Translations under genes and position numbers: made by a program
DNA from: Candidatus Omnitrophota bacterium
GTDB taxonomy: Bacteria; Omnitrophota; Gorgyraeia; VGKH01
Assembly: GCA_022703055.1 (NCBI GenBank)
Contig: JAKLEP010000003.1
Location: forward strand, 86,238-150,237
Direction: 5' to 3'
Length of the DNA: 64,000 nt
The notes under the pieces: model-generated
Database searches by the model: none
The model's input: the letters and a program-made list of their open reading frames with translations, nothing else
What the model was told of the DNA's origin: nothing
In this document: in pieces, positions 1 through 64,000 of the stretch
Position numbering within the stretch: the stretch's first letter is position 1
Layout: each line of letters begins with the position of its first letter

Positions 1-90
1 ATTTTTACCTATGAGCCAATCATTTACCCGTTCAGGATGATAAATAAGCTTATGGCTGTCAATTCTTAAATTATCGTTTATATTCTGCAT
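1..90 (-). CDS. 5' end of an ORF that continues past coordinate 1; possibly a radical-SAM-type sugar-modifying enzyme (identity tentative)
   Basis: ATG at 90..88, 9 nt after the GT9 stop. Translation is MQNINDNLRIDSHKLIYHPERVNDWLIGKN. The family assignment rests only on my recollection of similar N-termini in LPS-locus radical SAM proteins. Confidence 0.3.
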   Translation of the reverse strand, partial: MQNINDNLRIDSHKLIYHPERVNDWLIGKN

Positions 91-99
91 TGTTTGTAT

Positions 100-1033
100 T
101 TAGTCCAGTAATGCCCGTATTTCATGGCCGACTTTCTTAGGATCAATAAAATACATGCAATTTTTTCTACTCCGACAGACAACATTTAAACATGGCATGC
201 AGGAATAATTTACTTTCGGTAATAATTTTACGCCAAGGCCATAAAGATATATTTCTTTATGGGATGTTGGACCAAACAAGGCTATAATTTTTTTTCCTAG
301 CGCTATAGCAATATGAAGCCCTAAACTGTCATTGGTTACAATAAGGCGGCAGGAATTTATCCACTCTATATACTCACGGATATCCTTTAGTCCTTGCTGC
401 CAGGATATTGAGAAATCTTTCTTCATGATATATTCTAATTGCTGCCAATATTGTTTTGGCCAACTTTTATTAGGCCATTTTGGCCCAACCGCCCAATTAA
501 AACCAATATCAAATTTGACCTTAGAATGAGGTTTATATCCGAGCTTATATTTTTCGCCATTCCATTCCTTGCCCAACATATGCATAAGCGCTTGCTGCCA
601 ATATTGCTCATTCTTCCGTTTTTCGGCTAAATCAAAAGAAAGTGCTAAAACACGTTCTGCCCCGTCGTATGATTGAGCTTCGCCGGTAATTTCGTCAAAC
701 CTGAAGCCAAACCTACGCCAGGCATTAATAGAGTCAGACAAGGCACAAACTCCGGGAATTTTTTCAAAATTCAATATAGTATCAAATCTTTCACTCTTAA
801 GCTGCAAAACAGAGCTTAAGTTATAAGCAAGAATCCTGTGTATATATTTATTGCCTTCGAGCAGTGGAAAAGCTTTTTCATCGGTTAGCCAAGTAACATG
901 GTCATTTTTAAAGGCATCCAAAAACAACCGTAGTGCGTAACACATCCCCCAAGCTAATCTCCTTATCTAAATGCCCGTCTAAAGTTTCGCTAAAACCAAT
1001 TTTAATAATAAGTACTTTTGAATGTTTGCGCAT
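100..1033 (-). pseudogene. Glycosyltransferase family 9 (heptosyltransferase-like) gene split by a 1-nt frameshift in an A5 run (920..924)
   Basis: The 281-aa ORF (100..945) carries the GT9 C-terminal signature LIVTNDSLGLHIAIALGKKIIALFGPT. The expected GT9 N-terminus MRKHSKVLIIKIGFSETLDGHLDKEISLGDVLRTTVVF is read from the ATG at 1033 in another frame and stops at 910..908. Removing one A/T from the homopolymer at 920..924 joins them as ...GDVLRTTVVLDAFKNDHVTWLT..., giving about 310 aa. Confidence 0.75.
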
Positions 1034-1060
1034 AATCTTTCCTTTTTTAATTTGCGATAG

Positions 1061-2392
1061 CTATTGTTTAAAGTTCATTAAAAAAACATTAAATATTTTT
1101 TCTATATACTTTAATTTTGTCTTATCAATGCCAGGATATACGCCTACCCAGAAAAGGTTATCCATTACTGAATCAGTATTAGTCAGTTTTCCGCTTACGC
1201 GATATTTGGCCTTTTTGTATGCCGGCTGCTTAATAAGATTTCCTCCGAAAAGCAATCGTGTAGCAATTTTGTTTTTTTCCAAGTAACTTACAATATCTAT
1301 TCGTCTGAATGGAGCTTGTTTCTTCACTAAAATTGGAAACCCAAACCAGCTTGGATCGGAATTTTTAGTTGGTTCCGGCAAAAGCAAATATTTTTGATAT
1401 TTTTCCAAAGATTGTCTCAATGAAGCGAAATTTCTTTTTCGCGCCTTGATAAATCCAGGCAATTTCTCTAATTGGGCAAGACCAACCGCCGCTTGTAAAT
1501 CAGTAATTTTAAGGTTATACCCTATATGTGAATAAACATATTTATGGTCGTATCCATGTGGCAAATCTCCGAATTTTTGGTTAAATCTTTTTTTGCAGGT
1601 ATTATCATACCCTGGTTCACACCAGCAGTCCCTCCCCCAGTCACGAAATGATAAAACAATCCTTCGCAATAATGGATCGTTAGTTAAAACCGCCCCTCCT
1701 TCACCGGTTGTTATATGATGGGCTGGATAAAAACTGCAAGTAGAAATATCCCCGAAAGTTCCGGTATATTTCTTCCGGTATTTTGAACCAAGGCTGTCGC
1801 AGTTATCTTCTATGAACCAAAGTTTATATTTTTTTGCGATAAGCAAAATCTTGTCCAAATCCGCGGGGTTACCAAGCGTATTAGCGATAAAAATAGCTTT
1901 AGTTTTTTTAGAGATAGCCTTTTCAATTTTGTCGGCTTGGATATTATATGTCCCCAGATCGATATCAACAAAAACTGGAACTAAATTATTCTGGATAATA
2001 GGATTTAAGGTAGTTGGAAAACCGCAGGCAGTAGTAATAACTTCATCCCCTCTTCTAAGCCTACGACCTTTTAGTAGCGGAGAAGTCAAGGCAGAAACTG
2101 CCAAAAGATTGGCGGAAGAACCTGAGTTAACAAGCAGGCAATGCTTTACCCCTAGAAACTTTGCCAGACGTCTTTCGAATTCACGTGCGTTTTTGCCAGC
2201 AGTCAACCAGAAATCCAAAGAAGCATCGACAAGGTTTATGAGTTCTTTTTCATTATAGGTTCGTCCGGCATACAAAACCGCATCCTTACCTTTAATAAAT
2301 TTAAACGATCCTTTGCGGATTTTGTATAATTCTTTTATTCGCGAGAATATTTCACTTTTTATTTGTTTTTCTTTTTTTATCATTTTTTTCAA
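1061..2392 (-). CDS. rfbH: CDP-6-deoxy-D-xylo-4-hexulose-3-dehydrase (E1; RfbH/DdhC), DegT/DnrJ/EryC1 family
   Basis: 443 aa. The blocks LVNSGSSANLLAVSALTSP, GDEVITTACGFPTTLNPIIQN, IANTLGNP and WFIEDNCDSLGS match my recollection of RfbH. It sits next to rfbF and an rfbG-like gene. Confidence 0.85.
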   Translation of the reverse strand: MKKMIKKEKQIKSEIFSRIKELYKIRKGSFKFIKGKDAVLYAGRTYNEKELINLVDASLDFWLTAGKNAREFERRLAKFLGVKHCLLVNSGSSANLLAVSALTSPLLKGRRLRRGDEVITTACGFPTTLNPIIQNNLVPVFVDIDLGTYNIQADKIEKAISKKTKAIFIANTLGNPADLDKILLIAKKYKLWFIEDNCDSLGSKYRKKYTGTFGDISTCSFYPAHHITTGEGGAVLTNDPLLRRIVLSFRDWGRDCWCEPGYDNTCKKRFNQKFGDLPHGYDHKYVYSHIGYNLKITDLQAAVGLAQLEKLPGFIKARKRNFASLRQSLEKYQKYLLLPEPTKNSDPSWFGFPILVKKQAPFRRIDIVSYLEKNKIATRLLFGGNLIKQPAYKKAKYRVSGKLTNTDSVMDNLFWVGVYPGIDKTKLKYIEKIFNVFLMNFKQ

Positions 2393-2425
2393 TCTTTACG
2401 TTGCTACTAAATTTTATGAATGAAA

Positions 2426-4168
2426 CTACTTCAATAAGGGAATTAACATATATTTAGAAATTCTTTCTTTTTCTACCTCTGGCAATTGTCCTTCGAGAGG
2501 GTTACCTGGTTTAATTTTTGGATACCCAGCCCAAGAATAATGAACATCAAGCTCCAAAATCGCAGGGCCGTTATGAGATAATAGCCATTTTAATCCATCT
2601 GCTATGTCTGGATTGCTCGCTATTCTTTTTGACTCAATTCCGTAGGCTTGGGCTATCTTTCTTACATCAGGACAGCTATAGCCATCTTCGGTAGCGGGAT
2701 GCTTGCCTCCTGAAAAATTCTCGTTCTGGAAATGCCACATTAAACCTAATATTTTGTTATTTAAAACTATTATCTTAATAGGAACTCGATTGTGCACGAT
2801 CGTCTGCAGTTCTGGCAGACTCATTTGAAAACCGCCGTCTCCAACAATTGCGATTATTTGGCGATCCGGACAGGCAAAGTACGCTCCAATTCCTGCAGGT
2901 ATAGCAAATCCCATGGTACCCAATCCTCCGGAAGTGAGAAAACGTTGTTCAGATTTAATTTTTAGCTCTTGTGCTGACCAGACCTGGTTGTTACCCACGT
3001 CAGTAAGAAATATTGCGTTGCTATTCGCCAGTTCAGATAGTGAGCGTAAAAACTTTTTCGGGTTTACGCCTTTGTCGCTCCCAACCCCATCTATATCAAA
3101 ATCGGCCTTCACGTTTTTAATATACTTTAACCAATCTTGATTTTTCCCCTTGTCTTGAGGCTTAATAGACTTAAGCACTTTTTCTAAGAAAATTCTAAGA
3201 TCAGATTGGATCGCTACATCGCATTTAATAGTGTTATTAAGCTCGTTTCTGTCTATATCTACGTGGATCTTCTTTGCTGCGCGAGCAAATGTCTTGGGAT
3301 TTGCCGTCTGGCGGCTATCCAGCCGCGAACCTAAAGCGATTACTAAATCACAGTTAGCCAAGGTTAAATTCGCATAGCGATTTCCGTAGCTACCGATAAA
3401 ACCGACAAACAAAGGATGGTCATGCGGGAAAGAATCTTTTCCCATCAAAGAAACCACTACGGGTAACTGCAAGTATTCAGCAAATTTAACCAGCAAATCG
3501 TGACTTTTAGAAATCCTTACTCCGCCGCCGACTAACACAACCGGTCTCTTGGAGGATTGGATTAAATCTAGAATGGTATCAAGTTCTTTATCGAACACGG
3601 GATTATCTTGTTCTAATATAACGGGAGAATTCAGTTCTTCTTCGTTCACTTCGCGCCTCTGGATATCTGAAGGGATATCAAGCAATGACGGTCCGGGACG
3701 GCCAAATTTCGCTATCGCAATGCTTTTTTTCAGCATTTCGGCCATTTCTTTTTCTGTACTCGCCAAAGAAGCATACTTGGTGATAGGCTTTACGACACTT
3801 ACGATATCTGTTTCTTGATATCCTAGTTGACGAACCGGCCGCTCGAATTTATAAGTTGAAGTTGTAACTTGGCTCGTTAAAAAAAGTACCGGAACCGAAT
3901 CAAAATAGGTATCGGCGATCCCGGTAATTAAATTTGTGGCTCCGGGGCCACTCATGGTTGCTGCAACGCCTAGGCGGCCAGAAGCCCGCGCATATCCATC
4001 GGCAGCAAAAGCGGCATTTTCCTCATGCCGCATAGCAATAAAATCTATGCCATCAGTCTTACTAATAGCATCGAGCAGCCAAGCGTTTGTCCCTCCTGCA
4101 TAAGTGAAAACATGCGAAACCTTTTCATGATTAATTAGATAATGTAAAATAAAATCTACCCCTCTCAT
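2426..4168 (-). CDS. Thiamine-diphosphate-dependent enzyme of the acetolactate-synthase large-subunit family; YerE-like sugar-branching role proposed from context
   Basis: 580 aa. N-terminal Pyr domain (YAGGTNAWLLDA...GPGATNLITGIADTYFDS) and C-terminal PP domain with GDGGFQMSLPELQT. It lies between an SDR gene and rfbH inside a CDP-sugar cluster. Confidence 0.8.
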   Translation of the reverse strand: MRGVDFILHYLINHEKVSHVFTYAGGTNAWLLDAISKTDGIDFIAMRHEENAAFAADGYARASGRLGVAATMSGPGATNLITGIADTYFDSVPVLFLTSQVTTSTYKFERPVRQLGYQETDIVSVVKPITKYASLASTEKEMAEMLKKSIAIAKFGRPGPSLLDIPSDIQRREVNEEELNSPVILEQDNPVFDKELDTILDLIQSSKRPVVLVGGGVRISKSHDLLVKFAEYLQLPVVVSLMGKDSFPHDHPLFVGFIGSYGNRYANLTLANCDLVIALGSRLDSRQTANPKTFARAAKKIHVDIDRNELNNTIKCDVAIQSDLRIFLEKVLKSIKPQDKGKNQDWLKYIKNVKADFDIDGVGSDKGVNPKKFLRSLSELANSNAIFLTDVGNNQVWSAQELKIKSEQRFLTSGGLGTMGFAIPAGIGAYFACPDRQIIAIVGDGGFQMSLPELQTIVHNRVPIKIIVLNNKILGLMWHFQNENFSGGKHPATEDGYSCPDVRKIAQAYGIESKRIASNPDIADGLKWLLSHNGPAILELDVHYSWAGYPKIKPGNPLEGQLPEVEKERISKYMLIPLLK

Positions 4169-4184
4169 TTTTCTCCTTCCATTA

Positions 4185-5249
4185 TTATCGATTTATTTTT
4201 TTATCCTGGCGCGCCCAAGCGACTGTTCTTGTTACCGCCTCACTTAAATCAAAATTGGGATAAAAATTCAATTCAGATTTAATCCGATTAATATTGGGAA
4301 TGTACCTCGCAGGCTTCTGTCCCGGTTGAGGTTTTTGTTTTACTTCAATTTTGACTTTTTCGCCTAAAACAGATACTACCATTTGCGCTAACTCAAGGAT
4401 TGAGATTGCTTTTTCTGAACCGATATTATATATTCGTCCTTTATCTGCATTAAGCAGAATCTTCCACAATGCAACTGCTAGATCGGCTCCGTAGCAATAG
4501 CTTCGTAACGGAGCGCCATCGCCTTCAATACGAATTACTCCTCCGTTTAACCCCTGAGAGATAAATTGCGTTATTGCGAAACCAGCATCAAGGCTTTGAT
4601 AGGGACCGACAAACGTAAACGGGCGTGCCGTCACAATGGAAATCCCTGAAAGATGAGAAAATATAGAGCATAACATTTCCGCAAAACGCTTTGCCTCGCC
4701 ATATGCGAAAGCCGGGTTCGCGATATTAGGCCCCCCTGAATAATCTTCTGGAATTTGAGGTAAATCCGGAGGTTGTACCCCATATACCGCTCCTGAACTA
4801 ATATATAAAAACCGGCCTATTTTATGCTCTGCGGACTGCTGCAAAATATGACTGGTTCCATTTGTAATTATATCTATGGTTTCTAGCCTGTTACGATTCA
4901 CTTCCAACGGATCAACCGGCGAAGCGGCGTGAATAACATAATCAAAATGCTCCTGGGGAAATACAAATGTGCGTACATCGCCGCTTATTATTTTAATATC
5001 CTGGCGGTTAAAAAGGTATGGTGCGATATCAACTAACCGTTTAGGATTACGCGCTACTGCAGTTACTTGACAAGGCAATGTGTTATACAAATCATTGAAC
5101 AAAGCAACAGTATTTAATAAATGAGTGCCAATAAACCCTGTCGCTCCGGTAAGCAGTATTTTTTTGTTCTGCAATTGGGCTATGTCATTACCTAAGGATT
5201 TAATAATGAAATCCGTATCCTGCTTTATTATATTTTCCATATTCATCAT
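4185..5249 (-). CDS. NAD-dependent epimerase/dehydratase (extended SDR), sugar-nucleotide modifying
   Basis: Rossmann motif LLTGATGFIGTHL and a YGEAK catalytic-type motif; 354 aa; within the sugar cluster. Confidence 0.7.
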   Translation of the reverse strand: MMNMENIIKQDTDFIIKSLGNDIAQLQNKKILLTGATGFIGTHLLNTVALFNDLYNTLPCQVTAVARNPKRLVDIAPYLFNRQDIKIISGDVRTFVFPQEHFDYVIHAASPVDPLEVNRNRLETIDIITNGTSHILQQSAEHKIGRFLYISSGAVYGVQPPDLPQIPEDYSGGPNIANPAFAYGEAKRFAEMLCSIFSHLSGISIVTARPFTFVGPYQSLDAGFAITQFISQGLNGGVIRIEGDGAPLRSYCYGADLAVALWKILLNADKGRIYNIGSEKAISILELAQMVVSVLGEKVKIEVKQKPQPGQKPARYIPNINRIKSELNFYPNFDLSEAVTRTVAWARQDKKINR

Positions 5250-5265
5250 ATAACCTTTTTACCTG

Positions 5266-6240
5266 TTACCTTGAAAGTGTTTTATACCAATCAATAGTCT
5301 TATTAATACCATTTTTCAATGAATACCTCGGCTGCCATCCCAGGATCTCTTTTGATTTCTTAGACGATAAATACTGATTCCTTATTTCATATCTTGCTTG
5401 GTTTAATACCCGAAAATTTGGTTTTTTATTGAATGATTCATATATAATCTTTACAAGTTTTAAAACAGAGATGGGATTTTCATTGCTAAAATTTAAAGCT
5501 TCCCCATATTGCTTTGATTTTCGTATTTTTTCTGCTAAAAGCAAATATGCGTCTACAATGTCGTCTATAAAGATGTAATCTCTGATAAACTTTCCGTCAC
5601 TGCGAATCATTAATCGCCTATCGGTTAAAGCACATCTGATGGCATCCGGCACTATCCGATTGAAATTGAAGTCGCCGGGGCCATAAATATTTCCACATCT
5701 GGTTATCGCTACCGGCAGTCCAAAAGTGTGGAAATATGCATAAGTAATCAAGTCGGCACAGCTCTTGGAAACATCATAGGGATGTTCTCCCCGTAGTGGC
5801 GTGTCTTCTTTATAGGGCAATTTCTTGTGGCTTCCGTAAGCCTTGTCGCTTGAAGCCACAACAATTGATTTGACTGTCTTTGTATATCTGCATACCTCCA
5901 GTAATTCCCATGTCCCTTTTATGTTAGAAATGAATGTTTTTCTTGGATTTTGCAAGCATTTGCCCACAATTGCTTCCGCCGCCAGATGAAAAACTACTTC
6001 TATCTTATTTTTCTCAATAATGTTCTTTATTAGGTGATAATCGGCAATGCTCCCTTTTATTACCTTGATTTTATTATAGTCCGAAGGGCAAAGAATCGTT
6101 TCTTTGCGCCTAACCTTAATATCTAGACCGACAACATCTGCTCCTAGTGAAATTAATTTTTTCGTCAAGTTAGAGCCCAAAAAACCTTCATAACCGGAAA
6201 TAAAAACTTTTTTATTCTTCCAAAATTTTTTATTTATCAT
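5266..6240 (-). CDS. CDP-glucose 4,6-dehydratase-like extended SDR (RfbG family, tentative)
   Basis: The N-terminus FWKNKKVFISGYEGFLGSNL resembles the RfbG FWxGKxVFVTGxTGFKG block. YDVSKSCADL (YxxxK) is present. The gene is immediately downstream of rfbF. At 324 aa it is shorter than typical RfbG. Confidence 0.6.
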   Translation of the reverse strand: MINKKFWKNKKVFISGYEGFLGSNLTKKLISLGADVVGLDIKVRRKETILCPSDYNKIKVIKGSIADYHLIKNIIEKNKIEVVFHLAAEAIVGKCLQNPRKTFISNIKGTWELLEVCRYTKTVKSIVVASSDKAYGSHKKLPYKEDTPLRGEHPYDVSKSCADLITYAYFHTFGLPVAITRCGNIYGPGDFNFNRIVPDAIRCALTDRRLMIRSDGKFIRDYIFIDDIVDAYLLLAEKIRKSKQYGEALNFSNENPISVLKLVKIIYESFNKKPNFRVLNQARYEIRNQYLSSKKSKEILGWQPRYSLKNGINKTIDWYKTLSR

Positions 6241-6248
6241 CTATTATC

Positions 6249-7025
6249 CTATTCCCACGTCTTCCAAGGAGCCCTGCCGGTTTGCCACAGCTGCTCTAAC
6301 CTGATTTTATCCCTTAAAGTATCCATGTAGTCCCAGAATCCATTATGTTTATAAGCCACCAATTGATTATTGTGGCCTAGATCTTGCAAAGGTTTTTTTT
6401 CCCATATGGTCGCATCTCCTGACCTTATATACTCTAGAACCTCAGGCTCAAGCACAAAAAACCCACCGTTAATCCATGAACCTTCATTTTTTGGTTTTTC
6501 TAAAAAATCATGAATAACATCGTTATCGTTGATACCTAATACGCCGAATCTCCCCGCTGCCTGGATCGCCGTCAATGTCGCCAATTTCTTGTGTTCTCTG
6601 TGGAACTTAAGCAATTCTTTTATATTTAAATCTGTCAGGCCATCGCCATAAGTCATCATGAACGTCTCTTTTCCGATATATTTTTCTATCCTTTTAAGGC
6701 GGCCGCCTGTCATCGTATCGATTCCCGTATCTACCAAAGTAATCTTCCAGGGCTCAGAAGCAGTATTATGGATAATGGTGTCGTTTGCCTTCATATCAAT
6801 TGTCACGTCACTCATATGAAGGAAATAATGCGAAAAATATTCTTTAATCATATAACCAAGGTAACCTAAGCAGACTACGAAGTCATTGAAGCCATAGTGA
6901 GAATAAATTTTCATAATATGCCAGATTATTGGTTTGCCGCCAATTTCTACCATTGGCTTGGGTTTAATTTCTGTCTCTTCGCTTATTCTTGTTCCTCTGC
7001 CACCGGCCAAGATAACTACTTTCAT
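6249..7025 (-). CDS. rfbF: Glucose-1-phosphate cytidylyltransferase
   Basis: 258 aa. MKVVILAGGRGTRISEETEIKPKPMVEIGGKPIIWHIMK, TMTGGRLKR and the C-terminal LWQTGRAPWKTWE match RfbF end to end. Confidence 0.9.
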   Translation of the reverse strand: MKVVILAGGRGTRISEETEIKPKPMVEIGGKPIIWHIMKIYSHYGFNDFVVCLGYLGYMIKEYFSHYFLHMSDVTIDMKANDTIIHNTASEPWKITLVDTGIDTMTGGRLKRIEKYIGKETFMMTYGDGLTDLNIKELLKFHREHKKLATLTAIQAAGRFGVLGINDNDVIHDFLEKPKNEGSWINGGFFVLEPEVLEYIRSGDATIWEKKPLQDLGHNNQLVAYKHNGFWDYMDTLRDKIRLEQLWQTGRAPWKTWE

Positions 7026-7063
7026 CTTTTCTAACCTCGCTTTAAATTTTTTTAAGTCTAATT

Positions 7064-7801
7064 TTAAACCCTCAACATCATTTCATCTTTTGTAGAAATA
7101 GTGTTAAAAAATATCTTTTTTGCGCAATTTTCTGCCAAAATACGCTTCTTAAGATTAGGATAATAATAAGCATCGAAATGAATCAAGGCTAACTTCTTAG
7201 CATTGGCTTTCTTTGCAACTCTTGCCGCCGACTCAGGATTAAGATGGGGCCAAGAATTTGCTTGCTGACCAGGCCGATAGGCACATTCGGCAATCAGAAG
7301 GTCTGCATTTTCTGCCAGTCTATACAAATTAGGACAGATACCGGTATCGGCAGCGTAAGCGACAGTTCTGCCCTTGCTAGTCAGACGATAACCATGGACA
7401 AAAGTTGAATGTCTTAGCTTAAAAGACTTAATATCAAAGGGGAGAGAATTAGGGCAAAATTCTTTAACCTTAACTGGAATTTTTAACTTTTTAAAGGGAA
7501 TACTGTAAGGATAATTTATTATTTTCTTTAAAAGCGGGCTTTTCAGAGATGGAACCATTATGGTGATTCCCTGCGAAAATCTGAATTTTGCCAAAATATG
7601 CAGACCGGCAATATGATCAAGATGAAAATGGCTTAAGAAAATATAGATTGGCTTGTTATCTTTTATATACCGATCCAATTTATAGATACCATTGCCGGCA
7701 TCAAAAACGATATGTCCTTTACCAGTTTGAACCAAAATACAAATTGTATTTCCTGTCTTAGTATCGTACCAGCCGTTTGTTCCCAGAAATATAACTTTCA
7801 T
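7064..7801 (-). CDS. MBL-fold metallo-hydrolase
   Basis: HxHxDH motif in FLSHFHLDHIAGL; 245 aa. Confidence 0.75.
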   Translation of the reverse strand: MKVIFLGTNGWYDTKTGNTICILVQTGKGHIVFDAGNGIYKLDRYIKDNKPIYIFLSHFHLDHIAGLHILAKFRFSQGITIMVPSLKSPLLKKIINYPYSIPFKKLKIPVKVKEFCPNSLPFDIKSFKLRHSTFVHGYRLTSKGRTVAYAADTGICPNLYRLAENADLLIAECAYRPGQQANSWPHLNPESAARVAKKANAKKLALIHFDAYYYPNLKKRILAENCAKKIFFNTISTKDEMMLRV

Positions 7802-7807
7802 ATTTAA

Positions 7808-8851
7808 TTAGTCTCTTTTCCACCATCTACCGGGAAATCTTTCCTTTAAGATTTTATCTCCTTCTCCCACGGGATTAAGTCCCAATGCACGCATATCCGC
7901 ATCCATCATTATCTTAACCAACTCTTTGAAAATAATTTTTGGTTTCCAATTAAATTTTTCCTTGGCCTTTGTTACATTAGCTATCAAAGAGTCTACTTCT
8001 GTCGGCCTAAAATACCTCTTATCAATTTTTACATATTTTTGCCAGCGTAGACCTACATAAGAAAATGATTCTTCAGCGAATTCCTTAACTGAATGCGATT
8101 CCCCTGTTCCTAAAACAAAATCTTCAGGATTGTCCTGCTGTAACATCTTATGCATTGCCTCGCAATATTCTGGTGTATATCCCCAATCCCTTTTAGCTTC
8201 GAGGTTGCCTAAATATAAAAAATCTTGTTTTTTTGCCAGAATTGCGGCCACAGCGCGTGTTATTTTACGACTAACAAAAGTTTCTCCACGACGAGGGCTT
8301 TCATGATTAAAAAGTATTCCATTGCAAGCAAAGATATTGAATCCGTCTCGATAGTTTTTCGCCATCCAGTAAGCGTAAACCTTAGCGCAAGCATAAGGAC
8401 TTCTTGGCATAAAACTGCTTTCTTCGTTTTGGGGAGGCTGTGAAGAACCAAACATCTCGCTAGAAGAAGCCTGATAAAATTTTACCCGCTTTGAGCTTCT
8501 TTTTATTGCTTCCAAAATCCTAGTGGTTCCCAATGCCGTAACATTACCAGTGTATTCAGGCACATCAAAACTTACTCTTACATGAGACTGCGCTCCCAAA
8601 TGATAGATTTCATCCGGTTTTATGTTATAAATCATATTGGATATTTGTTCAGAATCCGAAAGATCACCATAATGAAGAAAAAAATTCACGTTTGTGTCAT
8701 GAGGATCGACATATATATGATCAATCCTAGCAGTGTTAAAAGTACTTGCCCGCCTAATAATCCCATGGACTTCATAGTTTTTACTTAGTAAAAATTCAGC
8801 CAAATACGAACCATCTTGACCGGTAATGCCTGTTATCAGTGCTTTTTTCAT
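7808..8851 (-). CDS. gmd: GDP-mannose 4,6-dehydratase
   Basis: [46 protein letters not shown] and [11 protein letters not shown]. The likely start is the ATG at 8851 (MKKALITG). The ORF-track start at 8875 is an upstream TTG. Confidence 0.9.
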
Positions 8852-8884
8852 ATTTTTTCCAAAATTGATAATCAAAAACTTATT

Positions 8885-9259
8885 TTATTTCTCACTCATC
8901 ATCTCAATGTCATTTTTTGCTTCTAGTAAATCGTCCACACTCTTTTTTAATGACTCAATTTCAGTTTTTAATCTATCAAATTCCTCAATTTTTCTTTTTA
9001 AAAATCTATAAGTTAATATGGTCTTCTGCTGAATTCCGTAAGGTGTAAGATGGTAAAGGTATGACGATTTGGCGTGCGAGTTTCTGAAGCGCTTAATCTT
9101 TATTAACCCTTTGTCGATTAAAACTTTAATTAGGAAGTTGATTTTACCGAGACTGATATTAAGGTCGCGCGAGAGTACTCTTTGCGACGTCTCGTTTGTG
9201 GAATGAATCTTTTCAAGGAGTTTTAGGACTTCCTCCTTCTCCAGGTGGGGAGCGTTCAT
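8885..9259 (-). CDS. EPS-associated MarR-family transcriptional regulator (winged HTH)
   Basis: 124 aa. SQRVLSRDLNISLGKINFLIKVLIDKGLIKIKRFRNSHAKSSYLYHLTPYGI matches the MarR_EPS pattern. It is the first gene of the sugar cluster. Confidence 0.7.
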   Translation of the reverse strand: MNAPHLEKEEVLKLLEKIHSTNETSQRVLSRDLNISLGKINFLIKVLIDKGLIKIKRFRNSHAKSSYLYHLTPYGIQQKTILTYRFLKRKIEEFDRLKTEIESLKKSVDDLLEAKNDIEMMSEK

Positions 9260-9268
9260 TAGTTGAAC

Positions 9269-9296
9269 ATTATACCTTTTAAGTTGATTATGTCAA
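9269..9296 (-). promoter_or_regulatory. Consensus sigma70-type promoter TTGACA-16 nt-TATAAT; only 9 nt separate the -10 box from the MarR ATG
   Basis: Minus strand reads TTGACA (9296..9291), a 16-nt spacer, TATAAT (9274..9269), then GTTCAACTA and the ATG at 9259. There is no SD. Confidence 0.5.
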
Positions 9297-9312
9297 GCAA
9301 ATCTTGTGTAGG

Positions 9313-9345
9313 AAAAAGGGCGAATTTCATTATGGAAATCCGCCC
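9313..9345 (-). terminator. Rho-independent terminator after yjbQ
   Basis: Minus strand reads GGGCGGATTTC-CATAAT-GAAATTCGCCC: an 11-bp stem with one G-U pair, followed by TTTTT. Confidence 0.55.
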
Positions 9346-9411
9346 TAACCCTCTGTTTTCTAATATGTTTTATGCTTGAATTAATTCAAATGTTCAGATT
9401 TTGAACAATTA

Positions 9412-9828
9412 CTAATCTCCGATGATTTTAACCATAACCCGCTTCTTACGCTGACCATCAAATTCGCCATAAAATATCTGCTCCCAAGGACCGAAGTCAA
9501 GCTTTCCGGCTGTAATAGCCACCACTACTTCTCTACCCATGATCGTACGCTTTAAATGGCTGTCGCCGTTATCCTCTCCGCTCAAATTATGCCTATATTT
9601 ATCTTTGCCATAAGGCGCCAAAGCTTCTAGCCACCTGTCAAAATCTTGATGCAAACCTGGTTCATCATCATTTATAAAGACGCTGGCAGTGATATGCATT
9701 GCGTTCACCAGGCATAACCCCTCTTTTATCCCGCTTTTCTTAACCAGTTCCTCAACCTTGGGAGTAATATTGATAAATTCCTGGCGATTTTTGGTATTAA
9801 ACCATAAGTATTCACTTAGAGACTTCAT
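9412..9828 (-). CDS. yjbQ: YjbQ/UPF0047 family protein (secondary thiamine-phosphate synthase)
   Basis: 138 aa. Contains [28 protein letters not shown] and [18 protein letters not shown]. Confidence 0.85.
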
Positions 9829-9839
9829 AAGCTTTCCTT

Positions 9840-11204
9840 TTATGATTGAAAATCAGATTTATTTATTTTATTCGTTCTGAATACGATTTTCTTAGTTTTA
9901 TTCACTAAAACTTTGGTTAGACTATCGCTAAATTCTGCCTCTGCCTTATCGATCTCCTCGCCGGTTTTAACAGAAAGAAAAGGCGATTTTTTCATCGCTA
10001 ATATCTGAGACGAATAAACACTGCGATGACCGGTCATAAGGAAACTTATAACGCAGGCAACTGTTGCATAAGGAACGATTTTGGGGCCGAATAGCTCAAC
10101 CGCCATAATGCTGGCAGCAATGGGAGTGTTAGCCGCCCCTGCCAAAACCGCTACCAACCCCACTGCAGCAAAAGTCGCGGGATCAAGCCCAAGAAGCGAG
10201 GCAAAAATAGTCCCGGCGGTTGCTCCCACGAAAAATACCGGAGTGATTATTCCACCGCTACCCCCGAAATTCAATGTTATGCTCGTAGCCACCATCTTCA
10301 ATAAAAATGCATACCAAACGCTCTTTATCCCCTGCAATGACGCCTGTATAGTTTCAAGTCCCAAGCCCAAGTATTGTTTAGAAAAGGCAAGTGTCAGGCC
10401 GATAAGGCCAAACCCCCCTATGATTCCTTTTATCGGCTTGGATAATTTTATCCTTTCCGATAGCTTGCTTCCTAATTTCAATACTTCGATCAAAACAGCA
10501 GAACACAAGCCAAAAAATATCCCGGCAACGACGATTTTCAAAAAGAAAACCTGGTTAAATACCGGGACGAAATTCAGCGGATGATGAAAATATGCTATCC
10601 CCAGACTAGACGAAACCTGGAAACTGACAATTCCAGCAATGAATGAAGGCAAAAGGACATCGTAAAGTATGCTGCCAACAAAAAGGACTTCCACCCCGAA
10701 TATCGCTCCCGCAATCGGAGTTCCGAAGACAGAGGCGAAACCTGCGCTTATGCCGCAAATAACCAGTTTTTTTCTTTCGCGATCATTGAATTTAAACAAG
10801 TCCGCGAATATTGAAGCCAAGCCGCCGCCGATTTGAGCGCAAGGCCCTTCTTTCCCTACTGATCCACCGGCAGCCAAAGTCACTATTGTCGCCACAAGCT
10901 TAACTGGAACCACCGCAGCTTTAATTCTCCCGGAATTCTTATGAATTGCCTCGATCACCTTTTCCGTACCGTGACCTTCAGCGTCGGGAGCCAGGTACTT
11001 AATCATCAAAGCGCTCAGGAACAAAGCTATCGGTAAAAGTAAGAAATAATAGGAATAGTTATCACCAAGTATCCTGCTCCAGGCGAGGATTTTCAAAAAC
11101 AAAGTCGTGGATAACCCGACAATGATTCCTACCACCGTCGCAAGAAACACCCATTTGATAACGGTTAAAAATAAAATTACTTCTTCAGTCAGCCTTCTTT
11201 TCAT
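9840..11204 (-). CDS. ClC-family voltage-gated chloride channel/antiporter
   Basis: 454 aa and polytopic. Has the GKEGP selectivity-filter motif and [12 protein letters not shown]. Confidence 0.85.
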
Positions 11205-11206
11205 TA

Positions 11207-11788
11207 TTAATATTTATTTAAGTGCAGGATTTTATACAGCGGTCTCTTAGGCACATGCAGGACGCCAAACTTATCCTTATGATATTTCTGCGTGCGTTTC
11301 ATAGGGAAAATAACGGATTTTTCATCTGGAACACCGAGAGATACAACGTATTCCACTGAATGAGTTTGAGGAACCGATAAATCTTTGGAAATTTTTGGCC
11401 GATCAATAGAACCAAACCAACAGCTTCCTAATCCTTCTTCCGTCGCTGCTAAAAGCATATTTTCAATTGCAGCACCCATATCCACCTGAGTATAAAATGG
11501 AAATTTAGCCCACTTTTTGTTTATCAGAATGATGATAAGCGCCGTCGGCCTCTGATCCTTGGCCGGAGTGCCTTTTCCTTTTAAATAAACTGCCCAACGC
11601 AGATGCTCGAAAATCTGGTTCACGATTTTCCGTTTATGAAGCAAGATATATTCCATCGGCTGAAAATTCCCGGCCGACGGCGCAACCCTTGCAGCGTCCA
11701 CTATCCTTTTCAAAACAGCCAGTTTAATCGGCTTCTGCCTGTATCTTCTTATGCTTCTTCTTTTAAAAATAGTTTTATATACTGACAT
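11207..11788 (-). CDS. Nitroreductase family protein
   Basis: FKRRSIRRY and ARVAPSAGNFQP motifs. The likely start is MSVYK at 11788. The longer track start at 11824 would overlap the upstream gene. Confidence 0.8.
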   Translation of the reverse strand: MSVYKTIFKRRSIRRYRQKPIKLAVLKRIVDAARVAPSAGNFQPMEYILLHKRKIVNQIFEHLRWAVYLKGKGTPAKDQRPTALIIILINKKWAKFPFYTQVDMGAAIENMLLAATEEGLGSCWFGSIDRPKISKDLSVPQTHSVEYVVSLGVPDEKSVIFPMKRTQKYHKDKFGVLHVPKRPLYKILHLNKY

Positions 11789-11798
11789 ATTTTCCTTT

Positions 11799-14243
11799 TT
11801 ATTGATAACGAATCCTTCCCCCACCAGTTGTCGTACGCGCCGGATTAGTCTGTGTTCCGGTCGTGGTTGTCGAAGACTGAGTCGTTGAAGTTGCGGTCGT
11901 TGCTTGCGTCGCCGTTGCCTGTGCTTGGATTATTGTTGGCGCAATAGGCTTAGTTAAGAAATTACCGCGTTTTGAACGTGCAGTCAAAGTCAGACCGCTG
12001 ATTTTGGCTGCAGGAATTGTTTTAGTGATAGTGTTGATGTTTGTGATTTCAATCGGTTGATTCGCAGCCTGCTGCTGCGGTCTAATCTGGTCTGCATCAT
12101 AACTTGTAGCCCGGACCGTTGTTGTCGCCGAAGGAATCTGGTCGCCTTTTTCTAAGACATATTTCTGGAATTCTTCTGAACGCGGATATTTGTTCCAGGT
12201 TAAAACATAGGTGTTGTTTGCCCCATGCGTTGCCGTAAAATTCCAGTCAATGCTTGAGCCAAACAAAACAAAATCATGAAGCGCAGTTTGAGTTTCAGTT
12301 CCGTTTTGGTCAAGAACCTTAATTTTAATTTTATATAAACCTGCAGGGAGATTAATCTGGTGAATCGAAATCCCATAGGCTGTACCTGTGTTAGCATGTA
12401 AATCTCGGTCCGGAATCCAACTGGTAGTTTTTAGCTGCGAACTTGGTGTATAATATTCCAAGGCTGCGGAAGAAATCTGCCTATCGACACTAAACACTAC
12501 TTCAATAGTCTCAGAATTAAACTGAGATATCTTAGCATTGGATATCGTAGGAGGTTTAACTAACATCTGGGTAGTTACTGGATAAATTCCCGCCCACCTA
12601 TGATTGGCATCAAGCGATGACGACCAAACTTCTTTTTTGCTTGTGTCTCTTGGCCCATAAGGCTTAAAGACTATGGGAAAAATCGGCCGCCAATTTGCAT
12701 TTTGGATCTGGGACAAAGTCATGCCGTATCCCAGCCAATCGCCAGCCAACCCTTCGCCTGCGGCAAACTGTTTGCTGAAATCTATCCCTTTTAATAAGCC
12801 GAGTATCGCTACCTCGCCGGTTAATCCAGACAGCTTTTTGCCTCCAAGCAGGCGCTGCAGTTCTGAAGGCTTCAGCATCATAATCTTGGTAGTAATCACT
12901 GAATTGTATAATGGACCGTTGATGGATGCCAAGAGATCATTAAATTTCGCCTGATTATTCCAGGCATCCCTCCATGTCGCTTCCGACGGAGGATTGCCGA
13001 TATCGGACATGATTTCATTGAATGTTGCCTGCGGGAAAAGCTGCTGGGTTACCTCAGCCGACCAAACCTGGTTAAAAGAGGTTTTGTCCATACCCAGAGT
13101 TAGCTTTAAAAGCGCATTAGTTACATCATCAGTAATTTCCGCGCGCTCTTCAGGCGTCAATCCGATAGCATCCAAAGCCGCTTCAATCTGCGCCCGGTTT
13201 GACGCAACATTCTCTCCTAAATATCTGGTCACGCTCGGCCAGCCTAACATGTCAAAGAAATATGTTAGAGACCACATCCCCAGATAATCGCCCAACGAAC
13301 CAATCATACCCTTGTTTAGCTCCATTACATCTTTGATTGCCCTCTTATTTGCCTCCATCCAGCCAGGAGTTTGTGAAGAGGTAGATTTAAAACCGTTGGA
13401 CAAATCATCGTACCAATAGGCATCGCGGGTCTTATGCGGCGCTGTCATTCCACTTCCCACATTTATGCCTGTTTGGCTGACAGTGCCATAATCAATCTCG
13501 TCTTTATGGGGAAGTTTTTCAAAATATAACCTGGCGAATTTTGAAATTACCGGGTTCATCCCATAAGAAACCGCAGTCTGATTCAAAATCAGAGTATTGA
13601 GCACAAAGTCATTTGGGATATCTATAGCGCTTGAAGAAAGCGTGATACGCTTATCCAGAGTATTTTCTACTGCCATATGTTTGGCGATGACTTGAAGGTT
13701 ATTTGTGGGGTTGGCCTTGATTTCCGCTAACCCGGGAAATGCCTTTCCGGCATAGGTGTTCACCCAGTCATGCGCCCACATGTCGCCGGCTGCGTGGGAA
13801 AAATACCCGAAGGTAAATGCCCAAGCCTGGCGCTTTGGATTATCAGAAGCCATATAGCCAACTTTGACGCCCGGAGGCGTTGGTAAGGCAGTTGCGTTAT
13901 ACGCAGGAAGATTATTCCAGAGAAGTACCAGATACGGATTCGTATTGGGGTGGATGTAGGTCTGTCCGGTCCAGAAATCAGGAAATCCGTCGGGTCCGAT
14001 GGATCCGCCGCGAAAGTAATTCGGGCAAAGCTTGATTGCCTCAGCTACCTCTGGCCTTACCTCAAATTCTCCATAAGGCGGAATCCAGACTTTGCCGTCT
14101 CTGGCATCATCCATGACTATATTGGCAATGTAGGCGTGGGTTTTGAGCTTCCATGCGAAAGCTGGCGTAGAGAAAGAAAAAATGATAGATAAAATGATAA
14201 AGAATAGAATTTGGATTTTGGCACGCTTAACCAAGCTGATCAT
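11799..14243 (-). CDS. Secreted zinc-dependent phospholipase C / P1-nuclease-fold protein with C-terminal beta-rich domains and a Thr/Gln-rich tail
   Basis: The signal peptide ends in PAFA, followed by WKLKTH, so the mature N-terminus is a Trp as in Zn-PLC/P1 nucleases. GGSIGPDGFPD and SHAAGDMWAHDWVN are His/Asp metal-ligand-like motifs. 814 aa. The tail reads ATATQATTATSTTQSSTTTTGTQT. Confidence 0.6.
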   Translation of the reverse strand: MISLVKRAKIQILFFIILSIIFSFSTPAFAWKLKTHAYIANIVMDDARDGKVWIPPYGEFEVRPEVAEAIKLCPNYFRGGSIGPDGFPDFWTGQTYIHPNTNPYLVLLWNNLPAYNATALPTPPGVKVGYMASDNPKRQAWAFTFGYFSHAAGDMWAHDWVNTYAGKAFPGLAEIKANPTNNLQVIAKHMAVENTLDKRITLSSSAIDIPNDFVLNTLILNQTAVSYGMNPVISKFARLYFEKLPHKDEIDYGTVSQTGINVGSGMTAPHKTRDAYWYDDLSNGFKSTSSQTPGWMEANKRAIKDVMELNKGMIGSLGDYLGMWSLTYFFDMLGWPSVTRYLGENVASNRAQIEAALDAIGLTPEERAEITDDVTNALLKLTLGMDKTSFNQVWSAEVTQQLFPQATFNEIMSDIGNPPSEATWRDAWNNQAKFNDLLASINGPLYNSVITTKIMMLKPSELQRLLGGKKLSGLTGEVAILGLLKGIDFSKQFAAGEGLAGDWLGYGMTLSQIQNANWRPIFPIVFKPYGPRDTSKKEVWSSSLDANHRWAGIYPVTTQMLVKPPTISNAKISQFNSETIEVVFSVDRQISSAALEYYTPSSQLKTTSWIPDRDLHANTGTAYGISIHQINLPAGLYKIKIKVLDQNGTETQTALHDFVLFGSSIDWNFTATHGANNTYVLTWNKYPRSEEFQKYVLEKGDQIPSATTTVRATSYDADQIRPQQQAANQPIEITNINTITKTIPAAKISGLTLTARSKRGNFLTKPIAPTIIQAQATATQATTATSTTQSSTTTTGTQTNPARTTTGGGRIRYQ

Positions 14244-14255
14244 TTTTTTCTCCTT

Positions 14256-15518
14256 TTATTCAACTGCATCCCTTCCCGGAGGCGATTTTCGCCAGGAATA
14301 TCCTTCGGACGCCTCTTTAAATCCTAGGTTAAAGAGGTCTATCATTTCTTTCCGGTCAAATAATTCCTTGGGCCTGGTAATATGCGTTGCCGGGATATAG
14401 GCGAGGTTAAAATCGCCGTTTCCGTCCTTGTTAAACATATACAGCTGGTAAAGATCGCCCACGCTCTGAGAATTGGTTATGGCATCAACAGTGCGCTCGG
14501 CGATAGGAATCATCTTATCCGGCACTTCCTTATATACCGGGTCGACATAGCCGTTTCTAATCACGTAAATCTGGAATTTGATCCTTCTTGTATCAATACC
14601 TTTTTCTTTGATCGCCTTATCAAAACCCTTAAGTACATCATGTAGGAAAAATACCTGATGGATCAGCCCGCCGTCGACATGCATCTCATCATAAACATTA
14701 TTTGCAAGTTCGGCTTTAAAATAAACCGGCGGAAAGGCAATGGGCATGGATGATGATGCCAGGATAATTTTACGGAATAATTCCTGCGATTTCTCATCGC
14801 CAACCGAAGCAATCTTACCCATGTCCCAGACTACCATGCGGTCTGCATCTAGATTAGTAGTTCCGATGTAGAGCCTGCGGCCTTTTTTATATTCGGCTGC
14901 CACAGCATCAATAAATTTAGCGTCAAAATACTTCTCAAGCAGCCTCTCTAATGGCCAGCTATCAGCTATAGAATTGCTGAAAGGGATCCTGATACGGGGA
15001 TTGCGCAGGCGGATAATATCTTTAGTGGAATACGAAGTATAAAATTCCTTTAATTTATCGTCATAATCCGGGCCCATAAAAGCAAGTGGCGCGATTACGG
15101 CGCCAGTGCTGATACCGGTGATAATTTTAAAAACAGGCCGTGAACCGGATTTGGTCCAGCCGCATAAAAGCCCTGCCCCGTAGGCGCCGTTAGCCGAGCC
15201 TCCTGAAATCGCCAGCATTGAATAGGTCTTTACGGATTTAAAATCAAAAAATGAGAATCCCTCTTTTTCTTCCTGTTCCAACAGAGAGATAAAATCGTTT
15301 TTGAAGGTATCGCTTGGCTCGCCGCTTATTGCCCGGATATCCTGCAGGCCAGAGATCTTGACGTGCGGCAATAATTCAAGCGGTGTGGCGTGGCGTGCAG
15401 TGGCGCATCCACTCAAAAAAAGGAAAAATGACAACAATATCAAAATATGTATTTTTGATCTATGATGCATTCTTTTAAGAGGGTCGCCCCATCGCAAATG
15501 TTTTTTGAGATGGGGCAC
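14256..15518 (-). CDS. Patatin-like phospholipase, lipoprotein
   Basis: Oxyanion motif GGSANGAYGAG, nucleophile motif GISTG (GxSxG) and the catalytic Asp in VDGGL. Lipobox is FLSGC. The true start may be MHHRSK at 15470. Confidence 0.8.
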   Translation of the reverse strand: MPHLKKHLRWGDPLKRMHHRSKIHILILLSFFLFLSGCATARHATPLELLPHVKISGLQDIRAISGEPSDTFKNDFISLLEQEEKEGFSFFDFKSVKTYSMLAISGGSANGAYGAGLLCGWTKSGSRPVFKIITGISTGAVIAPLAFMGPDYDDKLKEFYTSYSTKDIIRLRNPRIRIPFSNSIADSWPLERLLEKYFDAKFIDAVAAEYKKGRRLYIGTTNLDADRMVVWDMGKIASVGDEKSQELFRKIILASSSMPIAFPPVYFKAELANNVYDEMHVDGGLIHQVFFLHDVLKGFDKAIKEKGIDTRRIKFQIYVIRNGYVDPVYKEVPDKMIPIAERTVDAITNSQSVGDLYQLYMFNKDGNGDFNLAYIPATHITRPKELFDRKEMIDLFNLGFKEASEGYSWRKSPPGRDAVE

Positions 15519-15546
15519 AAACAGGTAATACTCATATAAAATAAAT

Positions 15547-15879
15547 CTATTTATTAATTTTATTTAATTCTTTTTCTGCTTCTCGCTGCTTCTTTTTTGC
15601 TTCTTGCTCAGCTTTTCTTTTAGCCTTTTCTGCTTCTCTTTGGGCTTTCTTTCTGGCCTTCTCTGCTTCTCTCTGCTTCTTCTCGGCTTCCATCTTTGCT
15701 TGTTTTTCCGCTTTTCGAGCTTCTACTTCTGTCTGCTGTGAAGTTTTCTTAGCCTCAATCTTAGCTTTCTTGGCATCCTTTTCCAAACCACCTAAATGCA
15801 GTCCTTTATTTTCGGCAAAAATAAACCGCGGCGATAAAATCAAAGTTATGGCAAAAAGCAATATAACCAACTTTTTCAT
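15547..15879 (-). CDS. Secreted Lys/Glu/Ala-rich repeat protein (function unknown)
   Basis: AAGGAGG sits just upstream of the internal ATG at 15879 (MKKLVILLFAITLIL signal). Repeated EAEKxxKKAQREAEKA units are present. Confidence 0.4.
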   Translation of the reverse strand: MKKLVILLFAITLILSPRFIFAENKGLHLGGLEKDAKKAKIEAKKTSQQTEVEARKAEKQAKMEAEKKQREAEKARKKAQREAEKAKRKAEQEAKKKQREAEKELNKINK

Positions 15880-15942
15880 TTCGCCTCCTTTTTTCTTTGC
15901 GTCTTCTCGCAACATCCCACCCCATTTCTCCCGTTCGCTGTT

Positions 15943-16479
15943 CTATTTTAAATACGCTCTAATAATTTTCTGTTCAAAAAGCGGTTTGTCCATCGGTCCA
16001 GTGGCCGCATTTTCAATCGCCTCAACCACGTCATAGCCTGAAACTACTTCGCCGAAAATCGTATGTTTCATATTCAGATGCGGCGTAGGAACAGTCGTAA
16101 TGAAAAACTGGCTGCCGTTGGTGTTGGGACCGGCATTGGCCATGGCCAAGATTCCTGCTTTATCAAATTTAACATTGGCCTTAACTTCATCCTCGAATTT
16201 TCCTCCCCAGAGCGACTGTCCGCCGCGACCGGTTCCGGTAGGATCCCCACCCTGAATCATGAAACCCTTGATTACACGATGAAAAATCGTCCCGTCATAA
16301 TAGCCCTTTTTTACCAAGCCGATGAAATTTTCGCAGGTCTTCGGCGCTATGTTAGGCATAAGTTTTAACTCGATATTCCCTTGATTGGTTTCTAAAATCA
16401 CGTTTTGCCCTCCTTGTCCTGGCATTTGTGAGCACCCGGCGATAAAAGCGAAAGTAAGTAAAATCAATAACACTTTCAT
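15943..16479 (-). CDS. Cyclophilin-type peptidyl-prolyl cis-trans isomerase, lipoprotein
   Basis: [15 protein letters not shown] and GSQFFIT motifs; lipobox IAGC. Confidence 0.9.
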
Positions 16480-16492
16480 AGCCTTCCTCCTT

Positions 16493-19129
16493 TTATTTTA
16501 ATTCTTTGATAACTTTCTTGAGCTTATTGATTTTATCTTCCAGCTCCAGCGATTTTTGTTTCTCGCTTGCCACCACATCTTTGGGAGCCTTGGATAAGAA
16601 TTGTTTGTTTTTAAGGCGTGCGTTGAGATTCTTCAGGATATTTTCATTTTGTGCGATAAGACTTGATATGCGGTTTTTTTCCTTTTCAATGTCAATTAAT
16701 CCAGCTAAAGGAACAAAAAAACTCACCCTCCCCACAACGCCGGCAACTGAATCCTTTGGTCGGGCGATTTCTTTTTCAATGGTTAGGTTTTCTATCTTGG
16801 CCAAATTTTGGATGATACCTTTATTCTCGTCGAGCAATTTGCCTGATTGTGTATCAGCGGTTTTCAAAATCACATTGATTTTCTCAAGCGGCGGGATATT
16901 CCATTCTGCGCGGATATTCCGAACCGCACTTACCAAATCGATAACCAACTGCATCTGGGACTCAGCCTTTTTATCAATCATCTGTTTTTGTAAATGCGGA
17001 ATACTCTGGAGCATAATCGAGCCGGATTCGGGAGCTAATTTCTGCCAGATTTCTTCGGTAATAAACGGCATAAACGGATGTAAAAGCCGTATTGATTTCT
17101 CCAACACTTTGTAAATTAGAATCTGGATATTCTTATCCGAGATTCTGTCTTTTACGATTTCCAGATACCAGTCGCAAAACTCATGCCAGAAAAATTCGTA
17201 TAGCAAATTCTCAGCTTCGTTAAATGAATAGGTTTCGATGGCTTTATTGACTTTATCAATCGTGGTATAAAGTCGGGATAAAATCCAACGGGATGCTAAA
17301 TCCAATTTTTCCTTTTGGTAAACCTGGCAAAGGTCAGATTCAGCGCTCTTCTCTTTTAGGTTCATCAATACAAAACGCGATGCATTCCAGATTTTATTGG
17401 CGAAGTTTCTACCAACCTCAAATTTTTCTTTTGATAAGAATAAATCCTGGCCACTGTTTATAATCAAGCTGAAACGCAGAGCGTCGGTGCCAAATTCGTT
17501 GATAATATCCAAGGGATCGATGGCATTACCCAAAGACTTTGACATCTTTAAGCCTTTTGAATCGCGTACAGTTCCGTGGATGTAAACATCACTAAACGGG
17601 ATTTCTTTTTTAAACTCCATCCCGGCCATTATCATGCGCGCCACCCAGAAAAAAATGATTTCCGGAGCAGTGATTAGAACGCTGGTGGGATAAAAATACC
17701 TTAAGTCTTCTGATTCTTTCGGCCAATAGAAAGTAGCAAACGGCCATAACCACGACGAGAACCATGTATCCAGAACGTCATCTTCCTGTCTTAGATTACG
17801 AGAATGGCATTTTGGACACTCGGCCGGAGCATTCTGCGAAACGATAATATTATCTGGATCTTTACAATCCTGACAATACCAGACGGGAATTCTGTGGCCC
17901 CACCAGATCTGCCGTGAGATACACCAGTCCTGGATATTTTCCATCCAATTTAGATAAACTTTGGTCCAGCGGCTGGGAGTAAATCTGATTTTGCCTTTTT
18001 TGACCACATCAATCGACGGCTTTGCCAATGGCTTCATCTTTACAAACCATTGCTTAGACAAATACGGCTCAACGATTGTATGGCAGCGATAACAATGGCC
18101 GACAGCATGATCATGGTCAGTGGTTTTTTCTAAGAGATTCCTTTCCTCTAATTCCTCCAAAATCGCTTCGCGGGCTTCAAATCTATCCATACCCATAAAC
18201 TCACCGGCATTCTCATTCAATTTGGCGTCGGGTTGCATGATATTTACGAATTCTAATTTATGGCGCTTACCGATTTCAAAATCATTGGGATCATGCGCTG
18301 GCGTAACCTTTACTGCACCAGTTCCAAATTTAGGATCCACTACAGAATCAGCGATGATTTTGATCGGCCGCTCCATCAAAGGTAAAATCAAAGTTTCACC
18401 AATAAGATTCTTATAGCGTTTGTCCTTAGGATTAACTGCCACGGCAGTATCGCCAAGCATAGTTTCCGGGCGGGTCGTAGCAACAACTACAAATTTGTTA
18501 GGATCATCTTTGAAAGGATACTTTATATAATAGAGTTTGCCTTTTAAATCTTTATGCTGGGCTTCTTCATCTGACAAAGCAGTTTGACAGCGCGGGCACC
18601 AGTTGATAATATATTTCCCCCGATAGATTAATCCTTTTTCATAAAGATGAATAAAGACTTCTTTTACGGTATTGGAATAATCCTCATCCATGGTAAAGCG
18701 AGTGCGCGGCCAATCGCAGGCGCTCCCGAGCTTTTTTAACTGATGGATAATCGTATCGCCGTATTTATTCTTCCACTGCCATAATCGTTCATTGAATTTT
18801 TCTCGACCCAAATCCTGTCGAGTTTTTCCTTCTTGGGCGAGTTCTCTCTCTACGACGTTTTGAGTAGCAATCCCAGCATGATCAACTCCCGGCATCCAGA
18901 GCGATTCGTATCCATGCATCTTTTTATAGCGGATTAAAATATCCTGCAGAGTATTATTAAGGGCATGGCCCATATGCAGGATTCCAGTGACATTCGGCGG
19001 CGGGATTACAATACAGAACGGTTTCTTTTTAGGATTAGCTTTAGCGGCGAATAGATTCTTCTCTTGCCAAAAATTATAGATTCTATCTTCCGTATCTTTG
19101 GGATTGTAACGCGGGGCGAGCTCTGTCAT
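16493..19129 (-). CDS. valS: Valine--tRNA ligase
   Basis: 878 aa. [14 protein letters not shown] (HIGH) and KMSKS motifs, plus a C-terminal coiled coil. Confidence 0.95.
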
Positions 19130-19130
19130 A

Positions 19131-20702
19131 TTATTTTTTTGAAGACTGATCCTTCAATAACTTATATTCAACGGAATCAACTAAGGCTTGCCAGCTGGCC
19201 TCAATAATGTTTTCATGCACGCCGACAGTAGTCCAGGAATCTGTCTCATCTTGCGATTCGATTAAGACGCGCACCTTGGCTGCTGTCCCGGCTTCGGCAT
19301 CCAATACGCGGACCTTAAAGTCCGACAGGTGCATATTCACAAGGTTAGGATAGAATTCTTTCAAGGCTTTTCTTAGCGCGTTGTCAAGCGCGTTTACCGG
19401 GCCATCGCCTTCGGCAGCAGAATAATGTTCCCTGTTCTTGACTCTTAAGCGGACAGTGGCTTCGGAAAATACGCGATTGTCATTTCTTTTTTCCACCACA
19501 ACTTTAAAACCTTCAAGCTCGAAGAATTTTTTATATTTCTTAAAAGCCTTTTTAATCAACACATCAAAAGAACCATCGGCTGCCTCGTACTGATAACCCG
19601 CATGCTCTAAATCCTGCAATTGTTTTAAGAATTTCTTAGCCTGAGGGGATTTTTTATCTAACTTTAGTTCGATTTCCTTGGCTTTTAGGATAATGGGGGT
19701 TTTTCCTGCCAGCTCCGAAACCAGGAATCTACGCTTGTTTCCGACGAGCTTGGGATCAACATGCTCATAAGTCTTGGGGCTTTTCATCATAGCATCGATG
19801 TGCACTCCGCCTTTATGGGCAAAAGCAGACCTGCCCACAAATGGCTGATTGTCATCGTGTTTTACGTTGCTTACTTCGCTAATAAAATAAGAGGCTTGTG
19901 TCAAATCTTTAATTTTTGCCTTAGGAATAGATTCTACATTGGTTTTAGTAGCTAAAATTCCAATAATGGTACAAAGATTGGCATTGCCGCATCTTTCACC
20001 AAGCCCGTTAAATGTGCCTTGAATCTGGACGCAACCCGAATCAACCGCCGCAATGCTATTCGCCACGGCCAAATCCAAATCATTATGGCAATGGATTCCT
20101 AATGACACCTTAACTTTAGATTTTACTTCTTCGATAATACCCATGAGCTCATCGGTAAGTGTGCCGCCGTTTGTATCGCATAGCGACAAAACTTCAGCAC
20201 CGCTAGAAGCTGCAGCCTGCAATGTCTTTAAAGCATATTCGGGATTTGCCTTATAAGCATCAAAGAAATGCTCAGCATCGTAAAAAACTCTTAAGCCGCT
20301 TGATTTAAGATAGGAAACGGAATCAGAAATCATATCGAGGTTCTCATCCAAAGTGGTTTTAAGTACTTCAGTGACATGAAAATCCCAGCTCTTGCCAAAA
20401 ATGGTAACGAATTTTACTTTGGAAGCCACGATTTCTCTGAGGTTTTTGTCTTGAGAAGCTTTTATTCCCGCCCGACGAGTTGAGCCAAAGGCAACTAACT
20501 TAGCGCTCTTAAGATGTACTTTCTGCATCAGCTTAAAGAATTCTTTATCTTTTGGATTAGATCCCGGCCATCCGCCTTCGATATAATGAACTCCCAGCTC
20601 ATCCAATTTCCTGGTGATGCGCAGTTTATCATTTACCGAGAAAGAAATCCCTTCGGTCTGCGAACCGTCGCGAAGCGTAGTATCATATAACTCTACCTTC
20701 AT
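19131..20702 (-). CDS. cimA: Citramalate synthase (LeuA/CimA family, type 2)
   Basis: 523 aa. [23 protein letters not shown]...[13 protein letters not shown], with the C-terminal regulatory domain present. Confidence 0.8.
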
Positions 20703-20706
20703 TTTT

Positions 20707-21930
20707 TCACCTCTTAATCAGATTGAATTTTTTATCTAATGCTTTTACAGCCAATCGACCTAGTTTTTGTTTGACTATACAGGAGATGCTAATCTCGGAT
20801 GTGGAAATCATCTCGATATTGATTTTATTTTCTGCCAAGACCTTAAACATCTTAGCGGCAATCCCCGGATGAGACTTCATTCCTATTCCGACGATCGAAA
20901 CGCGGGCAATGGCACTGTCCTTGATAACATCGCCGGCCTTAATCTGCTTGGCGACTTTCTTGGTCATAGCTAAAGCCTTGGGTAAATCGGTCCTTGGGAC
21001 GGTAAATGAAATATCTGTCTGTCGGGTGTGGCTTACGTTCTGGACGATCATATCGACGTTGACTCCGACTTTGGAAATATCTTCAAATATCCTGGCGGCA
21101 ATGCCGGGCTTATCAGGAACATTACATATTGTCAGTTTTGCCTCTTTATTGTTTAAAGTTACCCCTCTTACGAAGACTCCTTCCATCTTTTTTGACTCTT
21201 TAACGATCATTGTCCCCTCCTTAGTGGAAAAAGATGATCTGACATGAATGGGAATATTAAATTTCTTGGCGACTTCTATAGAGCGCGCCTGCATGACCTG
21301 TGCGCCTAAAGATGCCATCTCTAACATTTCATCATAAGTAATTGATTCAATCTTTTTTGCTTTACGGTCTATGCGAGGATCGGAAGTAAAGATCCCTTCA
21401 ACGTCGGTATAAATCTCGCACATTTTTGCATTTAAGGTTTCAGTCAAAGCGACAGCAGTCAAATCAGAACCGCCGCGACCAAGAGTGGTAATATCTTCAT
21501 TCTTGGTAACGCCCTGAAAACCAGCAACAATAACCACCTTATCTTCTTTTAGGGCGTTAACAATCCTTTTAGCATCGATTCTTACAATTCGCGCCTTGGT
21601 ATGAGTGGAATCGGTAATGATACCGACCTGACCGCCAGTAAAGGAAATAGCGTCGTGCCCCAGCTCTTCGATTGCCATGGCTAGGAGCGCACAAGAAATC
21701 TGCTCACCAGTAGCCATTAACATATCCATTTCGCGCTCGGGCGGGTTTTGAGAAATCTTATCTGCCAGTTCAATTAGCTCATCTGTGGTATCGCCTAAAG
21801 CCGAAACCACTACCACCAAGTCGTATCCATCTTTTTTATAGGATGCGACGCGCTTGGCAACCTCTTTTATCCTTTCGGGATTGGCGACCGAGGAGCCGCC
21901 ATATTTCTGTACAATTAAACCTTTCGACAT
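20707..21930 (-). CDS. lysC: Aspartate kinase
   Basis: [10 protein letters not shown] and [12 protein letters not shown] motifs, tandem ACT domains, 407 aa. Confidence 0.9.
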
Positions 21931-23513
21931 AGTAGCCCCTTTTTGAAAACGTGTTTTGCTTCCATTGCCATTACCAAACCCAATATTATTAAAATTAATG
22001 CAATCGAAAATAAAAAGTAATTACCACTTCTCAAATAGCTGAATGATTGATAAAGAAGCGCTGTAATCGTGGTAATTATCATAAAAACTGCAGGTATCAC
22101 AGTATAAATAAGTGGTTTATTCTTGCATAGCAGCCATGCACTGATGACAATCAACGCAAGAGCTGCAACCAATTGATTTGATGCGCCGAATATTGGCCAG
22201 ATCTTATTCCATTGACCGGATAAAGCCAAGGCCCCGCCGCAAACAACAATTATAAAAGTGGAAAGATAACGGTTTTTAATCCCGGTTAATTCCTCAGTTA
22301 GATAACGCGCGATACGAGCAGCAGTATCAAGCGTAGTCAGGATAAAGGCATTCAATATGGTTATGGCAATAAATCCTCCATATTGCCCCAAAACCGGTTT
22401 AGATATACCGTCGAATCCAAGGCCGAATAATCTTACCGGGCCCATCTCTTTTAGGGATATAGACAAGTTTGCCGACGAGATTCCTGCAGTGACTGCAATA
22501 ACTGCCAACAGCGCTACAATCCCTTCGGCAACCATTCCGCCATAGCCGATTTTTTTAGCATCAGCTTCAGTTGCAATCTGCTTGGAACTTGTGCCCGATG
22601 CAATAAGTGAATGGAATCCCGAAATCGCCCCGCAGGCAATGGTCACGCACATCATCGGCCATAATGCCCCTTCTGTTGAACGCCAACCGACAAAAGCAGA
22701 AGAATTTAAATTAGGATGAAGGATACATAAACCTAAATATCCGAAACCAACTCCGGCAAAAAGCAAAAAGCTAGAAAGATAATCTCGCGGCTGCAAAAGT
22801 ATGTTTACCGGCAAAATCGAAGCAAAAAAACAATAAGCTAATAAAACTACCGACCATATAAGCATCCCGTTATTTTGTATATTTACTGGGATAATATTCC
22901 CTAAGAAAATTAAAGCCACAAGACATGACAAACCTATAACGGTCGCAACAACGGTATTCATTCTTAAACGATACAGCATAAAACCCACTACCATAGCTAC
23001 CGGAATTAAGCCTAATGAAGGCAAAACAATCTTTGGCTCTTTGACAAAGGTATCGGCGCAAAAATAAACAAACACTGCAATGACAAGAATCAAAGTCATC
23101 CAGACAAAACAGGAAAAAATCATTTTTGCCCTTCGGGAAATTGTCTGGTTAGCGATATCTGCAATAGAACTCCCGCCCTCTCTTACCGAAGTAATAAGCG
23201 AACCGAAATCATGCACACCGCCGATTAAAATTGACCCAAGAACTATCCAAATTAACGCCGGAAACCATCCCCATAGCACACAGGCAATGACCGGCCCGAT
23301 TATCGGACCTGCGCCGGCAATTGATGCAAAATGGTGGCCAAAAAGTACCAGCCAATGCCTGGCTGGTACATAGTCCACCCCGTCAAATTTGGTATTGGCC
23401 GGAGTGGGACGCTTAGGATCAATTTCCCAAAGCCTTTCAAATTTCCCGCCATAATATTTGTAGCCGATAAAAAATAAAAGAAATGCAGCAATGATTATGA
23501 TTAGCGAATTCAT
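21915..23513 (-). CDS. cstA: Carbon starvation protein CstA (peptide/pyruvate transporter family)
   Basis: HFASIAGAGPIIGPV motif; polytopic; 532 aa. Confidence 0.85.
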   Translation of the reverse strand: MNSLIIIIAAFLLFFIGYKYYGGKFERLWEIDPKRPTPANTKFDGVDYVPARHWLVLFGHHFASIAGAGPIIGPVIACVLWGWFPALIWIVLGSILIGGVHDFGSLITSVREGGSSIADIANQTISRRAKMIFSCFVWMTLILVIAVFVYFCADTFVKEPKIVLPSLGLIPVAMVVGFMLYRLRMNTVVATVIGLSCLVALIFLGNIIPVNIQNNGMLIWSVVLLAYCFFASILPVNILLQPRDYLSSFLLFAGVGFGYLGLCILHPNLNSSAFVGWRSTEGALWPMMCVTIACGAISGFHSLIASGTSSKQIATEADAKKIGYGGMVAEGIVALLAVIAVTAGISSANLSISLKEMGPVRLFGLGFDGISKPVLGQYGGFIAITILNAFILTTLDTAARIARYLTEELTGIKNRYLSTFIIVVCGGALALSGQWNKIWPIFGASNQLVAALALIVISAWLLCKNKPLIYTVIPAVFMIITTITALLYQSFSYLRSGNYFLFSIALILIILGLVMAMEAKHVFKKGLLCRKV

Positions 23514-24712
23514 TTAATCCCTTTTATCAAATAATCCATTAGCTGATATCCATGTTCAAACTTAAGCTGAGCGTCTTTAGCGCTTTTTTCATCAAAAGTG
23601 GTAATTGTCCCAGCTGGAATATCAGTTCCGTAAACTGCAAAACACACCGGGTCGCTGACATGAGTTCTCGCGGAAATCGGCGTGGCGTGGTCTGGTACAA
23701 CCATAATCCGAAAATCTTCTTTATTTTCAAAATGTTTTAAGATAGGACCAATTATCTCGCGATCAATTCTTTCAAAACAAGCAATCTTCATGCGCAGGTC
23801 TCCATTATGGCCAGCTTCATCTGTGGCCTCCACGTGAATGAATACAAAATCATTGGTTTTTAAGGCTTTAATCGCATGCTCGGCTTTACCGCTGTAATTC
23901 GTATCGTAATATCCAGTTGCGCCCGGGACATTAATAACCTCTAATCCCATGATTTTCCCCATACCCTTGATTAAATCAACGGCGGAAATAACCGCTCCGC
24001 TAACACCATATTTATCTACAAAACTAGGGATGTTCGCTGTCTTACCGGGGCTCCAAAGCCAAATCATATTAGCCGGATTTTCCTTTAAGTCAATCCTGAC
24101 ATGATTTATATCCTGGCTCAACAACACTTCCTTAGAAGCATTCATTAAATTGATTAATTCTCCCGCGCCTTTTCCCCTTGGCAAATACCTAGCTATGTCT
24201 TTACCGAGAATATCATGCGGTGGAGTACAATTTATTCGAGAAAAATCTACATCTTGGGTATTTTTTATCACCATCAGATGGCGATAGCTTACGCCGTGGT
24301 AAAATTTAATTGTCTTGCTACCTAATTTTACATCCAAAGATTTTATAAGGATACTGGCTTCTTTGCTGGTAATATGCCCTGCGCTATAATCAACCATTTT
24401 GTCATTTTCGATTGTCACAAGGTTGCAGCGAAAAGCCACATCACCTTCGGCAAGTTCTACCCCCAAATTTGCCGCCTCCAGCGGGCCTCGCCCTGTGTAA
24501 TATTTTTTAGGATCGTACCCCAATATCGAAAGATTGGCCACATCTGATGCCGGAGTCATACCAGCAGGAACAGTGCTTACCATTCCTACCTGACCGTTAG
24601 CAGCGATAAAATTTATATTGTCTTTGTGTGCAACCTCTAATGGTGTTCTCCCCTGCAATTCCTCAAGAGGATAGTCGCACATTCCATCGGGAACCAGGAC
24701 AACGTATTTCAT
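23510..24712 (-). CDS. Cofactor-independent phosphoglycerate-mutase homolog (ApgM family); proposed non-canonical homoserine kinase from context
   Basis: 400 aa. MKYVVLVPDGMCDYPLEELQGRTPLEVA...GMTPASDVANLSILGYDP. The gene is embedded between thrC/hom and lysC, and no thrB is present in the operon. Confidence 0.75.
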   Translation of the reverse strand: MKYVVLVPDGMCDYPLEELQGRTPLEVAHKDNINFIAANGQVGMVSTVPAGMTPASDVANLSILGYDPKKYYTGRGPLEAANLGVELAEGDVAFRCNLVTIENDKMVDYSAGHITSKEASILIKSLDVKLGSKTIKFYHGVSYRHLMVIKNTQDVDFSRINCTPPHDILGKDIARYLPRGKGAGELINLMNASKEVLLSQDINHVRIDLKENPANMIWLWSPGKTANIPSFVDKYGVSGAVISAVDLIKGMGKIMGLEVINVPGATGYYDTNYSGKAEHAIKALKTNDFVFIHVEATDEAGHNGDLRMKIACFERIDREIIGPILKHFENKEDFRIMVVPDHATPISARTHVSDPVCFAVYGTDIPAGTITTFDEKSAKDAQLKFEHGYQLMDYLIKGIK

Positions 24713-25350
24713 AGCCTCTCATCTATCCTTTTTAATAATAACTTCGTAAGTTGATTTTTATTTTTTGCCTGCCCAATTATTTTTTTATCCCTATCAACGA
24801 TATATGCATTATAATTATTGCCTTTAAAAGTATTTGCCACTACCAAATCTGCTTCGGTGGCTTTTAATAATTTGAATGCGCGCGCAATCAGTGCAGCTTT
24901 TGGAACATTAAGCTCTAACTTAAATAAAACTAAGAATATTTTAGAGTTAATCTTCTTGACTCTATCTGCCAGCTTGGGAGTCAGGATTAAATCAAGCGAT
25001 AATCTCTTGAAATCTGATTTAATCTTACCCGATGAGCTTTTTTTCGGCTGATAATCAGAAACAGCGGCTGAATGTATTAAAACTGAATAATTTTTATTTA
25101 TTTCTCTGGTGAATGTTTCCTTAAAATCATCAAAATATTTAAAAGGTTTCACTTTGATGCAGTTATTAATTATCGTATTTTCAGTAGGCCCCATAAGCAG
25201 GGTAACATCTGCCCCTAGTTTTTTTGCCTGGCGAGCCAACAAAAGGCCAGTTTTACCTGAGGCAATATTACTTATTACTCTGACTTCATCAATAGGAACC
25301 CAGGTTGGCCCAGCAGTAATTAATATTTTCTTCTTCTTAAAGTCCATCAA
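24709..25350 (-). CDS. coaB: Phosphopantothenate--cysteine ligase (stand-alone CoaB domain)
   Basis: ILITAGPTWVPIDEVRVISNIASGKTG and HSAAVSDY motifs. At 213 aa it has no CoaC flavoprotein domain. Confidence 0.8.
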   Translation of the reverse strand: MMDFKKKKILITAGPTWVPIDEVRVISNIASGKTGLLLARQAKKLGADVTLLMGPTENTIINNCIKVKPFKYFDDFKETFTREINKNYSVLIHSAAVSDYQPKKSSSGKIKSDFKRLSLDLILTPKLADRVKKINSKIFLVLFKLELNVPKAALIARAFKLLKATEADLVVANTFKGNNYNAYIVDRDKKIIGQAKNKNQLTKLLLKRIDERL

Positions 25351-26405
25351 ATAATCTCTTTTAATATAGCTTCAGTTGTTGGTTTAACGACTTTGGGATT
25401 TTTAATCGATTTAATCGCCCTGTCAGGATCTTTAAGCCCATGTCCGGTCAAAATACAGGCGATACGAACCTTAGCGGAAGCACCTTTAAAAAATCCTTTT
25501 TGATTTAACTTAATCAAGCCGGCAACTGAAGCTGCCGACGCCGGCTCAACAAATACTCCTTCATTGGCCAATAGCTTATATGCATCAAGGATCTCATCAT
25601 CCGAAACCATATCAATCATGCCGCCAGATTCATCGCGCGCAGCCTCAGCATGTTTCCAGCTTGCAGGATTTCCGATTTTAATCGCTGTGGCAATTGTCTT
25701 AGGATCTTTGATTACCATTTTCTTCACGATTGGCGCAGCCCCTTCGGCTTGAAAACCCATCATCTTAGGCAAGGCTTTAATCTTCCCGATTCTCTGGTAT
25801 TCTTTATAGCCTTTCCAGTAAGCGGTGATATTGCCGGCGTTTCCGACGGGAATAAAATGATAATCGGGCGCGCTGCCCAGATAATCGCAAATTTCAAAGG
25901 CGCCGGTTTTCTGTCCTTCGATGCGATAAGGATTAAGCGAATTGACCAAAGTGATCGGATGTTTAGCAGTTATTTCTTTAACAATATTTAACGCGTCATC
26001 AAAATTGCCCTTGACCGCCAAGACTTTTGCTCCGTGAATGAGCGCCTGCGCTAATTTTCCTAAAGCAATCGCTCCTTCAGGGATAATGACGATACATCTT
26101 AAGCCAGCTTTCGCAGAATACGCTGCTGCCGAAGCTGAAGTATTCCCGGTTGAAGCGCACATCACAGCCTGTGATTTTTCCTCTTTAGCCTTGGATATTG
26201 CCACAGTCATGCCTCTGTCTTTAAACGAACCCGTCGGGTTTAAACCTTCATATTTTAGATAAACTTCGAAGTTATTACCTAATAATTTAGATAGGTTCTC
26301 AGAATAAATAAGCGGGGTATTTCCTTCCTGGAGGCTTACCACCGGAGTCTTTTCGCTAATCGGTAAATATTCGCGGTATCTATCGATAACGCCTTTGTAA
26401 TTCAT
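25347..26405 (-). CDS. thrC: Threonine synthase
   Basis: YEGLNPTGSFKDRGMT PLP-lysine motif; 352 aa. Confidence 0.9.
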   Translation of the reverse strand: MNYKGVIDRYREYLPISEKTPVVSLQEGNTPLIYSENLSKLLGNNFEVYLKYEGLNPTGSFKDRGMTVAISKAKEEKSQAVMCASTGNTSASAAAYSAKAGLRCIVIIPEGAIALGKLAQALIHGAKVLAVKGNFDDALNIVKEITAKHPITLVNSLNPYRIEGQKTGAFEICDYLGSAPDYHFIPVGNAGNITAYWKGYKEYQRIGKIKALPKMMGFQAEGAAPIVKKMVIKDPKTIATAIKIGNPASWKHAEAARDESGGMIDMVSDDEILDAYKLLANEGVFVEPASAASVAGLIKLNQKGFFKGASAKVRIACILTGHGLKDPDRAIKSIKNPKVVKPTTEAILKEII

Positions 26406-27706
26406 TAAAGCTCCTTTTCTATCCTGATAGCGACGGGATAATCCCTAATAACGGCTAATTTATAAATTTTCTCAAGCGCCAAGCGTAAGTTCTTTTCCTT
26501 TGATTCATGGGTCAACATTATAATAGGCACTATTTTAGCTCTTCTTCTTCCTTTTTGAGTCACAGAAGATATGCTTATGCCAAATTTTCCTAAAACGCCT
26601 GCAATTCTTGCCAAGACTCCTGGCTTATCAATCGCCATAAATCTAATGTAATATTTTGATTGGATATCGGCGATCTTAACCAATTTTTCCAATTCCGGCT
26701 TTCTTAAAAACAATTTTTCGCTGAAGGTATTGCTTGAAGACTGCAAATCCCTGGCTAAATCTATCAAATCGCTGGCAACGCCAGATGCAGCAGAAAGCTG
26801 CCCCGCGCCTTGGCCGTAAAGAAGCAAGTCCCCCATCATGTCAGTATTGATGTAAACTGCATTAAAAATTCCGTTGACTGAGGACAGCATATTTTCTTTT
26901 GGCACCATCGTAGGATGGACTCTTACGTCTAGCGCCTTACCTTCCTTTTTTGCGATAGCCAATAATTTAATTACTAAATTCATTTCTTCGGCAAACTTGA
27001 TATCGGAAAGCGAAATCTTAGAGATTCCTTCAATATAAATATCTTCTAATTTGAATAGTTTTCCAAATGCCAAATATACCAAAATCAATAATTTATGGGC
27101 GCTATCAATTCCTTCAATATCCAAAGAAGGGTTTCTTTCGGCGAATCCTTTCTTTTTAGCATCCAAAAGTGCGTTATTAAATGAACATCCTAATTCTGAC
27201 ATCCTGGTAAGGACAAAATTGGAAGTCCCGTTTATCACGCCAAATATACCTTCGACTTTATTAGCTATTATTGATTCGCGCAAAGTCTTTATAATGGGGA
27301 TGCCGGCACCGACAGAGGCTTCAAAATAAATATTCCTCTTATAATGCCTGGCGGCTTTGAAGATATCCTTCCCTTCCTGTGCAAGAAGGGCCTTGTTGGC
27401 AGTAACCACGTGCTTCTTCTTGGAAAGAGAATTTATAATTATATCTTTGGCAGGATTGATCCCGCCAATCAACTCCACAACCACATCAATTTCCGGATCG
27501 TTAATGATATCATTGACGTTTTTAGTCTTTATGTATCTGTCCAATTTAACCGGACGGCGAGTAATAAAATCCTTGTCGCATACGCGCTTTACCACAAATT
27601 CAAAACCCGTTTTTTCCTTTATTAAAGATTTTCTTTCTCTTAATATCTTAAGCAGGCCTACGCCTACGGTTCCAAAGCCTACCAGCCCGATATTGATTTT
27701 TTTCAT
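26405..27706 (-). CDS. hom: Homoserine dehydrogenase
   Basis: INIGLVGFGTVG Rossmann motif and a C-terminal ACT domain. The ATG at 27706 forms an ATGA overlap with the PilZ stop. The track start at 27712 is a TTG. Confidence 0.9.
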   Translation of the reverse strand: MKKINIGLVGFGTVGVGLLKILRERKSLIKEKTGFEFVVKRVCDKDFITRRPVKLDRYIKTKNVNDIINDPEIDVVVELIGGINPAKDIIINSLSKKKHVVTANKALLAQEGKDIFKAARHYKRNIYFEASVGAGIPIIKTLRESIIANKVEGIFGVINGTSNFVLTRMSELGCSFNNALLDAKKKGFAERNPSLDIEGIDSAHKLLILVYLAFGKLFKLEDIYIEGISKISLSDIKFAEEMNLVIKLLAIAKKEGKALDVRVHPTMVPKENMLSSVNGIFNAVYINTDMMGDLLLYGQGAGQLSAASGVASDLIDLARDLQSSSNTFSEKLFLRKPELEKLVKIADIQSKYYIRFMAIDKPGVLARIAGVLGKFGISISSVTQKGRRRAKIVPIIMLTHESKEKNLRLALEKIYKLAVIRDYPVAIRIEKEL

Positions 27707-28071
27707 TTCCAACCTTCTCCTTTGGTTTTTCTTACGAAGAAATCGACGGTTTCCTTCAATAATTCCCTGGAAGACACATCCAATTCAACAAAGCTGACAC
27801 GAGTATTGTAAATCAGGCCGTCGACTACAAGCTTTGACTCTATAACCTTAGCCTCAAGGTTAATCCCCATCACGGAAATAGGAGTTTTTAATTCGACCTC
27901 TAAAATAGTCCCTGGAAGGAAATCTTCGGAGGTAGTAAAAAACATGCCGCCTTCTGAGATGTCTTTAATCTGGGAGACTTCGCGTTTACCTTCTTTATTC
28001 TTTACTTTGTAGGTAACTACGAATTGGCGTTTTATTCTTTCATGAGTCCTGCGTTCTTTTTTGTCTGCCAT
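27703..28071 (-). CDS. Single-domain PilZ protein (putative c-di-GMP receptor)
   Basis: RRTHERIKR (RxxxR) and DISEGGMFF (DxSxxG). AAGGAGG lies 6 nt before the ATG at 28071. Confidence 0.75.
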   Translation of the reverse strand: MADKKERRTHERIKRQFVVTYKVKNKEGKREVSQIKDISEGGMFFTTSEDFLPGTILEVELKTPISVMGINLEAKVIESKLVVDGLIYNTRVSFVELDVSSRELLKETVDFFVRKTKGEGWK

Positions 28072-28129
28072 TTTCAACCTCCTTTAAAAGAGATTGCCCT
28101 ATCTTAAGCTGGGTTATTTTTAAATAATC

Positions 28130-28150
28130 GAGTCGGGGAGGCGGGAATTG
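28130..28150 (-). repeat. Diverged third copy (17/21) of the tRNA-Pro 3'-terminal 21-mer
   Basis: Minus strand CAATTCCCGCCTCCCCGACTC against the tRNA's CAAGTCCCACCTCCCCGACCA. It is preceded by the same GAGCCTYGGSACTT + stem motif seen in copy 2. Confidence 0.7.
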
Positions 28151-28205
28151 CGAGCCGCATTTAATTTTATTTCGGCTGCTAAGTCCCAAGGCTCCACCTC
28201 GTCAT

Positions 28206-28475
28206 CTATTTCTTAAGCCGAGTGAAACTGCCTTCTTTCATTAATCTTTTTTTATTCTCTCGGCTAAGAGTTTTAACCTCTATTTCTCGCTTTTTAGCCT
28301 CAGACTGAGATTTAATCTTTTCGGTATATACCAACTTTACTGGCCTTCTTGACCTAGTATATTTGGCTCCGTCTCCCGAATTATGCCGTACTATCCTTTT
28401 CTCTAAGTCTGTAGTAATACCAGTATAAAAAGAGCTATCCGAACACTTAAGAATATATAGATACCAGATTTTCAT
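28206..28475 (-). CDS. GIY-YIG nuclease family protein (UPF0213/COG2827-like)
   Basis: 89 aa from the ATG at 28475. WYLYILKCSDSSFYTGITTDLEKRIVRHNSGDGAKYTRSRRPVKLVY carries the GIY...YIG-type motifs. A GAGGGG SD is upstream. Confidence 0.85.
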   Translation of the reverse strand: MKIWYLYILKCSDSSFYTGITTDLEKRIVRHNSGDGAKYTRSRRPVKLVYTEKIKSQSEAKKREIEVKTLSRENKKRLMKEGSFTRLKK

Positions 28476-28545
28476 TCCGTTTGCCCCTCGCTGTATAATT
28501 AAAAACAATTCAGCTCGGGATCATTTTTGCTGAAAAATAAAACTA

Positions 28546-28573
28546 TAGCAAAATGGTCGGGGAGGTGGGACTT
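28546..28573 (-). repeat. Exact 28-nt duplicate of the tRNA-Pro 3' end plus 7 downstream nt (same sequence as 28731..28758)
   Basis: agcaaaatggtcggggaggtgggacttg occurs identically at both positions on the plus strand. Confidence 0.9.
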
Positions 28574-28737
28574 GCGAGTCGCCTCCTCTTTTATTCTAGC
28601 GACGAAGTGCCGAGGCTCTTAATGCAAATTTAAGAGCTGAGGCAAACCTTCAGTCTTTCAACTTGTTGTCCCTCGTTGTCAAAATAAACCCGTGAACAGC
28701 TCGGGATCATTTTGCTTAAAATCAAAGCAAAAGCAAA

Positions 28738-28816
28738 ATGGTCGGGGAGGTGGGACTTGAACCCACGACCTTTTGAACCCCATTCAAACGCGCTAAGCCA
28801 AACTGCGCTACTCCCC
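28738..28816 (-). tRNA. tRNA-Pro (anticodon GGG), CCA encoded
   Basis: Cloverleaf: CGGGGAG-TA-GCGC-AGTTTGGCTTA-GCGC-G-TTTGA-ATGGGGT-TCAAA-AGGTC-GTGGG-TTCAAGT-CCCAC-CTCCCCG-A-CCA (79 nt). Confidence 0.9.
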
Positions 28817-28880
28817 GAATAGCCATAATTTTCAATTTTTGCGATTCGATACCGAGCCTGCTAAGGCGAGGTGCCGATTT

Positions 28881-29876
28881 TTAAAATTCGCTCTTCCTTC
28901 GTCTTAGCATCAAATCGTCAACTGCCCGAATAGGCGTTTTATTTTTATATAAAACTAAGTATATCTCTTTAATAATGGGCATATCGACTTTGTGTTTACG
29001 GCTTAAGAAATATGCTGATTTTGCCGTTGGAACTCCCTCGGCAACCATCTCTGTATCCTTTAAAATATCTTTGAGTTTCCTGCCGCGGCCAATCTGTTCA
29101 CCAACATATCTGTTTCGGCTAAACGGGCTGATGCAGGTAGTGACTAAATCTCCCAAGCCGCTTATCCCACTAAAAGTCTTAGCTTCAGCGCCCAAAACAA
29201 CACCCAGACGAGTTATTTCGGCGAGACCGCGAGACAGAATCGCTGCTTTAGTATTAGTGCCAAACCTTAATCCATCCGAAATTCCGCAGGCAATAGCGAT
29301 AATATTCTTAAGGCTGCCTCCTAATTCCACACCGATGACATCGCTATTGGTATAAACCCTAAATCTATCAGTAATCAAAATATCCTGAATTTCTTTTGCC
29401 AGTTTTATATCTTTGCTGGCCACAACTGCGGTAGTGGGGACGTATCTTGCAACTTCATAGGCGATAGTTGGCCCAGACAATACCGCTAATTTAACTTTCC
29501 CCAATACGTCAAAGACGACTTCCGACATACGTTTTAATGTTGATGTCTCAATTCCTTTAACCACGCTTAAGAATATTTTACCGGGCTCGTTGTATATCCT
29601 TAACTTAATCAAAACATTCCTTAGATATTGCGAAGGGACTGCCAGAATAATCAAATCCGCATCCAAAACAGCTTCTTTTAAGCTATCAGTAATCAAAATT
29701 CCTTTCGGGATTTTTACGCCGCTCAAGAATTTTGTATTTATCCTTCTTTTATCCAAAAGTCCGGCGTAATCTTTGAAGGCGCTCCAAAGTTTTATCTTGT
29801 ATCCTTTTTTATGAAGAATGATGGCCAAGGTTGTTCCCCAACCACCGTCTCCTATAACTGAAATATTTTTTATCAT
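28881..29876 (-). CDS. gpsA: NAD(P)H-dependent glycerol-3-phosphate dehydrogenase
   Basis: ISVIGDGGWGTTLA and GSLKNIIAIACG motifs; 331 aa. Confidence 0.9.
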   Translation of the reverse strand: MIKNISVIGDGGWGTTLAIILHKKGYKIKLWSAFKDYAGLLDKRRINTKFLSGVKIPKGILITDSLKEAVLDADLIILAVPSQYLRNVLIKLRIYNEPGKIFLSVVKGIETSTLKRMSEVVFDVLGKVKLAVLSGPTIAYEVARYVPTTAVVASKDIKLAKEIQDILITDRFRVYTNSDVIGVELGGSLKNIIAIACGISDGLRFGTNTKAAILSRGLAEITRLGVVLGAEAKTFSGISGLGDLVTTCISPFSRNRYVGEQIGRGRKLKDILKDTEMVAEGVPTAKSAYFLSRKHKVDMPIIKEIYLVLYKNKTPIRAVDDLMLRRRKSEF

Positions 29877-29885
29877 ATTAGTATT

Positions 29886-30266
29886 TTATTTAAAAACTAT
29901 CCCTGGTATAGGTTTTTCTTCCCTGGTTATAAATCTGACTCCAGTATCATAATTCGAGGCAGAAAGTTTTTTCTGCCAGACGACCTTACCCAAAATTCCC
30001 TGCTGAATAACCACACTGTTCTTTTCAATCTCTTTACAAAGCTCAATGGCTCCGGCATCTAATTTTAACCAAAGCACTGTATCCTTGGCGACTTTTTCAT
30101 TTAAATTACAACGGAGCCCGGAATTGCTGATATCTCTCGTATAGCCTTCAAGAATTTTACAGATAGTTGTCCGTTTGCAAAGTTTATACATCAACGGCTT
30201 GCGATAGCTCAAACGGATGAATCTTCTGCGCTCTGCACCTGTAAATTTCTTGCTTTTTGCTTTCAT
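29886..30266 (-). CDS. Single-domain PilZ protein
   Basis: ERRRFIRL (RxxxR) and RDISNSGLR (DxSxxG). The start is taken as the ATG at 30266, because the longer track ORF reads through tRNA-Gly. Confidence 0.7.
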   Translation of the reverse strand: MKAKSKKFTGAERRRFIRLSYRKPLMYKLCKRTTICKILEGYTRDISNSGLRCNLNEKVAKDTVLWLKLDAGAIELCKEIEKNSVVIQQGILGKVVWQKKLSASNYDTGVRFITREEKPIPGIVFK

Positions 30267-30275
30267 TTGATTATA

Positions 30276-30351
30276 TGGAGCGGGCGATGGGGATCGAACC
30301 CACGACATCTTGCTTGGAAGGCAAGTGTTCTACCAACTGAACTACGCCCGC
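30276..30351 (-). tRNA. tRNA-Gly (anticodon TCC), CCA encoded
   Basis: GCGGGCG-TA-GTTC-AGTTGGTA-GAAC-A-CTTGC-CTTCCAA-GCAAG-ATGTC-GTGGG-TTCGATC-CCCAT-CGCCCGC-T-CCA. Confidence 0.92.
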
Positions 30352-30354
30352 AAT

Positions 30355-31104
30355 TTATTCTGCTCTTCTTTTTTTACCCGTTCTTAGCTCTGCTAATTCC
30401 CAACTATAATCATATAGATGCAATCCTTTACTAACCGCTATTATCTCTCCATCTTCTACGCCAATCTCATCAGCCATGTAATTTTTGACTAATTGGAGCC
30501 CGCCGCAATTAGAGGGAAATCCACCCCACAAATCCCAGGAGCGGAAATATAAAATAAAATGTAACTTTCCATAACGCACGCGGGTGTCAATTAGGCGCAA
30601 GCACGGCGGATCTTCAAGTTTTAAATCAGAAGGCATTCCAATTTCCATTACCGCTTGATTCGTGCCAAAACCGTCGCGCTTATACATCTTTATGACTTCC
30701 TCCACCTGATTGCAGTCAAGAGGAATCTCGTGGATCATTTCTTTTCCGTCTTGCATTTCTTTAACCCGGGCTTTGGGCTCAACCAATCTCTCACCATAGG
30801 TGTAGTCTTCGGTTGAGGTCTTAGCTCCTGTCAAAAGATAACTCAAGTAACCATTGATATAATCCATATCTGTAGGAGCGGGTATTGACATTCCTTCCGG
30901 AATAATCGGAATTATCTGATGGCTGGGTTTTTTAACACGCACGGTTACAAAATCAAATTCCAAGCGCTTCTGGCCCTTGTAACTTCCGCGGTCGATGGTA
31001 TAGACATGCCCTTTTTCCAAAATAGCTGACAAACACTGAAACCAGGCATCATCCAAATCAAATGCTTCGATATGAACCGGCTCTAAAAATTCTCTTTTTA
31101 GCAT
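30355..31104 (-). CDS. Divergent thymidylate synthase (ThyA) family protein, archaeal/methanogen-like type
   Basis: DPPCLRL contains the candidate catalytic Cys. YFRSWDLWGGFPSNCGGLQLV matches the TS RSxDxxxGxPxN block. 249 aa. Confidence 0.6.
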   Translation of the reverse strand: MLKREFLEPVHIEAFDLDDAWFQCLSAILEKGHVYTIDRGSYKGQKRLEFDFVTVRVKKPSHQIIPIIPEGMSIPAPTDMDYINGYLSYLLTGAKTSTEDYTYGERLVEPKARVKEMQDGKEMIHEIPLDCNQVEEVIKMYKRDGFGTNQAVMEIGMPSDLKLEDPPCLRLIDTRVRYGKLHFILYFRSWDLWGGFPSNCGGLQLVKNYMADEIGVEDGEIIAVSKGLHLYDYSWELAELRTGKKRRAE

Positions 31105-31116
31105 ATTATAGTTTTT

Positions 31117-31809
31117 CTACTTCAGATTTATTGTCACTCTTTCCATTTTATTGGCGCTATTTAAAATCCCTAATTCAATTTTTTGATAATCTGCCTTGGG
31201 CAAGAAAATAAAACCATTCATAATATAGCCAGGAAAAACTACCCTATCGACCCAAGCCAAATCTTGCATTTCTCTGTCTAAATAAGTGGCAATCGATTCT
31301 TTGCCGCCAGCACCACCGATAACAGCCCCTGCGACGCCGCCGATTGCCGCTCCAGTTGCAGTGCTAGAGCTATTTTTGCCAAATATTGCCCCTCCAGCTG
31401 CACCTGCCGTTGCACCTACAAGCGAACCAACCGCCGCACCACGGGCTGAACCTTTAACATTCTCAAGAAGGCCAATATCTTGCAAAGATTGATCCAGGGT
31501 AAGCGCGTTATAAAAAGAGCCGTCGGCAAGAACACCAAAAACCTGAGATGAGATAATCCTTATGTCTTGCTGGCCACTGTTTCTGACGATTAAACGTACA
31601 GGTAAAATCTTTTTTGCATTGAAGTCTATATTGAATTGCTTCTTTGAAGCTTCTGCAGTATCCAATGTTTCGCAAGCAATAATTGCTCCGTTATAATTAA
31701 CCCGATGCGGATTATTTTCAGGAGCTAAAAAAGATGTTGGTTTGTTCTTCATGGTCGCGCAACCAATCAAAATAAAAATACAAAATAAGAAAATTAGATT
31801 TTTTTTCAT
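31117..31809 (-). CDS. Lipoprotein with a C-terminal glycine-zipper region (function unknown)
   Basis: Lipobox LIGC. Gly/Ala-rich stretch GAAVGSLVGATAGAAGGAIFG...GAAIGGVAGAVIGGAGG. Confidence 0.5.
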   Translation of the reverse strand: MKKNLIFLFCIFILIGCATMKNKPTSFLAPENNPHRVNYNGAIIACETLDTAEASKKQFNIDFNAKKILPVRLIVRNSGQQDIRIISSQVFGVLADGSFYNALTLDQSLQDIGLLENVKGSARGAAVGSLVGATAGAAGGAIFGKNSSSTATGAAIGGVAGAVIGGAGGKESIATYLDREMQDLAWVDRVVFPGYIMNGFIFLPKADYQKIELGILNSANKMERVTINLK

Positions 31810-31836
31810 GCCTGGTCCTTTTCTTTAAAATTTATA

Positions 31837-31923
31837 TGGTGGGCAGGGACGGATTCGAACCGCCGAAGCACGAAGTGCAACAGATTTACAGTCTGTCCCC
31901 TTTAGCCACTTGGGTACCTGCCC
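31837..31923 (-). tRNA. tRNA-Tyr (anticodon GTA), long variable arm, CCA encoded
   Basis: GGGCAGG...ACAGA-CTGTAAA-TCTGT-(GCAC TTC GTGC variable arm)-GGCGG-TTCGAAT-CCGTC-CCTGCCC-A-CCA; 87 nt. Confidence 0.9.
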
Positions 31924-32025
31924 GTATCTAAAAGTCAAAAGTAAAAATTCAAAATTAAAAAAATACACAAGGCAAAAGTAAAAAATTTTTTTGAATTTTG
32001 CCCTTTGAATTTTTAATTTTCAAAG

Positions 32026-32098
32026 AGCTGGCGAGAGGAATCGAACCCCCGACCCATGGTTTACAAAACCATTGCTCTACCGACTGAGCTACGCCAGC
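32026..32098 (-). tRNA. tRNA-Thr (anticodon TGT), CCA not encoded
   Basis: GCTGGCG-TA-GCTC-AGTCGGTA-GAGC-A-ATGGT-TTTGTAA-ACCAT-GGGTC-GGGGG-TTCGATT-CCTCT-CGCCAGC-T, followed by CTT. Confidence 0.9.
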
Positions 32099-32113
32099 AA
32101 TTGTCAACTCTAA

Positions 32114-32995
32114 CTAGCTCTTCTTAAAGAATATCCTTCTAATCAAAGCTACTATCGCACCGATTATGATAACCCATATTAAAATCGGGATTATAGCTGC
32201 GATAATTACAATTATTCCGTAAAAAACATTGATAAATATTTCAAGCGATTCCCTAATTGTCTGTTTAAATTTCTTGAGCATATTTATTGGAGCGGGACTC
32301 ATCGCTTTTTGCTCATAGTGATTGACGGTGATCGTTGCAAGCTCGATATTCCTGTCTAAATATTTCATCCTGCCCTCAATCATTTCAATCTGCTCTCTGA
32401 CACGGGAAAGCTCTCGCTCAACCTCAAGGATATCTTTCACCTGTTTGGCTTTATCTTCAAGGATACTGACCAGCCTTTGCTCAACAAGCTTAAAATTCTT
32501 TAATCTTGACTCCAAATCAACATACTCTTCGGTGACATCCTCTCCTGTAACGCGCTCTAATTCAACCCTTCCCAGCTCTTTTATCCTCTGTATTGCCTCA
32601 TCGAAATACTGAGGCGCAACCTTAAGAACAATTCTTCCTCTTTTGGAGTCGTTTACATATTGATGAATTTCAGAATCTACAATGATACCGGAGAATCCTT
32701 GTGCAATCTGGGAAATCTTTTGGGCAGTTTCATCACAGCTCTTTACTTCTATATTTAAATCGGCTCTTTTTATTAACTTCCTAACTTGTAATAATCTGCT
32801 CGGCGCAGATTGAATCATTTCTCTTGCAGAAAAATCTTCTTTTAGGGCATAACTTGCCATGCCAGCTTTTAATCCCATTGGAGCGGATCTTAGCCTACCT
32901 TGTACGCCGCGTTTTAGCGTCGGACTGGAAACTAAAAATAATGCTACTAAAATTATCCCTGCGCCAATTCCCCAATAAAACCAATTTTTTTTCAT
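32114..32995 (-). CDS. DUF4349-like membrane protein (N-terminal TM, coiled coil, C-terminal TM)
   Basis: Architecture plus the ADLNIEVKSCDETAQKISQIAQGFSGIIVDSEI block recalled from DUF4349; 293 aa. Confidence 0.45.
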   Translation of the reverse strand: MKKNWFYWGIGAGIILVALFLVSSPTLKRGVQGRLRSAPMGLKAGMASYALKEDFSAREMIQSAPSRLLQVRKLIKRADLNIEVKSCDETAQKISQIAQGFSGIIVDSEIHQYVNDSKRGRIVLKVAPQYFDEAIQRIKELGRVELERVTGEDVTEEYVDLESRLKNFKLVEQRLVSILEDKAKQVKDILEVERELSRVREQIEMIEGRMKYLDRNIELATITVNHYEQKAMSPAPINMLKKFKQTIRESLEIFINVFYGIIVIIAAIIPILIWVIIIGAIVALIRRIFFKKS

Positions 32996-33014
32996 GACCC
33001 TCTCCTTTCAACCA

Positions 33015-33860
33015 TCAAGCACACATTTTGATTGATCGAGGAAGCTCTTCAATAATATCAGAAGCTATCATACCAAGCTCGGTTTTCTTACGTGCCGTTA
33101 AATCTCCGGCTAACCCGTGTATATAAACTGCGTACTTTGCCGCATCAAAAGGTTTCAAACCTTGCGCCAAGAAGGATGCGATAATACCTGTTAATACGTC
33201 ACCGCTGCCAGCAGTAGCCATTCCAGGATTACCTGTATTATTAATATAAACCTTGCCTTTGGCATCGGCAACAACCGTACGATTGCCCTTTAAAACAACC
33301 AAACAATTATATTTTTTCGCAAAGCCTAAGGCAATATTTTTTCTATTTTTTTGCACGGCATTTGTCGATGTGCCCAGGAGCCTTGCCATCTCGCCAGGAT
33401 GAGGAGTTAAAATCTTTACTCCCTTCAATCTCTTAACGTGACCCACCAATGCATTCAGGCCATCGGCATCGATAACAACTGGCAACTCGTTCTGCTGAGA
33501 AACTATTTTTCTCGCTAATTGCTTAGTTGAAGCATTCTGAGAAAGACCCGGCCCCACCACCAAAACATCGACTTTAGACAAAAATGTATTGATACTAGAA
33601 TACGCCTTAAGACTTACAGTGCCTTCCTCTGTTTGAGGCAACGGCAATGTCATCACTTCAAAGATTTTCTTCGGAATGGCAAGGCTCAAATCTTCCGGCA
33701 GACCTACGGTGACCAAACCTGCTCCCGAACGCATGGCTGCCTTGGCGCAAAGAATTGCCGCCCCCGGCATATTTCTTGAGCCGGCAAGCATAAATATATG
33801 GCCGAAATCACGCTTGTGTGCGTCAGCTTTTCTTCGTAATAATTGCGCTGGCAACCGCAT
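33015..33860 (-). CDS. nnrD: ADP-dependent NAD(P)H-hydrate dehydratase (YjeF C-terminal domain only)
   Basis: HKRDFGHIFMLAGSRNMPGAAILCAKAAMRSGAGLVTV, TPHPGEMARL and GNPGMATAGSGDVLTG. Confidence 0.85.
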   Translation of the reverse strand: MRLPAQLLRRKADAHKRDFGHIFMLAGSRNMPGAAILCAKAAMRSGAGLVTVGLPEDLSLAIPKKIFEVMTLPLPQTEEGTVSLKAYSSINTFLSKVDVLVVGPGLSQNASTKQLARKIVSQQNELPVVIDADGLNALVGHVKRLKGVKILTPHPGEMARLLGTSTNAVQKNRKNIALGFAKKYNCLVVLKGNRTVVADAKGKVYINNTGNPGMATAGSGDVLTGIIASFLAQGLKPFDAAKYAVYIHGLAGDLTARKKTELGMIASDIIEELPRSIKMCA

Positions 33861-34176
33861 AATCTTTTGTATGAGAAATTGAAATCGTTATCTGAATACC
33901 GTTTCGTTTATCTTTTAATTCGCAAACTGGTTTGCCGTTTTCGTTATTTACAATCTTGATATCCTTAAAATCCATTTTCTGGTTGCTGAATGCCTTAATA
34001 ACCGCCTCTTTGGCAGCAAACCGCGCAGCCAGATGCTCATAGGGAAAACGGCGGTTTTTAGCATAGGCTAGTTCTTCGTCGGTAAAAACCCGGTTTAAGA
34101 AGCCTTTTTTCCATCTCTTGACCGCATCTTTTACTCTTTTTACTTCGATTATATCTATGCCTGAACCAATTATCAT
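33823..34176 (-). CDS. acpS: Holo-[acyl-carrier-protein] synthase
   Basis: GIDIIEVKRV, FAAKEAVIKA and ISISHTKDYAVA; 117 aa. Confidence 0.85.
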   Translation of the reverse strand: MIIGSGIDIIEVKRVKDAVKRWKKGFLNRVFTDEELAYAKNRRFPYEHLAARFAAKEAVIKAFSNQKMDFKDIKIVNNENGKPVCELKDKRNGIQITISISHTKDYAVASAIITKKS

Positions 34177-34178
34177 CT

Positions 34179-34892
34179 CTAACTGTTTATTAAATCAACC
34201 ATTTGTCTTATTGCTTCTTCTAGCCCGACAAAAACCGCGTAAGAAACTATCGAATGCCCGATATTCAATTCTTCCATCCCGGGGATTCTAGCGATGCTTG
34301 CAACATTTTGATAGTTGAGACCATGCCCGGCATTCACTCTTAGACCAACTTTCTTAGCGTATTTGGTGGCTTCAACAATTTCTTGAAGATGCAACTTACG
34401 TTTGCCTACAGTTTTGCTATCGGCGTATCGACCGGTATGCAATTCGATAAACTCACAGCCTGATTTTCTGGAAGCATCAATTTGCCGCCTCTCGGGATCA
34501 ATAAATAAACTGACTACTATATTATTCTTCTTTAGCTTATCAACAACCTTCTTAATTTTTCCCTCATGCAAGACGACGTCCAAACCGCCTTCAGTCGTTA
34601 ATTCCTGCCTTTTTTCTGGAACTAATGTTGCCTGATATGGTTTAAGACTGCAGGCGATATCGACTATGCCGGGATTTATCGACATCTCCAGATTAAATCT
34701 TTTAATCTTCTTCTTTAACAGGATTATGTCTTTATCCTGGATATGACGCCTATCCTCTCTGAGATGTGCTACAATGCTATCTGCGCCGGCTCTCTGGCAA
34801 ATCAATGCAGCCTCTATCGGATCCGGGATAACCCCGCCGCGAGCCTGCCTCAAAGTTGCCACATGGTCTATGTTGACTCCTAGTCTAATCAT
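34179..34892 (-). CDS. pdxJ: Pyridoxine 5'-phosphate synthase
   Basis: MIRLGVNIDHVATLRQARG, EFIELHTG and NAGHGL. The likely start is the ATG at 34892. The longer track start overlaps the mini-ORF below. Confidence 0.9.
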   Translation of the reverse strand: MIRLGVNIDHVATLRQARGGVIPDPIEAALICQRAGADSIVAHLREDRRHIQDKDIILLKKKIKRFNLEMSINPGIVDIACSLKPYQATLVPEKRQELTTEGGLDVVLHEGKIKKVVDKLKKNNIVVSLFIDPERRQIDASRKSGCEFIELHTGRYADSKTVGKRKLHLQEIVEATKYAKKVGLRVNAGHGLNYQNVASIARIPGMEELNIGHSIVSYAVFVGLEEAIRQMVDLINS

Positions 34893-34896
34893 GCTA

Positions 34897-35010
34897 CTAG
34901 AAAATCCCTCTAGCCAGCTCGCTATTAACATAAAGCCAGGTTATAATGGCTAAAACTAGCGAAAGAAGTTTTAAGAAAATATTATGGGTAAATAATGTTT
35001 TTAAGTTCAT
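34897..35010 (-). CDS. 37-aa membrane micro-ORF resembling only the N-terminal TM segment of CdaR/YbbR (remnant or mini-regulator)
   Basis: Its ATG (35010..35008) overlaps the cdaA TGA (35009..35007) as ATGA. Translation is MNLKTLFTHNIFLKLLSLVLAIITWLYVNSELARGIF. No YbbR domains follow it. Confidence 0.4.
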   Translation of the reverse strand: MNLKTLFTHNIFLKLLSLVLAIITWLYVNSELARGIF

Positions 35011-35792
35011 TGTTTTATTTTAGGTTGTTTAATGAGGTTATTCCTAAGCAGTTTTATAAGTTCGTTCTTTTCGTTGGCGCTATGCAACTTCCCATGCAAA
35101 ACAAAAGAAATATTCCCGGTTTCCTCAGAAACAACAACGACTATTGCATCGCTCAATTCTGACAAGCCAACCGCAGCCCTATGCCTGGTGCCGACAGTCT
35201 TAGGGATGTTAGGATTTTCAGTTAAAGGGAACAGGCACACTGCTGAAGCAATCCTATCGCTTTGAACTATAATCCCCCCGTCGTGAAGAGGTGAATTAGG
35301 ATTAAAAATTGTTTGTATTATTTCGGAGGAAATTTTGCAATCCAAAATAATCCCGCTTTCAATATAAGTCTTAAGCCTGTCGGATCTTTCAATAGCGATT
35401 ATCGCCCCGATTTTCCTTTTAGAGAGGATTTCAGCGGCGGAAGCAATCTCATCAATAATAGCCACAATTTCCTGCTCTACCAAAAGCAAAGAAAATAAAT
35501 GGCGCTGTCCCAATTTTGCCAAACCTTGGCGCAATTCCGGCTGAAAAATAATTAAGACAGAAATTATCGATATCGCGAATACCTTAGTCAATAGCCAATT
35601 TAATGTCTCTAGGCCAAGTTTTTGAAAAACGAAAAAAGCAACTACCAGAAATATGATGCCTTTTAGAACCTGAAAGGCTCTAGTGCCCTGGAAGAACACA
35701 AGTATCCCATAAAAGATAAACCAAAGAATTCCTATTTCAATCACGGGTTTCAACATAACCAAATTATCTTTAATAGCATTTAAATCAATCAT
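35007..35792 (-). CDS. cdaA: Diadenylate cyclase CdaA (membrane-anchored DAC domain)
   Basis: Three N-terminal TM helices, then PLHDGGIIV and GTRHRAAVGLSE. Confidence 0.9.
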   Translation of the reverse strand: MIDLNAIKDNLVMLKPVIEIGILWFIFYGILVFFQGTRAFQVLKGIIFLVVAFFVFQKLGLETLNWLLTKVFAISIISVLIIFQPELRQGLAKLGQRHLFSLLLVEQEIVAIIDEIASAAEILSKRKIGAIIAIERSDRLKTYIESGIILDCKISSEIIQTIFNPNSPLHDGGIIVQSDRIASAVCLFPLTENPNIPKTVGTRHRAAVGLSELSDAIVVVVSEETGNISFVLHGKLHSANEKNELIKLLRNNLIKQPKIKQ

Positions 35793-35799
35793 CGTTTTT

Positions 35800-37029
35800 T
35801 TAGTTTGGGTTTAATATTGCGTCAGTCAATTTAACAGTTTCTTTTATTTTCTTCACGTCATGAACTCTTACAATATGGGCTCCGTTTTTTATTGCCACAC
35901 AAACTGCGGCTGCCGTGCCCATCAGCCTATCATTTGCGGGAAGATCTAATACTTTTCCGATAAACGACTTTCTGGAAGGCCCGACCAATATCGGACGGCC
36001 GAGAGTCCTTAGTTCACTGAGTTTCTTTAGAATTTCGAGATTATGTTCTAGGGTTTTCCCAAAACCTATCCCAGGATCGATGATAATCCTTTCTTTTTTA
36101 ACTCCTTGGCCTACAGCAAACTGAATTGATTTATCAAGACTATCGACAATCTCTCCCATCAAACAATTATAGCTAGGATCTTTTTGCATCGTGCGCGGCC
36201 TGCCTTTGATATGCATTAAAACAAGGCCTGCGCGATATCTGGAAGCAACCTTAAGCAATCGCGAATCGTTTTTAACCCCCATTATATTGTTTAGAATATC
36301 GGCTCCCGAATCCAAAGCCGCATGGGCCACTTCCGGTTTATAGGTATCAACCGAAATAGGAACCTTAATCCTTCTTACTATTCTTTTTATAATCGGAACG
36401 ACACGAGCAATCTCTTCTTTGGGCCTTAAAGGTTTTGAGCCAGGCCTCGTAGATTCTCCACCGACATCAATTATGTCGGCGCCGTCTCGGACTTTTTTTT
36501 CAATATCCTGGACAATCATTTCCTGCAGATATCGGCTATTGTGGATATTTTTGAATGCATAAAGGCCGTCTCCGCTGAAAGAATCAGGCGTGAGATTCAC
36601 AATCCCAATAATAAGAGTACGTTTTCTGATATTTATTTTATGTCTCGGAGTATCTATGACAAATTTATCGCTGAGATAATTATCGAGGAGCTCGTTTAGC
36701 CTGTCAGAAAAAACATTCAGCCCAAACGGCTGTCTTTCTAGTTTGCGTGATAGCTGTCTGAGCTGATTTAAATTCCCCATCACCAAGCAATGAGTATCCC
36801 TGCTTTTGCCCAAAATCACATCTTTGGGGACAGCCACTTCTCCGGCTACAGAAAGCATCTCTTGTTTTAAGATATTTGCTGCCACCGAAGAAATACCCTC
36901 AAGGTTAACCAAAAAACAATTCGCTTTTGGGCTCATTATCTTGATTCCGTCGCTGTAGACGTCAAGTCGGCGCATATACTCTTCGACTTCATTCGGAAAT
37001 TCCAAAGACAACATCCTGATATTCATCAT
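35800..37029 (-). CDS. folP: Dihydropteroate synthase with an N-terminal extra domain of about 130 aa
   Basis: Pterin-binding domain: IGIVNLTPDSFSGDG, IIDVGGESTRPG and IIDPGIGFGK. The preceding 130 aa are not part of canonical FolP. Confidence 0.85.
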   Translation of the reverse strand: MMNIRMLSLEFPNEVEEYMRRLDVYSDGIKIMSPKANCFLVNLEGISSVAANILKQEMLSVAGEVAVPKDVILGKSRDTHCLVMGNLNQLRQLSRKLERQPFGLNVFSDRLNELLDNYLSDKFVIDTPRHKINIRKRTLIIGIVNLTPDSFSGDGLYAFKNIHNSRYLQEMIVQDIEKKVRDGADIIDVGGESTRPGSKPLRPKEEIARVVPIIKRIVRRIKVPISVDTYKPEVAHAALDSGADILNNIMGVKNDSRLLKVASRYRAGLVLMHIKGRPRTMQKDPSYNCLMGEIVDSLDKSIQFAVGQGVKKERIIIDPGIGFGKTLEHNLEILKKLSELRTLGRPILVGPSRKSFIGKVLDLPANDRLMGTAAAVCVAIKNGAHIVRVHDVKKIKETVKLTDAILNPN

Positions 37030-37032
37030 GAT

Positions 37033-38901
37033 TTAAGCTGCTGCAGTCCCTTCGATTCCCAAAATCTTTTTTACCTCTTCGCCATCTAAAACTTCTTTTT
37101 CCAATAATTTATCGGCGATAATCTTAAGCTTATCTTTTCGCTCAGAAATTAGTTTCTTAGCCTGTGAATAGGACTCATTGACAATACGGCTTACTTCCTG
37201 ATCAATCGCCTTGGCAGTCTCTTCGGAATAATCCTTTTCCTCAAGCATGTCTCTTCCCAAAAAAACAGGACCGTGCCTTCTGCCTAAAGTAAGATTGCCG
37301 AGCTTCTCGCTCATCCCGTATTCGCAGACCATTTGCCTGGCAATGGAAGTGGCAACTGCTAAGTCATTCTCAGCTCCAGTAGTAACCTCGCCCAAATTAA
37401 TCTCTTCCGAAGCTCTGCCGCCAAGGGTAACTGTGATTCTGCCAACTAATTCTTTTTTGCTGAAGAAATGCCTGTCTTCAATCGGCGGAGTCAAAGTATA
37501 GCCTCCAGCCATTCCGCGAGGAATAATCGATACCTTACTGACCTGATCAACTTCAGGGATCAATAACGAAATTAAAGCATGGCCGGCCTCATGATAGGCG
37601 GTTAACTCTTTTTCGCGTTTTGAAATATTCCTGCTCTTTTTCTCTGGCCCCATGATTACGCGCTCGATTGCTTCTTCCATTTCCTTGGTCTCGACAGTCG
37701 CCTTATTTCTTCTGGCTGCCAAAAGCGCTGCCTCATTGCAGAGATTGGCAATGTCGGCCCCGGAAAAATATACCGTCTGCCGAGCAATGGATCTTAAGTC
37801 AACTTCCGGAGAAAGCTTAATTTTTCTAGTGTGTACCTTTAAAATATCTTCTCGTCCTTTGATATCGGGAAGGTTAACCACTATTCGCCGGTCGAATCTT
37901 CCTGGTCGCAGAAGCGCGGGATCCAAAGTATCCGGTCGGTTAGTGGCAGCAATAAGGATAATCCCCTCCTGGGTATCAAACCCATCCATCTCAACCAAAA
38001 GCGCATTGAGCGTCTGTTCGCGCTCATCGTGTCCTCCGCCGATTCCGGAAAATCTAAGCCTTCCCACCGCATCGATCTCGTCGATAAATATTATCGCACC
38101 TTTTCCATGAATCTTGGCCGCTTTCCTTCCTTGCTCGAATAAATCTCTTACGCGAGATGCTCCAACGCCAACAAACATCTCCACAAAATCAGAACCGCTG
38201 ATGGAAAAAAATGGGACTTTTGCCTCGCCGGCAACTGCCTTGGCAAGAAGAGTCTTTCCTGTGCCCGGAGGCCCGATCAATAAAACACCTTTAGGGATTT
38301 TCCCGCCGAGCCTCTGGAATCTCTTAGGGTCTTTTAAAAATTCTATAACCTCTTTAAGTTCTTCCTTCGCTTCATCGACACCAGCGACATCATCAAAAGT
38401 TATCTTTGTGGCCTCTATTTCAGTAATTACCCTGGCTCTAGACCTCCCGAATGACCATATTTTATTGCCCGCCTGCGTTCCTCGGTAGGCGAAATACCAC
38501 AAGAACACGATAAACAAAACAACAGGCACTAACTGCACAAAAATATTGGCCAAGAGCGTCCTTGCAGGCTTGACGCTAAAATTGTCAACGTTTGTCCTTA
38601 TCAAAGCAATTAAATCCCTGTCCTCTTCGGGGATGTTGACAAAAAATTTCGAACCATTACTCAGTTCACCCTGGAGAACAGAATCAGTCTTAAATAAGGT
38701 TTTAATTTCTTTGGTCTTGGGATTAGCTACTAATTTTTGATAGAACTCACTGTAGGTCAATTCCTTGGGGCTCATCCCCAAAGAAAAAGTAGCGAGATTA
38801 TAAATATAAAGAGTGATCAAGGCAAGCCCCAACCCCAGAAGAATACTCTTCGTTAACTTGTTGTTTTTCTTAGATTTATTGCTTTTTTTATCTAGGTCCA
38901 T
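37033..38901 (-). CDS. ftsH: ATP-dependent zinc metalloprotease FtsH
   Basis: [18 protein letters not shown] (Walker A), the SRH region and the HEAGHAL zinc motif; 622 aa. Confidence 0.95.
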
Positions 38902-38958
38902 AACGACACTTTCCTTTCCGAACTCTGAACTTTAATTATAACAAAAGAATAGATAAAA

Positions 38959-39951
38959 TCAAGTCTTTCTTGAGGATATGATAATTTGATTCTTCTCTTT
39001 TTTAACGTTTAAATGGTTGGGTAAATTGACAATTGATTTGGCGGGTCTTTTAAAAATCAAATCTTCTATCTCCTTCCAATGCTGAAAATTTAATTTTCTG
39101 GTGCTGCCTGCAATATCATTGATTGCAACCCTTATGATCAACCTCTGGATAGCAGGATGGAATTTCTGGATTTTCATAAGGTCAATTTTTAACTTTGTTT
39201 TTTCAGTCCTTAACCCTGCGTCACTTAAAGCCCTGCTTGCCACCTGAAACAAATAATCATAATCAAAGCCGATATTCTCTGCCATATCGCTCAAGACATC
39301 CTTTATATTTCTGTTGTAATTTTTGAGCATAGGCATAAGATTATTTCTGATTTTATTCCTGAAATAGATATCTTCAAAATTAGTTTTATCTTGACGGGGC
39401 TTAACTTTTATTTTTTTCAAATAGTTTTCGATTGCTGTTCTTTCGATGTGGATAAGGGGGCGGATAACCGTAAAGCCTAGGATTTCCCTCCTGGGCAGGA
39501 TTCCGCGCAATCCATAAAGACCTGTTCCTCGTAATACCCTCATTAACACAGTTTCTGCCTGGTCATCTTTAGTATGGCCTAAAGCTATTTTATCTGCATG
39601 GAATTTCTTGGCAGCTTTAAATAAAAATCTTAGCCTTGCTTCCCGGGCGACTTCTTCGACGGAACCTTGCCTTGCAAGTCTCTTGATATTGATACTATCA
39701 CTGATGAAAGGTAAATCGAGTCCGGCTGCAGTCTTCTTTACAAACAATAAATCATCCTTAGCTTCTTTTCTTAGCTCATGATCTAAATGCGCGACACAAA
39801 GAGATAAACCGAATTCTTCTTTAAGCGAATTTAAGAGATAAAGTAAAGCGATTGAATCGGGACCGCCGGAAACGGCGACCAGAATTCTGTCTCCCGGACT
39901 AAACAAATCATATTTTCTAGCTGTGGATTTAAACGCCTTTTGGATATCCAT
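38959..39951 (-). CDS. tilS: tRNA(Ile)-lysidine synthase (short form)
   Basis: AVSGGPDSIAL PP-loop; 330 aa. Confidence 0.85.
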   Translation of the reverse strand: MDIQKAFKSTARKYDLFSPGDRILVAVSGGPDSIALLYLLNSLKEEFGLSLCVAHLDHELRKEAKDDLLFVKKTAAGLDLPFISDSINIKRLARQGSVEEVAREARLRFLFKAAKKFHADKIALGHTKDDQAETVLMRVLRGTGLYGLRGILPRREILGFTVIRPLIHIERTAIENYLKKIKVKPRQDKTNFEDIYFRNKIRNNLMPMLKNYNRNIKDVLSDMAENIGFDYDYLFQVASRALSDAGLRTEKTKLKIDLMKIQKFHPAIQRLIIRVAINDIAGSTRKLNFQHWKEIEDLIFKRPAKSIVNLPNHLNVKKEKNQIIISSRKT

Positions 39952-40013
39952 ATGATTATAGATTAAGCGGGTTGGTATTTTTCGTTTGAGGATAAATCTA
40001 CTATTAAAAGCCT

Positions 40014-40520
40014 CTAGGCCTTAGTTATAGTTATCTTATCACCGGTAATCTTGGCATTAGGTACAATTATTTTTTTATTATCGGCAGCTTGTATAACTGT
40101 GCTAAACACCTGAATTTCTTCAACGATTCCCGTTGCTCCTCCTGCCTCGATATGATCTCCCACCTGAAACGGTTGGAATATTACAATCATAACACCGGCG
40201 GCAAAATTGGCCAGTGATCCTTGTAGCGCCAAGCCAACGGCTAAGCCTGCGGCACCGATAATGGCGATAAACGAGTTAGTTTCTACGCCAAGTTTATTTA
40301 GCGCTGCGATAATTACAAAAACCATCACAGCATAATAGGCCATATTCTTGGTAAATACTGCCAGGGTTTTATTAACCTTTGATTTAACTAGTGCGGCCTC
40401 AATAATCTTGGAAATAAGCCTTGCAATCCATTTTCCAATAATAAAAATTAAAATTGCTGCCAAAATCTTAAGACCATACTGAATAGCGTAATCCTGGATT
40501 TTGAGTAGAGTTGCTTCCAT
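40014..40520 (-). CDS. Short MscS-family mechanosensitive channel protein (no C-terminal alpha/beta domain)
   Basis: LQGSLANFAAGVMIVIFQPFQVGDHIEAGGATGIVEEIQVFST matches the pore helix plus beta domain. At 168 aa, the ORF ends 62 nt before tilS. Confidence 0.7.
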   Translation of the reverse strand: MEATLLKIQDYAIQYGLKILAAILIFIIGKWIARLISKIIEAALVKSKVNKTLAVFTKNMAYYAVMVFVIIAALNKLGVETNSFIAIIGAAGLAVGLALQGSLANFAAGVMIVIFQPFQVGDHIEAGGATGIVEEIQVFSTVIQAADNKKIIVPNAKITGDKITITKA

Positions 40521-40541
40521 ACTGCCTCCTTTGTATTAATC

Positions 40542-40618
40542 TGGTGGCGGAGAGTGGATTTAAACCACCGACCAAGCGGGTATGAGCCGCGTGCTCTATC
40601 AGGCTGAGCTACTCCGCC
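40542..40618 (-). tRNA. tRNA with a CAT anticodon (elongator Met or lysidine-dependent Ile2), CCA encoded
   Basis: GGCGGAG-TA-GCTC-AGCCTGATA-GAGC-A-CGCGG-CTCATAC-CCGCT-TGGTC-GGTGG-TTTAAAT-CCACT-CTCCGCC-A-CCA. It is not initiator-like: positions 1-72 are paired and there is no GGG/CCC in the anticodon stem. Confidence 0.9.
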
Positions 40619-40640
40619 ACAAAAAATATTTTATCAAAAA

Positions 40641-41009
40641 TTAACTTTTTCTTAAAGAAAATAAATACCTATCTATTTTCTTCCTGTCTTCGGGAGCGAT
40701 ATTTATGAATTCAGAGCCGACATCAAAACGCTTTTCCTTATGCATCTCTAGGGGCCTGACCCAGACTACCTTGCTTTTGGCAATAATCGGCAATGTCTCC
40801 TGTGGCATATAAATAGATACGACCAAGACATCATCTTCTTGCAGCTTTTTATCTGTGATTAGCCCAATTCCTCCGGAACTTATGTTTCTGGACTTACCTT
40901 GTAATGCCAGATTCGGATCTTTATCCAATAAGGCATACTGGACATCTACGGAAGAATTAAACCGTACGAATTTGCGGCGTTCATTAAGATTATTTCCTCT
41001 GCCAAACAT
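40641..41009 (-). CDS. Single-domain PilZ protein
   Basis: ERRKFVRF (RxxxR) and RNISSGGIGL (NxSxxG); 122 aa. Confidence 0.7.
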   Translation of the reverse strand: MFGRGNNLNERRKFVRFNSSVDVQYALLDKDPNLALQGKSRNISSGGIGLITDKKLQEDDVLVVSIYMPQETLPIIAKSKVVWVRPLEMHKEKRFDVGSEFINIAPEDRKKIDRYLFSLRKS

Positions 41010-41011
41010 AT

Positions 41012-41800
41012 TTATTTCTTCCTATAAGCGTCAAGAAACGAATCGCAATAAATCTGTTTATTCAAAATCAACTCTGCTGCAATTAACGAATTCATCAATT
41101 CTTTATCTAACGGATCCAAAATTGCCGAATCAAGCCCGGCGCCGATCGCCATTACCAAAAATATCCTATTGATAAGGTTCCTTTCGCAGGTCCCCTGAGA
41201 GACATTACTAAGACCTACGATAACTTTTGGAGCGGGAGATGTCAATAGCTTGAATTCCCTTATTGCCTCGATGACATTTATGCCTTGAGCCTGAGCAACA
41301 TTTACAGGAAGCACCACTGGATCTAATAATAAATCCTCGACGGGAAAACTCGCATCTTGCGCCGCAGCGGCAATAGTTGCAGCGAGCTCAATCCTTCTAT
41401 CTTTATCCTGCGGCACGCCTTTTTTATCCAAGCTTAATCCGATTAAGTAGGTTTTATATTTATTGGCCATAGGCAGTAATTTGTCTAACTTTTCTTGATC
41501 AGCGCTTGTGGAATTAATGACTGCTTTTTGCTTAACCAATTTTAATCCTGCTTCGATTACATCCGGCTTAGTACTGTCTAAAGAAAGAGAGACATCGACA
41601 ACTTCCTGGATGGTCTCCACCAACCATTGCATATCGGATAGTGGATTTTTGGACAGCGGACCGCAATTGACATCGAGCGCCCTTGCACCTGCTTCAACTT
41701 GTCTTTTGGCCAAATCCTGGATAACCTTTTTATCCTTTTCGGCTATAGCCCGTCCGACCTGCTTATACATTCCGTTAATAAGTTCACCGATAATAAACAT
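41012..41800 (-). CDS. acsE: Methyltetrahydrofolate:corrinoid/iron-sulfur protein methyltransferase
   Basis: Pterin-binding TIM barrel: MFIIGELINGM...GARALDVNCGP. 262 aa, adjacent to acsD and acsC. Confidence 0.8.
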   Translation of the reverse strand: MFIIGELINGMYKQVGRAIAEKDKKVIQDLAKRQVEAGARALDVNCGPLSKNPLSDMQWLVETIQEVVDVSLSLDSTKPDVIEAGLKLVKQKAVINSTSADQEKLDKLLPMANKYKTYLIGLSLDKKGVPQDKDRRIELAATIAAAAQDASFPVEDLLLDPVVLPVNVAQAQGINVIEAIREFKLLTSPAPKVIVGLSNVSQGTCERNLINRIFLVMAIGAGLDSAILDPLDKELMNSLIAAELILNKQIYCDSFLDAYRKK

Positions 41801-41801
41801 C

Positions 41802-42767
41802 TTATTTCCCCGTTAATTGATTGATTGTTTTCTGTACTTCCTGGATCGCCTGAGGATGACGCATTACTAAAATATCCGCACCTGCCTGAAGAAGCGCAGT
41901 TGACGTAACCATTTCCCAGGCGATACCTCTTTCCTTTTCTTTTCCCCAAGCTGGAAATTCTTTTTCTGAAGCTTTGGCTTCTTTGGCACGCCAGGCTTCG
42001 TATCCCACAAAACAAATATATGGCATGGCGAGCATCTTATCCCCGTTTAGAGCGGATAATCTTCCTCTTTCCATTATGGAATAGGCATATTCAAGGCCGT
42101 ATCCCAGGGCACCGATCGTAGGATTTATCACGATTCTTTCTGCGGATAAACCCATATCTGAAATCAGGATATTTAATTGCTTGGCGATGTTGATATCTAT
42201 TGGCGATTCGGCAATGATACTATGTCCGTCGGCAAGACAAGCAACGGTCAAGGTTTTATAATTATCCTGAATTGCATTTCCGAAAAGGCATCTTTCGCCC
42301 TTCGCTGCTTCAGCACATTTAGGCAAAACCAAATTATCTTTTTCATTGTCGCCGCATCCGATAATTATCAAAGGCTTATCAACCGCTTTAAGGATATCCT
42401 TAACGACTTGGGCTTCTTTTTCCGGAGAATTATCGCCGTAATCCGAATGCGCGCCCATCAACCTAAGACAAAGCAGTTCCGCTTTAAATTCCTTGACGCA
42501 TTTCTTTGCCCATTCAACCGGTTTTCCCAAAACACTGGAAAAAGGTTCTTTTAAGGCTTCCGGCCAGTCTGCAGGTGCAACATCCCAGATTTCATGTGCG
42601 ATTACCGGAGGATTCGGAATATTTCCCTCGTCGGATAAATACGGCAAGCTCATCTGTCCGCCAACCTTTACTACCGATGAACGGGAACCGCCATCCTGTT
42701 TCGTTGCGCCGATAATCACCTCGTTAATCGCGTTTGACCAACGCATCTTCAAGAGTTCTATGGCCAT
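41802..42767 (-). CDS. acsD: Corrinoid/iron-sulfur protein small subunit (CdhD/AcsD)
   Basis: 321 aa. CdhD-like TIM barrel (VKVGGQMSLPYL, PLIIIGCGD, VMRHP) plus gene context. Confidence 0.8.
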   Translation of the reverse strand: MAIELLKMRWSNAINEVIIGATKQDGGSRSSVVKVGGQMSLPYLSDEGNIPNPPVIAHEIWDVAPADWPEALKEPFSSVLGKPVEWAKKCVKEFKAELLCLRLMGAHSDYGDNSPEKEAQVVKDILKAVDKPLIIIGCGDNEKDNLVLPKCAEAAKGERCLFGNAIQDNYKTLTVACLADGHSIIAESPIDINIAKQLNILISDMGLSAERIVINPTIGALGYGLEYAYSIMERGRLSALNGDKMLAMPYICFVGYEAWRAKEAKASEKEFPAWGKEKERGIAWEMVTSTALLQAGADILVMRHPQAIQEVQKTINQLTGK

Positions 42768-43504
42768 AACTTTCTACAAATCCTTTCTATAGATTTCAAT
42801 GCTGTTGAGCCGCTGCTTAATTCTGAAAGCGGCCTTCCTTTTATGCTTAATTCCAGAACTTCCTGATCGGAAGGTAAGGAATCCAAATATTCGATGCCTG
42901 ATTCTTTGATTTCCTTATTATCGGCGCTTATGTTGCTGCGGTTTAATACCAAAAAGCTTTTATTGGCCTTGATATCCAGCTCTTTAATCAAATCAAAAAT
43001 CCGTCGGGCTGAACGCAAGCCCACCGAAGTATCGTCAGAAACAATTAACACCGTGTCTGCCTGGCGCATGGTCCGGCGCGAAAGATGTTCTAGGCCTGCC
43101 TCATTATCAACTACGATATAATCGTAACTTTTAACTAACTTTTTTACAATATCCCGCAAAAGATTATTCACGTAACAATAACAGCCTGGACCTTCAGGCC
43201 TACCCATTACCAAAATATCAAATGAATCCGCCTCAACCATCTCGGTTTGAATTCTATATTCTATGTATTCTGGCTTGCTCATGCCTTGCGGTATCACCGA
43301 CGGGTTTTTAGAAACCTCATCCAGCATTCCGCCGATACTGGCCTTTGGTTTAAAGCCCAGATTTATCGCCAAATTGGAATTAGGATCGGCGTCCACCGCC
43401 AGAACCCTTGCCTTTTTATTTTTTATAAGCCAATTGACAATCAGGCTTGAAATCGTAGTCTTACCTGTTCCGCCTTTTCCGCAAACCGCGATGATATAGC
43501 CCAT
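42758..43504 (-). CDS. cooC: CooC/AcsF-type nickel-insertion ATPase
   Basis: Deviant Walker A in CGKGGTGKTT and the CxC nickel motif in GPGCYCY; 248 aa. Confidence 0.8.
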   Translation of the reverse strand: MGYIIAVCGKGGTGKTTISSLIVNWLIKNKKARVLAVDADPNSNLAINLGFKPKASIGGMLDEVSKNPSVIPQGMSKPEYIEYRIQTEMVEADSFDILVMGRPEGPGCYCYVNNLLRDIVKKLVKSYDYIVVDNEAGLEHLSRRTMRQADTVLIVSDDTSVGLRSARRIFDLIKELDIKANKSFLVLNRSNISADNKEIKESGIEYLDSLPSDQEVLELSIKGRPLSELSSGSTALKSIERICRKLWP

Positions 43505-43505
43505 C

Positions 43506-45437
43506 TTATTTAACTTGAGAAGGAAACCTCTCTGTGTCTGTATGCGGGAAAAATAAAGCCGCTACATATTCATCCATATAACCAGGCTCGACCGATAATT
43601 CAAAGTAAGTGGTTTTTTTGGCAATCTCATCAGCCTTACCAAAAGCATCGATAGATAAAAGTATGGCCCTTGCCCCGGATAAAGAGCTATTTCCGATAAA
43701 ACTGAATTTCTCTCTTTTTAAATCCGGCAACAAACCGATCGATACCGCTTTTTCGATATCTAAATATGTCCCGAAGCCGCCAGCGATATAAATTTTCTTC
43801 ACATCGTCAAAACTTAACTTTAAATGTTTTAACATCGACGAGGTAGCGGAAAAAATAGCTGCCTTGGCGCGTTTCAAATTATCCAAATCCATTTCAGTAA
43901 TGACGATATCCTGTTTATGCCCGGTATCTTTTTTATCGACCAGGACAAATTCCCTGCCAAATTCTCCCTGCCTTATTCTAGAATCGCGTAGGTTAGTATT
44001 TATTTTGCCGTTTTTATCGATAATGTTCGTCTTCAACAATTCAGAAACAATATCAATGTATCCTGAGCCGCATATGCCGACCGGCGGAGTAGCGCCAATA
44101 GTCGAATAACTGACTTTTAAATCTTTAGGATTGATAGTAAACCTTTGAATAGCGCCTTTAGTGGCTCTCATGCCGCAAACAACACCGCTTCCCTCAAAAG
44201 CCGGGCCAGCAGAAGCAGCGCAGCTTATCATCCAATCTTTATTTCCTAAAACGATTTCCCCGTTAGTGCCGATATCAATCAAAATGCTTAAATCCTCAGT
44301 CTCGGAAATTCCGCTAGCCAGAATTCCGGCTGTGATGTCACCGCCGACATACCCAGAAACACCGGGAACACATGCCAAAAGCCCGCGAGGATTAATCTTT
44401 ATTCCCGCCTCGGATGCCCTGATGACTGGGACAAAATTTGCTGTGGGCACATAGGGTTCCCGTCGGATAAAAGAAGGATCAACTTTTAAAAGTAAGTGAA
44501 TCATGGTGGTATTGCCCGCGCAAAGACAACAGGTCACATCATTTAAATCAACTTGGTTTTCATGCACCAATTCCTCAATCATTGAGTTCATTCCGTCGAT
44601 AACAGCATGATGCAGCCTCTCAAGGCCGTCTTTCTCCTGTGCAAAGATGATTCTAGTAATGATATCGCTGCCAAAAGTCGCCTGTTTGTTAAAAGTGGCT
44701 TTTGTGCCCAAGACTTTTTTTGTATTGAGATTAATGAGCTGCGCAGAAATCGTGGTTGTTCCGATATCAAAAGCAAAACCAAAATTCCGCTCCGACGTAT
44801 CGGATGGTTCAATCAAAACGATTTCAATAGTATCATTTCTCTTGCCTAAAGTAACGGTTACCTTCCAGTCGCTGGAACGCAAAAGCTTGCCTAAATTCCT
44901 TACATTGGACAAGCCCATCTGCATAATCGGGATATCTTTTACTTCTCGTATTGCCCTATTGATCCGCTCCAGATCGCTGATTTTATCGTCCAAATCCGGC
45001 TGGGGTAATTCCAAATAAATTTTTGTCGCTAATGGCGAATGACTAAAAAGTTCCCTTGATGCGATAATGTCTATCTCTTCGACTTCTTCAGGCTCTGCAT
45101 AGATACCTTTAAGCCGAGAAGCAAATTCATCTTCGTCATTGACCTTTTCTAAATCTACTTTTGACTCAACAGGAACCTCTACCACCAAGTCACTCTCGAC
45201 AGTGGTAAGACAAGCCAAGTAATAACCTTGTTTTCTTTCTTCAGCAGAAATTCTGCCTGTAGGTTGAGTGTTGACTTCGCCTTTTTTTAAAATAACCTTG
45301 CACCTTCCGCATACGCCATCGCCGCCGCAGCTGGAATTTATATGCAGTCCGGCGGATATGGCCGCAGCAAGGATGCTTTTGCCTTTTTCGACCTCGATTT
45401 CCTTATTGTCTGGTAAAAATTTTACTTTGAATTTCAT
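43506..45437 (-). CDS. Reductive activator of the corrinoid protein (RACo/AcsV): [2Fe-2S] ferredoxin domain plus ASKHA ATPase
   Basis: N-terminal CGGDGVCGRCKV plant-type ferredoxin motif. The ASKHA core has FDIGTTT and DIGTNGE. 643 aa, between acsC and cooC. Confidence 0.8.
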   Translation of the reverse strand: MKFKVKFLPDNKEIEVEKGKSILAAAISAGLHINSSCGGDGVCGRCKVILKKGEVNTQPTGRISAEERKQGYYLACLTTVESDLVVEVPVESKVDLEKVNDEDEFASRLKGIYAEPEEVEEIDIIASRELFSHSPLATKIYLELPQPDLDDKISDLERINRAIREVKDIPIMQMGLSNVRNLGKLLRSSDWKVTVTLGKRNDTIEIVLIEPSDTSERNFGFAFDIGTTTISAQLINLNTKKVLGTKATFNKQATFGSDIITRIIFAQEKDGLERLHHAVIDGMNSMIEELVHENQVDLNDVTCCLCAGNTTMIHLLLKVDPSFIRREPYVPTANFVPVIRASEAGIKINPRGLLACVPGVSGYVGGDITAGILASGISETEDLSILIDIGTNGEIVLGNKDWMISCAASAGPAFEGSGVVCGMRATKGAIQRFTINPKDLKVSYSTIGATPPVGICGSGYIDIVSELLKTNIIDKNGKINTNLRDSRIRQGEFGREFVLVDKKDTGHKQDIVITEMDLDNLKRAKAAIFSATSSMLKHLKLSFDDVKKIYIAGGFGTYLDIEKAVSIGLLPDLKREKFSFIGNSSLSGARAILLSIDAFGKADEIAKKTTYFELSVEPGYMDEYVAALFFPHTDTERFPSQVK

Positions 45438-46769
45438 TTATCCTAAATTTCTTAGATAATTTGTGATCCCTGCTGCTTCGCGAGGGCCAACCAAAACCTT
45501 CCAGTTAGATTTTTCCTCTAAATCTCCACTCATTGCCGCAACATAACCTGGGATTACCACCCTGTTATGCTTGACAACATCCTTGGCATTCTGTTTTTCC
45601 AAAGCCTTGGCGATAACCTCAGCATTGAATTTCTCCGCTGCCCAGGCAGTCAAAACCGACATGCCCTCAGTATCCACCGCCATAATATATGAAGCCACTT
45701 TGCTAGATTCCACTTCCGATAAAACCGTATAGTAAGTCAACGAGAAATTGGTCGTCACCAGAAACGGCGATTTTTCACCCGGAGTTCCGACGGGATAAAT
45801 CTTTGGCTCGACCTGCAAAGGCTTCTGAGGATCGGTGTAAATGTTTTGCCTTAGAGTCAAAAGCGACAGTACTTCCCATGACTCGAAATTCTTGATTATC
45901 AGGATATTGGCATATTTCGCTAGCAAAGTTGATGCGGCGCTCAATTCTCGGAATAAATCATTCTCTTCGAGCAAAACCATATTGGGGTAACCAAATGGGC
46001 GAAAACTCTTGATGAGAGCAAGCCTTCTTAACTGCGTGAGCTCCTGGATTTTCTGTACCAAAGGCTTACTTCCTGTATCCAAAATTAAATCTGAAACACC
46101 CAAAGAGTTAATCTTAGCCGTGAGCTCAGACATATCGCTTAGGTTATCGCAAGACACAACTAAATTAGAACCAGATTCTTTTGCCAATCTAGCAAAAGCC
46201 TCAAGATTATTTTTCTTGGCGCTATAGATAATCGGTTTCTTATTCTTCAATAATTCCAAAGCCTTTCCAAGCGAAGCCGCATCGTCGCTTACCAGCATTA
46301 TTGCCAAATCCGAAGATTGGGATGCAAGCTTAACTTTATTGACAAAATTCCCAGCGTCTTTGGTCTGCTTTATGGCAATAATATTTACTTCGATTAATTG
46401 ACCTACCCGCTCAAACTTTAAGCGATTTATGCGCTCCAATTTTTCCTTAAACTTGCTATCATCTAAACTATCTTCCAGCAAGAATCCTATTGCTGCCGGA
46501 TGATAAAATTTCTCCTCGTGACGAAACATTACAGTTTCATTCCCGATTTCTACCTCTTTTTCGGCCGCCCCCAATTTAATCAATCTCATCGGAGGAAGCG
46601 AAGCTGATTCCAATTTCATCCTTGCCTCTTCGCTTACATGCTTGCATTTTTCCAGGCTGGTCTGTTTTTTAGCCAAAGCCATAGCAAATGCAAGGCATGT
46701 CGGAAAGCCGCATTCTCTACAATTTGTTTTTGCCAAATGCTTGTAAATATCCAGTCCTGAGAGAGCCAT
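45438..46769 (-). CDS. acsC: Corrinoid/iron-sulfur protein large subunit (CdhE/AcsC)
   Basis: N-terminal [4Fe-4S] motif NCRECGFPTCLAFAMALA; 443 aa. Confidence 0.85.
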   Translation of the reverse strand: MALSGLDIYKHLAKTNCRECGFPTCLAFAMALAKKQTSLEKCKHVSEEARMKLESASLPPMRLIKLGAAEKEVEIGNETVMFRHEEKFYHPAAIGFLLEDSLDDSKFKEKLERINRLKFERVGQLIEVNIIAIKQTKDAGNFVNKVKLASQSSDLAIMLVSDDAASLGKALELLKNKKPIIYSAKKNNLEAFARLAKESGSNLVVSCDNLSDMSELTAKINSLGVSDLILDTGSKPLVQKIQELTQLRRLALIKSFRPFGYPNMVLLEENDLFRELSAASTLLAKYANILIIKNFESWEVLSLLTLRQNIYTDPQKPLQVEPKIYPVGTPGEKSPFLVTTNFSLTYYTVLSEVESSKVASYIMAVDTEGMSVLTAWAAEKFNAEVIAKALEKQNAKDVVKHNRVVIPGYVAAMSGDLEEKSNWKVLVGPREAAGITNYLRNLG

Positions 46770-46770
46770 A

Positions 46771-47184
46771 TTAAGATACCTTTCTTAAGATTTTAAATAG
46801 TGTTTGCGGTTTCATCCTGTAAATTTTATCGGCAAAATCTTCGCTCTCATCGTGGGTTTTGAGGTTTTTAAGTCTGCGAAGAATCTCATCGTCAATACCT
46901 AGAATTATATGATTCCTTTTTATTAAATTTGTAAGTTTAATCTCGATATTCCTGCTGTTTATCACCTTGATATTTCTTTTACCTAGAGTGCAACCGCTAG
47001 AAAGCTGCAGCCCGTCGACAAAACATGAAACCGGCTTTCGATAAGGCAGTTTTGCATCCACCTTCAAACCGAAATATTTCTTGGCTTTGATTTTCTTAAG
47101 CCCGTATTCTCCCAATAAAAGCCCCATGACAAGCCAGGGTCCGAGGTGCCCATGAAATTTTATTGCTGAATTTAATTTATTCAT
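46771..47184 (-). CDS. FmdE-domain protein
   Basis: FHGHLGPWLVMG and CFVDGLQLSSGCTLGKRNI match the FmdE family blocks; 137 aa. Confidence 0.7.
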   Translation of the reverse strand: MNKLNSAIKFHGHLGPWLVMGLLLGEYGLKKIKAKKYFGLKVDAKLPYRKPVSCFVDGLQLSSGCTLGKRNIKVINSRNIEIKLTNLIKRNHIILGIDDEILRRLKNLKTHDESEDFADKIYRMKPQTLFKILRKVS

Positions 47185-47837
47185 CGGTTTATTAAGTTTG
47201 CGAAATACCCTGCGCCAAACCCATTATCGATATTGACTACTGCAACTCCCGGAGAACAACTGTTCATCATCGTAAGCAAAGCAGATAAGCCTTTAAAACT
47301 TGCTCCGTAGCCGCAACTGGTAGGAACTGCTATAACCGGGCATGCCACCAAGCCACTAACCAAACTAGCCAATGCCCCCTCCATGCCGGCGATAACGATA
47401 ATCACGGACGCCATCCTTAAAGAATTGTCATTATCTAAAAGCCTATGGACTCCTGCTACGCCAACATCATAAAGTCTTTTACATTTATTACCGGTGAACT
47501 CTAGAGTAGCGATAGCTTCTTCAGCCACCGGAATATCGGATGTGCCGCCGGTAATAACTAAAACAGTCCCTTTTTTGGTTATCTTCTTTGATTTTTCAAC
47601 GAAGGCGACTTGACCTAGTTTATTATATTTTAGCTTAGGGATGGCGCGTCTTAGATCGCTATAAATGCCGCTAGTAACCTTTGTAAGCAGGACTTGCTTG
47701 TCTTTTTTTAAAAGTTCTTTAGCGATAGATTTTATTTGTTGCCTAGTCTTACCGGGACAGTAAATGACCTCGGGATACCCCCGCCTCATACATCTGTCGG
47801 TATCGACTTTGGCAAAGCCAATGTCGCAGTATCTCAT
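47181..47837 (-). CDS. larB: LarB-type (PurE-like) nickel-pincer cofactor biosynthesis carboxylase/hydrolase
   Basis: RRGYPEVIYCPGKT, ITGGTSDIPVAEEA and AGMEGALASLVSGLVACPVIAVPTS; 218 aa. Confidence 0.8.
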   Translation of the reverse strand: MRYCDIGFAKVDTDRCMRRGYPEVIYCPGKTRQQIKSIAKELLKKDKQVLLTKVTSGIYSDLRRAIPKLKYNKLGQVAFVEKSKKITKKGTVLVITGGTSDIPVAEEAIATLEFTGNKCKRLYDVGVAGVHRLLDNDNSLRMASVIIVIAGMEGALASLVSGLVACPVIAVPTSCGYGASFKGLSALLTMMNSCSPGVAVVNIDNGFGAGYFANLINR

Positions 47838-48130
47838 TTTTGCCTAAATATAAAAAGTAGGATTGTCAGTATGACAATAAGAGTTACGATATAGAAATCG
47901 TTAAAATAAAAAAAGTCTTGGAGTTGTTCCTTGAAACTTGGTTTCGGTTCTGCCCCTTCGGGCCTGAAACGATCCCTCATTACCTGAATCTGATCCAAGC
48001 GGAACCTCAAGAATTCGCCACCGATTTTATAGGCAGGAATTTTGCCCTCATTGGATAAATCGATAACTTGCTTCTCAGTCAAACCCAATATCTCTGCAGT
48101 TTCTCTGATATTAATAAATTTTTCTGCCAT
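47834..48130 (-). CDS. Excisionase/MerR-type HTH domain protein with a C-terminal TM anchor
   Basis: INIRETAEILGLTEKQVIDLSNEGKIPAYKIGGEFLRFR is HTH_17-like. A hydrophobic tail (FYIVTLIVILTILLFIF) follows. Confidence 0.6.
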   Translation of the reverse strand: MAEKFINIRETAEILGLTEKQVIDLSNEGKIPAYKIGGEFLRFRLDQIQVMRDRFRPEGAEPKPSFKEQLQDFFYFNDFYIVTLIVILTILLFIFRQK

Positions 48131-48132
48131 AA

Positions 48133-48636
48133 TTAACGAATCTTACCGCTTGCAACCCACTCTTCGATTTTGTTTCTTTCAAATCTCCAGCTATTTCCCT
48201 CTTTTACCGCCGGGATTTTTCCGGAGTTAGCCCAATCAAGAAGAGAATTCTTATCGATTTCCAGGAATCTCGACACTTCATCAGCATCCAAAAGATCCTG
48301 AATCATATTGCATTTGCCCTGAAACACAGCTCCTTCGACGATATTCAACTTTGGTGTTTTTATGTCTCCATGGAAAACCGCCGTCGGCAAAAACACCAGC
48401 CTTGTCATAGCGGTGACATCGCCCTTAACTTTTCCCGCAATGATGATATTCTCTCCCACGATGTGCGCGGTAACACTTGCCGCCTCTCCGATTGTCAGGT
48501 TTCCTTTTGTTTCTAGTGTGCCGTCAAAATGGCCATTGATTCGCAAGTTAACCGGATCCTTAAAAGACAAAGTACCTTGCATGCTCGCATCAACATCAAG
48601 AATCTTGTCGTCAGTCTTTTTATCTTTAAAAGCCAT
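48133..48636 (-). CDS. Bactofilin (DUF583) domain fused to a C-terminal excisionase-type HTH
   Basis: Beta-helical repeats (INGHFDGTLETKGNLTIGEAASVTAHIVGENIIIAGKVKGDVTA...HGDIKTPKLNIVEGAVFQGKC) are followed by LLDADEVSRFLEIDKNSLLDWANSGKIPAVKEGNSWRF. Confidence 0.7.
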   Translation of the reverse strand: MAFKDKKTDDKILDVDASMQGTLSFKDPVNLRINGHFDGTLETKGNLTIGEAASVTAHIVGENIIIAGKVKGDVTAMTRLVFLPTAVFHGDIKTPKLNIVEGAVFQGKCNMIQDLLDADEVSRFLEIDKNSLLDWANSGKIPAVKEGNSWRFERNKIEEWVASGKIR

Positions 48637-48651
48637 TTCCCCCTCCTTTCA

Positions 48652-49083
48652 TTAATCTTTGCCTAAATGAGTTTCGAATTTTCTAAAGATAAGTAAAACA
48701 ATCAATATTATTACCGTGGAAACGAAAGCCGCATAGAAAAATCCGCAACCGCAAGCCATTCCCACTGCCGCAGTGACCCAAAGGCAAGCTGCAGTAGTCA
48801 GGCCTCTTACTGATCCGCCGTAGCGCATGATAGTACCGGCGCACAAGAAACCGATACCGGTAATGACGCCTGCAGCGATTCGCGACGGATCAACATTAGC
48901 TACATCTTTATATATATCAAAAACATATAGCGATGTCAACATAATCAATGCGGAACCTATACTTACCAAGGTATGTGTTCTGAAACCCGCGCCCCTATGC
49001 CTTAATTCTCTCTCTAAACCGATAAGCCCGCCGAATATAACTGACATCATCAATCTTATTACTAATTCTCTATGCGTTAACAA
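48652..49083 (-). CDS. mgtC: MgtC/SapB family membrane protein (TM domain only)
   Basis: GGLIGLERELRHRGAGFRTHTLVSIGSAL; 143 aa. Confidence 0.8.
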   Translation of the reverse strand: MLTHRELVIRLMMSVIFGGLIGLERELRHRGAGFRTHTLVSIGSALIMLTSLYVFDIYKDVANVDPSRIAAGVITGIGFLCAGTIMRYGGSVRGLTTAACLWVTAAVGMACGCGFFYAAFVSTVIILIVLLIFRKFETHLGKD

Positions 49084-50039
49084 ATAGCACCTCCTGTTTT
49101 AGAAATCTGAAAACCCAACCCTGCAACCATGGCAGCATTATCAAGACATAGATTTCTTTGGGGGAAATAAACTTTTATATCTTGATATTCTGCCTCTTGG
49201 GATAATTTCGTTCTCAGCCTTGAATTAGCGACCACGCCGCCGCCTAAAACCAAACTTCTAATCCGCAGTTTTTTGCAAGCAAAAATCGATTTCTCGACCA
49301 AATTATCGACTACGGCTTCCTGAAAACTTGCAGCAACGCATTTCGGGCTAAAATCTTTTTTATGCTGATTTTTATTAACATAATACAAAACTGCTGTCTT
49401 AAGCCCGCTAAAGCTAAAATTAAAAGTCCCGGGCAACTGAGAATAATTAAATCTTAACCTGTTATTCTTTACCTTGGCAGATATCTTATCGATTATCGGC
49501 CCACCAGGAAATCCCAAATCAAGGATTTTTGCCACTTTGTCAAACGCCTCGCCGGCTGCGTCATCCAAGGTTGTTCCTAAAAGCTTAAAAGAAAAGAAAT
49601 TATTCACCCGATATAAATTGGTATGGCCTCCGGATATAACCAAGCCCACAAATGGAAACCTGGGAGCTGACTTCTCAAAAAAGCTGGCGTACAGATGCGC
49701 CTTTACATGGTCCACTTCAACAAGCGGTTTTCTAAGCGCGAAACTTAACGCCCTGGCAAAAGAAACACCCACTAACAAAGAACCAATCAATCCGGGATCG
49801 CTGGTCACAGCTATCAGATTTATATCTTTAAGTTTCTTTTTTGATTCCTTCAACGCTTGGCTTACCACAAAATTTATCGATTCAAGATGCGCTCTCGACG
49901 CAATCTCTGGAACAATCCCGCCGAATTTCTTGTGCAAGTTAAGACTTGAAGCTACGACATTAGATAAAACTTCCCTGCCGTCTTTGACTACCGAGGCAGA
50001 TGTTTCATCGCAGGATGTCTCAATGCCAAGCGTTATCAT
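49077..50039 (-). CDS. tsaD: tRNA N6-adenosine threonylcarbamoyltransferase
   Basis: ITLGIETSCDETSA and VISGGHTNL; 320 aa. Confidence 0.9.
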   Translation of the reverse strand: MITLGIETSCDETSASVVKDGREVLSNVVASSLNLHKKFGGIVPEIASRAHLESINFVVSQALKESKKKLKDINLIAVTSDPGLIGSLLVGVSFARALSFALRKPLVEVDHVKAHLYASFFEKSAPRFPFVGLVISGGHTNLYRVNNFFSFKLLGTTLDDAAGEAFDKVAKILDLGFPGGPIIDKISAKVKNNRLRFNYSQLPGTFNFSFSGLKTAVLYYVNKNQHKKDFSPKCVAASFQEAVVDNLVEKSIFACKKLRIRSLVLGGGVVANSRLRTKLSQEAEYQDIKVYFPQRNLCLDNAAMVAGLGFQISKTGGAIC

Positions 50040-50819
50040 CTATCTTACCAAATCAGAAACAAAAACCACTTCATATTTGTTTTTATTTATTTTGGGTAGA
50101 AATTCTTTTAGAACTTTCAATGTCAGGATACGGTCATGGCCTATACCGATCGCCTCGCCGTATTTTGAGGCATGGTCCAATAGAGCCATCAATTGGCCGT
50201 TAATATATTCGCTGTCAGCCTCATTATCAAGAAAAATCGACCTCTGGGCAAACTTAACATTCATGCTTCTGGCAAGCTCTTTGCAAACTGTCTTTGGCGT
50301 AACAAAGCTATCCAGAAAATAAAGCTTGCGTTTCTTCAGCTCTGCGAAGATAACGCCCATTATTTTTTTATCCTCTGTCGCCTTTGAACCCATATGATTA
50401 GAGATACCCTTTGCATAAGGAACACTATTGAAAGAGTTGTCCAAGATTTTTAAGACTTCATCTTTTTTCATTGTGGTAAGGATGACATTTTTCTCCAGAT
50501 TAACCTTTCGCCAATTCTGCGGTTCAAGCGGCAAATGAACTATGACCTCTTGATTCGCTTTCTCTGCCTCTTCAGAAATTTCCCTCGAATAAGGCAAGAA
50601 CGGCAACACGGAAATAGTAATCGGGTATTTAACCTCCCGTAAAAAATTAACATGGTTAAGGTTATAGCCCCAATCATCAAGGACGATAGCGATCTTTACC
50701 TTCTTCACCTTAACAGGAGGCTTCTTCTCTTTTTTTAAAAGAGAGAAGATAAAAATAAACTGAACCGCCACAATGCAACAAAGGATAATGACCCAGATAT
50801 TATTTTTTTTCTTTCTCAT
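50040..50819 (-). CDS. Divergent polysaccharide deacetylase (YibQ-like)
   Basis: N-terminal TM helix, IAIVLDDWGYN and SNHMGS; 259 aa. Confidence 0.75.
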   Translation of the reverse strand: MRKKKNNIWVIILCCIVAVQFIFIFSLLKKEKKPPVKVKKVKIAIVLDDWGYNLNHVNFLREVKYPITISVLPFLPYSREISEEAEKANQEVIVHLPLEPQNWRKVNLEKNVILTTMKKDEVLKILDNSFNSVPYAKGISNHMGSKATEDKKIMGVIFAELKKRKLYFLDSFVTPKTVCKELARSMNVKFAQRSIFLDNEADSEYINGQLMALLDHASKYGEAIGIGHDRILTLKVLKEFLPKINKNKYEVVFVSDLVR

Positions 50820-50828
50820 ACAAACTGT

Positions 50829-52097
50829 TTATTTTTTGTCTTGTTGTTTGTAAACGCGGATGCCTTTAAGCAGGTCAATTGCCCTGACCAGCTGATAATC
50901 GGTTTTATAATCCGCTTCGGTTTTATTCTCTTCTTTGGCCGGAGCCTTGCCATCCAGAATTTCTTTAAACAATGTTTCCGTATCTGTCGGCTCTTTAAGT
51001 TCTACGACCTTCTGTTCTACCTTAACATCAGGAGTAACACCTTCTTTGTTTATAGTCCTGCCCGAAGGAATAAAATATTCGCTAGTGGTAAGCCTTAAGG
51101 CCGAGCCGTCGGTAAGCGGGATAACCGTTTGGACCGACCCCTTGCCGAAAGTTTTAGTTCCCATGATTATTGCCCTCTTGTAATCCTGAAGAGCTCCGGC
51201 GACGATTTCGCTGCCTGATGCGCTCCCCTCATTAACCAAAACCACCATCGGCCAGTCAAGTATAGGCTTATCTGAACTCGACTTGTATGTGATATTCTGG
51301 AGAAGTTTTCTCCCTTTGGTATAAACAATCATTTTCCCCGGCTCGATAAAGAAATTTGTTACCTTTACCGCCGAATCAAGAAGCCCACCGGGATTGTTGC
51401 GTAAATCAAGTATCAGGCAATTGGCATTCTGTTTCTTTAACTCAGCCAGCGCCTTCTCCATTGACTTTTGTGTGTCTTCGCGGAATTCGACTAAACGGAT
51501 ATACCCTATATTATCATCCAATATTTTTGCCTCTTTTACATCTTTGATGTTAATAATCGCCCGCTCTAAATCAAAATTCAAAAGCTTTCCTTCGCTTTCT
51601 CTGAGCACAGTGATGGAAACTTTTGTCCCGGGTTTGCCGCGCAATCTTTTAACCGCATCGGTCAATGTAAAATCACGGGTCAGCTCATCTCCAATTTTTA
51701 CAATCCTGTCTCCTGCCTTAATGCCAGCTTTCCAGGCGGGAGTATCTTCTATAGGCGTGATAATGGTAAGCAAGGAATCCTTAATTGAAATCTCAATTCC
51801 CAGCCCGCCGAATCTTCCTTCGGTCTCGACTTTCAATTCGTTATAAGTATCGGGATCCATAAATTGACTGTGAGGATCAAGACCTGCAAGCATGCCTTTT
51901 AATGCGCCGTAGATTAAATCTTTGGGCTTTGGATCGGTCACATATTCTGATTTGATAATAGAAAAAGCATAAGTGAACAACTCAATCTGCTTATAGATGT
52001 CGTCCCTCTGCTTTTTTTCGATCTCCGAAACCGCCTTCGCCGTTACCGTCGCGGTAATACCGATTACCAAGATCCAGATAAAAATCCTCTTTAACAT
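50829..52097 (-). CDS. ctp: S41 family carboxy-terminal processing peptidase
   Basis: PDZ domain (GDRIVKIGD), VNEGSASGSEIVAGALQD and TFGKGSVQ; 422 aa. Confidence 0.85.
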   Translation of the reverse strand: MLKRIFIWILVIGITATVTAKAVSEIEKKQRDDIYKQIELFTYAFSIIKSEYVTDPKPKDLIYGALKGMLAGLDPHSQFMDPDTYNELKVETEGRFGGLGIEISIKDSLLTIITPIEDTPAWKAGIKAGDRIVKIGDELTRDFTLTDAVKRLRGKPGTKVSITVLRESEGKLLNFDLERAIINIKDVKEAKILDDNIGYIRLVEFREDTQKSMEKALAELKKQNANCLILDLRNNPGGLLDSAVKVTNFFIEPGKMIVYTKGRKLLQNITYKSSSDKPILDWPMVVLVNEGSASGSEIVAGALQDYKRAIIMGTKTFGKGSVQTVIPLTDGSALRLTTSEYFIPSGRTINKEGVTPDVKVEQKVVELKEPTDTETLFKEILDGKAPAKEENKTEADYKTDYQLVRAIDLLKGIRVYKQQDKK

Positions 52098-53509
52098 TAA
52101 ATTAACCTCCTCTTAAGAATTTCTCCAACTACTTTAGGATTCGCTTTTCCGCCGGACTTCTTCATTACCTGCCCGACCAGAAACATTATCGCATTTTCTT
52201 TGCCCGATTTATATGACTCGACCGATTTAGGATTTTCTTTTATTGCCTCATCGGCTAATTTCTCCAATGCGCCTTCGTCAGAAACCTGCGCCATCCCCTT
52301 CTCGCTGATAATCGCATGGGCGGACTTACCAGTGTCAATAATCTGAGTCAGCACCTCTTTGGCGACTAAATTACTGACCGTGCCTTTTTCTGTCTCTTCA
52401 ATCAAACCAATCAAATCTTTAGGTTTTAGTTTTAATTCCTGGATATCAACTTTGCGCGAATTAAGCTCTGATAATACCGCTCCGCAAAGCCAATTACTAA
52501 TCTTTTTTGCATTTTTATAAAGCCTGGTGCATTCTTCAAAATAATCAGCGAAGTTCTTATCCTGAATAATTACATTGGCATCATATTCGGACAATTGTAA
52601 ATCTTTAACAAAGCGTTCGAAGCGCATCTGCGGAAGTTCGGGAATTTCTTTTTTTATCTCTTCGATAAATTTATTTTCGATGCTAAACGGCACCAGGTCC
52701 GGCTCGGGGAAATAACGATAATCGTGCGCTTCTTCCTTGGAACGCATGGAAGTTGTAATTTCTTTCTGGTCATCCCAAAGACGGGTATCCTGGATTATTC
52801 GCTCGCCGTTATTCAAAGCTTCGGTCTGACGCTTAATCTCAAAACCCAAAGCTTCTCTTACCGCCTTAAAAGAATTCATGTTTTTAAGCTCAGTCTTAAC
52901 GCCGAGCTCTTTAGCACCCATTTTTCTTAAAGAAATATTGGCGTCGCAGCGCAAGGACCCTTTTTCCATATCGCAATCGGAAATTCCGATGTATTGCAAA
53001 ACTAACTTCAGTTTGGATAAATATTCATATGCCTCATCCGGAGAATTGATATCCGGTTCGCTGACGATTTCCAAAAGCGGCATTCCTGAGCGGTTGTAAT
53101 CAACCAGGCTTGAATCTTTTTCATGGATCAATTTTCCCGCGTCCTCTTCCAGATGCGCGCGCTTAATCCGGATTTTCTTGCCGCTTGTCAAAATTATAAA
53201 TCCGTTGGAGGAAATCGGCATATCGTATTGCGAAATCTGGTAATTTTTCGGCAGATCCGGATAATAATAGTTTTTGCGGTCAAATTTCAAATAATTATTC
53301 ACAGTGCAATTTAATGCCAGGGCGGTCTTAATCGTAAGCTCAAGCGCCATTTTATTTAACACGGGGAGGCTTCCCGGCAAGCCAAGGCACACAGGGCAGG
53401 TTTGGGAATTCGGCTCTTTGCCATATTCCGTCGAACAGCCGCAGAATGCCTTGGTCTTGGTCTTTAAGTGGACGTGAACTTCTAATCCGATAACAGTTTC
53501 GTATTGCAT
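52097..53509 (-). CDS. gatB: Asp/Glu-tRNA amidotransferase subunit B
   Basis: YETVIGLEVHVHL and C-terminal GKANPK; 470 aa. Confidence 0.95.
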   Translation of the reverse strand: MQYETVIGLEVHVHLKTKTKAFCGCSTEYGKEPNSQTCPVCLGLPGSLPVLNKMALELTIKTALALNCTVNNYLKFDRKNYYYPDLPKNYQISQYDMPISSNGFIILTSGKKIRIKRAHLEEDAGKLIHEKDSSLVDYNRSGMPLLEIVSEPDINSPDEAYEYLSKLKLVLQYIGISDCDMEKGSLRCDANISLRKMGAKELGVKTELKNMNSFKAVREALGFEIKRQTEALNNGERIIQDTRLWDDQKEITTSMRSKEEAHDYRYFPEPDLVPFSIENKFIEEIKKEIPELPQMRFERFVKDLQLSEYDANVIIQDKNFADYFEECTRLYKNAKKISNWLCGAVLSELNSRKVDIQELKLKPKDLIGLIEETEKGTVSNLVAKEVLTQIIDTGKSAHAIISEKGMAQVSDEGALEKLADEAIKENPKSVESYKSGKENAIMFLVGQVMKKSGGKANPKVVGEILKRRLI

Positions 53510-54930
53510 TATAATTTTGGTTTTTGTTTATGCCATTCGGTACCCTGTTCATAAGTGTAAGCGACTCTAAATAACGTCTCTTCAGCGAATGGCTTGGCTA
53601 AAATCTGTAAACCTATGGGTAAATTATTCTTCGTAAAGCCGCAGGGAATGGAAATCCCCGGGATTCCAGCTAAATTTGTTGAAATGGTAAATATATCTGA
53701 TAAATACATCGATAAAGGATCTTCGGTTTTCTCTCCGATTTTAAATGCGTCGGTCGGCGATGTCGGAGTGATTATACAATCAACCGATTTAAAAGCTTCG
53801 TCAAAATCGCGCTTGATTAATGTGCGTACTTTTAAGGCCCTTAAATAATAAGCTTCGTAATATCCGGCCGAAAGCGCATAAGTTCCAAGCATGATTCTGC
53901 GCTTTGCCTCTTTACCGAATCCCGCCTCTCGCGTGGCAAAATACATATCGATCAAATCGGAAACTTCCTTTTTCGCGGCTTTGGAACGCAAGCCATACTG
54001 CACGCCGTCGAATCTAGCTAAATTGGAACTGGCTTCAGAAGTCGCTACGATATAATATGTCGGAACCGCGTATTCAGTATGAGGCAATGAAATCTCTTTA
54101 TAATCCGCGCCTGATTTCTTGAGAAGATTTATCGCTTGATCAACCGCGTCTTTTACTTCTTTATCAATTCCTTCGATAAAATATTCTTTGGGAATTCCGA
54201 TTTTTAAACCTTTGACATCCTTGACTAATGACTTGGTGTAATCCGGCACCAGAACATCAACTGAAGTTGAATCATTGGGATCATATCCGGCAATGACATT
54301 TAAGAGCAGTGCGCTATCCTCGACGTCTTTAGTCAATGGCCCGATTTGATCGAGGCTTGAGCCAAAAGCGATTAATCCGTAACGCGAAACTCTGCCATAA
54401 GTTGGTTTTAATCCTACCACACCGCAAAAAGATGCCGGCTGTCTGATTGAGCCGCCGGTGTCCGAACCCAAAGCCATTGTGGCTTCGCCTGCGGAAACCG
54501 CGGCAGCTGAACCACCGCTTGAGCCGCCAGGGACTCTGGTGGTATCCCAGGGATTATGAGTCGGCCCGTAAAATGAATTCTCCGTCGATGAACCGAAGGC
54601 AAACTCATCCATGTTGGTAGAGCAAAATAAACTCGCCCCGGCATTTCTTAATTTCGATATAACAGTCGCGTCATACGGAGGCTTGAATCCATCTAAAATA
54701 TGCGAAGCGCAAGTAGTAAGATTATCCTTAATGCAGATATTGTCCTTGGTGGCAATAGGAATGCCGCTGAGGACGCCTTTGCCGACTTCTGCCTCATCAG
54801 GACAAAGACGCAAAACCGCCTTGACCTTTTTGTCGACCGAGGCAATTCGCTCCTCCAGAGATTTGCGAACTTCTCTCGGATTAACTTTATCCTTGATAAT
54901 CTGGTGGGCAGTTAATTCGTGTAAATTCAT
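53509..54930 (-). CDS. gatA: Asp/Glu-tRNA amidotransferase subunit A
   Basis: Amidase signature [11 protein letters not shown]...[12 protein letters not shown]; 473 aa. Confidence 0.95.
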
Positions 54931-55214
54931 TATTCAATAACTTTTGGTACTTTAAATTGATTCTTATCCTTGACCACTGCTATTTTCATTACATCGCTAA
55001 CCGGCAGGGACTTCTTTAATACATCTTCCCGATAAACGTTTTTAATCGGCAGAACATGGCTGGTCGGCTCCACCTTTGATACATCAAGCTCGTTTAATTT
55101 TCCGATGTACTCCAGGATCGCGCTAAGCTCTTTAGTAAATTGCTCAATTTCGCTCTCGCTAAAGCCGATTCTTGCCAGTTTTGCCACATATTCAACATCT
55201 TTTCTTGTAATCAT
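54930..55214 (-). CDS. gatC: Asp/Glu-tRNA amidotransferase subunit C
   Basis: 94 aa; [16 protein letters not shown]...; ATGA-type junction with gatA. Confidence 0.9.
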
Positions 55215-55274
55215 ATCGTTTTACTATATCACAAGTTATTGCAAAAATCAATCCGACTCTTGGACTTTATCGGA

Positions 55275-58200
55275 CTATTTCTGCTTCTCTTTTTCCTTTT
55301 GTTTTTCCTCTAAGATCCGGTTGGTGATTTCTTGGGGAACCTGGGTATATTTATCAAATTTCATCGAGGCATGGACATGGCCGCTGGTAAGCGATCGGAA
55401 TGCCGAAGCATAACCAAACATTTCAGACAATGGCGCCTCGGCCAAAATCAATTTCTGATTGCCTTTGGATTCCATATTCATGACCTTGCCTCGGCGCGAA
55501 AATATATATCCGGTAATATTGCTGGCATATTCTTCGGGAACATTTATTTCAAGCGCCATGGTCGGCTCCAGTAACACCGGATTACATTTCATAAATCCAG
55601 CTCTAAAACCCCCCATCGCCGCCAACTTAAATGCGATATCTGATGAATCAACTTCATGATACGAACCATCGACAAGATTTACTTTCACGTCAGTGACCGG
55701 ATATCCTGCCAAGACTCCCCGCTGCATCTGTTCTTTGAGCCCTTTTTCCACCGAGGGGATAAAATTCTTTGGGATTGCCCCGCCTTTAATACTATCAATG
55801 AATTCGAATTCTGTCCCGCGCTCACCCGGAGAAATCTCAAAGACAACATGCCCGTATTGGCCGCGTCCGCCGGATTGCTTGACGTGCTTGTATTCTTCGG
55901 TCACCGAACCTAGGATAGTTTCCTTGTAAGCGACCTTGGGACGCCCCACTTCCGGCTGGACATTGAATTCGGTTTTTAATCTATCGACAATAATCTCAAG
56001 ATGCAACTCGCCCATTCCCATGATCACGGTTTCCTTGGTATCCTCGTCGGTGCGCACCAGAAACGTGGGATCTTCTTCCATCAATTTTGCTAAACCTTTA
56101 CCCAATTTGTCCTGTTCTGAGCGGCTCTGCGGCGCGATACTGATTGATACAACCGGCGTGGGAAATTCTATGGCTTCAAGCAGAATCGGCTTCTTCAATG
56201 AACACAGCGTATCGCCGGTAATGGTATGATTCATCCCGATTAATGCCACGATATCCCCGGCAAAAGCCACATCCACTGCCTCACGCTGGTTGGCATGCAT
56301 GCGGAAAATCCTTGAGACTCTTTCCTTTTTATCCTTGCGGCTGTTTAAGATATAAGTTCCATTACGCAGATATCCGGAATAAATCCTGACATAAACCAGT
56401 TTTCCCATGTGCGGGTCAGCCTGGACCTTAAAGGCAAATCCCACAAAGGTATTTTTATAATCCGGCGGGACTTCGATTTCCACGCTGGGATCATCAGCGT
56501 CATGGGCTTTGACCGCCGGTAAATCAACCGGCGAGGGAAGATACGCGATAACAGCATCCAAAAGATTCTGTACGCCCTTATTTTTCAGCGCTGCTCCGCA
56601 AAGAAGCGGCACCATTTTATTAGCGATAGTTCCCCGGCGGATAGCCGCAACTAATTCCTCTTTAGAAATAGAATCCTTGGCTTCCAGGTATTTATTCATT
56701 AACGACTCATCGTGGGTTGCGATTTTCTCAATCAAGATATGGCGATATTTATCGGCTTCGGCTTTTAAATCTTCCGGGATTTCTTCAATTTTGATTTCTT
56801 TGCCCTGAGTCTCTTCGTCATAAATGCATGCCCGCATTTCCAATAAATCAATTACCCCGCGGAATTTATCTTCAGCCCCGATGGGGATCTCAAGCGGAAG
56901 GACATTTGCCTGGAACTTATCTTCGATATCTTTGACCACGCCAAAGAAATTTGCGCCCATGCGGTCCATCTTATTTATAAATGCGATTTTGGGCACGTGA
57001 TATTTGTCGGATTGCCTCCAGACCGTCTCTGACTGAGCTTCTACGCCGCTTACCGCGTCAAAAACCGCAACCGCCCCGTCTAGAACTCTCAGGCTTCGCT
57101 CAACCTCGACTGTAAAATCAACGTGGCCCGGAGTATCGATAATCGTAATCCTGTTATCCTTCCACTGGCAGGTGGTGGCGGCCGCTGTAATGGTGACGCC
57201 TCTTTCCTGCTCCTGCTTCATCCAATCCATGGTCGCTTCGCCATTGTGGACTTCACCAAGTTTATGGGATCGTCCGGTATAAAATAAAATCCTCTCGGTC
57301 AAAGTAGTTTTGCCGGCGTCGATATGCGCCATAATCCCGATGTTTCTGGTTGTTTTGACATCAACCTGAGGCTCAGGCAATGGCTCTTCTTTTTCAGGCT
57401 CTTCTTCTTTTTTCTCGACGACAGGAGCTTCTTGCGGAACTGGAGGCTGTTCTGCTTCCGAGGCCTCGATCGGCTCAGCTGGCGCTTCAACTGGCGGCAC
57501 TTCAACTAATGGAGTTTCAGCCGCAGGGGGTTGCTCTGCGACTGGCGGCGCTTCCTCAATTGGCTTTTCAACTTCAGGAAGCGCCGCCCCTTCGATCTTT
57601 GCCTTATTCTTTAAAACCAATATTTCTTCCTCTAATTCTTTTATCTTATGGTCTTTTGACTCAATGAGCGCTTTTTTGGTTTCAAACTGGTTTTTGATGT
57701 CCTCAAATTCTTCTTTGAATTCTTCGAATTGAATCTCAAGCTTCTTGTGGAATTCAGCAGAAACCCAGCCGCTTTCCTCTTTGGCTTTTTTCATCTTATT
57801 GATGGTTGCAGTATGTTCCTTGATTTCTTTCTGGCGGGTCTTGACCTCTTCGATATATTTCTCTATCTGGGTCTTTAGGCTAAAAACTTCTTCAGAGAGC
57901 TCTTTATTTTTCTTTTCTTCGTTCTCCAGCTCAGTTCTTACATTATGCAATTCTGCAGCCAGCTGTACATTCTTTGAGAATTCATTGCTTACCTCTTGCT
58001 CTTTCTTATGCAGTTCATTCTGGAAGCCGATGCTTCTCTGGTCTGAATTCTTGGCGATCTCGTCGGCTTTTTTCAGCCATTCTTCGCGCTTGGCCAATTC
58101 ATCCAATAACTGCTTCTCTTTTTCTTGCGCACTGTCGGAGATTTTCTTTATAGCCTGGTAATCAACCTTTAATTTCTCCAGCTCCTGGCGATAGGCATTG

Positions 58201-58376
58201 GCCTGGCCCTGGTATTTGGTGATTTCTTTCTCTTCCTGGGCAGGATCAATCTTGATTACCCGGTTTAGAGACGGCCTGGGTTTTTGGGCTTTAGTGTCTT
58301 TTTCAAACAAGGCGACGTAAAAGAAGTAAAGCGCGCCTGCGATTGCCACAAAAGCCATAAAAAAAGTTGCTTCCAT
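55275..58376 (-). CDS. fusA: Elongation factor G with an N-terminal extension of about 333 aa (TM helix, long K/E coiled coil, P/E/A-rich linker)
   Basis: Residues about 344-1033 form a complete EF-G: [28 protein letters not shown] and YHEVDSS. Residues 1-343 are in frame with no stop and include [20 protein letters not shown], heptad-like K/E-rich sequence and [37 protein letters not shown] and ATG are at 58376. Confidence 0.85.
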
Positions 58377-58421
58377 ATTCTCCTCTGAATAAATAACAGT
58401 AATTACTTATTTTGTGTGATT

Positions 58422-58449
58422 ATTATAGCAGAACCACGAAAGTTTTCAA
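58422..58449 (-). promoter_or_regulatory. Sigma70-like promoter TTGAAA-16 nt-TATAAT upstream of the EF-G fusion
   Basis: Minus strand reads TTGAAA (58449..58444), a 16-nt spacer, and TATAAT (58427..58422). That places it about 45 nt before the ATG. Confidence 0.45.
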
Positions 58450-58474
58450 TGAGTTGCGGAAAATATTTTGCCTA

Positions 58475-58509
58475 AATAAAAATGCCCGTCACGTTAACTA
58501 CTGTGGCGG
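58475..58509 (-). terminator. Weak candidate intrinsic terminator downstream of the rhodanese gene
   Basis: CCGCCAC-AGTAGTTAAC-GTGACGG: a 7-bp stem with one C-A mismatch, followed by GCATTTTTATTT. Confidence 0.3.
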
Positions 58510-58651
58510 ACAAAGTCAACACCGGATTTTTATCATCCACTCACCTACCAGACGCACCTCCTTTTTTTGTTCCCCTCCCTGGAAGGATAAGCAAACGAAC
58601 CTTCCAGAGAGGACGCTGCTAGCGGCTCATGTTAAATCATAAGCCACGGAT

Positions 58652-59038
58652 CTAGCAACAGCAACAGCTACTTTCTTTTGCCTTAGAATCCTCTTTTGTG
58701 TCTTCTTTGTGCAGGCTGCCCTCCAGGGGATAACCCGCCTCTTTGTAATCCTCCAAGCCGCCCTTGTAATCAAGGACCCTCTTAAAGCCAAGAGCCAACA
58801 ATTTCTCTGCCGCCTTCGTACTGGCCTGACATTCAAAGCTGGCGCAATAAGTCACCAACTTATCGCTCTTTTTGAACATCGCCTTAGCCGTTTGGTCTAT
58901 CTCATCCACCGGTAGAGAAATCGAGCCTTTGATATGCTCTTGATCATAAGACTCATGGCTTAGGACATCAATCAGCTTAAAAGGTTTCTTCGAAGACATC
59001 AATCTTACCAAATCGTCTCTAGTAATCTTTTTAATCAT
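58652..59038 (-). CDS. Rhodanese-domain protein with a C-terminal tetra-cysteine tail
   Basis: Active-site-loop region VTYCASFECQAS and GFKRVLDYKGGLEDYKEAGYPLEG. The protein ends in KESSCCCC. AAGGAGG SD. 128 aa. Confidence 0.8.
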   Translation of the reverse strand: MIKKITRDDLVRLMSSKKPFKLIDVLSHESYDQEHIKGSISLPVDEIDQTAKAMFKKSDKLVTYCASFECQASTKAAEKLLALGFKRVLDYKGGLEDYKEAGYPLEGSLHKEDTKEDSKAKESSCCCC

Positions 59039-59080
59039 TGTAGCCTCCTTTAGTTAACTCACCTATTCGCTCGCAGCCTA

Positions 59081-59106
59081 CAGGCAATCATTTTCTTGAT
59101 TGCCTG
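59081..59106. promoter_or_regulatory. Perfect 10-6-10 inverted repeat CAGGCAATCA-N6-TGATTGCCTG (operator or RNA hairpin) between the small ORF and the rhodanese gene
   Basis: Read directly from the sequence. It overlaps the small-ORF stop codon and sits about 45-65 nt upstream of the rhodanese ATG. No U tract follows it. Confidence 0.4.
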
Positions 59107-59237
59107 CCTCTCCGCGTGCTGGCTGAATCACAACAAATCAAGGTTGGAAACGCTACACCGAACTGCGAGTAAATGGGGTCAAAACACACTGAACAAACTT
59201 GCGATCTTTGCCTTCTAATCATTCTTCTAGTCTTCAT
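59088..59237 (-). CDS. Unannotated 49-aa basic, Cys-containing small ORF
   Basis: AAAGGAGGGCAAA-ATG provides a strong SD with 5-nt spacing. Translation is MKTRRMIRRQRSQVCSVCFDPIYSQFGVAFPTLICCDSASTRRGRQSRK. It falls below the 60-aa cut-off of the ORF track. Confidence 0.4.
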   Translation of the reverse strand: MKTRRMIRRQRSQVCSVCFDPIYSQFGVAFPTLICCDSASTRRGRQSRK

Positions 59238-59342
59238 TTTGCCCTCCTTTTTTCTTCCAAACTTTAGATGCTGTCATTATCCAAAAGTTTCATTTATTTT
59301 GGGGCAAAATTTTAGAGCTACTTGGGGGGGGCTAAAAAGGGG

Positions 59343-60152
59343 CTATTTTTGGCGTAAAAACTCGAAAAACAGGGAATCAATCTTCTGGTGCAGATCATCG
59401 GGGATATCCTGGCACTGCAGGGCATTGGTGATTTCTATCGCCTTATCATAAGTATGCAAAAAGGCGCTGCATTTAGGGCAATCCTTGATGTGGCTATCGA
59501 AATAATCGGCCTTTTCCTTATCTAAGTGGCCGCGGGCATAATCATAGACAAAACCGGTAAGCTCCTGGCAGTGGTTGGAGGGCTTATGGAGCTTTTCTTC
59601 CTTGTCCTTGTAATAATCGATAATATGGGATTTAATCATCAGAATTGAGCGATGAATCCTGGTCTTCAGTGAATTAAGCTTCAAATCCAGGATTTCTGCC
59701 ACTTCTTCCAGCGGCATGCCTTCGATAAAATGCAGCAAAAGCGGCATGCGGTACTGGATGGGCATTTCGCTGATGGTATCATCCAGGCGAGCCTTAAACT
59801 CCTCATCCAGAAGATGCTTATCGCCTCTCTCCGGCCAGTTCACGTAAAGGCCCACGCGCCGGTCCTTGGTTGAGCGCCTAAGGCTGTTGGCGATATTAAA
59901 CTGGCTGTATCTTTTCCTTAATAGCATCAGCGCCTCGTTGTAGGCGATTTTGTAAATCCAGGTGGAAAGCTTGGATTGCTGGCGGAAACTATCCAGGTTA
60001 TTCATTATCTTGATGATGGTATTCTGGGTGATGTCTTCGGCGTCGCGGTCATTGCCGGATAGCCCCAAGGCCAGGCGGTAGATTTTACCTTTGTATTGCT
60101 TGTAGATTTCCTCGATATTTTCCTTGGTGGGCATGGCTTTATTATTACACAA
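59343..60152 (-). CDS. ECF-type sigma-70 factor fused to a C-terminal zinc-finger anti-sigma (ZAS, zf-HC2) domain
   Basis: Region 2 is DAEDITQNTIIKIM...WIYKIAYNEALMLLRK. Region 4 is LEEVAEILDLKLNSLKTRIHRS. These are followed by CQELTGFVYDYARGHLDKEKADYFDSHIKDCPKC (C...HxxxCxxC). No TM segment is present. An alternative start MPTKEN lies at 60134. Confidence 0.8.
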   Translation of the reverse strand: MCNNKAMPTKENIEEIYKQYKGKIYRLALGLSGNDRDAEDITQNTIIKIMNNLDSFRQQSKLSTWIYKIAYNEALMLLRKRYSQFNIANSLRRSTKDRRVGLYVNWPERGDKHLLDEEFKARLDDTISEMPIQYRMPLLLHFIEGMPLEEVAEILDLKLNSLKTRIHRSILMIKSHIIDYYKDKEEKLHKPSNHCQELTGFVYDYARGHLDKEKADYFDSHIKDCPKCSAFLHTYDKAIEITNALQCQDIPDDLHQKIDSLFFEFLRQK

Positions 60153-62106
60153 TTAACTGCTTAAGTAAATCCTCGATTTTGGCGTCGATTTCCTTGATCT
60201 GGCTTTGGATTTCCTCAAGCTTTAATTCGTAGCCTTTGATCATTTCTTCGTCGCGGTATTTGTGGGGATTGTCGATTGCCTTCTGCATGACTGAAGCTTC
60301 AAGCGACAGTGATTCTTTTTGCCGTTTGAGTTTATTGATTTTATTGCCCAGCGAAGTATTAAAGGCCTTTTTCTTCTTTTTATCCTCTTTGCGCGAGCGC
60401 TCCTTATCACGCTTTAGCCTTTCAGCGTGGGAGATTTTTGGCTCGGCATCTCCTGATTCTTCGGATTCTTCCAATTCTTCATCCGAGATAATTTGCGGCT
60501 TTCTTATGGGAAGTGTGGCGCGGTTTTTATTTTCCAGGTAATAATCGAAACTGCCCGGGAATTCGCGGATCCGTCCGTCTTTGACTTCAAAGACGCAATT
60601 TGCCAAGGCTTGCACAAAATAAATGTCATGGCTGATAAAGACGATTGTGCCTTCGTAGGATTTCAGCGCGCGCACCAGCGCCTCCACCGCGTCCACGTCT
60701 AAATGCGTGGTGGGCTCATCAAGGCAAAGGAAATTCGGCGGATTAATCAGAAGTTTGGCAAGAATCAGACGGCTCTTTTCACCGCCGGATAGAATCTTGA
60801 CTTTTTTATCTACGTCGTCTCCGGTAAAAAAGAATGCAGCTAAAATCGTGCGCACGGTTTCTTCCGGCTTAAAACCCACCGCTGCCGAATATGCTTCTTC
60901 CAGAACTGTGCGATTTTCATTCAGGACATCCATGCGGGTCTGGGAAAAATAGCCGATTTTTACATTGTGGCCGACAGTCCGGCTGCCACTGTCTATTTCT
61001 AAGGCGCCGGCAAGCAATTTCAAAAGAGTTGACTTGCCGGCGCCATTCTCTCCTGCTAAAACTGCTTTTTTGCCTTGGGTAATCTCAAAATCCAAATCTG
61101 CATAAACCTGCACGCCAGGATAGGACTTCGCCACCTTCTCAAACTTTATCACCCGGTAGCCGCTGCGTTTGGTGGGAGGAAATTTAAAAGTGCGGATGCT
61201 TTCCCGGTAATCCTGGGGCACATCAATTTCGTTCTCCGCCATTTTCTCCAGCACGCGTTTTTTGGCACGCACCTGGGCGGCCTTGTTGGGCTGGGCGTGA
61301 AAGCGCTGGACGAATTTGGTCAACTGCTCAGTCTTTTTCTCCTGCTCCTTGAATTGCTTTAAAAGAAAGACGCGCCTTTCTTCCTTAATCTGCTCGTAAT
61401 GTTTGTAATCGCCGGAGACTTTATGAATCTCGCCGTTTTCCAACACCAGAGTTTGATTAGTGACTTCGGTCAGAAAGGCCTTATCGTGGGAAATCATCAC
61501 AAAAGTGCCTTTGAATTTATTCAGATAATCCTTAAGCCACAATGCCGCGTTTAAATCCAGATAATTAGTAGGTTCGTCAAGTAGCAGTAAATCATAATGA
61601 AAGGTCAATAGCTTGGCAAGGAGTGTCCTCATCTGCCATCCGCCGCTTAAATGCTGGATGGGACGATTAAAGTCTGTCTCTTTGAATCCCAAGCCCATTA
61701 AAATCTTTTTGGCTTTATGCTCGATGTCAAAGAATCCCAAGGTTTCTAAATTATGCAGGATATCTCCGTAGCGCATTGAGCCGGCTTCGTTTTTATTTTC
61801 CAGCTCTTCTTTTTCTTTCTTTAATGCCTCAATCCGGCTGTCGCCGCTGGTGAGTTCCTCTAAAACCGTACGCTCTGATGAAAATCCCGATTCCTGGGGC
61901 AAATATCCGATACTTATTCCTTTTAAGACCTCAACGCTGCCGCCAGACGGGCTAATCTCGCCTAATATAAAGGAAAAGAGCGTACTTTTTCCCGCGCCAT
62001 TTGGCCCGACCAAGCCAATCTTCTCTCCGCGGTTAATGCTCAAATTCACATTCTCGAAGAGTGTCTTCGCGCCATAGGTTTTACTAAGGTTTTGGATTAT
62101 AACCAT
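60145..62106 (-). CDS. ABC-F family ATPase (two ABC domains, no TMD; translation-factor type) with a Lys-rich C-terminal coiled coil
   Basis: GPNGAGKST and GENGAGKST Walker A motifs, LSGGWQMR and LSGGEKSR signatures, and an inter-domain linker; 653 aa. Confidence 0.9.
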   Translation of the reverse strand: MVIIQNLSKTYGAKTLFENVNLSINRGEKIGLVGPNGAGKSTLFSFILGEISPSGGSVEVLKGISIGYLPQESGFSSERTVLEELTSGDSRIEALKKEKEELENKNEAGSMRYGDILHNLETLGFFDIEHKAKKILMGLGFKETDFNRPIQHLSGGWQMRTLLAKLLTFHYDLLLLDEPTNYLDLNAALWLKDYLNKFKGTFVMISHDKAFLTEVTNQTLVLENGEIHKVSGDYKHYEQIKEERRVFLLKQFKEQEKKTEQLTKFVQRFHAQPNKAAQVRAKKRVLEKMAENEIDVPQDYRESIRTFKFPPTKRSGYRVIKFEKVAKSYPGVQVYADLDFEITQGKKAVLAGENGAGKSTLLKLLAGALEIDSGSRTVGHNVKIGYFSQTRMDVLNENRTVLEEAYSAAVGFKPEETVRTILAAFFFTGDDVDKKVKILSGGEKSRLILAKLLINPPNFLCLDEPTTHLDVDAVEALVRALKSYEGTIVFISHDIYFVQALANCVFEVKDGRIREFPGSFDYYLENKNRATLPIRKPQIISDEELEESEESGDAEPKISHAERLKRDKERSRKEDKKKKKAFNTSLGNKINKLKRQKESLSLEASVMQKAIDNPHKYRDEEMIKGYELKLEEIQSQIKEIDAKIEDLLKQLIV

Positions 62107-62147
62107 GATTTTATTATATCAGAAAGGTAAGCATTTTGAAAGGGCAC

Positions 62148-62669
62148 TTAGGGCTTGGGTAAACCTAAGAAATCAAAAGGTATTTCATTAAAGAAATAAT
62201 AACAACCGACTGATTTCACAAATTCAAGAACGTCTTTATATTCGTTCTTGGCGAACCAATCATTTAGAACATAGACGTATTTAACGGTTATATTTAGTGG
62301 GGCGAGAAGTTTCTGGTATTGTTTGTTTTTGAAATCGCAAGTCTGAAGTTTCTCATCTACAGATCCGGAAACTTCTTGAAATTTAATCTCAACAATAAAT
62401 AGAGTATTGTTGCTAAAAATAAATATCGCGTCATCTGGAAGCAATTTTTTGGAAATAAGTTTCTTATAATCAACACCTTTGGGCTCAAGTAGATTCTTGT
62501 ATAATTTGTTTTTTGTGTAAAATCTGGCGACTTCCTGGCTTTTAAAATAAACGATGTCTCCGGAAATAGAGTATTCAGGCAATGCCTTGATAACCTCTTC
62601 TAAGGGTTTTCTTGACTCAAAATGCAATCCAGTGGCAGTATGGCTGCCTCCCTTTCCGCCCTTTTTCAT
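62148..62669 (-). CDS. PD-(D/E)XK-type nuclease candidate (putative restriction endonuclease subunit)
   Basis: LLPDDAIFIFSNNTLFIVEIKFQ gives a PD...ExK arrangement. 173 aa. It lies in an AT-rich block downstream of the methyltransferase. Confidence 0.5.
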   Translation of the reverse strand: MKKGGKGGSHTATGLHFESRKPLEEVIKALPEYSISGDIVYFKSQEVARFYTKNKLYKNLLEPKGVDYKKLISKKLLPDDAIFIFSNNTLFIVEIKFQEVSGSVDEKLQTCDFKNKQYQKLLAPLNITVKYVYVLNDWFAKNEYKDVLEFVKSVGCYYFFNEIPFDFLGLPKP

Positions 62670-62701
62670 AAAAGATCCTTTTTGTTTCTAATGAATTTTA
62701 T

Positions 62702-63256
62702 TTAAATATTTCTTATGCCTTCCATAAACATATTCCGGCCCGACCAATTCCAGTATCTTATATCTTGTTCAATAAAGAACCATTTTACGATTTTCAAGAT
62801 TAATTCATTCGATAATCCTTGGTTCAATGAAACTAAATGCTGTATATATCTAGAATATATATCATCGGGATCATTGCAATAAAAAACTTCTTCCAAAGCC
62901 TCTACTAACTTATTATACGCTTGCGCATTAAGCTGTTTTTTATTTTGTAAATCTTGCTTTATATCATCGTGCTTAGGATTATCTTTGCCATTCATAAAAA
63001 TATAATTTTCCACATGAACAATAAAATCAAACCCTTTATTCAAAGGAACTGGCCTTGTTAAATATACTTTTTCTCCAGAAGACAAAGTCTCAACAATATA
63101 TTTATATTTAGAAGTTTCTTCACCTTTTCCTCGCCCCGCGCTTTCACGTATAAAAGTATCGATAACAATTTTTCTTAAATTGTTCCTATTCTCTTCGTGG
63201 TTCTCAGATATTTCTGAAAGCTTTGCTGTCAAATTTATTGTTGGATGCAATACCAT
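62702..63256 (-). CDS. Hypothetical protein between the methyltransferase and the nuclease candidate (possible R-M component)
   Basis: 184 aa. I could assign no confident motif; the role is suggested by context only (13-nt and 32-nt gaps to its neighbours). Confidence 0.35.
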   Translation of the reverse strand: MVLHPTINLTAKLSEISENHEENRNNLRKIVIDTFIRESAGRGKGEETSKYKYIVETLSSGEKVYLTRPVPLNKGFDFIVHVENYIFMNGKDNPKHDDIKQDLQNKKQLNAQAYNKLVEALEEVFYCNDPDDIYSRYIQHLVSLNQGLSNELILKIVKWFFIEQDIRYWNWSGRNMFMEGIRNI

Positions 63257-63269
63257 AAAGGGGCTTCCT

Positions 63270-64000
63270 TTACAACTTCTCTTTAAAGGCGTCTTTTAGT
63301 CTCTTAACAGAAACTTCAAGATATTTCTTTTCAAGCTCAATACCGATATATTTTCTTCCTTGCGAAAAAGCCGAGACGCCTGTCGTGCCGCTGCCGTTAA
63401 AAGGATCAAGGACAATATCGTTTCGCTTTGTTGAGGCAAGGATAATCCTGTTTAAGAGCGCAAGCGGTTTTTGGGTGGGGTGTTTTCCGTAAATTTTCTC
63501 TCCATTTTTTGGCGGGTATATTTCCCAGAAACTCTTCATTTGTTTTCCGCCGGCCATTTCTTTCATCAATGTATAATTGAATAAATGTCGACTATGTTTA
63601 TTTTTGGCTGCCCAGATAATTGTTTCAGTTGAATGGGTAAAATAACGACAGCTTAAATTTGGCGGCGGGTTTATCTTAAACCAGGAAATATCGTTTAATA
63701 TCTTAAAACCTAATTGCTGCATAGCATAACCGACGGAAAAAATAATATGCGAAGTCCCAGAAACCCAAATTGTTCCGTCCGTAGTTAATACTCTTTGGCA
63801 GGCAGAAAGCCATTGTTTATTAAATTCGTGATTAGCCTCGGGACCTTGAGATTTATCCCATTCGCCCTTGTTTACCGAAACCATTCTGCCGGCATGACAA
63901 GTTATTCCGCCATTTGAGAGAAAATAAGGTGGATCAGCAAAAATCATATCTATGGAATTCTCGGGAATTTGAGCGAGGATATTTAAGCAATCTGCTTTGT
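63270..64000 (-). CDS. Beta-class N6-adenine (or N4-cytosine) DNA methyltransferase, DpnA/M.MboIB/HinfI-like; 5' end lies beyond the window
   Basis: Motif IV DPPY (IFADPPYFLSNGG) precedes motif I (DPFNGSGTTG), which is the beta-class order. NLSCRYFTHSTETI and GKHPTQKP are also present. The frame stays open to 64000 (...KADCLNILAQIPENSIDMIF). Confidence 0.9.
   Translation of the reverse strand, partial: KADCLNILAQIPENSIDMIFADPPYFLSNGGITCHAGRMVSVNKGEWDKSQGPEANHEFNKQWLSACQRVLTTDGTIWVSGTSHIIFSVGYAMQQLGFKILNDISWFKINPPPNLSCRYFTHSTETIIWAAKNKHSRHLFNYTLMKEMAGGKQMKSFWEIYPPKNGEKIYGKHPTQKPLALLNRIILASTKRNDIVLDPFNGSGTTGVSAFSQGRKYIGIELEKKYLEVSVKRLKDAFKEKL

Follow-up and report, generated by a model that had tools for sequence, protein, structure and literature searches.

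Two tandem units of a probable nuclease-driven mobile element at the end of a tRNA-Pro gene

The closest described system is that of phage T4/T6 SegB, a GIY-YIG protein of about 220 aa whose free-standing gene lies beside tRNA genes; it belongs to the I-TevI-like branch and binds DNA through a C-terminal region. SegB recognises the tRNA TpsiC stem-loop motif as DNA and homes with flanking tRNA genes, replacing the tRNA markers of the recipient (PMC2330249). It also drives recombination-dependent tandem amplification of tRNA+segB segments, and its C-terminal part is needed for activity, C-terminally truncated SegB being non-toxic (PMC13096335). By the descriptions in these two papers, SegB loci lack hairpin inverted repeats, tRNA-fragment repeats and ORF-less miniatures (PMC2330249, PMC13096335). 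The locus described here follows the same logic with a different protein family: a free-standing GIY-YIG gene lies beside a tRNA gene, the repeats of the 3'-side elements begin where SegB recognises the TpsiC stem-loop, the tRNA allele goes with occupancy of the site, and the units form a tandem array. Unlike phage SegB, the protein is an 89-aa single-domain member of the UPF0213/YhbQ (SLX1-like) group, encoded on a bacterial chromosome.

Proteins of the UPF0213/YhbQ/YazA family (COG2827) are found throughout bacteria and archaea and have two solved structures; in eukaryotes, the bacterial members have their counterpart in the nuclease domain of SLX1. To our knowledge no function is known for UPF0213/YhbQ proteins; in the literature we searched, no biological role or mobile behaviour was documented for bacterial members, and full-text searches turned up no account of a UPF0213 element linked to tRNA ends. 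SLX1 itself is a structure-selective nuclease (PMC7017083), which fits a small protein that would have to recognise DNA shape (hairpins) and not long sequence.

A single small nuclease gene between inverted hairpins of conserved structure and variable sequence, with non-autonomous miniatures and a solo hairpin copy, also recalls REP/REPIN-RAYT and IS200/IS605 systems. Our locus differs from these in having a GIY-YIG enzyme and not an HUH/Y1 (RAYT) transposase, in its own hairpin consensus, and in being strictly placed at tRNA gene ends with a duplicated tRNA fragment. The classic signature of tyrosine integrases is a direct tRNA 3'-end repeat beginning in the TpsiC loop; as in tRNA-integrating islands, such a repeat is present and the tRNA gene is intact. 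Unlike those islands, the element has no integrase, measures 0.2-1.1 kb as opposed to several kb or more, carries hairpin inverted repeats and includes a mirror-image 5'-side variant. Its terminal inverted repeats match those of TIR transposons and MITEs in that the left and right hairpins are inverted copies of one motif, but only a GIY-YIG hydrolytic nuclease is encoded, with no DDE, HUH or serine/tyrosine recombinase. Here we report that the locus probably comprises two tandem units of a small, selfish, mobile, nuclease-driven tRNA-end element, belonging to a small family that has not been described before.

The tRNA-Pro locus and its nuclease gene

The whole locus lies on the minus strand of the 64-kb window (the entire stretch of DNA analysed), where an intact tRNA-Pro(GGG) gene is followed by unit 1 and then unit 2 (Table 1). 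A full unit runs from the tRNA 3' end (TpsiC loop to discriminator base or CCA) through a hairpin (H1), a sense GA-hairpin with the ribosome-binding site, a UPF0213-type GIY-YIG gene encoding ~90 aa, an inverted GA-hairpin over the final codons and a second stem-loop (H2) to a second tRNA 3'-end copy. This closing 21-nt copy is 21/21 in unit 1 and 17/21 in unit 2. Unit 1, the one beside the tRNA, is a derivative that has lost its ORF through internal deletion; unit 2, the older of the two, still has the ORF and shows decay at its right end.

Table 1. Features of the tRNA-Pro locus, from the tRNA side to the PilZ side (positions in the window; R1, covariance model)
Feature	Position	Strand	Evidence
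H0, degenerate GA-hairpin 5' of tRNA-Pro (CGGCACCTCGCCTTAGCAGGC motif)	28848..28875	+	R1 18.4 bits, E 0.0045, outside training set
tRNA-Pro(GGG), intact, A-type allele, CCA encoded	28739..28817	-	ARAGORN; Rfam RF00005 61.8 bits
Repeat copy 1, final 21 nt of tRNA-Pro (CAAGTCCCACCTCCCCGACCA)	28739-28759	-	exact 21-mer
H1 of unit 1, hairpin CATTTTGCT...AGCAAAATG	28708..28740	-	fold -10.0 kcal/mol
Left GA-hairpin of unit 1 (TCCC-GA-G...C-GA-GGGA), incl. Shine-Dalgarno-like GAGGG	28667..28708	-	R1 36.9 bits, E 2e-8
Unit 1 ORF remnant	28630..28661	-	start TTGAAAGACTG (MKDW-like) fused to AAGGTTTGCCTCAGCTCTTAA
Right GA-hairpin of unit 1, inverted, partly decayed, incl. GAGCCTCGGCACTT	28606..28646	+	R1 23.7 bits, E 1.3e-4, outside training set
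H2 of unit 1, variable stem-loop GTCGC...GCGAC	28578..28603	-	stem sequence differs between loci
Repeat copy 2, tRNA 3' 21-mer 28554-28574 (21/21) + 7 nt trailer	28547..28574	-	28 nt = 28732-28759 exactly
H1 of unit 2 (CATTTTGCT...AGCAAAAATG)	28522..28555	-	hairpin at H1 position
Left GA-hairpin of unit 2	28482..28522	-	R1 37.6 bits, E 1.3e-8
GIY-YIG nuclease gene, 89 aa, UPF0213/YhbQ type, single domain	28206..28475	-	PF01541 E 1.5e-20
Right GA-hairpin of unit 2, inverted, decayed, incl. GAGCCTTGGGACTT	28182..28227	+	R1 19.7 bits, E 0.0019, outside training set
H2 of unit 2, stem-loop AGCCG...CGGCT	28153..28177	-	precedes repeat copy 3
Repeat copy 3, decayed tRNA 3' end, 17/21, w/o CCA	28130..28150	-	then native flank + PilZ gene

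Many of these parts had been named in the original prediction. Its exact 28-nt repeat is real (chance expectation in 64 kb ~1e-8, a rough estimate), but its coordinates were one base off; the first base that it included is mismatched (A vs T), and Table 1 gives the corrected interval. The diverged third copy of the 21-mer lies where it had been placed and is orthologous to an intact copy, CAAGTCCCACCTCCCCGACTC, in locus L090; no further copies of CAAGTCCCACCTCCCCGACCA with six or fewer mismatches were found in the 64 kb. The motifs and stems said to precede copies 2 and 3 (GAGCCTCGGCACTT with GTCGC/GCGAC and GAGCCTTGGGACTT with AGCCG/CGGCT, respectively) were both found, and, as described, the tRNA and copy 2 are each followed by TTTTGCT-N15-AGCAAAA, TGATCCCGAGCTG and CGAGGG, a pattern with 2 matches vs 0.14 expected. 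The collapse of the unit 1 ORF likewise stands: TTG-AAA-GAC-TGA is present, the ORF start is joined to 3'-terminal codons, and AAGGTTTGCCTCAGCTCTTAA in the remnant corresponds to the final codons ...GFPRL* of relatives. H1 of unit 1 spans from the CA of the tRNA's CCA to the TG of TGATCCC, and nine other loci have a hairpin at this position with a different stem sequence. H2 stems also vary by locus (GCTTC/GAAGC, GCCGC/GCGGC, GCCTTTGC/GCAAAGGC).

The GIY-YIG ORF reported for unit 2 is intact, with a PF01541 match of 73.7 bits (cut-off 22.6) over residues 4-76. It belongs to UPF0213/YhbQ/YazA by sequence, its best PDB matches being 1zg2 and 1ywl, both UPF0213 (E ~1e-21). In an alignment of 32 sequences, the catalytic residues are conserved, with Y17, R27, H31 and E64 the same in every sequence and Y7 kept in at least 90%. 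The protein is a stand-alone domain (79-120 aa in relatives) with no appended DNA-binding domain, and it lacks a sequence-reading domain of the kind found in homing endonucleases. The dN/dS of the gene is about 0.13-0.16 (~0.13 against L090), and the nuclease is under purifying selection. From this value and the conserved catalytic residues, the nuclease looks functional. A reading as a defence system was set aside, PADLOC and NCBIfam giving no match for the nuclease; readings as an integron attC site, CRISPR, toxin-antitoxin or group I intron found no defining feature.

An Rfam scan of 27500-29500 (E<=10) gave the tRNA as the sole match above its family gathering score; three others fell far below theirs and look like chance. 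Scanning the region for sigma-70 promoters gave four weak promoter-like sites vs 2.0 expected, which is uninformative. No terminator was found in the region, and no consensus promoter matched immediately 5' of the intact nuclease ORF.

Covariation of the GA-hairpins

Originally, TGATCCCGAGCTG, the GAGGG Shine-Dalgarno sequence and GAGCCTYGGSACTT had been listed as separate motifs. They are instead the two arms and an inverted copy of one hairpin. That is, TGATCCCGAG and the GAGGG sequence form a single hairpin with a tandem G·A that was missed earlier, and GAGCCTYGGSACTT is its inverted copy; the ORF is therefore bracketed by hairpin inverted repeats. On the sense strand, the consensus of this GA-hairpin runs from TCCC-GA-G through a stem of 4-6 bp, a loop and the second arm of that stem to C-GA-GGGA. 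In unit 2 the 3' arm of the left hairpin, CGAGGGG, serves the nuclease gene as ribosome-binding region, and the right hairpin overlaps the final codons and stop of the ORF.

Comparison of 22 GA-hairpin copies showed that the stems covary. Paired cells amounted to 94.4% (75.3% in shuffled alignments) and double-sided changes to 39 (10.7 shuffled). The covariation score was 0.536 vs 0.154 shuffled, a value reached in 0 of 500 shuffles, with slid controls at or below 0.128. The tandem G.A is essentially invariant, being kept in 21/22 copies (the exception, L095_H0, has A for the first G). Inner stems change only from Watson-Crick to Watson-Crick pairs, with no G-U pair in 88 cells.

With the covariance model R1, the 64-kb window yielded five copies of the hairpin; every one lies in the tRNA-Pro locus, and three were outside the training set. 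The model detected 31 copies in 79 kb of clade loci and none in the empty-site loci or in 408 kb of control loci. The motif noted upstream of the tRNA proved real, as a degenerate hairpin copy (H0) recovered by a model that was not trained on it. H0 is inverted relative to the tRNA, since its G.A strand is the + strand, and it has counterparts upstream of the tRNA in L088 (28.3 bits), L095 (36.1 bits) and L126 (37.1 bits). A dispersed REP-like population was looked for with regex and covariance-model searches, and none was found outside the tRNA locus in the 64-kb window; there was accordingly no sign there of the tens to hundreds of dispersed copies of REP/REPIN-RAYT systems, or of the multiple dispersed copies of TIR transposons and MITEs. 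One solo hairpin copy was seen in L088:180-222.

Related loci, occupied tRNA genes and empty sites

The architecture is conserved in L088, L090, L091, L095, L096, L116, L115 and L008, at 58-76% aa identity, and in L126 at 60% (alignment A1). The nuclease gene adjoins a tRNA in 9/9 assessable clade loci. In the wider COG2827/UPF0213 family, a tRNA within 150 nt was found for only 3 of 79 loci, none of which has flanking direct repeats or hairpins. The proposed link between COG2827 proteins and tRNA ends consequently holds for one small clade but not for the family overall, which is not generally tRNA-linked and lacks the hairpin in the control loci. The element itself is known from only some 19 protein clusters and roughly a dozen loci, all metagenomic.

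At least six tRNA genes carry the cassette. It lies on the 3' side of Pro GGG, CGG and TGG, Lys and the L008 tRNA; at the tRNA-Ser locus it is a mirror image, upstream of the tRNA and with a 5'-end copy instead of a 3' one. The suggested search for paralogs at other tRNA genes was thereby answered at Pro-CGG, Pro-TGG, Lys-CTT, Ser-TGA and the L008 tRNA. At all three Pro genes the flanking copy is Pro-type and 21 nt long, including L116, where this 21-mer differs by 2 nt from the adjoining tRNA-Pro(TGG). The Lys and L008 repeats copy the end of their own tRNA (GACTCCAACATGGCCCA and CGAGTCCTGTACCGCCCAC, respectively), and at Ser a 5' fragment of the tRNA lies inside a perfect 64-nt repeat. Flanking repeats comprise 17-24 nt of the tRNA end, reaching 57-64 nt at some loci with element sequence included; no comparable end copy occurs at any other tRNA in the fetched loci. 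Between the repeats is a cassette of about 0.2-0.45 kb at ten independent loci and six tRNA genes. The L008 element, at 1.1 kb, carries as cargo a DUF4145 gene, a PD-T7-4-like defence gene, which is the only ORF found between repeats besides the GIY-YIG gene.

Related genomes showed the variation in unit number that had been proposed as a check. At the orthologous GpsA-tRNA-Pro-PilZ-Hom locus, the site is empty in L109 (Hom 81% identical to the window) and L112-114; L110/111 hold a remnant of tRNA, H1 and left hairpin only; L088 and L091 carry a single unit, as against two in the window, and L090 is occupied too. Independent derivatives without an ORF, of the MITE-like kind that had been supposed, were found in L106 and L108, which retain both ends and the final codons after an internal deletion like that of unit 1 (L108 keeps GGTTTCCCTCGGCTC, L106 keeps GGTTTTCCTCGCCTC).

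The tRNA-Pro allele correlates perfectly with occupancy, as a correlation only, across five A-type and two B-type lineages. The five occupied or remnant GGG lineages share the A-type with encoded CCA, and the window's gene equals tRNA-Pro(GGG) of L088, L091 and L110 except for one extra D-loop base. The B-type of the two empty lineages has several differences, mostly paired stem changes, and no CCA. Adjoining tRNA-Gly genes vary freely among the GGG loci.

We compared synonymous differences between L090 and L088. The nuclease gene gave 0.40 (0.28-0.53), as against 0.79 (0.66-0.94) for PilZ and 0.85 (0.79-0.92) for Hom, whose bootstrap intervals do not overlap that of the nuclease. Between L090 and L096, which occupies another tRNA-Pro gene, the nuclease genes differ by 0.45. 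The nuclease protein tree is also incongruent with the Hom tree. Because its synonymous difference is far below that of the flanking host genes, the element has spread horizontally relative to them; this incongruence and the presence or absence of the nuclease at a conserved site are features of homing genes. Its occurrence at the same locus in hosts with Hom only 56-64% identical means, however, that the history may be largely vertical. Of only nine matches from a metagenome scan for GGGACTT-N12-42-CTCGCAAGTCCCAC, three were genuine, which makes the element rare in the scanned collection. A phage or virus carrier was considered and rejected: the right-end pattern had 0 matches in IMG/VR, and viral protein relatives are at most 57% identical, without the hairpin.

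Nature, movement and origin of the element

Of the two models first put forward, these results favour, at the level of the element family, a mobile GIY-YIG element at a tRNA end. The accompanying proposal that it targets and regenerates the tRNA 3' end is one we infer. By analogy, the nuclease would break DNA in or beside the tRNA gene, in the TpsiC-loop region for 3'-side elements and in the D-loop region for the tRNA-Ser variant. Recombination-dependent repair would then copy the cassette in, the tRNA body and the short tRNA-end copy serving as homology arms, so that tRNA function would be kept and the adjoining tRNA allele co-converted. The GA-hairpins are probable recognition structures of the small, domain-less nuclease, and the left one probably also restrains translation of that nuclease. 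Tandem units could form through repeated insertion or through unequal exchange between repeats.

Some observations speak against this mechanism. An 89-aa single-domain protein has no evident means to read a 21-bp site, and an intra-tRNA target would leave the regenerated tRNA cleavable. The GA-hairpins are not explained by homing alone, because a classical homing endonuclease requires no terminal inverted repeats. The downstream copy found in the window/L090 lineage belongs to the A-type, yet the nearest empty relatives are B-type; with the 2-nt mismatch in L116, this indicates that the right-hand copy is not simply the displaced native 3' end.

A further reading, which we offer only tentatively, is a new class of prokaryotic mobile element whose sole enzyme is a stand-alone SLX1/YhbQ-type GIY-YIG nuclease guided by structure and not by sequence. 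Such an enzyme would recognise and cut its own tandem-G.A hairpin ends and extruded tRNA-gene loops (TpsiC or D), and host recombination would install the cassette with a duplicated tRNA end. If true, this would be the first biological function for a UPF0213 protein and a route of transposition or homing without transposase, integrase or reverse transcriptase, in an element able to bear cargo such as that of L008. One UPF0213 clade now has a complete conserved DNA context, with hairpin inverted repeats, tRNA-end repeats, empty sites and miniatures. Since this context points to the probable substrate, UPF0213 function becomes testable with a handful of oligonucleotides, and the element gives a testable role to a nuclease family without an assigned function. 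It would also extend the tRNA-riding nuclease logic of the larger T-even SegB to bacterial chromosomes and to a minimal enzyme of 89 residues, and it accounts for a class of tRNA-fragment 'pseudogenes' that would otherwise be ascribed to integrase elements by annotation pipelines. An element of roughly 0.4 kb that can carry cargo and probably targets conserved tRNA genes, leaving them active, is of biotechnological interest.

The second unit may alternatively have arisen in place from one resident unit, whose 21-28-nt direct repeats would have undergone unequal crossing-over or break-induced repair in the manner of SegB, with one ORF lost afterwards to an internal deletion. This concerns only the origin of the two-unit array and not the nature of the element. 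We regard it as tenable but doubtful. SegB-driven amplification of a tRNA+nuclease segment is a documented precedent, the repeat with its 7 nt and TGATCCCGAGCTG are identical between the units, and several short contigs end inside the repeat zone, as expected of an array of variable copy number. The left parts of the units, 78% identical to each other and each 77% identical to L096, are neither closer nor further than that relative, and so are uninformative as a test of serial insertion vs duplication. Against amplification in place, the right ends align over 63 nt at only 75% identity and have different H2 stems. The unit 1 remnant has a GFPRL*-like end as in other genomes, whereas the window ORF ends SFTRLKK* and its L090 orthologue SFPRLKK*. 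Moreover, the tRNA-proximal repeat is perfect and the distal one decayed, the order expected if new units enter beside the tRNA.

It is improbable that the nuclease is a domesticated, non-mobile host gene co-transcribed with the tRNA, with hairpins acting as signals in the RNA (for trailer processing, for hiding the ribosome-binding site and for an mRNA 3' end with a stabilising tRNA-like tail) and with absences due to gene loss only. Such a gene would fit the GpsA-tRNA-Pro-PilZ-Hom synteny across distant hosts, the purifying selection, the ribosome-binding site inside the left hairpin and the start of H1 exactly at the tRNA's CCA, and the lack of a promoter match just 5' of the ORF and of a terminator in the region is consistent with read-through from the tRNA. 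The right hairpin, however, is inverted and would present U.C/C.U mismatches in mRNA in place of the near-invariant G.A/A.G, which points to a DNA-level or strand-specific role. Inner stems without G-U pairs, six tRNA genes with tRNA-end copies, once mirrored, ORF-less units that keep both ends, an unrelated cargo gene in one element, and transfer indicated by the synonymous-site incongruence with flanking genes also argue against a resident gene and for the mobile element.

The direct tRNA 3'-end repeats at both borders could be read as attL/attR of an integrase-mediated island or prophage at the tRNA-Pro 3' end, with the nuclease as leftover cargo. This is very improbable: no integrase or other island gene occurs at any locus, the same small cassette recurs across ten loci and six tRNA genes, conserved inverted hairpins adjoin the repeats, and the element is absent from the viral contigs searched.

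An assembly artefact of collapsed or mis-joined repeats merits next to no credence, for although short contigs (L004, L005 and L007) begin inside the repeat zone, four assemblies from different samples and pipelines are identical across all three repeat copies, and unrelated assemblies from other species show this architecture again. Seven contigs from different samples agree at 100% identity over the 841-nt region, or over the part of it that each covers, and four of these seven (JGI 3300010429, ENA ERZ27257456, JGI 3300025706 and Logan SRR4244739) span all three copies of the 21-mer.

A tRNA-Pro gene, copies of its 3' end and a small nuclease gene

The locus in the window contains an intact tRNA-Pro gene and two copies of its final 21 nt, one exact and one decayed, together with a short GIY-YIG gene. 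No further copy of the 21-mer was found at six or fewer mismatches across the 64 kb. The original prediction had reported an exact repeat of the tRNA end; the repeat itself is real and 28 nt long, but its coordinates had been placed one base off (28732–28759 = 28547–28574). The predicted 89-aa ORF was recovered and is of the UPF0213/YhbQ type (PDB 1zg2 and 1ywl, E ~1e-21), with catalytic residues conserved in comparison with relatives.

Features of the tRNA-Pro locus in the window
Feature	Position	Strand	Basis
tRNA-Pro(GGG), intact	28739–28817	minus	ARAGORN and Rfam
21-nt tRNA-end copy, exact	28554–28574	minus	repeat of the tRNA's final 21 nt
21-nt tRNA-end copy, 17/21	28130–28150	minus	decayed repeat
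GIY-YIG ORF, 89 aa	28206–28475	minus	PF01541, E 1.5e-20

The source of the window is an Omnitrophota metagenome-assembled genome, and identity among seven contigs from different samples was 100% over the portions of the region that they cover. Because four of these seven span all three repeat copies and are identical over them, the possibility that the repeats were an assembly artefact was ruled out. The starts of four short contigs from other samples (L004, L005, L007, L090) fall inside the repeat/leader zone of the element, a pattern that assembly breaks at the repeats, or variable copy number in the populations, would produce. Two small PilZ-domain genes (27703–28071 and 29886–30308) flank the GpsA–tRNA-Pro locus, an arrangement kept in all related genomes examined.

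A conserved hairpin at both ends of the ORF

Comparison with relatives changed the reading of two motifs, 'TGATCCCGAG' and a 'CGAGGG SD', which had been described separately. Both are present, but they are the two arms of a single hairpin (here the GA-hairpin) with the layout TCCC-GA-G, 4–6 bp stem, loop, matching stem, C-GA-GGGA. The motif 'GAGCCTYGGSACTT' plus the final ORF codons forms the same hairpin in inverted orientation; thus, the ORF is flanked on both sides by hairpins that together form inverted repeats. The remaining motifs of the original prediction were all found in the sequence.

Among 22 copies, 94.4% of cells in the GA-hairpin were paired (75.3% when shuffled) and 39 cells carried both-sided changes (10.7 when shuffled). 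The covariation score was 0.536 versus 0.154 for shuffled copies, a value reached by 0 of 500 shuffles, and slid controls gave a maximum of 0.128. The tandem G.A/A.G was near-invariant (21 of 22 copies; the exception is L095_H0, where the first G is an A), and the inner stem varied only from one Watson-Crick pair to another, with G-U absent. A covariance model of this hairpin (R1), run on the window with filters off, gave five matches, every one within the tRNA-Pro locus, and the next match had E 0.28. R1 recovered copies on which it had not been trained, namely the window's two right ends, both decayed, and the motif preceding the tRNA (E 1.3e-4, 0.0019 and 0.0045). Over 79 kb of related loci it found 31 copies, none of them at L109 or L112, the two empty sites included in this set, and it found none in 408 kb of control loci with other GIY-YIG genes of the UPF0213 family.

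Two further hairpins are conserved in structure only: H1, which starts with the CA of the tRNA's CCA, and H2, which lies between the right GA-hairpin and the tRNA-end copy. The stems predicted to differ by compensatory changes proved to be those of H2. Two pairings are open to the GGGA of GGGACTT (window 28181–28187 / 28219–28222 / 28142–28148, and equivalent positions in relatives). GGGA can pair with TCCC at the ORF end, giving the right GA-hairpin, or GGGACTT can pair with AAGTCCC of the downstream tRNA-end copy, giving a long H2 hairpin; only one of the two can form at a time. A solo, well-formed GA-hairpin (39.3 bits) stands upstream of a thymidylate synthase gene in one relative (L088:180–222) with no nuclease gene near, which hints that this hairpin can exist or spread alone. 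In another relative (L095:2943–2988), the leader has an inverted GA-hairpin nested between degenerate left-type boxes, a layout that suggests insertion of one hairpin into the loop of another.

Occupied and empty tRNA genes among relatives

The architecture was common to the closest protein relatives (58–76% identity). At the syntenic GpsA–tRNA-Pro(GGG)–PilZ–Hom locus, L088 and L091 have a single unit, and L090 has the right end as in the window, its contig being cut on the left. The cassette also follows tRNA-Pro(CGG) in another gene neighbourhood (L095, L096), tRNA-Pro(TGG) (L116–119), tRNA-Lys(CTT) (L115, with a downstream copy of the Lys 3' end), and an unidentified tRNA (L008). When all tRNAs in all loci examined were compared, only those of this clade had a downstream copy of their 3' end. 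In the wider family, a tRNA lay within 150 nt at 3 of 79 loci, and those three showed no repeats or hairpins. Of nine Pro-type end copies, seven were intact at 21/21; the L095 copy has decayed (CAAGTCTACTCGCCCTAGC). The L116 element (1523–2106) lies between tRNA-Pro(TGG) and tRNA-Arg(TCT), and its downstream tRNA-end copy is CAAGTCCCACCTCCCCGAC, with 2 mismatches to the end of the adjacent tRNA-Pro(TGG), CGAGTCCCAGCTCCCCGACCA.

The L008 element (L008:1–1125; GenBank JABMQK010000015.1, MAG 'bacterium isolate bin.343') is 1.1 kb long and lies between the tRNA's 3' end and a threonyl-tRNA synthetase gene. Between its left hairpin and nuclease gene it has a cargo gene for a 201-aa DUF4145 protein, which matches PD-T7-4, a candidate anti-phage protein in PADLOC (E 5.5e-10). 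Locus L126 is mirrored: its nuclease gene is preceded by a 21-nt tRNA-Ser(TGA) 5' fragment and followed by the intact tRNA, so that elements of this family can occupy either side of a tRNA. The order in L126:976–1577 is inverted hairpin, small hairpin, tRNA 5' fragment, left hairpin, nuclease gene, inverted hairpin, small hairpin and intact tRNA, with a perfect 64-nt direct repeat (1008–1071 = 1445–1508).

Alignment with related genomes, proposed earlier as a check, yielded empty, remnant and one-unit sites, the last being L088 and L091. In the empty sites (L109, L112–114), GpsA–tRNA-Pro–PilZ is present and the nuclease gene and hairpin are absent; of the relatives on long contigs, L109 is the closest (Hom 81%). 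The remnant (L110/111) retains the tRNA, H1 and left hairpin only. Two ORF-less derivatives (L106, L108) retain both ends and the last five codons. The predicted ORF collapse in unit 1, the tRNA-proximal unit of the window, is of the same kind: the start of the ORF is joined directly to an end resembling ...GFPRL*. Empty sites and ORF-less units are among the signs that the element is mobile.

Between L090 and L088, the synonymous difference was 0.40 in the nuclease gene (bootstrap 0.28–0.53), 0.79 in the adjacent PilZ gene (0.66–0.94) and 0.85 in Hom (0.79–0.92); the L090 and L096 nucleases, at different tRNA-Pro genes, differed by 0.45. The lower divergence of the nuclease than of its flanking genes indicates horizontal spread. 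The nuclease protein tree and the Hom tree disagree: nuclease identity between the window and L090 is only 75%, although Hom (93%) makes the two hosts sisters. Nuclease dN/dS was about 0.13–0.16, indicating purifying selection.

The tRNA-Pro(GGG) gene itself occurs as two discrete alleles in related Omnitrophota (window 28739–28817 versus L109:2531–2608 and L112:2176–2251). The A-type (CGGGGAGTAG...CCCACCTCCCCGACCA) encodes CCA, whereas the B-type (CGGGGCGTGG...CCCAGCGCCCCGA) does not, and they differ at several positions, most of them compensated changes within paired stems. The A-type was present at all GGG loci with an element or a remnant, and the B-type at both empty loci; neighbouring tRNA-Gly genes varied freely. 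In the Hom tree, the A-type pair of window and L090 is nested among B-type relatives. The allele tracks element occupancy and not the host tree.

Unit 2, the distal unit of the window, is the orthologue of the L090 element: both have an ORF ending in ...RLKK*, the same H2 3' arm and the same flank beyond the repeat. In the window, the right hairpin and repeat copy of this unit have decayed. Unit 1 sits between unit 2 and the tRNA; its repeat copy is perfect, its H2 stem is not that of unit 2, and its ORF end is of the GFPRL* type. Because of this order and these differences, we favour a later, separate insertion of unit 1 beside the tRNA. Unequal exchange between repeats, followed by divergence, could also have produced the two units, since identities in their left parts are uninformative.

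A proposed mechanism by analogy with SegB

On the best reading, the element is a nuclease-driven selfish element. The best precedent for its mechanism is phage SegB, a GIY-YIG enzyme encoded among tRNA genes that recognises the TpsiC stem-loop motif as DNA and whose homing carries flanking tRNA genes along by co-inheritance (PMC2330249); segments of tRNA plus segB undergo SegB-driven, recombination-dependent tandem amplification (PMC13096335). By this analogy, the nuclease would break the tRNA gene, and repair would copy the cassette, the homology arms being supplied by the tRNA body and the short tRNA-end copy. Such copying would explain why end copies are kept intact in most elements despite saturating neutral divergence, and why they match the target tRNA. 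A pure homing model has no need of the GA-hairpins. Since an 89-aa protein of the SLX1 type lacks a DNA-binding domain (PMC7017083), the GA-hairpins are the most plausible structural recognition sites of the nuclease; the left one probably has the added effect of sequestering the ribosome-binding site.

By protein family, the nuclease is a plain UPF0213 member. By behaviour, the element is closest to SegB-type free-standing homing endonuclease genes, but it differs from them in lacking a sequence-reading domain and in having inverted hairpin ends, repeats of tRNA fragments and miniature derivatives. REPIN-RAYT and IS200/IS605 have similar hairpin ends, but their enzyme and copy numbers are missing here, and integrase islands resemble the element only in the tRNA-end repeat. 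A full-text literature search found no published description of such an element, and there is a substantial chance that it will prove a new class once its mechanism is known.

The model does not account for the escape of the regenerated tRNA from re-cleavage, the mismatched right-hand copy in L116, an extra hairpin upstream of several occupied tRNAs, or the 13–14-nt duplications of the tRNA 5' end that precede the occupied tRNA in L096 (2769–2837) and L115 (18–101). The L096 duplicate is exact (CGGGGAGTAGCGCA), and in both loci a conserved hairpin, TCCGCCAYTAAAG..TTGGCGGA, follows; duplicate and hairpin may be what remains of an insertion on the 5' side, as in L126. The same hairpin occurs in L116 (~1471–1493) without the duplicate, and its short form is H1 in L088.

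Follow-up and report, generated by a model that had tools for sequence, protein, structure and literature searches.

A bactofilin fused to a winged helix and its tail-anchored winged-helix partner form a conserved gene pair of Omnitrophota that may tether DNA to the membrane

A bactofilin that carries its own winged helix-turn-helix (wHTH) domain is encoded in Omnitrophota next to a small protein in which a related winged helix is joined to a C-terminal transmembrane (TM) helix. We tentatively favor the view that these two genes form a conserved cytoskeletal module that holds DNA at the cytoplasmic membrane. A search of a literature library found no description of the pair, and no paper linking bactofilins to Omnitrophota or to excisionases. 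Both open reading frames (ORFs) picked out in an earlier, sequence-only reading are present on the minus strand of the window, the whole 64-kb stretch of DNA analyzed here (Table 1). An HMM check bore out the domains assigned to them, a bactofilin and an HTH in the fusion and an HTH in the partner, with all Pfam scores above their cut-offs. The fusion protein is 100% identical to an NCBI protein from a Candidatus Omnitrophica MAG. The window contains no paralogs of the pair; a 168-aa ORF considered as one (40014..40520) encodes an unrelated membrane protein.

Table 1. Positions of the gene pair, its predicted elements and the upstream gene in the window
Feature	Position	Strand	Remarks
Fusion gene, bactofilin-winged helix	48133..48636	(-)	167 aa; ORF, Pfam Bactofilin and HTH_17 both above cut-offs, AF2 pLDDT 83
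Shine-Dalgarno sequence AGGAGG	48642..48647	(-)	5 nt before fusion ATG; read from sequence
MTS-like N-terminal peptide of fusion, MAFKDKKT (residues 1-8)	48613..48636	(-)	Resembles bactofilin membrane-targeting sequence
Bactofilin beta-helix core of fusion (residues 12-111), with Phe105 at polymerization interface	48304..48603	(-)	Pfam, profile and Foldseek matches
C-terminal BldC/Xis/MerR-type winged helix of fusion (residues 115-164)	48145..48294	(-)	Acidic; 4-residue linker from core
Tail-anchored winged-helix partner gene	47834..48130	(-)	98 aa; ORF and HTH_17
N-terminal winged helix of partner (residues 5-54)	47969..48118	(-)	AF2 model, Foldseek
Juxtamembrane aromatic motif of partner, D72-F-F-Y-F-N-D-F-Y80	47891..47917	(-)	Conserved columns
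C-terminal TM helix of partner (residues 78-97)	47840..47899	(-)	AF2 helix 78-97
mgtC	48652..49083	(-)	143 aa, membrane domain only; Pfam MgtC E 3e-42; not part of core module

The Pfam Bactofilin domain (PF04519) covers residues 12-109 of the fusion (E 7e-25; 87.6 bits, gathering threshold 27.9), and profile comparison matches the core to BacA (2N3D, E 1e-14) and to the Thermus bactofilin (6RIA, E 3.5e-14). The AF2 model, with pLDDT above 90 across the core, has a right-handed beta-helix fold, and its top Foldseek matches are 6RIB, 2N3D and 6RIA (TM-score on target 0.75-0.84). F105 aligns to F130 of BacA and F105 of TtBac and is hydrophobic in 55 of 55 members (Phe in 40, Leu in 12, Ile in 2, Val in 1); phenotypes are given for F130R in BacA (PMC12448750) and, in the title of PDB entry 6RIA, for F105R in TtBac. 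The bactofilin part is predicted to polymerize into filaments in a nucleotide-independent manner. At the N-terminus, members of the fusion family begin with M-[AG]-[FL]-[KR]-x-[KR]-[KR]-K and those of a divergent subfamily with M-[KR]-F-F-x-x-K-R-K-K, an MTS-like peptide thus being kept in both subfamilies. The MTS of BacA, defined experimentally, is MFSKQAKS, and the short form in CcmA is MFSRKTE (PMC12448750). By this resemblance, the N-terminal peptide of the fusion is a candidate membrane-binding element.

The beta-helix core, the interface Phe and the short hydrophobic-basic N-terminal peptide are shared with the canonical bactofilins BacA and TtBac. Where these have a disordered C-terminal tail, however, the fusion has a folded winged helix that starts just past the core. 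It also differs from them in its dedicated tail-anchored partner gene immediately downstream, and no peptidoglycan-enzyme client is evident here. As a separate observation, the four-residue linker places a folded domain at the polymerizing end, which might hinder polymerization of the fusion.

The winged helix at the C-terminus of the fusion (residues 115-164) matches Pfam HTH_17 (PF12728) with an E-value of 8e-13 (48.8 bits; gathering threshold 27) and scores above the cut-off for the TIGR01764 'excise' domain. HTH_17 is also found at residues 7-49 of the partner (E 1.2e-7; 32.3 bits, same threshold), whose profile matches Pukovnik Xis at E 1.4e-4. DSSP on the AF2 models gives a beta-alpha1-alpha2-wing-alpha3 topology for the fused domain and the MerR-like alpha1-alpha2-beta1-beta2-alpha3 order in both. 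In Foldseek, the fused wHTH superposes on DNA-bound BldC (6AMA) with an rmsd of 1.5 Å across 49 residues, with RdfS, Pukovnik Xis and RacA ('chromosome-anchoring protein') also matched, and the partner wHTH on DNA-bound BldC with an rmsd of 1.0-1.6 Å, with RacA and Xis also matched. BldC of Streptomyces (6AMA/6AMK) is, among solved proteins, the nearest relative of the two HTHs, which are also related to Pukovnik Gp37, Tn916 Xis and RdfS; the BldC/Xis fold, a MerR-like alpha1-alpha2-beta-hairpin-alpha3 arrangement without the dimerization helix, is the same here (rmsd 1.0-1.6 Å, about 50 residues). The two domains are 31% identical across 49 residues (pairwise E 4e-8), which makes their paralogy plausible. 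Among candidates for other N-termini bearing this HTH subtype, all but one proved to be pieces or frameshifted versions of this fusion, and the remaining one was an unrelated basic triple-HTH_17 protein.

We compared both domains with the DNA contacts described for BldC (PMC5859096). BldC no longer binds once R30 is changed to Ala (R30A), and the Arg at this position is used by RacA as well. This DNA-reading Arg of RacA and BldC is replaced by Asp or Glu in the Omnitrophota pair, in 82 of 83 fusions (D134 in the window) and in 75 of 83 partners. Lys26 and Lys33 of BldC are not conserved in the fusion either, where the equivalents of K26, K33, H46 and R47 are N/S/D, N/S, D/E/N/S/G and W, respectively; the partner keeps the Lys26 equivalent alone (K/R in 79/83) and has E/Q/D at the position of K33. 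What remains is mainly the wing: an equivalent of the BldC wing Arg occurs in both proteins, and basic wing residues are kept as K145, R/K151 (80/83) and R154 in the fusion and as the invariant K35 and R42 (R42 in 83/83) and R/K44 in the partner. The phosphate contacts T27 and W31 of BldC have equivalents in the fusion only, where they are kept as S131 and W135. Neither wHTH combines basic recognition-helix residues with an electropositive face, while wing basics are kept in both, and the 'recognition helix' of the partner differs from lineage to lineage.

Charge sets the pair apart from its DNA-binding relatives as well. Solved relatives carry a net charge of about +4 to +6 over the wHTH region (computed for BldC, counted by hand for Pukovnik Xis and Tn916 Xis), and BldC, a basic protein of 68 residues (pI 10.8), is an untethered monomer, whereas the domains studied here are acidic or neutral and attached to either a polymer or a TM helix. 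The fused wHTH has a net charge of -3 in the window protein and a mean of -2.95 across 83 pairs (range -6 to 0), never being net-positive. The median pI of the local proteome is 9.1, on the basic side. The partner HTH averages +1.2 across the same pairs and is near neutral in the clade of the window. Because the fused domain is never net-positive and has Asp or Glu at the Arg30 position, DNA binding by it is unproven and would be atypical.

The membrane anchor proposed for the partner is supported by the AF2 helix and by an apolar C-terminal window (at least 16 of 18 residues) in 83 of 83 partners. With K98 as the sole residue after the helix, there is hardly any sequence left to reach past the membrane. 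Just ahead of the TM helix, AF2 predicts the juxtamembrane motif as a further helix (residues 66-76). The columns of the juxtamembrane motif are invariant or nearly so in an alignment of 39 partner sequences, and N-D-F-Y-[ILVF] occurs in 76 of 83 partners.

The pair is conserved across the phylum and its two genes stay together. We found the fusion in at least 378 species-representative genomes, with the partner immediately 3' of it in all 80 sampled genome loci and in all 4 divergent contexts, which lack mgtC and/or larB; both reverse look-ups of the adjacency were positive. In the window, 2 nt separate the fusion stop from the partner ATG, and the pair genes overlap in some other loci. The pair had also been placed in an operon with mgtC and larB. 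The packing is as described, with 15 nt from the end of mgtC to the fusion ATG and an ATGA overlap between the partner and larB, but it carries no functional weight, since this stretch is part of a very long, tightly packed co-directional gene array and the flanks change. The mgtC gene lies directly upstream in 78 of 80 close loci and is missing in L030, L056, L090 and L092, while larB is missing in at least 15 of the 80 (an approximate count, as some contigs end just past the pair) and in L090, L092 and L094. We rejected mgtC and larB as functional partners because they are absent from several loci that keep the pair.

The pair is unchanged in relatives while its surroundings vary. It is flanked by SPOR and TPR/PDZ genes in L090 and lies between tsaD and an SNase gene in L092, whereas it is followed by a SIS/CTP-transferase gene in L094 and by larB and then a GDSL lipase gene in L095, the upstream gene being cut and without annotation in these last two loci. 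A distant fusion subfamily, the most divergent one, has no adjacent partner. Its neighbors are a histidine kinase and a sigma54 response regulator, a ParA/MinD-like ATPase is found near the fusion only there, and its wHTH has a net charge of -7 (hand count on the P0252 sequence).

In the tether that we propose, the first protein would combine an MTS-like peptide, a polymerizing bactofilin and a BldC/Xis/RacA-type wHTH placed almost directly on the C-terminal end of the beta-helix, and the second, apparently made via translational coupling, would hold a paralogous wHTH at the membrane by its C-terminal TM helix. A polymer on the membrane would then display a regular array of winged helices; given the lack of polarity in bactofilin filaments, these would be arranged two by two wherever subunits meet tail to tail. 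The array and the tail-anchored paralog would jointly bind the nucleoid through many sites, each of low affinity but of high avidity as a whole, contacting DNA mainly through the conserved basic wings. BldC and Xis act as head-to-tail arrays on DNA, and a polymer scaffold could pre-organize such arrays. Since membrane, polymer and wHTH modules are all that the two proteins have, parsimony suggests that any output requires an external ligand of the wHTHs. Direct DNA binding by the winged helices is, for its part, a prediction from the modeled fold. With more reserve, we regard as possible a fuller version in which the pair is a nucleotide-independent tether holding the chromosome directly on the inner membrane of Omnitrophota, with an acidic wHTH tuned to weak, avidity-driven, sequence-independent binding.

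This design would repeat the logic of RocS, RacA/DivIVA and RicO, with a bactofilin taking the place of the coiled coil. RocS of S. pneumoniae, RacA-DivIVA of B. subtilis and Par of pSK1 join a MerR-type wHTH, an oligomerizer and a membrane or pole anchor, as the pair appears to do. RicO of S. aureus, with its N-terminal DNA-binding domain and C-terminal amphipathic helix, is likened to it on the basis of these two described parts. The weak anchor of RocS needs prior oligomerization, and the same is reported for the bactofilin MTS of BacA; the partner alone resembles a minimal RocS, with a winged helix and a membrane anchor. Compared with these tethers, the domain order is reversed, a bactofilin is used and not a coiled coil, and the function would be split across two proteins. 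Pfam finds no DUF536 or coiled coil in either protein, and in the sequence comparison, which covered RacA among the tethers, the partner profile matched RacA without significance (E 0.5). We regard the likeness to these tethers as an architectural analogy, not homology. The sequence-only reading had suggested a DNA tether to a scaffold: the architecture agrees with this idea, while DNA binding is predicted from the fold and weakened by the charge and the major-groove positions of the fused domain.

Bactofilins are widespread scaffolds, and the same reading stated that they normally reach DNA only through adaptors, which fits published cases. In Myxococcus xanthus, the BacNOP scaffold organizes chromosome-segregation components and DNA is reached indirectly, via PadC and ParA/ParB (PMC5703909), and in Bacillus the link is BacR (PMC13649987). 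Here, a DNA-binding-type domain sits in the bactofilin itself, and the pair, if it binds DNA, would be a direct link between cytoskeleton, DNA and membrane. It would then be the first known case of a cytoskeletal polymer in bacteria with its own DNA-binding domain, a bactofilin counterpart of RacA/DivIVA and RocS, and would provide a handle on chromosome organization in a large uncultivated phylum. By Rosetta-stone logic, the fusion is also a second case of an HTH associated with bactofilins after BacR, which supports a general functional link.

The chemistry of the fused domain could instead mean that no DNA is involved. The acidic wHTH on the polymer would then bind the wHTH of the partner, possibly head-to-tail like BldC, or another basic protein, and the partner would be a dedicated bitopic client or an extra anchor of an ordinary membrane-associated bactofilin scaffold. 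We regard this as the main rival and as somewhat less likely than a tether. It would explain an acidic fused domain without major-groove readers and the difference in charge between the two wHTHs (about -3 against about +1.2), and the tight coupling of the two genes suggests stoichiometric co-production. At the equivalents of the BldC head-to-tail interface (F21, V23 and W31 on one side, L11, I40 and G44 on the other), both proteins keep a hydrophobic residue or Gly, and the invariant juxtamembrane motif of the partner could be a polymer-binding peptide. There are precedents as well. CbpM, which is among the Foldseek matches of both wHTHs and speaks against a tether, has the same fold and binds the J domain of CbpA (3UCS). 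In BacA-PbpC and BacA-LmdC, a short cytoplasmic part of a membrane protein binds the polymer, and the bitopic client PbpC is able to replace the MTS of BacA (PMC12448750). Bactofilins, finally, bind BacR at its HTH or close to it, competing with DNA, and keep it at the membrane (PMC13649987).

Several observations argue against docking of this kind. The fusion has an MTS-like peptide of its own, so that an anchor is not needed, and the charges of the two HTHs do not co-vary across the 83 pairs (rho -0.12, p 0.26). In a mirror-tree comparison over 57 loci, with TsaD and YibQ distances partialled out, the fused and the partner HTH correlated at r 0.45, within the 0.35-0.55 obtained for the MgtC control, and the method thus yields no pair-specific signal. 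In the most divergent subfamily, where no partner gene is adjacent, the wHTH is retained and is more acidic still, so that in this subfamily at least the fused domain must bind something other than the partner. Two wHTHs that bound only each other would, moreover, leave the module without an evident output. Should the pair bind no DNA, it would be a clean natural case of a winged helix repurposed as a polymer docking domain, and a new type of bactofilin client. The two proteins are small and should be easy to express, making the question testable either way.

A regulatory switch, in which one or both wHTHs would be a transcription factor gated by polymerization or by sequestration at the membrane, and which would result in bactofilin autoregulation or an envelope-stress response, appears improbable to us. 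Its model is BacR (YhbD, DUF4004) of B. subtilis, which we take to be MerR-like from a reading of its motif and whose gene adjoins the genes of the bactofilins BacE and BacF, as the HTH gene adjoins the bactofilin gene here. Upon bactofilin depletion or vancomycin treatment, BacR switches from the membrane to the nucleoid (PMC13649987). The HTH_17 fold also serves the transcription factor BldC, and the two-component genes beside the partner-less subfamily would suit such a role. However, BacR is soluble and relocates, while here one HTH is covalently fused and cannot leave the polymer, the other is permanently TM-anchored without a sensor domain, and the gene order is reversed. DUF4004 is absent from both proteins, HTH_17 being the only Pfam match at E <= 0.01 besides the bactofilin domain of the fusion, and the recognition helices are without base-reading basic residues. 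For the polymer-gated transcription factor that the first reading had suggested, we found nothing specific in support, and as to the candidate operators that it had proposed to look for, the 15 nt upstream of the pair leave no intergenic room for an operator in the window. A promoter scan stayed at shuffle level (31 against 25.4±5.1), as did a terminator scan (10 against 12.2±3.5).

That the adjacency is mere inherited synteny without functional coupling, or that the HTH genes are excisionase remnants or parts of a MADS-type defense system, is very improbable and already largely refuted by the varied flanks: although HTH_17 is an excisionase family, the NCBIfam MADS1 model has a sub-threshold match (43 bits against a cut-off of 80) and the whole gatCAB-to-RACo synteny is common to most close relatives, the pair persists where its flanks differ (L090, L092, L094 and L095), there are no integrase, att-like or defense genes nearby, and TsaD evolves faster than the fusion protein in a 57-locus comparison. 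We accordingly rejected both a mobile-element excisionase, given the housekeeping context and the lack of a neighboring integrase, and the MADS1 anti-phage HTH (NF047737), whose matches of 43.2 and 29.5 bits lie far under the cut-off. Around the pair lie housekeeping genes (gatCAB, ctpA, tsaD, larB and acsD).

The sequence-only reading described a bactofilin ending in a helix-turn-helix (HTH), followed by a similar HTH with a terminal hydrophobic helix, and both open reading frames are found on the minus strand with these domains. The Pfam search places both domains of the first protein (the fusion, 167 aa) and HTH_17 of the second (its partner, 98 aa) above gathering score, and the hydrophobic helix appears in the AlphaFold2 model of the partner (pLDDT 82). 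An NCBIfam excisionase model also exceeds its own cut-off in the fusion. The likeness of the two HTHs holds as well (31% identity over the 49 residues compared), and the 64-kb window contains no further paralog of either domain. The fusion gene is preceded by an AGGAGG Shine-Dalgarno sequence, its stop lies 2 nt from the partner start, and the partner overlaps larB by ATGA.

Features of the fusion and partner genes and proteins
Feature	Position	Strand	Basis
Fusion gene	48133..48636	-	
Bactofilin domain of fusion	residues 12-109	-	Pfam, E 7e-25, 87.6 bits vs gathering 27.9
Beta-helix of fusion	residues 12-111	-	AlphaFold2, pLDDT >90
HTH_17 domain of fusion	residues 115-164	-	Pfam, E 8e-13, 48.8 bits vs gathering 27
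Fused winged helix	strand 115-117, alpha1 118-125, alpha2 129-138, wing beta-hairpin 144-153, alpha3 154-162	-	AlphaFold2
Partner gene	47834..48130	-	
HTH_17 domain of partner	residues 7-49	-	Pfam, 32.3 bits vs gathering 27
Partner winged helix	residues 5-54	-	model
Partner short helix	residues 66-76	-	model
Juxtamembrane aromatic motif D-F-[FLY]-Y-F-N-D-F-Y	47891..47917, residues 72-80	-	invariant in alignment
Partner TM helix	residues 78-97, C-terminal; only K98 after	-	model

The fusion is a bona fide bactofilin-family member with a bona fide HTH_17 fold. Its core matches the profiles of Thermus bactofilin (TtBac; E 3.5e-14) and Caulobacter BacA (E 1e-14), as well as their fold, and in the AlphaFold2 model (55-sequence alignment, mean pLDDT 83) about 4 residues separate beta-helix and winged helix. 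Phe105 aligns with BacA F130 and TtBac F105, whose change to Arg blocks polymerization (PMC12448750 for BacA; title of PDB entry 6RIA for TtBac), and the position is F, L, I or V in 55/55 family members. [quoted passage not shown] Together, the conserved Phe105 and the MTS-like N-terminus suggest that the fusion is equipped as a membrane-associated, polymerizing bactofilin. The short linker between core and winged helix (4 residues in the main clade, 7-21 elsewhere) is a caveat for polymerization, since it puts a folded domain at the polymerizing end.

In the partner from the window, the juxtamembrane motif reads D-F-F-Y-F-N-D-F-Y and immediately precedes the TM helix; its core, N-D-F-Y-[ILVF], occurs in 76/83 partners, the C-terminus has an apolar segment in 83/83, and the linker is poorly conserved. 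Model, motif and apolar C-terminus point to a tail-anchored protein with no soluble part besides the winged helix. A role in bactofilin binding or at the membrane interface is conceivable for the motif.

An NCBI 'Candidatus Omnitrophica' MAG encodes a protein 100% identical to the fusion, and both domains are present in all 120 relatives listed, which share 61-100% identity and measure 150-174 aa (165-174 in nearly all cases). When 1.84 billion cluster representatives were searched exhaustively, only ~20 full-length fusion clusters (clustering at 50% identity) came back, with identities of 28-56%; past these the matches are plain bactofilins. With a single peptide pattern, relatives were found in at least 378 species-representative genomes, the best 80 of which are, with few exceptions, MAGs or SAGs of Omnitrophota. 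Among all named matches, the fusion is restricted to Omnitrophota; database names for the protein are generic only. A few relatives from TPA-assembled MAGs, 59-73% identical to the fusion, are titled 'uncultured Planctomycetales/Planctomycetia' and one 'Margulisiibacteriota' (loci L009-L011, L015, L020, L054 and others), labels that are probably wrong because the gene order is that of Omnitrophota MAGs. The fusion changes more slowly than TsaD, a universal tRNA-modification enzyme whose gene adjoins it or lies one gene further upstream: over 57 loci among L005-L084, mean Kimura distances are 0.33 for the fusion core, 0.41 for the fused HTH and 0.57 for TsaD, with 0.57 for the partner HTH and 1.06 for the partner tail.

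The two genes also proved to be conserved neighbors. In 80/80 genome loci the fusion gene has an HTH-TM gene directly 3' of it in the same orientation, with mgtC upstream in 78/80 and larB and fmdE often missing downstream. In divergent members (35-47% identity) the flanks are wholly different and the pair is still adjacent, with few-base gaps or overlaps: it follows SPOR and TPR/PDZ genes (locus L090), lies between tsaD and SNase plus tilS (L092), or precedes a SIS/CTP-transferase gene (L094) or larB and then a GDSL lipase (L095). Conversely, partner variants of 131-132 aa (34-37% identical to the partner from the window) each come right after a bactofilin-HTH gene. The pair is thus a module of which the mgtC/larB surroundings are not part, and adjacency in all 80 loci and across changed flanks essentially excludes chance synteny. 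The one exception to this pairing in the sampled loci is the most distant subfamily (28% identity, Omnitrophica WOR_2), which has no adjacent partner.

The proposed operon with mgtC and larB stands as tight packing but lacks functional weight. The window has an extreme co-directional, streamlined layout, with all long ORFs across 64 kb on one strand and all ORFs of at least 283 aa on the minus strand; over the stretch from gatC (54930..55214) to RACo, neighboring genes overlap by ATGA or leave gaps of 0-15 nt, and promoter and terminator matches are about as frequent as in shuffled sequence, so that co-transcription with mgtC/larB is uninformative on function. The packed neighbors are functionally unrelated: gatCAB, a ctpA-like S41 protease, a yibQ-like deacetylase, tsaD, mgtC, the pair, larB, fmdE-like, acsD/cdhD and RACo. 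The window MgtC (48652..49083) is a 143-aa membrane domain only, and the syntenic product in other Omnitrophota lineages has 223-224 aa (L096:2794-3468; L097:2539-3210). There, larB is followed by larC (Ni_insertion), directly or one gene later; in the window it is followed by the FmdE-like gene and then the Wood-Ljungdahl genes acsD and RACo.

Both winged helices have the fold of architectural and regulatory DNA binders, with basic wings retained. They superpose best on DNA-bound BldC (6AMA/6AMK; rmsd 1.0-1.6 A, ~50 residues), then on the RdfS and Pukovnik Xis excisionases, RacA ('chromosome-anchoring protein') and MerR-family regulators. In sequence, the fusion comes closest to BldC among solved relatives, and the partner to Pukovnik Xis. 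BldC contacts bases with K26 and R30, phosphates with T27, T29, K33 and W31, and the minor groove with the wing residues H46, R47 and R48. R30A and H46E each abolish its DNA binding; the Arg equivalent to R30 is also used by RacA (PMC5859096). We transferred these positions by HMMER alignment and tallied the residues found there in 83 unique gene pairs.

Residues of the winged helices at BldC DNA-contacting positions (83 gene pairs)
BldC residue	Fusion	Partner
K26	N/S/D	K/R 79/83
T27	S 76/83	E/D
R30	D/E 82/83	D/E 75/83
W31	W 80/83	L/F
K33	N/S	E/Q/D
R47	W	Y/F
R48	K/R 80/83	R 83/83

The fusion lacks the basic recognition-helix residues typical of BldC and RacA, so any DNA binding by its winged helix would be atypical. 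Over the same pairs, the net charge of the fused winged helix (residues 115-164) averages -2.95 and is never above 0 (-3 in the window, -1 counting the terminal K-I-R), and that of the partner averages +1.2 (range -2 to +10; 0 in the window). For solved relatives that bind DNA, the figure over this region is about +4 to +6 (computed for BldC, counted by hand from aligned segments for Pukovnik and Tn916 Xis); window proteins are basic overall (median pI 9.1).

Our best explanation, a tentative one by analogy, is that the pair may form a bactofilin-based tether of the nucleoid to the membrane. The two proteins consist of membrane attachment (MTS-like peptide; TM helix), a polymer and winged helices, and nothing else, the module set of the DNA-membrane or DNA-pole tethers RocS, RacA with DivIVA, RicO and Par. 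RocS and RacA are the closest in architecture; in sequence, the comparison made with RacA showed no significant homology. RocS joins a MerR-type winged helix, a coiled coil and an amphipathic helix that binds the membrane only after oligomerization. Bactofilin MTS depend on prior assembly in the same way, requiring polymerization for stable membrane binding (PMC12448750). A membrane-bound polymer would display an array of winged helices, presumably paired at tail-to-tail contacts because bactofilin filaments are non-polar, and this array and the tail-anchored paralog would hold the nucleoid by numerous weak contacts, made mostly by the wings.

The strongest rival, which we consider somewhat less likely, casts the winged helices as docking domains and the pair as a scaffold with its bitopic client. 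CbpM, among the fold matches, uses this fold to bind the CbpA J domain (3UCS), and the acidic surface of the fused winged helix, its charge asymmetry with the partner and the tight coupling of the two genes fit such a role. So does the precedent of PbpC, a bitopic client that can replace the MTS (PMC12448750). Against docking, the fusion itself carries an MTS-like peptide, an even more acidic winged helix is retained in the partner-less subfamily, and neither charge covariation between the winged helices (83 pairs) nor a specific co-evolution signal between the HTHs (57 loci) was found. Bactofilins also bind the B. subtilis protein BacR near its HTH, competing with DNA (PMC13649987), which favors docking. 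The BacR-BacEF system, like the pair, links an HTH to bactofilins; a regulatory switch of this kind is nevertheless quite unlikely here, since one HTH is joined covalently to the polymer and the second is TM-anchored, and a Pfam search found no DUF4004 domain in the fusion. Mobile-element or defense readings are essentially excluded on domain-model scores and gene context.

Our literature search found no paper that links bactofilin to Omnitrophota or to excisionase. The combination of a bactofilin that has a folded winged helix at its end with a tail-anchored paralog appears new to the searchable literature, as do its restriction to Omnitrophota among named matches and the conservation of the architecture there. 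At L090:1-4946 (35% identity), a giant ORF (>1303 aa, running off the contig end) and SPOR-domain and TPR/PDZ proteins precede the pair, a setting that may point to an envelope or cell-division connection in this lineage. The partner-less fusion gene precedes a histidine kinase and a sigma54 response regulator (loci L085, L086, L089). On two contigs (L087:866-2263; L088), the third gene upstream of it encodes a ParA/MinD/MipZ-like ATPase of 465 aa fused at its C-terminus to a CBM48/AMPK1 glycogen-binding module, recalling the bactofilin-ParA link of Myxococcus.

Follow-up and report, generated by a model that had tools for sequence, protein, structure and literature searches.

An elongation factor G with a predicted membrane anchor and a conserved coiled-coil rod in Omnitrophota

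The window (the whole 64-kb stretch of Candidatus Omnitrophota DNA analysed here) carries on its minus strand, at 55275..58376, a single open frame of 1033 aa that runs from an ATG at 58376 to a stop codon at 55275. Canonical bacterial EF-G is a soluble protein of about 700 aa, and translation elongation factors are usually treated as freely diffusing cytoplasmic proteins. Here we report that this frame encodes a complete EF-G preceded by about 335 additional N-terminal residues, an architecture that sequence comparisons confirmed to be real, translated and conserved across a large Omnitrophota clade. The initial annotation had described one uninterrupted 1033-aa frame with about 333 extra residues ahead of the EF-G, and both observations were upheld. 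The features of the locus are as follows.

58422..58449, minus strand: sigma-70-like promoter TTGAAA-16-TATAAT with an extended -10 TG (11 of 12 positions match in the scan)
58380..58385, minus strand: Shine-Dalgarno sequence GAGGAG, 3 nt before the ATG, read off the sequence
58305..58376, minus strand: start codon and predicted N-terminal signal-anchor transmembrane (TM) helix, aa 1-24, predicted N-out/C-in (hydropathy, charge bias, AF2)
58239..58304, minus strand: basic disordered juxtamembrane segment, aa 25-46 (pLDDT <50)
57774..58238, minus strand: coiled-coil helix 1, aa 47-201, about 23 nm, holding the invariant W100 (AF2, heptad periodicity)
57756..57773, minus strand: kink SGWVSA, aa 202-207, with near-invariant E203 and W204 (AF2 helix break)
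57594..57755, minus strand: helix 2, aa 208-261, about 8 nm (AF2 helix)
57363..57593, minus strand: acidic Pro/Glu-rich disordered leash, aa 262-338 (pLDDT 32-48)
55275..57362, minus strand: complete canonical EF-G, aa 339-1033 and stop, comprising the G domain with G' and domains II, III, IV and V (Pfam, TIGR00484)

The start signals and the neighbouring genes are present as originally read. The promoter is a consensus match only, because the region holds no more promoter-like hits than chance would give, and an SD-like motif of at least 4 nt precedes the long ATG in 22 of 48 long-form genes. ABC-F, sigma factor and rhodanese genes lie upstream and gatCAB downstream. A habit of membrane-tethering soluble proteins was looked for among the other genes of the window, and none was seen.

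All five EF-G domains (GTP_EFTU with G', D2, EFG_III, EFG_IV, EFG_C) were recognized by Pfam between aa 342 and 1020 (E-values 1e-19 to 1e-66), and the EF-G equivalog model TIGR00484 scored 1018.3 bits against a cutoff of 659.4 (1010-1060 bits for long forms generally). The motifs G1 AHIDAGKTT (aa 350-358), DTPGH (414-418), NKMD (468-471) and YHEVDSS (906-912) are intact, as had been claimed; G1, G3 with its catalytic His, G4 and the domain IV tip are invariant or nearly so in 95 homologs, and H907, V909, D910, S911 and S912 are invariant in 95 long forms. The EF-G body has a pLDDT mostly above 85 in the AF2 model, which Foldseek aligned to S. aureus EF-G (3zz0) with a TM-score of 0.96 and an rmsd of 2.1 A, and its dN/dS is about 0.05-0.06. 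Such conservation is consistent with an active ribosome-dependent GTPase and translocase. The models for EF-G2 and EF-G-like paralogs were rejected (NF009377, 501.5 against a cutoff of 890; NF058620, 485.4 against 1000; NF009892, 187.9 against 640), as was a tetracycline ribosomal protection protein (NF012153 and relatives, 384.3 against 775).

The hydrophobic helix noticed at the N-terminus has a Kyte-Doolittle (KD) 19-residue mean of 2.23 and was modelled by AF2 as a helix at aa 2-24 with a pLDDT of 80-85; its assignment as a TM anchor is a prediction from hydropathy, charge bias and the AF2 model. A helix with KD >1.6, beginning at residue 0-9, is found in 103 of 118 homologs, and the remaining sequences look like mis-called starts. 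The mean net charge among homologs is -0.08 ahead of the helix and +1.97 in the next 20 residues, unlike the ordinary signal peptides of the same window, which have K/R ahead of the hydrophobic core. This pattern, uncharged ahead of the helix and net positive behind it, would place the EF-G part in the cytoplasm. The juxtamembrane segment that follows has a mean net charge of +1.8 and a length of 23 +/- 11 aa among homologs.

Helix 1 is one continuous helix in the AF2 monomer model (pLDDT 77-88), and the hydrophobic residues of aa 47-201 recur with a period of 3.50 (power 98.6, compared with 57 at the 99th percentile of shuffled sequences and with 2.2 at a period of 3.60); the K/E-rich region that had been called heptad-like is thus statistically real over this range. 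Helix 2 alone has a period of 3.55, which was not significant on the shuffle test. W100 is invariant among homologs and surrounded by conserved motifs, and E203, W204 and K207 are conserved in at least 90% of them. Spacing between the landmark residues is either fixed (W100-F133) or changes almost entirely by heptads: all 34 deviations of the F133-W204 spacing are +7, and eight of the ten deviations of the W204-L255 spacing are +7 or +14. Selection acts at the protein level, with pN far under pS in the helical domain of the extension (0.23-0.29 versus 0.72-0.89 for helix 1). Judged from periodicity and register-preserving indels, the rod is a left-handed heptad coiled coil under structural selection, and it is probably a parallel homodimer that may run straight or fold back at the W204 kink.

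The anchor-rod module matched no curated family in Pfam (aa 1-340), gave only sub-threshold SMC and Rad50 coiled-coil noise in an NCBIfam scan, and retrieved only generic coiled coils from the PDB in a profile search, with E-values of 0.0016 or weaker. Named membrane coiled-coil scaffolds (EzrA, the RNase Y N-terminus, DivIVA, SMC-like proteins) were rejected, since none gave a significant family profile match.

The spacer originally described as P/E/A-rich is the leash, and AF2 disorder at aa 262-338 agrees with that description. Among homologs it measures 86 +/- 15 aa (range 50-126) and contains 23% E, 17.5% P, 12% A and 10% K, with a net charge of -0.13 per residue; its sequence is poorly conserved, yet the frame is open in every case. 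The in-frame TTG at 57380..57378, from which a second isoform of normal length had been envisaged, falls inside the leash and is used by NCBI as the start of the identical protein P0001 (701 aa). No SD was found for this TTG, an ATG, GTG or TTG 5-40 codons upstream of G1 is missing in 26 of 49 long genes and variable in position in the others, and a conserved Met at the junction of leash and EF-G was sought among homologs and not found. The two-isoform idea fails as a conserved mechanism because the internal start is nowhere conserved; the short EF-G protein is supplied by a separate gene.

The same 1033-aa frame was recovered in two independent MAG assemblies. Assemblies GCA_035389665.1 and GCA_028686955.1 belong to the species from which the window comes. 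More than 115 of the best 120 protein clusters are 975-1172 aa long, with alignments spanning 93-100% of the query. Of the 121 best homologs, 118 have an equally arranged extension of 324 +/- 22 aa, far more than chance would give, and long forms with an N-terminal TM helix account for 49 of the 80 genome loci and 41 of the 80 metagenome loci. Relatives therefore carry the same extension, and an assembly chimera or a lost stop codon, which had been raised as a point to check, is ruled out by the identical frame in independent assemblies and the open frame in about 90 loci. Orthologs encoded as two separate genes were not seen, and the proteins in which the module stands alone belong to a paralog family of their own. 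NCBI annotates P0001, P0002, P0005 and the gene of L092 at 698-797 aa, and upstream of each lies an unannotated 0.8-1.3 kb that is open in frame and ends in a TM helix. Because of this systematic shortening to about 700-800 aa, routine surveys miss the architecture and the paralogs look alike. A search of the literature found no published description of a membrane-anchored EF-G, in line with the earlier statement that no EF-G of such architecture is known to have been described; transcript, peptide or fractionation data for the long form were also sought, as was proteomic evidence in the V. archaeovorus literature, and none were found.

The long forms have a single origin and form one clan, which is separated from the short forms with a bootstrap of 96/100 in neighbour joining (NJ). 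The short paralog is a normal EF-G of 698 aa. The suggested coexistence with a conventional fusA was found in five relatives, and it is in relatives that it is established: the closed chromosome CP070797.1 (L092) carries the short gene at 10001-12097 and the long gene at 13692-16847, 1.6 kb apart, a contig of L088 carries both 3 kb apart, and three MAGs contain both. A shared contig for the two copies was sought among the top-120 lists without a match, and their adjacency was found via P0446. Since the long form is paralogous to, and co-resident with, a normal 698-aa EF-G in these five relatives, it can be regarded as a tethered second EF-G. A single residue, K975 in long bodies and Q in short ones, discriminates the two. 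The long body evolves faster in all ten matched genome pairs (1.36x, with 1.13-1.61x across the pairs), and the distance sets of long and short bodies track each other across these pairs.

The location of the gene outside the str operon, which could be taken as a sign of a special role, is correct as an observation. It does not carry that meaning, because the short EF-G loci lie equally outside: S12, S7 or EF-Tu was found beside none of 41 Omnitrophota-type short EF-G loci (0/41), so absence from the str operon was rejected as evidence of a special role (41/41 also outside). The adjacency test does detect such operons in outgroups (Spirochaetia and Ignavibacteria contigs). A third EF-G in a str operon of Omnitrophota may exist, as the operon description in a 2026 preprint allows.

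Canonical EF-G (FusA of T. thermophilus, S. aureus and E. coli) has the same five domains, G motifs and domain IV tip as the long form, which matches the S. aureus and T. thermophilus chains at about 820 bits; the long form differs in its extra N-terminal anchor, rod and leash of about 335 residues and in being a second copy beside a normal-length EF-G. EF-G2 (Thermus, Bacteroides), spdEFG1/2, and mtEFG1 with mtEFG2/RRF2 are likewise duplicated EF-Gs with a presumed division of labour in one cell or compartment. These paralogs are divergent in the body and soluble, whereas the long form retains a canonical body and has its specialisation entirely in the N-terminal tether; it scores 367 bits against Thermus EF-G-2 and 498 against RRF2mt. 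The design logic of the long EF-G is that of RNase Y and EzrA of Firmicutes, in which an N-terminal TM helix and a helical or coiled-coil region precede a cytoplasmic functional domain, but there is no sequence relationship (no Pfam, NCBIfam or PDB match) and the cargo of the long form is a translation factor. FtsY (the SRP receptor) and LepA/EF4 (for which a membrane pool has been reported in E. coli) are membrane-localised GTPases of the translation machinery, as is proposed here for the long EF-G; they bind peripherally or via amphipathic or acidic regions, and in neither case does a TM helix with a rod of more than 30 nm hold a translocase in place. In engineered L9-EF-G chimeras (PDB 4wpo, 4wqf and others) a protein fused to the N-terminus of EF-G still allowed binding to the 70S ribosome, and an N-terminal attachment to EF-G is therefore tolerated (4wpo). 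Unlike the long form, these chimeras are man-made, soluble proteins that lack a membrane anchor and join their parts by a short linker.

We propose with moderate confidence that the long form is a tethered second EF-G, in which a probably dimeric rod and a leash hold an active translocase near the membrane and soluble EF-G serves the bulk of the cell. We infer the following topology, dimerisation, reach and division of labour. The single N-terminal signal-anchor helix would insert in the cytoplasmic membrane, with the remainder of the protein inside the cell, and the unbroken heptad coiled coil, probably a parallel homodimer, would form a rod of about 23 + 8 nm. The acidic Pro/Glu leash of about 77-86 residues would let a nearly unmodified, catalytically competent EF-G swing freely. 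Owing to anchor, rod and swinging leash, the tethered EF-G would be an ordinary GTP-dependent translocase confined to a shell that extends roughly 30-45 nm below the membrane, and about 65 nm at the most, where it would raise the local supply of EF-G for ribosomes translating at or near the membrane; the separate soluble EF-G of about 698 aa would serve the bulk cytoplasm. Omnitrophota cells mostly measure about 0.2 um in diameter (PMC10066038). By computation, a reach of 30-45 nm already covers 66-83% of the volume of a 200-nm cell, so that membrane-proximal specialisation may be a weak distinction in the smallest cells.

If true, bacteria would here have their first example of spatially fixed elongation machinery, a membrane-built, vertically inherited, phylum-wide EF-G on a length-constrained rod. 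Such an EF-G would offer a handle on the organisation of translation in ultra-small cells and on the support of co-translational membrane-protein insertion, including that of the giant proteins of the phylum, and it lets one ask to what degree EF-G diffusion limits elongation. Omnitrophota make many giant membrane-anchored proteins (preprint 10.64898/2026.06.07.730766). More speculatively, the rod could be a molecular ruler for a sub-membrane layer of translating ribosomes, a bacterial counterpart of rough membrane, with its own tethered translocase specialised for the very long membrane-anchored proteins of Omnitrophota, the soluble copy being lost in some lineages and possibly in that of the window; we regard this elaboration as unlikely.

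The length and register of the long, rigid rod are strictly conserved, as in a spacer or ruler, and a likely dimer would present two ribosome-binding heads. These properties could also suit a protein that, along the lines of the initial annotation's suggestion, mainly keeps ribosomes at the membrane, whether to build a layer there, to store them or let them hibernate, or to partition them when the cell divides, and translocates only secondarily. We consider such a role improbable because the catalytic and domain IV residues are all invariant, whereas a passive anchor would be expected to lose its determinants of GTPase activity and translocation; moreover, the purifying selection on the body is nearly as strong as in the soluble paralog, and the binding of EF-G to the ribosome is normally transient.

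The tethered EF-G might instead be the sole general translocase of the organism in the window, the short copy having been lost and all elongation depending on a tethered factor that reaches most of a 200-nm cell. Neither the 64-kb window nor the +/-10 kb surroundings in L012 and L001, the closest relatives, yielded a second EF-G; with a reach of 30-60 nm the factor would have access to 66-94% of a sphere of 100 nm radius; and the long gene has a near-consensus promoter and an SD. On the other side, long forms with a proven short partner come from three deep branches of the long clan, among them members of the group that is sister to the window's lineage, and parsimony therefore predicts that the short copy was retained; the short copy is also the more constrained of the two paralogs. 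The loss of the short copy thus appears doubtful, and a second, tethered EF-G remains our preferred reading.

By analogy with membrane-tethered regulators, a protease might cut the Pro/Glu leash on a signal and so release, in soluble form, EF-G that is stored at the membrane. In favour of this, the leash is a long, exposed and disordered stretch whose sequence varies, and a gene for a CtpA-type S41 protease sits three genes downstream of the long EF-G in the window, though such proteases are normally periplasmic. The homologs share no conserved cleavage motif in the leash, soluble EF-G is already supplied by a separate gene, and conservation of rod register and length would be pointless for a mere depot, which makes a releasable store very unlikely.

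The anchor-rod module also occurs in a stand-alone Omnitrophota family of about 220-235 aa (P0226, P0298, P0334), which is homologous to aa ~45-230 of the long form with profile E-values of 1e-10 to 1e-22. Its members have a TM helix, a basic patch and a rod like those of the long EF-G, carry both Trp motifs, including the SGWVSA kink, and end about 25 residues past the second Trp motif, with neither leash nor EF-G. They have a conserved neighbourhood of their own, different from that of the long EF-G, and fusA was not adjacent to the module genes in the three loci examined. The module thus has a life of its own, and its primary role could be other than tethering. It might have been a membrane coiled-coil scaffold first, in envelope, division or secretion, that recruited EF-G as a GTP switch or translation coupler and possibly pairs with its stand-alone paralog; the conserved W100 and W204 motifs would suit a specific interface. 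Such an origin seems highly improbable, given a module that matches no curated family and an EF-G body that bears no sign of neofunctionalisation.

The alternative that the NCBI records are right (698-797 aa for P0001, P0002, P0005 and the L092 gene) and the gene product has about 701 aa, the upstream 1 kb being non-coding or a separate gene wrongly joined, is effectively refuted by the in-frame extension ahead of each such record, the frame open in about 90 independent loci, the protein-level selection with heptad-preserving indels, and the lack of conservation of the internal start.

In relatives, the preceding gene stops just short of the long ATG. SpoU-HD synteny, considered as a hint at how the fusion arose, is suggestive only, as the pair recurs in no more than seven loci.

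The long EF-G of the window is, as far as could be found, a genuine and apparently undescribed variant, which is widespread in one clade of the Omnitrophota and hidden by shortened annotation. As the initial annotation had stated, it is encoded by one uninterrupted frame with a complete EF-G: Pfam recovered all five EF-G domains at residues 342-1020, and the protein retains the G1, G3 and G4 motifs as well as the tip of domain IV. The protein scores 1018 bits with the EF-G equivalog model TIGR00484 (cutoff 659) and stays under every cutoff of the EF-G2, Tet(M)-type, RF3, LepA and BipA models. The EF-G part (body) matches the PDB chains of S. aureus and T. thermophilus EF-G with ~820 bits each, mitochondrial RRF2 with 498 bits and Thermus EF-G-2 with 367 bits, and a superposition of its predicted fold on that of S. 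aureus EF-G gives a TM of 0.96; judged from sequence and model, the body is a canonical EF-G. The first ~340 residues matched nothing in Pfam and gave only sub-threshold coiled-coil noise in NCBIfam. The promoter and Shine-Dalgarno sequence quoted for the long form were both located:

55275..58376, minus strand: single ORF, 1033 aa
58449..58422, minus strand: putative promoter TTGAAA-16-TATAAT, 11/12 consensus positions and an extended -10 TG
3 bases 5' of the ATG, minus strand: Shine-Dalgarno sequence GAGGAG, read directly from the sequence

The long ORF is a real, conserved gene product and not an artefact. A chimeric assembly join, a concern of the initial annotation, was excluded by comparing assemblies, since the identical ORF is present in two independent MAG assemblies (GCA_035389665.1 and GCA_028686955.1). 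Among the best 120 protein clusters, 117 have lengths of 975-1172 aa, a query coverage of 93-100% and an identity of 53-63%, and the extension is common to 118 homologs (324 ± 22 aa). The remaining three clusters are 'short' NCBI records, one of which (701 aa) corresponds at 100% identity to the last two thirds of the window protein. Each of these records leaves an unannotated 0.8-1.3 kb 5' of its annotated gene; the upstream frame is open for 279-346 codons, and the first ATG yields 1033-1034 aa with an N-terminal hydrophobic helix. In relatives on long contigs, the preceding gene runs to within a few bases of the long ATG. Compared with the two closest relatives, the helical domain has a pN of 0.23-0.29 and a pS of 0.72-0.89, which indicates purifying selection on its frame, and the body has a dN/dS of ~0.05-0.06.

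NCBI annotation systematically shortens long EF-G genes to 698-797 aa by the choice of an internal TTG or ATG, which leaves an apparently non-coding 0.8-1.3 kb and makes long and short paralogs look the same in protein databases. Shortened genes (local coordinates, strand not given) are:

L005 8993-12097: open-frame extension upstream
L006 836-3937: open-frame extension upstream
L007 2231-5332: open-frame extension upstream
L008 1324-4425: open-frame extension upstream
L092 13692-16847: 1051 aa, annotated as 797 aa

The hydrophobic helix, heptad-like region and Pro/Glu-rich spacer of the initial annotation all reappeared in the homologs and in an AlphaFold2 model (95-sequence alignment, mean pLDDT 81.5), which was partitioned as follows:

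aa 2-24: helix
aa 25-46: disorder
aa 47-201: single continuous helix
aa 202-207: break between helices
aa 208-261: helix
aa 262-338: disorder (leash)
C-terminal to aa 338: EF-G body, confident

The hydrophobic helix begins at residue 0-9 and has a 19-residue Kyte-Doolittle mean above 1.6 in 103 of the 118 homologs; the starts of the others look mis-called. Essentially no charge precedes the helix and a mean net charge of +2 occupies the 20 residues after it, a signature of an N-out/C-in signal anchor, whereas in the ordinary signal peptides of the window K/R precede the hydrophobic core. The alignment-averaged hydrophobicity of aa 47-201 has a sharp period of 3.50 residues (power 98.6; shuffle 99th percentile 57; only 2.2 at period 3.60); it is a true, register-coherent heptad coiled coil of ~23 nm. 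W100 is invariant, and L62, L94, K110, K125, E128, F133, K158, E203, W204 and K207 are at least 90% conserved. The spacing of conserved anchor residues in the rod is very tightly constrained in the alignment: W100 and F133 are 33 residues apart in 95/95 sequences, F133 and W204 are 64 or 71 apart (all 34 deviations are +7), and eight of ten deviations between W204 and L255 are +7 or +14. The leash (86 ± 15 aa, range 50-126) is net acidic and poorly conserved in sequence (E 23%, P 17.5%, A 12%, K 10%). Simple geometry, with a rod of 23 + 8 nm and a leash that has a contour of 28 nm and an rms extension of ~5-7 nm, puts the working reach at roughly 30-45 nm, which would take in 66-83% of a 100-nm-radius sphere by volume. 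Two variants were observed: the 1172-aa long form P0026 has a partly duplicated helical module with two 'R..W' motifs and hence a longer rod, and the leashes of P0009, P0012, P0014, P0015, P0021 and P0028 share a non-P/E insert, PPMALAIGSQTMVSRPIEQP, which these related long forms have conserved and the others lack.

A scan with the EF-G body, using one genome per species, returned 80 loci: 49 carry the long form, 27 a genuinely short EF-G, and 6 are truncated at a contig end. The short forms (694-711 aa) begin with 'M.R...L.KVRNIGI' and have a stop codon shortly 5' of their start. The coexistence of a conventional fusA, which the initial annotation had proposed, was found in five relatives: JAHJCI01, JAVCBZ01 (Candidatus Susulua stagnicola) and JAIWAR01 have one copy of each form; the closed chromosome CP070797.1 (1.52-Mb record) carries a short 698-aa EF-G (L092 10001-12097), a SpoU methylase, a peptidoglycan-binding protein and the 1051-aa long form (13692-16847) in this order; and in JAQVMQ010000001.1 both genes lie 3 kb apart on one contig. 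In a neighbour-joining tree of the bodies, one split (bootstrap 96/100) parts all long from all short forms, which identifies the long form, at the sequence level, as a paralog of normal EF-G with a single origin. The short clan includes genomes labelled Auribacterota and PVC group, and where a short partner is proven, the long forms fall on three deep branches of the long clan, with the sister group to the window's lineage among them. Across matched genome pairs (10/10), divergence of the long body exceeds that of the short one by a factor of 1.13-1.61 (mean 1.36), and the distances of both track each other; both copies are thus old and were passed on vertically, the short one under more constraint. 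Both pass TIGR00484 (short 1069-1082 bits, long 1010-1060 bits), and because only one residue of the body (K975 vs Q) discriminates cleanly between them, the paralogs differ by the N-terminal module.

A third, divergent gene of the EF-G subfamily (644 aa, P-loop GHAQSGKTT, 39% identity, TIGR00484 score of 650, just below cutoff) was encountered 8 kb from a long form at L046 18571-20505; some Omnitrophota thus have at least three EF-G-family genes. The JAIWAR01 bin is labelled 'Methanosarcinales archaeon' and contains two Omnitrophota-type contigs, L058 (JAIWAR010000004.1, 5.1x coverage) and L076 (JAIWAR010000002.1, 5.0x), with the long EF-G on one and the short on the other; it is either contaminated or represents an epibiont co-binned with a methanogen.

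A second, short isoform from an internal TTG was rejected as a conserved feature. Long forms have no conserved Met at the canonical EF-G start, where the consensus ..P.P(K/R)(I/F).L(E/D)K(V/T)RNIGI runs on from the leash without a break; 26 of the 49 long genes have no ATG, GTG or TTG 5-40 codons 5' of G1, six have one with an SD-like motif at scattered positions, and no Shine-Dalgarno sequence was found at the in-frame TTG of the window. The position of the gene outside the str operon was borne out, with no S12, S7 or EF-Tu within 10 kb of long loci, but the same applies to Omnitrophota-type short loci. The test itself works, since the 14 weakest matches of the metagenome scan lie in S12-S7-EF-G-EF-Tu operons (assigned to Spirochaetia and Ignavibacteria by the source names of exact matches). 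Such an operon has been reported in a 2026 preprint on some Omnitrophota chromosomes (10.64898/2026.06.07.730766).

A profile of the helical domain had 314 matches among 1.84 billion representative proteins. Many are contig-end pieces of long EF-Gs; P0298, P0334, P0335 and more than 190 others form a stand-alone family of ~210-236 aa in Omnitrophota (NCBI names), which shares the TM helix, the basic patch, the rod and both Trp motifs with the long EF-G and stops there. The family matched no curated family, and no solved homolog of the module was found in PDB. Its conserved neighbourhood in the three loci examined lacks fusA (SpoU methylase, YfbR-like HD, PAS/Hpt, TPR protein, the gene, aminotransferase, dCMP deaminase, response regulator), and the SpoU-methylase/HD-hydrolase pair recurs 5' of the stand-alone gene, one long fusA and two short fusA genes in different lineages, no more than a hint of a shared ancestral neighbourhood in which one copy of the module may have been joined to a duplicated fusA. 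The respective features (strand not given) are:

L009 10001-10699: stand-alone anchor-rod homolog
L010 10001-10693: stand-alone anchor-rod homolog
L011 10001-10663: stand-alone anchor-rod homolog
L001 6242-7572; L075 7755-9779; L084 1418-2736; L092 12196-12915: SpoU, usually with HD hydrolase, just 5' of fusA

Three weak profile matches (P0179, P0217, P0218) combine an N-terminal TM helix and repeated coiled-coil units with MshEN and PilZ (c-di-GMP-binding) domains at the C-terminus; the likeness is probably one of coiled coils only, and the layout is likewise a membrane-anchored rod with cargo.

RNase Y and EzrA are N-terminally anchored proteins with helical stalks and resemble the long EF-G in design, without any sequence relationship. 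Full-text literature searches for Omnitrophota/Omnitrophica EF-G, TM or coiled-coil EF-G extensions and membrane-tethered EF-G returned nothing relevant, in keeping with the novelty suggested initially. A look for expression data likewise yielded none. We consider it most likely, with moderate confidence, that the long EF-G is an active translocase, which a rod (probably dimeric) and a flexible leash would keep within a shell beneath the membrane, and that it would complement soluble EF-G. An engineered L9-EF-G N-terminal chimera sits on the ribosome (PDB); an attachment at the N-terminus of EF-G can thus be accommodated sterically. Most Omnitrophota cells are ~0.2 µm across (PMC10066038) and very long membrane-anchored proteins abound in the phylum (10.64898/2026.06.07.730766), a suggestive setting for a tethered EF-G. 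That it would organise ribosomes is unlikely, and we give no better prospects, for the organism of the window, to a role as sole translocase in lineages that lost the short copy; a soluble paralog coexists in every checkable relative, which makes a tethered EF-G less radical than an exclusively membrane-bound one. Proteolytic release of EF-G from the membrane is very improbable, and a scaffold-first role of the anchor-rod module slightly more so.

Elsewhere in the window, all credible ORFs of at least 150 aa lie on the minus strand (about 50 genes, completely co-oriented; the few plus-strand ORFs are nested in longer minus-strand ones). Two further loci were recorded:

59343-60152, minus strand: 269-aa protein that unites sigma-70 regions 2 and 4 and, at its C-terminus, an anti-sigma zinc finger (zf-HC2) in a single polypeptide; its start overlaps the 3' end of the preceding ABC-F gene by 8 nt
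62148-63947, minus strand: DNA methylase (N6_N4_Mtase) beside a protein without family match but with a weak PD-(D/E)XK nuclease match, which may form a small restriction-modification module
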